NCBI GenBank assembly: GCA_048939465.1
Contig: JBHLPL010000085.1
Coordinates: 1 to 8,306, forward strand
Length of the DNA: 8,306 bases
Reading direction: 5' to 3'
From: Promethearchaeota archaeon
GTDB taxonomy: Archaea > Asgardarchaeota > Odinarchaeia > Odinarchaeales > JBHLKK01
Part shown: piece after piece, positions 1 through 8,306 of the stretch
Layout: every line of letters starts with the position of its first letter
Numbering within the stretch: the first letter of the stretch is position 1
Position numbers and translations under genes: made by a program
The notes under the pieces: model-generated
The model's database searches: none
The model's input: the letters and a program-made list of their open reading frames with translations, nothing else
What the model was told of the DNA's origin: nothing

Positions 1-34
1 TTTTTCCCCTTGAGAGAAGAAATGAAATTGGTGA

Positions 35-994
35 ATGAAAGAAATGTCAAAGGGTGCTATTTCAAAATCTGAGGATCGTGTGCCAAAATCCCCCGCCCGT
101 TGTCCCGAATGTAGTGGACTCGATTTTGTTAGGGATTACAGTAGAGGGGAAACCATTTGTGGCACTTGCGGTCTGGTAATTAGTGATCATATTGTTGATT
201 CAGGTCCTGAGTGGAGGGCTTTTACAACAGAGGAAAAGAATCTGAGAAGTCGTGTGGGCGCTCCAATGACTTTGAGAATGGCTGATAAGGGATTAAGTAC
301 AATGATCGGAAAACAGGACACCGATAGCTTCGGCAAAAAGCTTACTGCCGGACGCAGACGCCTGATGCACCGCCTGAGAAAATGGAACTTCCGCAGCATT
401 GTCCACTCGTCCAAAAGGCGCAATTTAGCCCACGCGCTTTCTGAGATGCAAAGACTGTCCAGTCAGATTGGCCTATCGAAAGATATAATGGAGGGTGCTG
501 CCTTACTGTATCGGAAAGTCATCGAGCAAGGATTAACCCGTGGTCGCTCGATAGACGCAATGATCGCAGCTTCTCTTTATCTTGCTTGCAGGCTTCACGG
601 ATTACCTAGACCGCTTGATGAAATCGAGCGATACTCCCGCTTCGATAGAAAGGAACTTGGATACTGCGTAAGGACTATCCTTTCCAAACTCAATCTCAAG
701 GTTCCTAGGGCAAGTGCCAACGATTTCATACCGAGGTTCGGTAATGAGCTTGGACTATCCACAAAAACTCAGCGCAAGGCTATTGAGATTCTGAATTCTG
801 CGAGAACAAAAGGACTAACCAGCGGAAAAGATCCAACGGGGCTAGCCGCAGCATCTTTATACATTGCCTCTATGTTGGAGGGTGAGCGAAGAACTCAATC
901 CGAAGTTTCAAAGGTTGTTGCAGTAACGGAAGTTACAGTCCGAAATCGATACAGGGAATTAATTAGAGAACTCAATATAAATCTTGGCAAATAA
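35..994 (+). CDS. tfb: Transcription initiation factor IIB (archaeal TFB)
   Basis: N-terminal Zn ribbon CPEC...CGTCG; B-reader/linker motifs DSGPEWRAF, SRVGAP and DKGLST; two cyclin-fold repeats (GLTRGRSIDAMIAASLYLACR and GLTSGKDPTGLAAASLYIAS); C-terminal HTH RTQSEVSKVVAVTEVTVRNRYREL. The true start may be the in-frame ATG at 44, which lies 9 nt after a GGTGA SD-like motif (30-34). Confidence 0.98.
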   Translation: MKEMSKGAISKSEDRVPKSPARCPECSGLDFVRDYSRGETICGTCGLVISDHIVDSGPEWRAFTTEEKNLRSRVGAPMTLRMADKGLSTMIGKQDTDSFGKKLTAGRRRLMHRLRKWNFRSIVHSSKRRNLAHALSEMQRLSSQIGLSKDIMEGAALLYRKVIEQGLTRGRSIDAMIAASLYLACRLHGLPRPLDEIERYSRFDRKELGYCVRTILSKLNLKVPRASANDFIPRFGNELGLSTKTQRKAIEILNSARTKGLTSGKDPTGLAAASLYIASMLEGERRTQSEVSKVVAVTEVTVRNRYRELIRELNINLGK

Positions 995-1000
995 TCCTCC

Positions 1001-1034
1001 CTTCTTTTTTTGAAGCTACTGTTTTTTCATTTTG
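1001..1034 (+). terminator. Putative archaeal oligo(T) terminator downstream of tfb
   Basis: T7 run at 1005-1011, followed by T6 (1022-1027) and further T tracts, starting about 10 nt after the tfb stop codon. Confidence 0.55.
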
Positions 1035-1064
1035 TTCTGCTCTTTCAGTGTATATCCCCCGCTA

Positions 1065-1083
1065 GAACAGAAATATTTAAAAA
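1065..1083 (+). promoter_or_regulatory. Putative BRE/TATA promoter for the small membrane-protein gene
   Basis: Purine-rich GAACAGAAA followed by TATTTAAAAA, roughly 20-45 nt upstream of the candidate starts at 1100 and 1121. Confidence 0.45.
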
Positions 1084-1099
1084 GACCGTGTAAGGGGTA

Positions 1100-1315
1100 T
1101 TGCATATCCAAGAATTATGGGTGAAGCATTTGATACTGTATCCTGCTCTAGGGAGTCTTTTTATTGTCATTGGCATTTTGGTCGCTCTGTGGCTTATTGT
1201 GCATATTGAAGTCGGGCGAGAGTTTTCATATAGGAAGACAATTGCATCAATAATTCTTCTTTCAATCCTTCTGGGCTTCGGTATACATTTTATTATGTTA
1301 GCCTTTGGTGGCTGA
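1100..1315 (+). CDS. Small two-TM membrane protein, OST5/TMEM258 (UPF0197)-like oligosaccharyltransferase subunit
   Basis: Two hydrophobic helices. YPALGSLFIVIGILVALWLIV and SILLGFGIHFIMLAFG match, without gaps in each block, the recalled human TMEM258 segments [21 protein letters not shown] and SLFMGFGVLFLLLWVG. The start is uncertain (TTG 1100 or GTG 1121). Confidence 0.75.
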   Translation: MHIQELWVKHLILYPALGSLFIVIGILVALWLIVHIEVGREFSYRKTIASIILLSILLGFGIHFIMLAFGG

Positions 1316-1318
1316 CTC

Positions 1319-1339
1319 GAACAGAATAACCTTTATATC
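1319..1339 (+). promoter_or_regulatory. Putative BRE/TATA promoter for the 1425-4545 gene run
   Basis: GAACAGAATAAC followed by TTTATATC in the 1316-1424 intergenic gap. Confidence 0.35.
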
Positions 1340-1424
1340 TTTATCAACGAAAGGTATTTATCAGATTAAACGGATATTTCTTTTAATCGTCTGGCTCTGA
1401 AGATGTCTTCATCAAGATCGGGGT

Positions 1425-3032
1425 ATGCTAATGTTCAAGCGCAGAGATAAAGGAGAACAATCGCGGTTTCGGATAAGTCGAGAGCTGGCAAAGGAATTTG
1501 AGACAATATACGATTTCAAGGAAAAGGTAAGCAGAGTTCAATCAAGAGAAGCCGAGAAAATCTCAAACCACTTCAACACATCCATCCAAATAGCTAAGGC
1601 AATCTGCCAACTAGAGCGAGATGGAGTAAAAGGGGAAACGGCACATGAGTTGTTTCAGTGGGCGCAAATGATTAGAGAGGAAATGCGTGTGCCTGTTCCT
1701 CAAGTATCATCCTATCTTTTCAATTTTGCGGTGGGCGAAGGAGTATGGATAGAATACCTTTACATCAAGTTTCACTCTGTACTTGAAAAAGCACTGATGA
1801 GCCTTGCTAATCTCGAAAGAGCTTTCGAGAAGGAGGATACTATCCCAGCTGAGAAAATCGTAGGTATAATAGATGCACGTAGAGATGTTGTTGAAACCCT
1901 GATCGGTCCACTAATGGATAAATGGAAGAAGGAGCATGAAAATGCTCCAAGTATTTACGCAGCTCAGGCCATAGTCTCGGCAGCTCTGAAGACCCCTCCT
2001 GGGCGTGCCATCCATATTATGGAAAAAGCCAAGCTTGAGCTTCAGAAAGCACTATTTCATCTAGATAGTTCTTTGGAAAAAGAGAGCCTCCCGGAAGATG
2101 GAGTTCCGGTCAAAATCAGGGTCTTGAAACTTCGGATGCATCTATTAAGTCCTCTCTCAAAACTTGAAGATATGGCGTTGGCGGAAGTTGTTTTGAACGC
2201 GTGCCCGAGACCTGAGGCAATCTATGTCGAAGGAGAACATCCAAGTGTTTTAGTTCATTCGCCAGTGCTTCGAGGGGGGCTTGTGGGGCCTGAACTCAAA
2301 ACATCTTCGGACTTTCTTGAGCGTGACGTTTTCTTGGCAAGACGTCGCGATGAATCAGAACGTGACGCGTTTTTGTTGAATCGTGTCAAAAGAGCTCACA
2401 GAACGCTGGTTCTTCAAGGAAACAATCCAGTCTCTGCTGCTGCCAAGTTGATATCTGATATGTCACATCGTTTTAAGGCATCCCCCGTCGATGAAATAGA
2501 AGCAAAAAGAATGATTATCGAGAAAGCTGCCGGCGCGGAGAAGTTTGGTGAATTCATTAGGAAGATGAGGATTGCAAAATCGATCGATGAACCAAGAAAA
2601 TCGGTCATTTCAGAGACTACTTCTAGGATACCCAACGAGTCGTTATTGGAAGAAACTGAGCACACGGCGATGGTGCGTGGAGTGATTAGTGAAGAACCGG
2701 GAATCGAAGTCGAGGAAGAACTCGCTGAGGACCTCAATGAAGAAGCCGCGGAAGAACCCGCAGAAGGAGTCACAAACCTTGACGGCAAAACTGGAGAAGG
2801 AATGGAGGCGGCAACAAGCCGCGAAGAAACTGTGACTGAAGGACTACTGGAAGAATCTCCCAGAAACCTTGATGATAATGCTGTCAGGGAAGTTATGAGA
2901 GAGATTTCCGAAAAGGACATCGAAAAGCTGGGTCTGCCGGAAGAAGAAATAGTGAAGTCGCTTGCATCGTTGATAAAAGAGACCTTTGTGGAGAATAATG
3001 CAGACGAACTGGAGAACAAAACGGATGAATAA
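1425..3032 (+). CDS. Hypothetical protein: about 390-aa mostly helical region plus about 140-aa acidic low-complexity tail
   Basis: Long uninterrupted ORF with no recognisable catalytic motif. The last 140 aa contain 43 D/E by hand count. A GGGGT motif (1420-1424) suggests the in-frame ATG at 1431 as an alternative start. Confidence 0.85.
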   Translation: MLMFKRRDKGEQSRFRISRELAKEFETIYDFKEKVSRVQSREAEKISNHFNTSIQIAKAICQLERDGVKGETAHELFQWAQMIREEMRVPVPQVSSYLFNFAVGEGVWIEYLYIKFHSVLEKALMSLANLERAFEKEDTIPAEKIVGIIDARRDVVETLIGPLMDKWKKEHENAPSIYAAQAIVSAALKTPPGRAIHIMEKAKLELQKALFHLDSSLEKESLPEDGVPVKIRVLKLRMHLLSPLSKLEDMALAEVVLNACPRPEAIYVEGEHPSVLVHSPVLRGGLVGPELKTSSDFLERDVFLARRRDESERDAFLLNRVKRAHRTLVLQGNNPVSAAAKLISDMSHRFKASPVDEIEAKRMIIEKAAGAEKFGEFIRKMRIAKSIDEPRKSVISETTSRIPNESLLEETEHTAMVRGVISEEPGIEVEEELAEDLNEEAAEEPAEGVTNLDGKTGEGMEAATSREETVTEGLLEESPRNLDDNAVREVMREISEKDIEKLGLPEEEIVKSLASLIKETFVENNADELENKTDE

Positions 3033-3043
3033 AAGGTGATTTC

Positions 3044-3814
3044 ATGCCCGCTCTATATTGGCTTCTAGATGTCTACATGCCTGATTTTCAATTAGGCTAC
3101 GGAAACGTAGAGCTAAAGGGAAAGGTGTTAATAACCTCAAACCAACTCTGGTCTCTAATGGGAGAGAATACTGTAAGATCGTCTCTGATAGGACCTGGCT
3201 ATATCTTCGGTCAAGGAACGCTAAAAGGAAGCCCGGTCACGTTCGAGTCACCGATTGGAGCGCTTATAATGGACCCGACGGAGTTGAGACCTCATGCTCC
3301 TGTTCCCTTAATAGATATCATAACTCCTGAGGTAATTGACCCGTTGGAGACTAGTTCTCCGGAAACAATTAAGGAGAATATCATGAAGATCGTAATTAGA
3401 AAGGGACAGGTTCTCGGACCTGTAAAAGTTGCTGAAGTACACGAAATGACCAATATCCCAATGACGGCGTTTGAAGAAGATGTGACTAGAGAGTTGCACA
3501 TATCACACGTTTCAGGAATTGAAAGAGCGAAGTTCATTCTAGCTGGAAAGAACCGACGTTTGTTCGATCCCTTTGTGAGACTGATAAAGCGAGGTAAGTA
3601 TCAAAACCCCCACAACTTAAGAATCCTCCGAGTGGACAAAAAACGAATCGATGAATTTATGGACGCGGACAGGCTTGGAGAATGGGTAATCATCGAAAAA
3701 GCTCAAGAGCTGACTCCGGAGATAAGGAGCAATACTTTAGAAGAATTCAGGAAGGAATATGAGTTAGCATATAATGATATAAGGAAGAATTGGGCAGCAT
3801 ATATATATTACTAA
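3044..3814 (+). CDS. Hypothetical protein (256 aa), probably co-transcribed with its neighbours
   Basis: Strong SD-like AGGTGAT at 3034-3040 just before ATG 3044, and an 11-nt gap from the upstream stop. No confident family match. Confidence 0.85.
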   Translation: MPALYWLLDVYMPDFQLGYGNVELKGKVLITSNQLWSLMGENTVRSSLIGPGYIFGQGTLKGSPVTFESPIGALIMDPTELRPHAPVPLIDIITPEVIDPLETSSPETIKENIMKIVIRKGQVLGPVKVAEVHEMTNIPMTAFEEDVTRELHISHVSGIERAKFILAGKNRRLFDPFVRLIKRGKYQNPHNLRILRVDKKRIDEFMDADRLGEWVIIEKAQELTPEIRSNTLEEFRKEYELAYNDIRKNWAAYIYY

Positions 3815-3840
3815 ATCCATCTGACATCGGGTTGTCATTT

Positions 3841-4545
3841 ATGATCGGAAAAGTTGAGATTCATCCGGTGGCTCTGGCAAAGATTCTAGAGCATACTGCC
3901 TTCACGAATTTAGAGAGAGCCGGTCTTCTAATTGGCCGATTGAGGAATGAATCTCTTTTGATTACTGATGCGGCGATCACGAGGCAGAAAGGGACGGCAA
4001 CTCACGTGAAACTCAAGGATATAGACCAAGCATCACTAGCTGAATTCCTGCGGAAACAATCCACGGGCGAAATAGTATGTGGCTGGTATCACTCCCACCC
4101 GAAAATGGGTGCTGATTTCTTCTCTTCAATTGACAAAGATACACAGCGAAGATATCAAGAACTATTTCCGAATGCTGTAGGACTAGTCGTCGATCCTGCC
4201 AAATTTGCTGTGACTCGCAAATTCAAAGATGCAGACGTTCACGTTTATCGCGTAGAAAAGGGCAAGCTTAAAGAGCCCCCCTTCAAGCTGATATCCCGTC
4301 CCGAAGAGGTCGTGGAGAACACTGTAACAGTTATCCATAGGGAAAAGGCCGAGCTCACAGACATACTGGACAAGATTACAGAAAGACTTCGTGAATTATA
4401 TAGCAAGACGGGCTTTTTGCCGAAGGATTATGTCACCAAGAAAGATCTCAGAAAATTGAGTAGCGACTTGGTCGTAACAATGCTGGGGTGGACTTTTATT
4501 GTAATTATTCTCCTAATCATGGTAACCATACTTATGACTTTTTGA
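3841..4545 (+). CDS. JAMM/MPN+ (Rpn11/CSN5-like) zinc metalloprotease/isopeptidase with a C-terminal transmembrane anchor
   Basis: Catalytic Glu in NLERAGLLIG (E25); GWYHSHPKMGADFFSSID (H84, H86, S95, D98); Rpn11-like flanks QKGTATHV and AVGLVVDP; C-terminal 25-aa uncharged hydrophobic segment LVVTMLGWTFIVIILLIMVTILMTF. ATG 3841 is preferred over the overlapping TTG 3790 because the MPN beta-1/helix (KVEIHPVALAKILEH) starts immediately after it. Confidence 0.9.
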   Translation: MIGKVEIHPVALAKILEHTAFTNLERAGLLIGRLRNESLLITDAAITRQKGTATHVKLKDIDQASLAEFLRKQSTGEIVCGWYHSHPKMGADFFSSIDKDTQRRYQELFPNAVGLVVDPAKFAVTRKFKDADVHVYRVEKGKLKEPPFKLISRPEEVVENTVTVIHREKAELTDILDKITERLRELYSKTGFLPKDYVTKKDLRKLSSDLVVTMLGWTFIVIILLIMVTILMTF

Positions 4546-4585
4546 TTCTTCGTAGGTAATGATTCCTTTGGTTCTGTAGCTTTGC

Positions 4586-4621
4586 TATAAAAAAGCTTAA
4601 AACCTACTATTATATATTTAA
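4586..4621 (+). promoter_or_regulatory. AT-rich promoter region with BRE/TATA-like elements upstream of the longin-like gene
   Basis: AAAAAAGCTTAAAA (4589-4602) and TTATATATTTAA (4610-4621) in a 139-nt AT-rich gap; SD-like AGGAG at 4674-4678 before ATG 4685. Confidence 0.5.
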
Positions 4622-4684
4622 TTTGGGATACAATAATTAAGGAGTTCCCTTCTAAATATATTCAGAGATCAGTAGGAGATATCT

Positions 4685-5773
4685 ATGCCTAAGGGTATAG
4701 TCGTTATTAGGTGGGATGATAAAGTAGGGGCTGTACTAGAAGCCAAACATCCATCAGGATTCGAAATTGATCAGGAGCATATAATGAGAATTTTCACGAC
4801 TCATGCCCTAGGTGCTGCAAATCCAGGTTTTATGAGTATGAGAATAGAAGACCTGAATGTTGCAAGCTACTATACAGGGATTATGTCTGCAGGTCAGAAT
4901 CAATACTGTATTTCGCTAATCCTTAAAGAGGGAGAGGATGCTGATTCTTTTGAAGAGTCGCTTTCTGAAGCGGCAAAAGGGATTCTAGAGCAATCAGGCC
5001 CGCAAGGGATGACGGACTTCATTTCTACGGTCTATGAAAGGTTTGCCAGAATAGCTGAAATAGAAGATGAACAACGATACGCAATGATATTTAGCGATCC
5101 TCTGCGTGTGCTAGTCCTGCAGAAATTCATTGAGGGTAGCATAACAAAATCTGAGCTGAAGGCATGGCTTGAAGAAAGAACTGGCAGAGAAATAGCAGAC
5201 CTAGATATTCTTCTTTCTCCATTTATGAAGACGGAACTGGTAAAATCAGCTTTTGTGGAAGGCATTCCTGACGAATGTCTTTTCCTCGTCAAGGATGTTT
5301 TCGCGACTCGTGCTCCTATGGCCGAGCTGCGCCGGTCAATCCAGGGAACGATCATTCCTGGGGAAATAGGAGAGCAACACTTGGAAGAAGTGGAAAAGTA
5401 TTTCAAGGAATATAGGTCTACTCCGGATGACACATCCCGCTTCTCAAAAGCCCTATCCAACCCTGACATTTACTTGATCATCAAAATGCTTCGAGAAGGA
5501 GTATATCACCTCGAAGAACTCGAAGCCAAACTGAACATCAACAACGAAGAGTCTTTTCACGATCTAATCGATCAACTCAAGGAACTTGACGTTATCAATG
5601 ACGTAAAGGATAGTGAAGGAAAGGACTGGCTAGTCCTCAAATCGGATTTGAAATACGCTACGTTCTTCCCTGAGTATTTGATAGATGTCATTAGAAAAAG
5701 ATGGAATGAGGGCACCCTGGAACAGAGACAGGCGGTAAAGCATCTGGAGCTACTTAAAGAGTCTTATTCGTAA
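4685..5773 (+). CDS. Longin (uDENN/NPR2-like) domain protein with two C-terminal winged-helix-like repeats
   Basis: The N-terminal pattern fits longin topology: beta-beta (GIVVIRWDDKVGAVLEAKHP), helix, beta-beta-beta (FMSMRI, NVASYYTG, YCISLIL), helix, helix. Two later similar units (SDPLRVLVLQKF...ELVK and SNPDIYLIIKML...LDVI) look like wHTH domains. SD-like AGGAG upstream and tandem TAA TAA stops. Confidence 0.7.
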   Translation: MPKGIVVIRWDDKVGAVLEAKHPSGFEIDQEHIMRIFTTHALGAANPGFMSMRIEDLNVASYYTGIMSAGQNQYCISLILKEGEDADSFEESLSEAAKGILEQSGPQGMTDFISTVYERFARIAEIEDEQRYAMIFSDPLRVLVLQKFIEGSITKSELKAWLEERTGREIADLDILLSPFMKTELVKSAFVEGIPDECLFLVKDVFATRAPMAELRRSIQGTIIPGEIGEQHLEEVEKYFKEYRSTPDDTSRFSKALSNPDIYLIIKMLREGVYHLEELEAKLNINNEESFHDLIDQLKELDVINDVKDSEGKDWLVLKSDLKYATFFPEYLIDVIRKRWNEGTLEQRQAVKHLELLKESYS

Positions 5774-5797
5774 TAACCCAGCTTGAGGCTGATTCAA

Positions 5798-6214
5798 ATG
5801 CAAATCGATGAAGATATGATAAATCAAATCATTTTGGAATACATTACCAAAATAAACTCGAACTGGCATAGCAATGTGTTCACAAGCGCGAGACTGGCCA
5901 GGATAGCTTTAGAAAGATTAGATGACAAAAGAACTAGATTTCCGACAGTCCACTCTGTAGTTAGGAAGACGCTTAAGAATCTGGCAGAAGAAGGATTATG
6001 CACGTATGTGACTACGACCAAGTTGGGACGTTGCAGAAAAACAAAAGACGTGTACAGGTTTAACTCCTCCGGAATTCGATTGGTTAAGCGGAGATTGATT
6101 GAGGAGAGTATAAAGGGCATAAACAGAGGGCAGGAATTCAGCTACGGCATACTCCGAACCAGAGAAAGAACAATAAAAGCCCTTATCGCGAGAATCACAA
6201 GACCTGCTTTTTGA
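5798..6214 (+). CDS. Basic winged-helix protein, putative DNA-binding regulator (PadR/MarR-like fold)
   Basis: 138 aa from ATG 5798 (the track uses TTG 5783). Three helices, then VRKTLKNLAEEGLC, a wing, and KDVYRFNSSGIRLV. Hand count gives 28 K/R versus 14 D/E. Confidence 0.6.
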   Translation: MQIDEDMINQIILEYITKINSNWHSNVFTSARLARIALERLDDKRTRFPTVHSVVRKTLKNLAEEGLCTYVTTTKLGRCRKTKDVYRFNSSGIRLVKRRLIEESIKGINRGQEFSYGILRTRERTIKALIARITRPAF

Positions 6215-6268
6215 GAGTACCAAAGACATTTATACGAGTTTCTTGTTCTCAATTTGTTGTGAGATAAA

Positions 6269-8306
6269 TTGAGAAGAAGCTTCCAAAAACCAATACTTGT
6301 CGTATTCTTAATGCTGGCTGCAGTCTTTTCATTCCAACTACCGATTCTTCTTCCCGCAAAGGCAAATGGCTCTCCAACTGTGTATCATAACGGAGTAGAG
6401 ACATTTGAATGGGATCCGGCCCTTTATAGCGAATGGGATTACCGAATAAGGGTTAGTGTAACTGAACCAGATTCCGTCAACAGAACGAATGAGCCAGTCA
6501 ACGTGTACCTTGAGTTCCCTTCGGGTTTTGCCAGGGAAAAGAACATCCATGTGAAGTTTTATAACGGCACCTGGTATCCTGTGCCCTATCAGGTTTGGAA
6601 CACAACAGGAACGCCTTATTTAACCTCTTGTACGATTACGTTTCTCTCGAATATCACCAAAGGAAACACCGTTTATTACTATGTTTACTTTACAGGGAGT
6701 TCTTCTCCTACGGCGCCAGTATCTGATACATACGTTACCTATGATAACGATAGTGGCGTTATTACTGCTTTTAATTATCGGGCAACAATGAATCTAGATT
6801 ATGGATTTCTAGATGATTTCATAATAAACGACGAAGACCTGATTGGCTCGGTTTATAATTATTACGGCGGGTCTGTGGAAGCAGGGATTATTACAGACTG
6901 GAGACGTGACGAAATAGACGGAACAGAAGATACAGCAAGTTTGGATAATTCACGGTCAATATTCGGCCCCGACTGCCCCGTTTTTACCAGACTTGTCATA
7001 AACAAAACAACCGATTACCCGTCTGGCTACCCGTCCAAAGACGGATCAGATATCGACAGGGTATGGACATTCTATCCTAACTACTTCACACTTGAAGTTA
7101 GATATGATCGTAAATATGATTACCAAGCTACCTACGTCGTCTACGGCAGAAGCTTCCACAACGGAAGCTCGGGAAACCCCGTCTACTGGGCTACTGCAGT
7201 AGAAAATTACACAAGATACGGTACTGAATATGTTAGGTCTGCCACCATCGACGGTAGCGATTATGGTGACAATATGCAGTATTACGATATTTCTGGCTGG
7301 CAATGGTTCGGGGTATATAAGACTAACCATTATGCTTACTCGTGCGTTGCTACCCAGGACTCCGATATAAATGCGATATACTATTCTGATAGAAGCTCCT
7401 ATTACACAAGGCCCCCCAGGTATGGTGCAATGGGGTGGGCGTATTCCGTGTCATCTGGAGTCCTTCCTCATGACCTTGAAGCCAAACTCTTTTATTTCCC
7501 CCATGGACCCCAACCCAGTTATTCCGACTATGAGTTTGCTATGAGCGACCATGCAAGGGTGAATAACCCCGTTACTAGCACTAATGGATCCATTGAATAT
7601 CGAATCCTCAATCTCTTGGAAGTAGAAGCTCTCGACTATGATGGGAACTATATCTCGAATCTCAAAGTTCAACTATCTAATACGACACTTGAAAGAAATG
7701 AAACGACTGACGAAGGCATCGCAGAATTTGACGATCTCGAAAGCGGAGTCTACGACATGAGTTTCTGGTACAACATAGATGGCACTGAATATCAGGTATC
7801 CGCAAATTTCACAAGTCTGAACTTCAATCCGGGATATACAAGAAAGAGCATAAGCATCGCAAATTGCAGTCTCCGAACTCTTCATATGTATCTCCAAGAT
7901 GAAGACTATGGGTTGCCACTATACGATTACACCCTGAGGCTAAACTCCACAACGAATAGCATAGATATAAACGCCACAACCGACGAGAATGGAAATCATA
8001 ATTTCACTCTCTTGACTTATCAAAGCGATTTCTATAATATCAGTGTTTATGATCCCGATGATATTGAGCAGACTGCCAATGAGACAGGAGTTAATCTAAA
8101 CAGCTCGTCACTTGGGGTACCGCCAACCTTGGTACTGACCCTTATTCCCCCGCTAAATATAACAACATTGACCCATGCATATTCAAACAGCTCCATAGAT
8201 TACATCAGCACTATACAAACGGGGAGACTCATTACGCCAACCTACGCTGAGGTCTATTATGGGGACAATGTCACCTTCTCAATATCTTTCATAGATGTTA
8301 CATACG
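6269..8306 (+). CDS. Large secreted or cell-surface glycoprotein (S-layer/adhesin-like), 3'-truncated by the window end
   Basis: Translated by hand: the frame is open from TTG 6269 (GTGAG SD-like at 6259-6263) to the window end, 679 codons with no stop. Signal peptide MRRSFQKPILVVFLMLAAVFSFQLPILLPAKA|N; N-terminal WDYRIRVSVTEPDSVNRTNEPVNV...PVPYQV...YYYVYF domain; Tyr/Thr/Asn-rich beta content; about 23 N-x-S/T sequons. Confidence 0.9.
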   Translation, partial: MRRSFQKPILVVFLMLAAVFSFQLPILLPAKANGSPTVYHNGVETFEWDPALYSEWDYRIRVSVTEPDSVNRTNEPVNVYLEFPSGFAREKNIHVKFYNGTWYPVPYQVWNTTGTPYLTSCTITFLSNITKGNTVYYYVYFTGSSSPTAPVSDTYVTYDNDSGVITAFNYRATMNLDYGFLDDFIINDEDLIGSVYNYYGGSVEAGIITDWRRDEIDGTEDTASLDNSRSIFGPDCPVFTRLVINKTTDYPSGYPSKDGSDIDRVWTFYPNYFTLEVRYDRKYDYQATYVVYGRSFHNGSSGNPVYWATAVENYTRYGTEYVRSATIDGSDYGDNMQYYDISGWQWFGVYKTNHYAYSCVATQDSDINAIYYSDRSSYYTRPPRYGAMGWAYSVSSGVLPHDLEAKLFYFPHGPQPSYSDYEFAMSDHARVNNPVTSTNGSIEYRILNLLEVEALDYDGNYISNLKVQLSNTTLERNETTDEGIAEFDDLESGVYDMSFWYNIDGTEYQVSANFTSLNFNPGYTRKSISIANCSLRTLHMYLQDEDYGLPLYDYTLRLNSTTNSIDINATTDENGNHNFTLLTYQSDFYNISVYDPDDIEQTANETGVNLNSSSLGVPPTLVLTLIPPLNITTLTHAYSNSSIDYISTIQTGRLITPTYAEVYYGDNVTFSISFIDVTY
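7613..8150 (+). repeat. Two degenerate protein-level beta-sandwich repeats (carboxypeptidase-regulatory/prealbumin-like) within the surface protein
   Basis: Unit 1: LEVEALDYDGNYISNLKVQL...NETTDEGIAEF...GVYDMSF. Unit 2: LHMYLQDEDYGLPLYDYTLRL...NATTDENGNHNF...FYNISV. Both share D-x1-2-G and TTDE(N)G motifs. Boundaries are approximate. Confidence 0.55.

Follow-up and report, generated by a model that had tools for sequence, protein, structure and literature searches.

The closest solved relative of the protease considered here is the Rpn11-like JAMM of Caldiarchaeum subterraneum (6FJV, 6FJU), which matures archaeal pro-ubiquitin and deubiquitylates, and which belongs to a gene cluster of the type Ub-E1-E2-RING-Rpn11. 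Members of the same catalytic family in eukaryotes include AMSH/Sst2 as well as Rpn11 and CSN5. AMSH acts on membrane cargo at endosomes and is recruited there via MIT and ESCRT contacts, with no transmembrane (TM) anchor, while Rpn11 and CSN5 require an MPN-minus partner together with PCI subunits. The locus reported here combines a protease of this family with two genes, g1 and g2, that form a strictly paired, Asgard-only duo without detectable relatives or known fold. Since no known lineage is closer to eukaryotes than the Asgard archaea, conserved genes of theirs that are still unexplained represent candidates for early eukaryote-like cell biology.

The window (that is, the whole stretch of DNA analysed, 8,306 nt of a Promethearchaeota archaeon genome) contains, according to its ORF list, three ORFs on the + strand, the strand of all features given below: g1 (1425-3032), g2 (3044-3814) and g3 (3841-4545), with spacers of 11 nt (3033-3043) and 26 nt (3815-3840). 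A Shine-Dalgarno-like AGGTGAT (3034-3040) stands 3 nt 5' of the g2 ATG. The 109-nt spacer 5' of g1 (35% GC) includes a putative TATA-like box, TTTATATC (1332-1339), with one mismatch to TTTAWATA, and the 139-nt gap (29% GC) between g3 and the next gene, g4, has a TATA-like ATTATATA at 4609. The region 4539-4684, which spans the g3-g4 spacer and, at the g3 stop, a T5 run (4539-4543), likely marks where the unit ends and where g4 has its promoter. The earlier note on this DNA had described the same spacing, ribosome-binding site, upstream promoter-like element and AT-rich downstream gap, all of which we found as described; its statement that internal T-tracts are missing holds for the spacers and fails for the ORFs, two of which contain T5 runs (2370-2374 and 4414-4418). 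The co-oriented string g1-g2-g3 is probably co-transcribed, and a further TATA-like element, TATATATA (3800-3807), within the 3' end of g2, could be a candidate internal promoter for g3. Chance does not account for the closeness of the genes, given that g1 and g2 stand in this order in 78 genomes of other lineages as well. Neither Rfam nor tRNA scanning gave a match in the window.

Gene g3 encodes a Rpn11-like JAMM/MPN+ metalloprotease of 234 aa, counted from its ATG (an alternative TTG start at 3790 would overlap g2), that matches the Pfam JAB family PF01398 with E = 1.1e-16 and 61.2 bits, where the cut-off is 22.5; scanning the genome gave it 63 bits. Like its Caldiarchaeum relative (E = 2e-28 over residues 3-161), g3 has the MPN+ core with the E...HxHx7SxxD signature, represented by the catalytic E25 (3913-3915) and by the H84-x-H86...S95-x-x-D98 motif (4090-4134). 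Matches to AMSH/Sst2 and Rpn11/CSN5 range from E = 1e-10 to 6e-16, in line with a common catalytic family, and those to CBASS-type JAB models reach only about E = 1e-5, far weaker than the Rpn11-like match. The protein ends in a hydrophobic stretch of 25 residues (residues 210-234; 4468-4542), and this C-terminal tail, together with E25, H84, H86, S95 and D98, is invariant in eight g3 orthologues. The earlier description of a membrane-anchored JAMM holds and, as far as its motif tells, g3 is catalytically intact.

It is important to note that g3 departs from each of these known settings. Unlike the Caldiarchaeum enzyme, g3 has a conserved C-terminal tail anchor, and unlike in the Caldiarchaeum-type cluster, its gene (on contig C7) is outside the ubiquitin operon of its genome, which lies on another contig (C138), encodes a RING-GTPase, a RING protein, a ubiquitin ending in GGDP, E2 and E1, and contains no JAMM. 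That ubiquitin resembles the Caldiarchaeum case in carrying two residues after the GG. AMSH at endosomes offers a functional parallel to a membrane-held deubiquitinase, although g3, unlike AMSH, is held by a TM anchor. The setting also differs from that of Rpn11 and CSN5: g3 is the sole PF01398 match in this 91%-complete genome, with no second MPN or MPN-minus protein found in the scan, and neither g1 nor g2 appears PCI-like. Most likely, g3, held at the membrane by its tail anchor, would trim the GGDP pro-ubiquitin to its mature form and deubiquitylate membrane-proximal proteins, substrates that we infer.

The two genes preceding g3 have a distribution of their own. We detected g2 in 84 of 201 Asgard genomes and full-length g1 in those same 84, with the two adjacent on the same strand in 78, although such counts overstate the number of events since genomes that are related do not count as independent. 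For most g1-g2 gaps, called or ORF-derived, the range is -8 to +21 nt, and stop and start often overlap. The genes are unlinked yet both kept in five genomes of family f16 and one of family f10. Full-length g1 without g2 was seen in two further genomes, of the same genus as this archaeon, whose contigs break off within g1 or right behind it. Distant g1-like proteins that keep the first g1 domain only come, in nine of ten cases, from families without detected g2 (f3, f14, f24, f25 and f27); the remaining one is an additional g1-like protein of an f13 genome in which g1 and g2 are both present. Homologues of g1 are confined to Asgard MAGs, and both genes are annotated as hypothetical in MAGs labelled Thor-, Loki-, Hod-, Ran- and Promethearchaeota. 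No published description of the pair was found, in a literature that is not searchable by sequence and in which the pair may go by another name.

The g1 product is an all-helical protein of 535 aa and the founding member, in this window, of its Asgard-only family; it probably starts at the ATG at 1431, since the database copy has 533 aa. Its AF2 model (pLDDT 80.3) and its invariant columns delimit a helical bundle, domain 1 (residues 9-259; 1449-2201), with invariant E24, F25, E105, G106, W108 and H171, and this domain is the only part retained by the distant g1-like proteins of f3, f14, f24, f25 and f27. Domain 2 (residues 294-380; 2304-2564) carries the invariant motif D296-F-L-E-R-D301 (2310-2327), which is present in 29/29 full-length g1 proteins and 0/10 of the domain-1-only relatives. 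We infer from this distribution that domain 2, with its DFLERD motif, is a g2-related module. The C-terminal tail (residues 401-535; 2625-3029) is acidic, as previously remarked (pI 4.07, 42 D+E in 135 residues); it is genus-specific and missing from the homologues of all other families.

The g2 product (256 aa), also of an Asgard-only family, comprises a beta-rich part (residues 1-154) and a helical one (158-253). Its 38 homologues are all named hypothetical, none with a Pfam domain, and a profile search returned just 24 representatives among 1.84 billion proteins. The AF2 model of g2 reached a pLDDT of 83.7, and the structure models of g1 and g2 are of moderate confidence overall, with four of five g2 models at pLDDT 69-74; in the modelled structure the N-terminal domain is predicted to be all-beta and without helices, unlike an MPN domain. 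A 1902-aa protein, P0073, came up in the g2 profile search and was rejected as a chance match: it is an ORF of tandem repeats in which a single short word is hit 23 times.

Consistent with the previous view of g1 and g2 as uncharacterised, searches for known domains returned nothing firm. There were no matches to g1 in the Pfam, NCBIfam, PADLOC or PHROG profiles, and none to g2 in the PADLOC (anti-phage defence) and PHROG (phage) libraries. Neither protein has a hydrophobic segment of TM length or a recognised membrane-binding domain. Profile searches of PDB sequences with g1 and g2 gave nothing significant; a weak match of a cullin WHB to g1 positions 309-365 (E = 0.23) is a hint only. At the level of fold, the best values for g1 were E = 0.2 in Foldseek, Z = 6.2 in the VIA-wide comparison (below the noise level for helical proteins, and with no PCI protein among the best matches) and TM of 0.28 or less in the ESM Atlas, whose feature search gave no usable match. 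For g2, these were E = 0.1 in Foldseek against the PDB and TM of 0.31 or less in the ESM Atlas, with nothing in BFVD; g1 domain 2 and the C-terminal half of g2 were barely searched as separate queries. An Atlas feature search with g2 pointed to unnamed bacterial and giant-virus clusters (0.94), and the BFVD search did not confirm these. An assignment of g1 as a CATCHR tethering subunit (COG4_m, PF08318) came from one distant g1-like protein only (E = 1e-5) and was dismissed; that family was matched in one of the 201 genomes and by none of the 29 g1 members.

The two proteins could, in principle, be consecutive enzymes or independent factors of one pathway that do not bind each other and are kept together for co-regulation only. 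The invariant E24, E105, H171, D296, E299 and D301 of g1 could form a catalytic or metal site, and the retention of both genes in f16 and f10 despite their separation fits such an arrangement. However, neither protein matched an enzyme family or fold, and subunits would more typically show what is seen here: stop and start that overlap, co-occurrence at a strict 1:1 ratio, and g1 domain 2 and g2 missing together. We regard this alternative as quite improbable. Prediction of a complex between g1 (residues 1-400) and g2 gave an ipSAE of 0.00 in two runs, a value that speaks neither for nor against binding. The g1-g2 pair is the conserved core of the gene string, and its two proteins are, presumably, subunits of one cytosolic complex.

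The association with the JAMM is of a different kind. A JAMM gene lies directly 3' of g2 in nine genomes (families f1, f2 and f19) and 1.4-2.9 kb from g1-g2 on the same strand in 19 (f12 and f15), that is, within 3 kb in 28 of the 84 genomes and five of ten families. In the 42 g1-g2 genomes of family f6 there was no JAMM match, nor was there one at E = 1e-3 in four sampled f6 genomes. Families f13 and f16 have only short (143-172 aa), distant-type JAMMs located elsewhere. Conversely, JAMM orthologues occur without g1-g2 in f4 (20 of 21 genomes), f7, f8 and others. The JAMM is thus a frequent but dispensable neighbour of g1-g2 and no obligate partner.

These data bear on the idea put forward in the earlier note, namely that g1, g2 and the JAMM make up one lineage-specific complex in which g1 and g2 serve as scaffold, adaptor or substrate, in the manner of non-catalytic lid, CSN or BRISC subunits. 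The 11- and 26-nt spacers, the lack of a long T-tract between the genes, and the JAMMs that directly follow g2 or lie nearby on the same strand are what such a complex would predict. So is the observation that, wherever a tail-anchored JAMM of 220-245 aa and g1-g2 share a sufficiently long contig, they are always at most 3 kb apart. However, an obligate role of g1-g2 with the JAMM is contradicted, over much of the phylum, by the f6 genomes and by the many JAMMs that occur without the pair, and the short, distant JAMMs of f13 and f16 also argue against it. The analogy with the lid, CSN and BRISC has no support either: no MPN-minus partner was found in this genome, and searches of g1 and g2 revealed neither PCI nor UEV nor any further domain or fold of the lid/CSN/BRISC type (in the 29 g1 members, Pfam searches at E values up to 1 gave no PCI match and no family that recurred consistently), although a remote similarity to PCI proteins is conceivable. 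In addition, the TATA-like box at 3800 could give g3 a transcript of its own. A three-protein complex is therefore unlikely in our view. The neighbourhood and co-occurrence patterns called for by the note support its module for g1-g2 and not for the JAMM, and the best explanation of the gene string is that of two separable things, the g1-g2 core pair and g3.

A more persistent partner than the JAMM, and one that the earlier note overlooked, is the gene directly upstream of g1 (1100-1315), which encodes a two-TM protein of 71 aa resembling the eukaryotic OST subunit Ost5/TMEM258. The protein of the window scores just under the cut-off of Pfam PF05251 (E = 1e-5; 26.1 vs. 27.4 bits), and 12 of 17 of its orthologues match this family (best E = 8e-8). 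In 17 of 22 genomes the Ost5-like gene is at most 2 kb from g1 (in f2 the distance is about 12.7 kb), and such a gene also lies 0.1-2.8 kb from the distant g1-like genes of f3, f14, f24 and f25, in varying orientations. No other neighbour of the g1 family is as persistent. Ost5-like genes are far wider spread than g1-g2 (34 of 41 genomes), and Asgard homologues of Ost5 have been reported before (Eme et al. 2023, PMC10307638). Unlike OST subunits, g1 and g2 have no TM segment and no match to an OST family in Pfam or NCBIfam. All OST subunits known to us are membrane proteins, and we know of no OST or translocon accessory protein that resembles g1 or g2.

We favor, at a probability of roughly 40%, a model of an obligate g1-g2 heterodimer that acts near the membrane, with the deubiquitinase g3 as an optional neighbour. 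Domain 1 of g1 would be the older module, which tracks the gene of the Ost5/TMEM258-like membrane protein, and the heterodimer would be positioned at the cytoplasmic face of the membrane, close to the Ost5-containing glycosylation/translocon machinery. Where both exist, g1-g2 and g3 may share clients, with neither requiring the other. It is solely the neighbouring genes that suggest a membrane location of g1-g2, and a link of the pair to glycosylation is likewise suggested rather than observed.

The conserved neighbours of g1-g2 are, however, functionally mixed: besides Ost5 and the JAMM there are the winged-helix proteins g4/g5, a DEAD-box helicase of the DUF5814 type (Thor-like, Ran and f12 genomes) and, in this genus, TFB; therefore, the block may be inherited synteny and not one pathway. 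Under this alternative, g1-g2 would be soluble, perhaps a nucleic-acid or RNP factor working with the DUF5814 helicase, and Ost5 and the JAMM would be leftovers of an old gene order with no shared membrane function. The helicase is indeed the next gene after g2 in Thor-like and Ran genomes, in f12 it separates g2 from the JAMM, and the block has received unrelated insertions (SAM synthetase-like, aminotransferase and nuclease-like ORFs). Further, g1 has a basic core (pI 8.8) and a conserved LARRR stretch, and the best, albeit weak, VIA-wide matches of g2 residues 1-98 were to Sm/LSm proteins (Z = 3.5, rmsd 3.1 A over 69 residues), a score at the noise level by the tool's own note. On the other hand, the helicase does not adjoin g1-g2 in f1, f2, f13 and f19, and inertia alone is hard-pressed to explain an Ost5 link that holds for distant g1-like genes in differing orientations. 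We consider this synteny-based alternative possible but doubtful, and retain the membrane-associated heterodimer as the preferred model.

What had been a vague three-gene "module" thus becomes a defined, testable object: an obligate pair without known relatives or fold, tied by gene order to a homologue of an OST subunit and, in several lineages, to the genome's only Rpn11-type deubiquitinase. At the same time, the tempting comparison with the lid and CSN is put right. If g1-g2 docks on the Ost5 machinery or steers the deubiquitinase, glycosylation/translocation would be linked with ubiquitin signalling at the archaeal membrane; if not, the pair remains a clean target for structure determination. 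It is intriguing, though a very long shot, to hypothesize that the Ost5-like protein, g1-g2 and the tail-anchored protease might constitute an Asgard membrane station that couples N-glycosylation/translocation to the ubiquitin editing of membrane and secreted proteins, as a forerunner of ER-associated quality control, with g1-g2 as its cytosolic adaptor of two previously unseen folds.

Finally, a few observations concern single families. A ThiF/E1-like gene stands beside the short g1 of f3, which we did not count, as the rest of that neighbourhood (HD, Rce1-like) consists of unrelated genes. The g1 of f16 bears an N-terminal extension of about 250 aa, and the proposal that this extension, or a 393-aa divergent neighbour in f3, represents a g4-type domain was unsupported (BLASTP E > 7, HMM E of about 0.03-0.1). 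In the ESM Atlas, the f16 extension groups with unnamed Asgard proteins, some of which have a winged helix.

The first two genes of the module proposed by the earlier note, g1 (535 aa, positions 1425-3032, + strand; the database copy starts at the ATG at 1431) and g2 (256 aa, 3044-3814, +), are an obligate pair, while the JAMM gene behind them, g3 (234 aa, 3841-4545, +), is a recurrent but dispensable neighbour, judging by the presence and adjacency patterns of the three genes across 201 genomes. For this comparison, 201 genomes were sampled evenly across the phylum; they are partly related to each other and thus are not independent samples. Of these, 84 had g2, and full-length g1 was found in the same 84 and in two further genomes, of the window's genus, in which the contig breaks off at g1. 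Of these 84 genomes, 78 had g1 and g2 side by side on the same strand (five genomes of family f16 and one of family f10 did not), with the g1 stop and the g2 start overlapping or at most ~20 nt apart in the genomes with called genes or derived ORFs. Set beside this arrangement, the view that g1 and g2 are members of one pathway that do not interact with each other appears very unlikely to us. In f16, g2 is unlinked and g1 (439-2406 at locus L029 and 2890-4860 at locus L030) carries a fused N-terminal module of ~250 aa made up of an alpha/beta domain and a weak winged-helix match; a second g2-like gene, apparently split in two, is also found in this family (189253-189948 on contig C7 of genome G043 and 18979-19662 on contig C91 of genome G058).

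Neither protein matched Pfam, NCBIfam, PADLOC, PHROGs or, in profile searches, the sequences of the PDB, and all homologues of both were hypothetical proteins from Asgard MAGs. Searching the g2 profile against 1.84 billion proteins returned only 24 representatives, all of them g2-like except for one, which was discarded as a repeat artefact. The AF2 models, which are of moderate confidence, predict a beta-rich part (residues 1-154) followed by a helical part (158-253) for g2 (pLDDT 83.7), and an all-helical g1 (residues 1-400 modelled, pLDDT 80.3) in which a disordered loop joins domain 1 (residues 9-259) to domain 2 (294-380). No convincing fold match to these models was obtained in the PDB, BFVD or ESM Atlas, the top Z scores, 3.5 with g2 and 6.2 with g1, being under the tool's stated background. 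The tools used thus gave no known family or fold to which the g1-g2 core could be assigned. The acidic tail of g1 (pI 4.07) is confined to the genus of the window.

The earlier note had envisaged the two soluble proteins as scaffold, adaptor or substrate of a membrane isopeptidase, to be checked by gene neighbourhood and co-occurrence; the comparison bears out the linkage of g1 with g2 and, in some families only, that of the JAMM, for which there was no match in any of the 42 f6 genomes with g1-g2 (four of these were also searched at E 1e-3, again with no match). The JAMM gene directly follows g2 in 9 genomes (families f1, f2 and f19). In 19 further genomes it is on the same strand, 1.4-2.9 kb past g2, with an opposite-strand DUF5814 helicase in between in f12 and an aminotransferase in f15. 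The JAMM of f13 and f16 is of a short, unanchored type encoded elsewhere, and JAMM genes are common in families where g1-g2 were not found (20 of 21 genomes of f4, as well as f7 and f8). This phyletic pattern, together with the search for MPN-minus partners in the genome and for PCI-like features in g1 and g2, which found none, speaks against g1 and g2 as obligate JAMM partners, and an obligate ternary complex of the three proteins is therefore improbable.

Based on its match to Pfam JAB (61 bits), g3 is a JAMM/MPN+ protease, and both its complete motif (E25...H84-x-H86...S95-x-x-D98) and its hydrophobic C-terminal tail of ~25 residues are conserved without exception in eight orthologues of other families. 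Among solved structures, g3 is closest to 6FJV and 6FJU, which are of an Rpn11-like protein (E 2e-28); eukaryotic Rpn11, AMSH and CSN5 rank behind. By its sequence, g3 is a predicted Rpn11-like archaeal deubiquitinase, whose tail anchor and location apart from the ubiquitin operon appear to be new. This operon is located on contig C138 of the same genome (locus L047, 4494-7475) and encodes an E1 (ThiF), an E2, a ubiquitin ending in GGDP, a 79-aa RING protein, and a 243-aa fusion protein that combines a RING finger with a small GTPase of the Arf/Roc type; no JAMM was found among the genes of this operon, and g3 is the sole PF01398 match in the 91%-complete assembly. Given that the ubiquitin requires C-terminal trimming and that there is a single Rpn11-type enzyme, g3 is likely the maturase as well as the deubiquitinase of its own genome's ubiquitin, and it would be held at the membrane by its conserved tail anchor.

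A partner left out of the proposed module is the 71-aa, two-TM gene just upstream of g1 (1100-1315, +), which matches Pfam Ost5 at E 1e-5, slightly below the cut-off; the same profile is matched by 12 of its 17 orthologues. Ost5/TMEM258 homologues have been reported from most Asgard classes (Eme et al. 2023, PMC10307638). Within a 41-genome sample, full-length g1 was present in 22 genomes, 17 of which have an Ost5-like gene at most 2 kb from it, yet Ost5-like genes occurred in 34 of the 41, i.e., far more widely than g1-g2, and are thus independent of the pair. Distant g1-like genes of families f3, f14, f24 and f25 also have an Ost5-like gene 0.1-2.8 kb away, in varying orientations (two of these small genes score weakly). 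Their products consist of domain 1 only, with the EGxW motif kept and the DFLERD motif, present in 29 of 29 full-length g1 proteins, absent, and g2 was not found in their genomes in the 201-genome survey. The proximity of these proteins to Ost5, without DFLERD and without g2, suggests that domain 1, linked to Ost5, is the older module and that domain 2 belongs with g2. In the f3 block (L037, 4894-8436, and L038, 3965-7821), the genes after the short g1 (267 aa, consisting of domain 1) encode an HD phosphohydrolase, a ThiF/E1-like protein and an Rce1-like membrane protease, and an Ost5-like gene closes the block. The 560-aa g1-like protein of f14 (L039, 3541-5223, genome G019) gave a near-threshold Pfam match to the COG4 middle domain (E 1e-5, in one of the 201 genomes only), which is probably a chance helical-bundle match.

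We favor, with a probability of about 0.4 for the statement as a whole, a model in which g1 and g2 would be the subunits of one two-part cytosolic complex that, going by gene order, may be active on the cytoplasmic side of the membrane, close to Ost5-containing machinery, and with which the tail-anchored deubiquitinase, where encoded, would be co-expressed. Alternatively, the arrangement might represent plain inherited synteny, with g1-g2 possibly working with the DEAD/Helicase_C/DUF5814 helicase (~860-900 aa), whose proximity to g2 is conserved in Thor-like, Ran and f12 genomes (L033, 10830-13478; L034, 4178-6874; L018, 7849-10428); this helicase, however, is not adjacent to g1-g2 in the window, and we consider this explanation unlikely. 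Guilt-by-association arguments are limited in general here, because the conserved neighbours of g1-g2 are functionally mixed and unrelated genes are inserted into the block. Conserved hypothetical gene pairs are common in Asgard genomes; among them, g1-g2 stands out by its unusually clear definition and by its ties to a eukaryote-like OST subunit and the ubiquitin system.

All ORFs of the window are on the + strand, and the arrangement and signals that had been described for co-transcription were confirmed, i.e., spacers of 11 nt (g1-g2) and 26 nt (g2-g3), AGGTGAT 3 nt ahead of the g2 ATG, a TATA-like TTTATATC at 1332 (+) in the 35% GC spacer upstream of g1, and an AT-rich gap of 139 nt between g3 and g4 (29% GC), next to a T5 run at the stop codon of g3. 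The claim that there are no internal T-tracts does not hold for the ORF interiors, which contain two T5 runs (at 2370 and 4414). A TATA-like TATATATA within the last g2 codons (3800-3807, +), 34 nt ahead of the g3 ATG, could be an internal promoter, in which case the JAMM transcript would be separate from that of g1-g2.

Only in the window's genus (also in genome G001) is the Ost5-like gene immediately preceded by the TFB/TFIIB gene (35-994, +; NCBIfam PRK00423, E 2e-123). Downstream, g4 (4685-5773, +) and g5 (5783-6214, +) come after g1-g2(-JAMM) in f1, f2 and f13, and in f13 a stand-alone g4 N-terminal domain (148-160 aa) takes the place that the JAMM has in the window. The g4 protein belongs to a large Asgard paralogue family (~360 aa; 6 matches in its own genome, up to 10 elsewhere). 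It carries no Pfam domain; its one match, to a Csa3-type winged helix (residues 217-346), is weak. A further paralogue is found 4-5 kb from the Ost5-g1 genes in two sister genomes (G001 and G002). The large secreted protein at 6269-8305 (+), which continues past the window end, shows hints of Ig-like or prealbumin-like domains (SdrD_B, CarboxypepD_reg), and its homologues (1510-1556 aa) occupy the same place after g5 in f2 genomes.

Follow-up and report, generated by a model that had tools for sequence, protein, structure and literature searches.

A predicted tail-anchored variant of the archaeal Rpn11-like JAMM deubiquitinase in Asgard archaea

Asgard archaea, the closest known relatives of eukaryotes, with ubiquitin and ESCRT genes, possess a conserved and widespread variant of the archaeal Rpn11-like deubiquitinase which is predicted to be tail-anchored in the membrane. 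The representative described here is a protein of 234 amino acids (aa). It is probably, and we hold this reading with moderate confidence, a zinc isopeptidase of the CsRpn11 type, tail-anchored at the cytoplasmic face of the membrane and serving a eukaryote-like ubiquitin system.

The window, i.e. the whole stretch of DNA that was analysed, has a length of 8306 bp and is identical with one entire contig (C7). It belongs to a genome bin of 1.96 Mb in 152 contigs with a completeness of 91%. According to the list of open reading frames (ORFs) and to Pfam, every long ORF of the window is located on the + strand. The features are:

35-994, + strand: TFB gene
1100-1315, + strand: small membrane protein of 71 aa with two helices, weakly similar to Ost5/TMEM258; first gene of a conserved trio
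1425-3032, + strand: u535, 535 aa, no known family
3044-3814, + strand: u256, 256 aa, no known family; ends 26 bp before the start of the JAMM gene
3841-4545, + strand: complete gene of the predicted tail-anchored, Rpn11-like MPN+/JAMM protein, 234 aa plus stop (ORF call, Pfam JAB)
3841-4260, + strand: MPN+ catalytic core, residues 1-140 (invariant columns; ungapped alignment with CsRpn11)
3913-3915 (E25), 4090-4092 (H84), 4096-4098 (H86), 4123-4125 (S95) and 4132-4134 (D98), + strand: putative ligand or catalytic codons
4261-4467, + strand: charged linker, residues 141-209, ending in a basic KKDLRK stretch (Kyte-Doolittle values -1.2 to 0.25)
4468-4542, + strand: predicted C-terminal tail anchor, residues 210-234, 25 uncharged residues (hydropathy maximum 2.84)
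4685-5773, + strand: protein of 362 aa, no known family
5783-6214, + strand: protein of 143 aa, no known family
+ strand, running off the end of the contig: gene of a secreted Ig-like protein

The ORF at 3841-4545 gives a stop-free translation of 234 aa. A TTG start at 3790 was rejected because it overlaps the end of u256 and because the homologues begin at the position of the ATG at 3841. Contigs from four public runs, which belong to three or four studies and include mangrove and sediment metagenomes, cover the ORF. Over its length these independent contigs differ by substitutions only, and the sole indel is situated in the downstream spacer. An 83%-identical homologue carries the label Hodarchaeota at NCBI, and genomes of the bin's own order share the gene order with an Odinarchaeota MAG.

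The eukaryote-type Pfam model JAB (PF01398) matches residues 4-111 with an E value of 9.3e-17 and 61.4 bits (cut-off 22.5) and outscores Prok-JAB (PF14464), which reaches 32.4 bits at a cut-off of 25 (61 vs 32 bits). The preliminary description of this DNA, made from the sequence alone, had named E25, H84, H86, S95 and D98 as a complete metal-binding and catalytic set, and all five are invariant in an alignment of 25 sequences composed of the protein and 24 relatives of 24-90% identity. The three segments it had called Rpn11-like, QKGTATHV in the Ins-1 region, EIVCGWYHSHP and AVGLVVDP, were confirmed by alignment with yeast Rpn11 and CsRpn11. Among all solved structures, including Rpn11, CSN5 and AMSH, the best match is CsRpn11 (6fjv/6fju) with an E value of 2e-28 and an ungapped alignment over residues 3-140. 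Yeast and human Rpn11 (about 6e-16), AMSH/Sst2 (2e-12), CSN5 (5e-12) and BRCC36 (1e-6) follow.

An Ins-1-like segment is located at about residues 44-58. The alignment with CsRpn11 contains no insert that would correspond to Ins-2. The alignment with yeast Rpn11 stops at residue 123, and the C-terminal helical bundle by which Rpn11 is held in the lid was not found in it. Furthermore, Pfam detects no MIT domain in the 234 aa. An identity as proteasome-lid Rpn11 was rejected for the lack of Ins-2, lid helices and an MPN- paralogue, and an identity as AMSH for the lack of a detectable MIT domain and of Ins-2. Membership in UPF0172 (the EMC8/9 family) was also discarded, as the score of 21.6 bits is below the cut-off of 24.4 and was taken as general similarity of the MPN fold. 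In a tree of MPN domains, whose deep branches are weakly supported, the protein is placed in the archaeal half together with CsRpn11; rows resembling eukaryotic Rpn11 and CSN5 fall in the opposite half. By these sequence comparisons CsRpn11 and eukaryotic Rpn11 are nearer to the protein than prokaryotic JAB proteins or desampylases are, and its homology to CsRpn11 suggests that it would bind zinc and act as an isopeptidase.

The second part of the architecture is the C-terminus. The best 19-residue Kyte-Doolittle window has a value of 2.84 and comprises residues 210-228; the usual threshold for a transmembrane (TM) segment is 1.6. The hydrophobic C-terminal helix of 25 aa mentioned in the preliminary description was recovered as an uncharged run of exactly residues 210-234 with no residue following. 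It is directly preceded by KKDLRKLSSD, with a net charge of +2 over the 15 upstream residues. No window exceeds 0.73 in the first 200 residues, so that neither a signal-peptide-like segment, the absence of which had also been noted before, nor another TM segment was found there. On the basis of hydropathy and conservation, residues 210-234 are predicted to form a tail anchor, consisting of a single C-terminal TM segment with nothing behind it and with no N-terminal signal.

Nearly the same tail is kept in homologues from four other samples or assemblies, i.e. in four proteins with an identity of 82-94%. The linker is conserved in close homologues; across the family its length is variable, with 135 residues as the median distance between the HxH motif and the TM segment. 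For 40 tail-anchored relatives, the median length of the uncharged run is 24.5 aa and the median number of residues behind it is 0. In sequence the tails diverge among the relatives, while hydrophobicity and terminal position are kept, a pattern to be expected of a membrane anchor and not of read-through. The tail is no artefact, as shown by the homologues and by the indel-free independent assemblies.

What had been presented as a single odd protein turned out to be a member of a large family. A search through the full set of 1.84 billion cluster representatives gave 1243 relatives, and a large share of the best 150 of these 1243 have a hydrophobic C-terminal segment. The tail anchor occurs in 45 of the 129 rows of the MPN-domain tree, a quick tree with weak deep branches whose rows are mostly representatives of 50%-identity clusters. 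The half that contains CsRpn11 and the archaeal Rpn11-like proteins has 71 rows, 41 of them tail-anchored. Of the 29 best matches in a scan of 400 Asgard genomes, the window itself not counted, 26 end in such a tail, and named examples exist in Odin-, Baldr-, Jord- and Heimdallarchaeia MAGs. The TM segment is absent from the CsRpn11-type proteins of Aigarchaeota/Nitrososphaerota and from short Loki/Sif-type proteins of 140 aa. In the databases the relatives carry generic names such as 'Mov34/MPN/PAD-1 family' or 'proteasome subunit N11'. No Asgard JAMM/MPN protein with a tail anchor or TM segment was found described in the main texts of freely accessible articles. In these the Asgard deubiquitinase appears as a generic JAB/MPN gene, with no mention of a membrane anchor (PMC9192718; PMC10936438; preprint 10.1101/2023.07.25.550441).

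The search for Ub/E1/E2/ESCRT genes proposed in the preliminary description was positive: the genome of the bin encodes ubiquitin, RING, E2 and E1 as well as ESCRT-I, ESCRT-II and ESCRT-III-type (Snf7) genes. Ubiquitin, RING, E2 and E1 form an operon on contig C138, which is flanked by a gene with a Yip1 domain, a RING-Arf-like GTPase and a gene of the histone-deacetylase family. The ubiquitin ORF ends with TEGGDP, i.e. with Gly-Gly and two further residues, and two residues therefore must come off to expose the Gly-Gly. An ATPase of the ArsA/Get3 family (291 bits) is encoded 3 kb from the operon. An ESCRT-I/II block, consisting of a UEV/E2-like gene, Vps28 and EAP30, is situated 12-15 kb further along. 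In addition, Snf7 is encoded twice, and a further EAP30-like gene exists in the genome.

The JAMM gene is the only match to PF01398 in this 91%-complete genome, which accordingly contains no recognised MPN- partner of the Rpn8/CSN6 type. Other JAB-type genes are restricted to a Prok-JAB ORF that is truncated where contig C59 ends and to a single match below the threshold. The JAMM gene itself (C7) and the ubiquitin operon (C138) are on different contigs of a fragmented assembly.

Evidence for a link to ubiquitin also comes from the phyletic pattern. Searches with the JAMM protein (E<=1e-10), with an E2 model and with u256 were compared across one common set of 400 Asgard genomes. JAMM and E2 matches are both present in the genome families f1, f2, f4-f6 and f8-f23, and both are absent or nearly so in f3, f24-f27 and f30. 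In f31-f33 each of the two was found in 3 of 89 genomes. The third protein, u256, is distributed differently: it occurs in 125 of the 400 genomes, is absent from f8-f13, f15 and f17-f27, including f22 with its 135 genomes, and is carried by 83 of the 89 genomes that make up f31-f33. Since JAMM and E2 agree family by family and u256 does not, the distribution of the Rpn11-like family follows that of the ubiquitin system, not that of the genes next to it; this co-occurrence refers to the whole Rpn11-like family, soluble members included, and to related genomes which are not independent samples.

According to the favoured reading as a tail-anchored isopeptidase, the protein would be made in the cytoplasm, and its hydrophobic C-terminus would be captured and inserted post-translationally into the cytoplasmic membrane. 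The Get3-family ATPase would be available for this insertion and lends slight support to it, because members of the family are universal, with matches in 14 of 14 control genomes. The MPN+ domain would then be positioned on the cytoplasmic side, connected to the membrane by a charged linker of some 70 residues. In this position it might cleave the ubiquitin precursor after Gly-Gly, trimming the two following residues at the membrane surface, and hydrolyse the isopeptide bonds of ubiquitin conjugates within its reach. Membrane proteins or membrane-bound complexes would be the most plausible substrates, and a functional tie to the ESCRT genes may be conjectured. The cytoplasm-facing, anchored isopeptidase of the preliminary description has thus kept its essential part, since an Rpn11-like MPN+ domain with a C-terminal anchor was supported by every computational test; however, the gene is situated outside the ubiquitin/ESCRT cluster, beside conserved genes unrelated to it, and the proto-ESCRT or ERAD-like editing role suggested in that description would be conjectural.

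The location of the gene leads to the best surviving alternative. The protein could be a dedicated subunit of a membrane module together with the Ost5-like protein, u535 and u256, acting on the module's own substrates, e.g. modified secretory or membrane proteins, instead of having a general role as ubiquitin peptidase. The four genes are co-oriented. The gap between u535 and u256 is 12 bp, and the 26 bp between u256 and the JAMM gene contain no obvious promoter. The stop codon of the JAMM gene is followed by an AT-rich spacer of 139 bp with a TATA-like run. This short gap and the spacer make co-transcription with u256 likely, and the JAMM gene is probably part of the same transcript. The arrangement is not confined to the window: the JAMM gene is found less than 3 kb downstream of u256 and on the same strand in five genome families. 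The gap amounts to 30-140 bp in f1, f2 and f16 (the family of the window, an Odin-like and a Jord-like one), to about 1.5 kb in f6 (Baldr-like) and to about 2.7 kb in f14. Named linked examples are Odin-, Baldr- and Jordarchaeia MAGs.

The order Ost5-like gene, u535, u256 is strictly conserved wherever u256 occurs. However, the trio exists without such a JAMM gene in 83 of the 89 genomes of f31-f33, and in other lineages tail-anchored JAMM genes are found with no trio nearby. The latter loci (Heimdall-type, the second Jord paralogue and others) have T2SSE, HEAT and tRNA-synthetase genes as neighbours; neither shared neighbours nor ubiquitin genes were found in them. For u535 and u256, no family or fold was recognised that would suggest a function. 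The 71-aa protein matches Ost5 (PF05251) with an E value of 1e-5 and 26.1 bits, just under the cut-off of 27.4. The first approximately 390 residues of u535 form a conserved all-helical domain, and its acidic C-terminal tail is lineage-specific. Neither u535 nor u256 has a sequence match in Pfam, NCBIfam or PDB. Their AF2 models (pLDDT 80.7 for u535 and 68 for u256) gave no Foldseek match in PDB at E<=1e-3, and their matches in AlphaFold DB clusters are unnamed entries, probably their own orthologues. A wide VIA-align search with u256 had Sm-like barrels as its best hits (Z 3.1), too weak for use, and the protein atlas gave no usable lead on either protein. The idea that u256 might be a hidden MPN- partner was rejected, as the hhalign profile-profile probability is 1%. 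A complex prediction of u535, u256 and residues 1-205 of the JAMM protein (score 0.00, mark 0.32) is evidence neither for nor against an interaction. Taken together, we regard membership in such a module as unlikely, and in any case as a rival of, or an addition to, the reading as a ubiquitin peptidase, not as the main reading itself.

A further alternative concerns the modifier. The protein could be a desampylase that removes modifiers of the ThiS/MoaD type (SAMP/Urm1-like) and not eukaryote-type ubiquitin. Archaeal JAMM enzymes such as HvJAMM1 are established to act on SAMPs, and four small ThiS/MoaD-type proteins as well as two E1-like enzymes are encoded outside the ubiquitin operon of the genome. 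However, the equivalog model of the JAMM1 desampylase (NCBIfam NF041370) scores 18.5 bits, far under its cut-off of 130, and was rejected as an assignment. The better score of JAB compared to Prok-JAB also argues against it, and so does the nearest characterised relative, which acts on eukaryote-type ubiquitin. Moreover, the Rpn11-like family tracks E2, and SAMP systems, to our knowledge, lack an E2. We therefore consider a desampylase quite improbable.

That the hydrophobic C-terminus is an artefact of assembly or read-through, or a helix that is buried or mediates oligomerisation in a soluble protein, is largely refuted and very improbable, given the same architecture in 45 of 129 tree rows and 26 of 29 best genome matches, the absence of indels from the independent assemblies, and a 19-residue hydropathy far above the usual threshold with no charge in 25 residues.

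Returning to the isopeptidase reading, the closest known system is CsRpn11 of Caldiarchaeum subterraneum. This enzyme needs no partner; it processes pro-ubiquitin and also releases ubiquitin from isopeptide-linked conjugates (PMC6043591; PMC5654768), and its structures are available as 6FJV, 6FJU, 6FNN and 6FNO (Fuchs et al. 2018; Hennell James et al. 2017). The Asgard protein shares with it the E/HxH/S/D site and the Ins-1 segment as well as the lack of Ins-2 and of an N-terminal lid helix. Each of the two archaeal genomes has a ubiquitin-E1-E2-RING operon, and in both the ubiquitin precursor is extended at its C-terminus. They differ in the predicted TM segment, which is found in neither CsRpn11 nor its Aigarchaeota/Nitrososphaerota relatives, and in gene location, as the gene of CsRpn11 adjoins the ubiquitin operon whereas the Asgard gene is on another contig.

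With Rpn11/PSMD14 and CSN5 the Asgard protein has the MPN+ fold and the catalytic motif in common. Unlike these it lacks Ins-2 and the lid helices, no MPN- partner was found in the 91%-complete genome, and it is predicted to be membrane-anchored. AMSH/STAMBP and Sst2 are JAMM deubiquitinases too, associated with ESCRT; the Asgard protein, encoded in a genome that also has ubiquitin and ESCRT-I/II/III genes, would likewise work at a membrane. However, AMSH is soluble and has a zinc-binding Ins-2, whereas the Asgard protein has a predicted integral anchor and no detected MIT domain. AMSH is recruited through its MIT domain and through binding of STAM. Membrane-anchored deubiquitinases exist in eukaryotes with USP19 (a tail anchor in the ER) and USP30 (mitochondrial outer membrane), which are cysteine proteases of the USP family. 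They resemble the proposed arrangement in that a deubiquitinase is confined to a membrane surface via a single terminal TM segment, but the fold is unrelated. We know of no eukaryotic JAMM deubiquitinase with a TM helix of its own.

A wider proposal is that in most Asgard lineages other than Loki the Rpn11-like deubiquitinase is normally tethered to the membrane and would serve as the ubiquitin-recycling step of an archaeal ubiquitin-ESCRT sorting; this is conceivable but we are inclined to doubt it. If it were true, both maturation and removal of ubiquitin would be located at the membrane in many Asgard lineages. The tail-anchored proteins would then represent a functional forerunner of the AMSH-type membrane deubiquitination and the first class of integral-membrane JAMM deubiquitinases. 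They would also provide a simple model of ubiquitin-dependent membrane sorting that predates soluble deubiquitinases recruited by adaptors. With a soluble domain of about 205 aa the enzyme is compact, and it is suited for biochemistry with the organism's own ubiquitin, E1, E2 and RING proteins.

A membrane contact of another kind might exist outside the Asgard archaea. The CsRpn11 proteins of Aigarchaeota have a short, basic amphipathic segment at the C-terminus, whose hydrophobic moment is the highest or second highest of the respective protein in 14 of 18 sequences. This segment might correspond to the tail anchor as a peripheral means of binding the membrane.

The JAMM gene, which encodes the tail-anchored Rpn11-like protein, is accompanied on the same contig by the following features:

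1100-3814, forward strand: genes of an Ost5-like small membrane protein, u535 and u256, a strictly syntenic Asgard cluster
4685-6214, forward strand: genes of a 362-aa and a 143-aa protein, 3' of the JAMM gene and in conserved order
6269-8305, forward strand: ORF of >679 aa, incomplete at the contig end, with an N-terminal hydrophobic segment

Synteny comparison shows that the order Ost5-like gene, u535 and u256 is strictly kept as a gene cluster in Asgard archaea. The genome scan found u256 in 125 of the 400 Asgard genomes, and its carriers include a large genome group without, or nearly without, E2 and JAMM. u535 is an all-helical protein; neither u535 nor u256 has a family or fold match in Pfam, NCBIfam, PDB sequences or Foldseek against PDB.

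The two downstream genes are found in the same order in a genome of the same genus (80 % identity for the 362-aa and 79 % for the 143-aa protein) as well as in Odin-like genomes (48–51 % and 37 %, respectively). In genome family f4, u256 is directly followed by the 362-aa gene, the JAMM gene being absent between them. Both downstream proteins are without a Pfam or NCBIfam match. The ORF at the contig end weakly matches Ig-like/CarboxypepD_reg domains, and a gene with 34 % identity to it is found at the corresponding place in locus L016 (Odinarchaeota).

Elsewhere in the genome, contig C138 carries a ubiquitin/ESCRT supercluster at 54–87 kb (loci L009 and L010). It comprises genes for E1, E2, ubiquitin and a small RING protein, together with a RING-Arf-like GTPase fusion, a HerA-like ATPase, a zinc-ribbon-Yip1 protein, an ArsA/Get3-family ATPase and a histone-deacetylase-family gene. 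Farther along, EAP30, Vps28, a UEV/E2-like gene and two Snf7 genes are located, as well as a VTT-domain protein and a longin-Arf-like GTPase fusion.

The lineage labels for this genome disagree. The closest named homologue carries the label Hodarchaeota, and the presence of Yip1 and a small GTPase in the ubiquitin cluster agrees with what a preprint describes for Hodarchaeia (10.1101/2023.07.25.550441), whereas the genome comparison places the bin in one order with 1.3–1.4-Mb genomes that share their gene order with an Odinarchaeota MAG.

A 244-aa tail-anchored JAMM protein with 44 % identity to that of the window is encoded at locus L011, on a contig (DATKTP010000241.1) that was assigned to the bacterial bin 'Candidatus Deferrimicrobium sp.'. 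Because its nearest relatives are found in Asgard genomes (families f17-f18), this contig is probably mis-binned.

A second membrane-bound layout consists of an N-terminal MPN+ domain, a single TM helix at about residues 180–215 and a C-terminal domain of 200–400 aa, which is presumably extracellular (P0089, P0108, P0120, P0124, P0132, P0145, P0146, P0162, P0166; locus L059:5992-7275). These proteins, some of them annotated as 'COP9 signalosome subunit 5', form their own well-supported clade in the tree, including a member from a Thermoplasmata MAG.

Soluble proteins of the type of CsRpn11, the Caldiarchaeum subterraneum homologue, end in Aigarchaeota/Nitrososphaerota with an acidic linker followed by a short basic amphipathic segment (loci L015, L017-L019, L023-L030, L032, L034, L035; P0006, P0040, P0041, P0052). 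This segment, not resolved in the CsRpn11 crystal structure, could be a peripheral helix binding a membrane or a partner; in 14 of 18 sequences it has the highest or second-highest hydrophobic moment of the whole protein.
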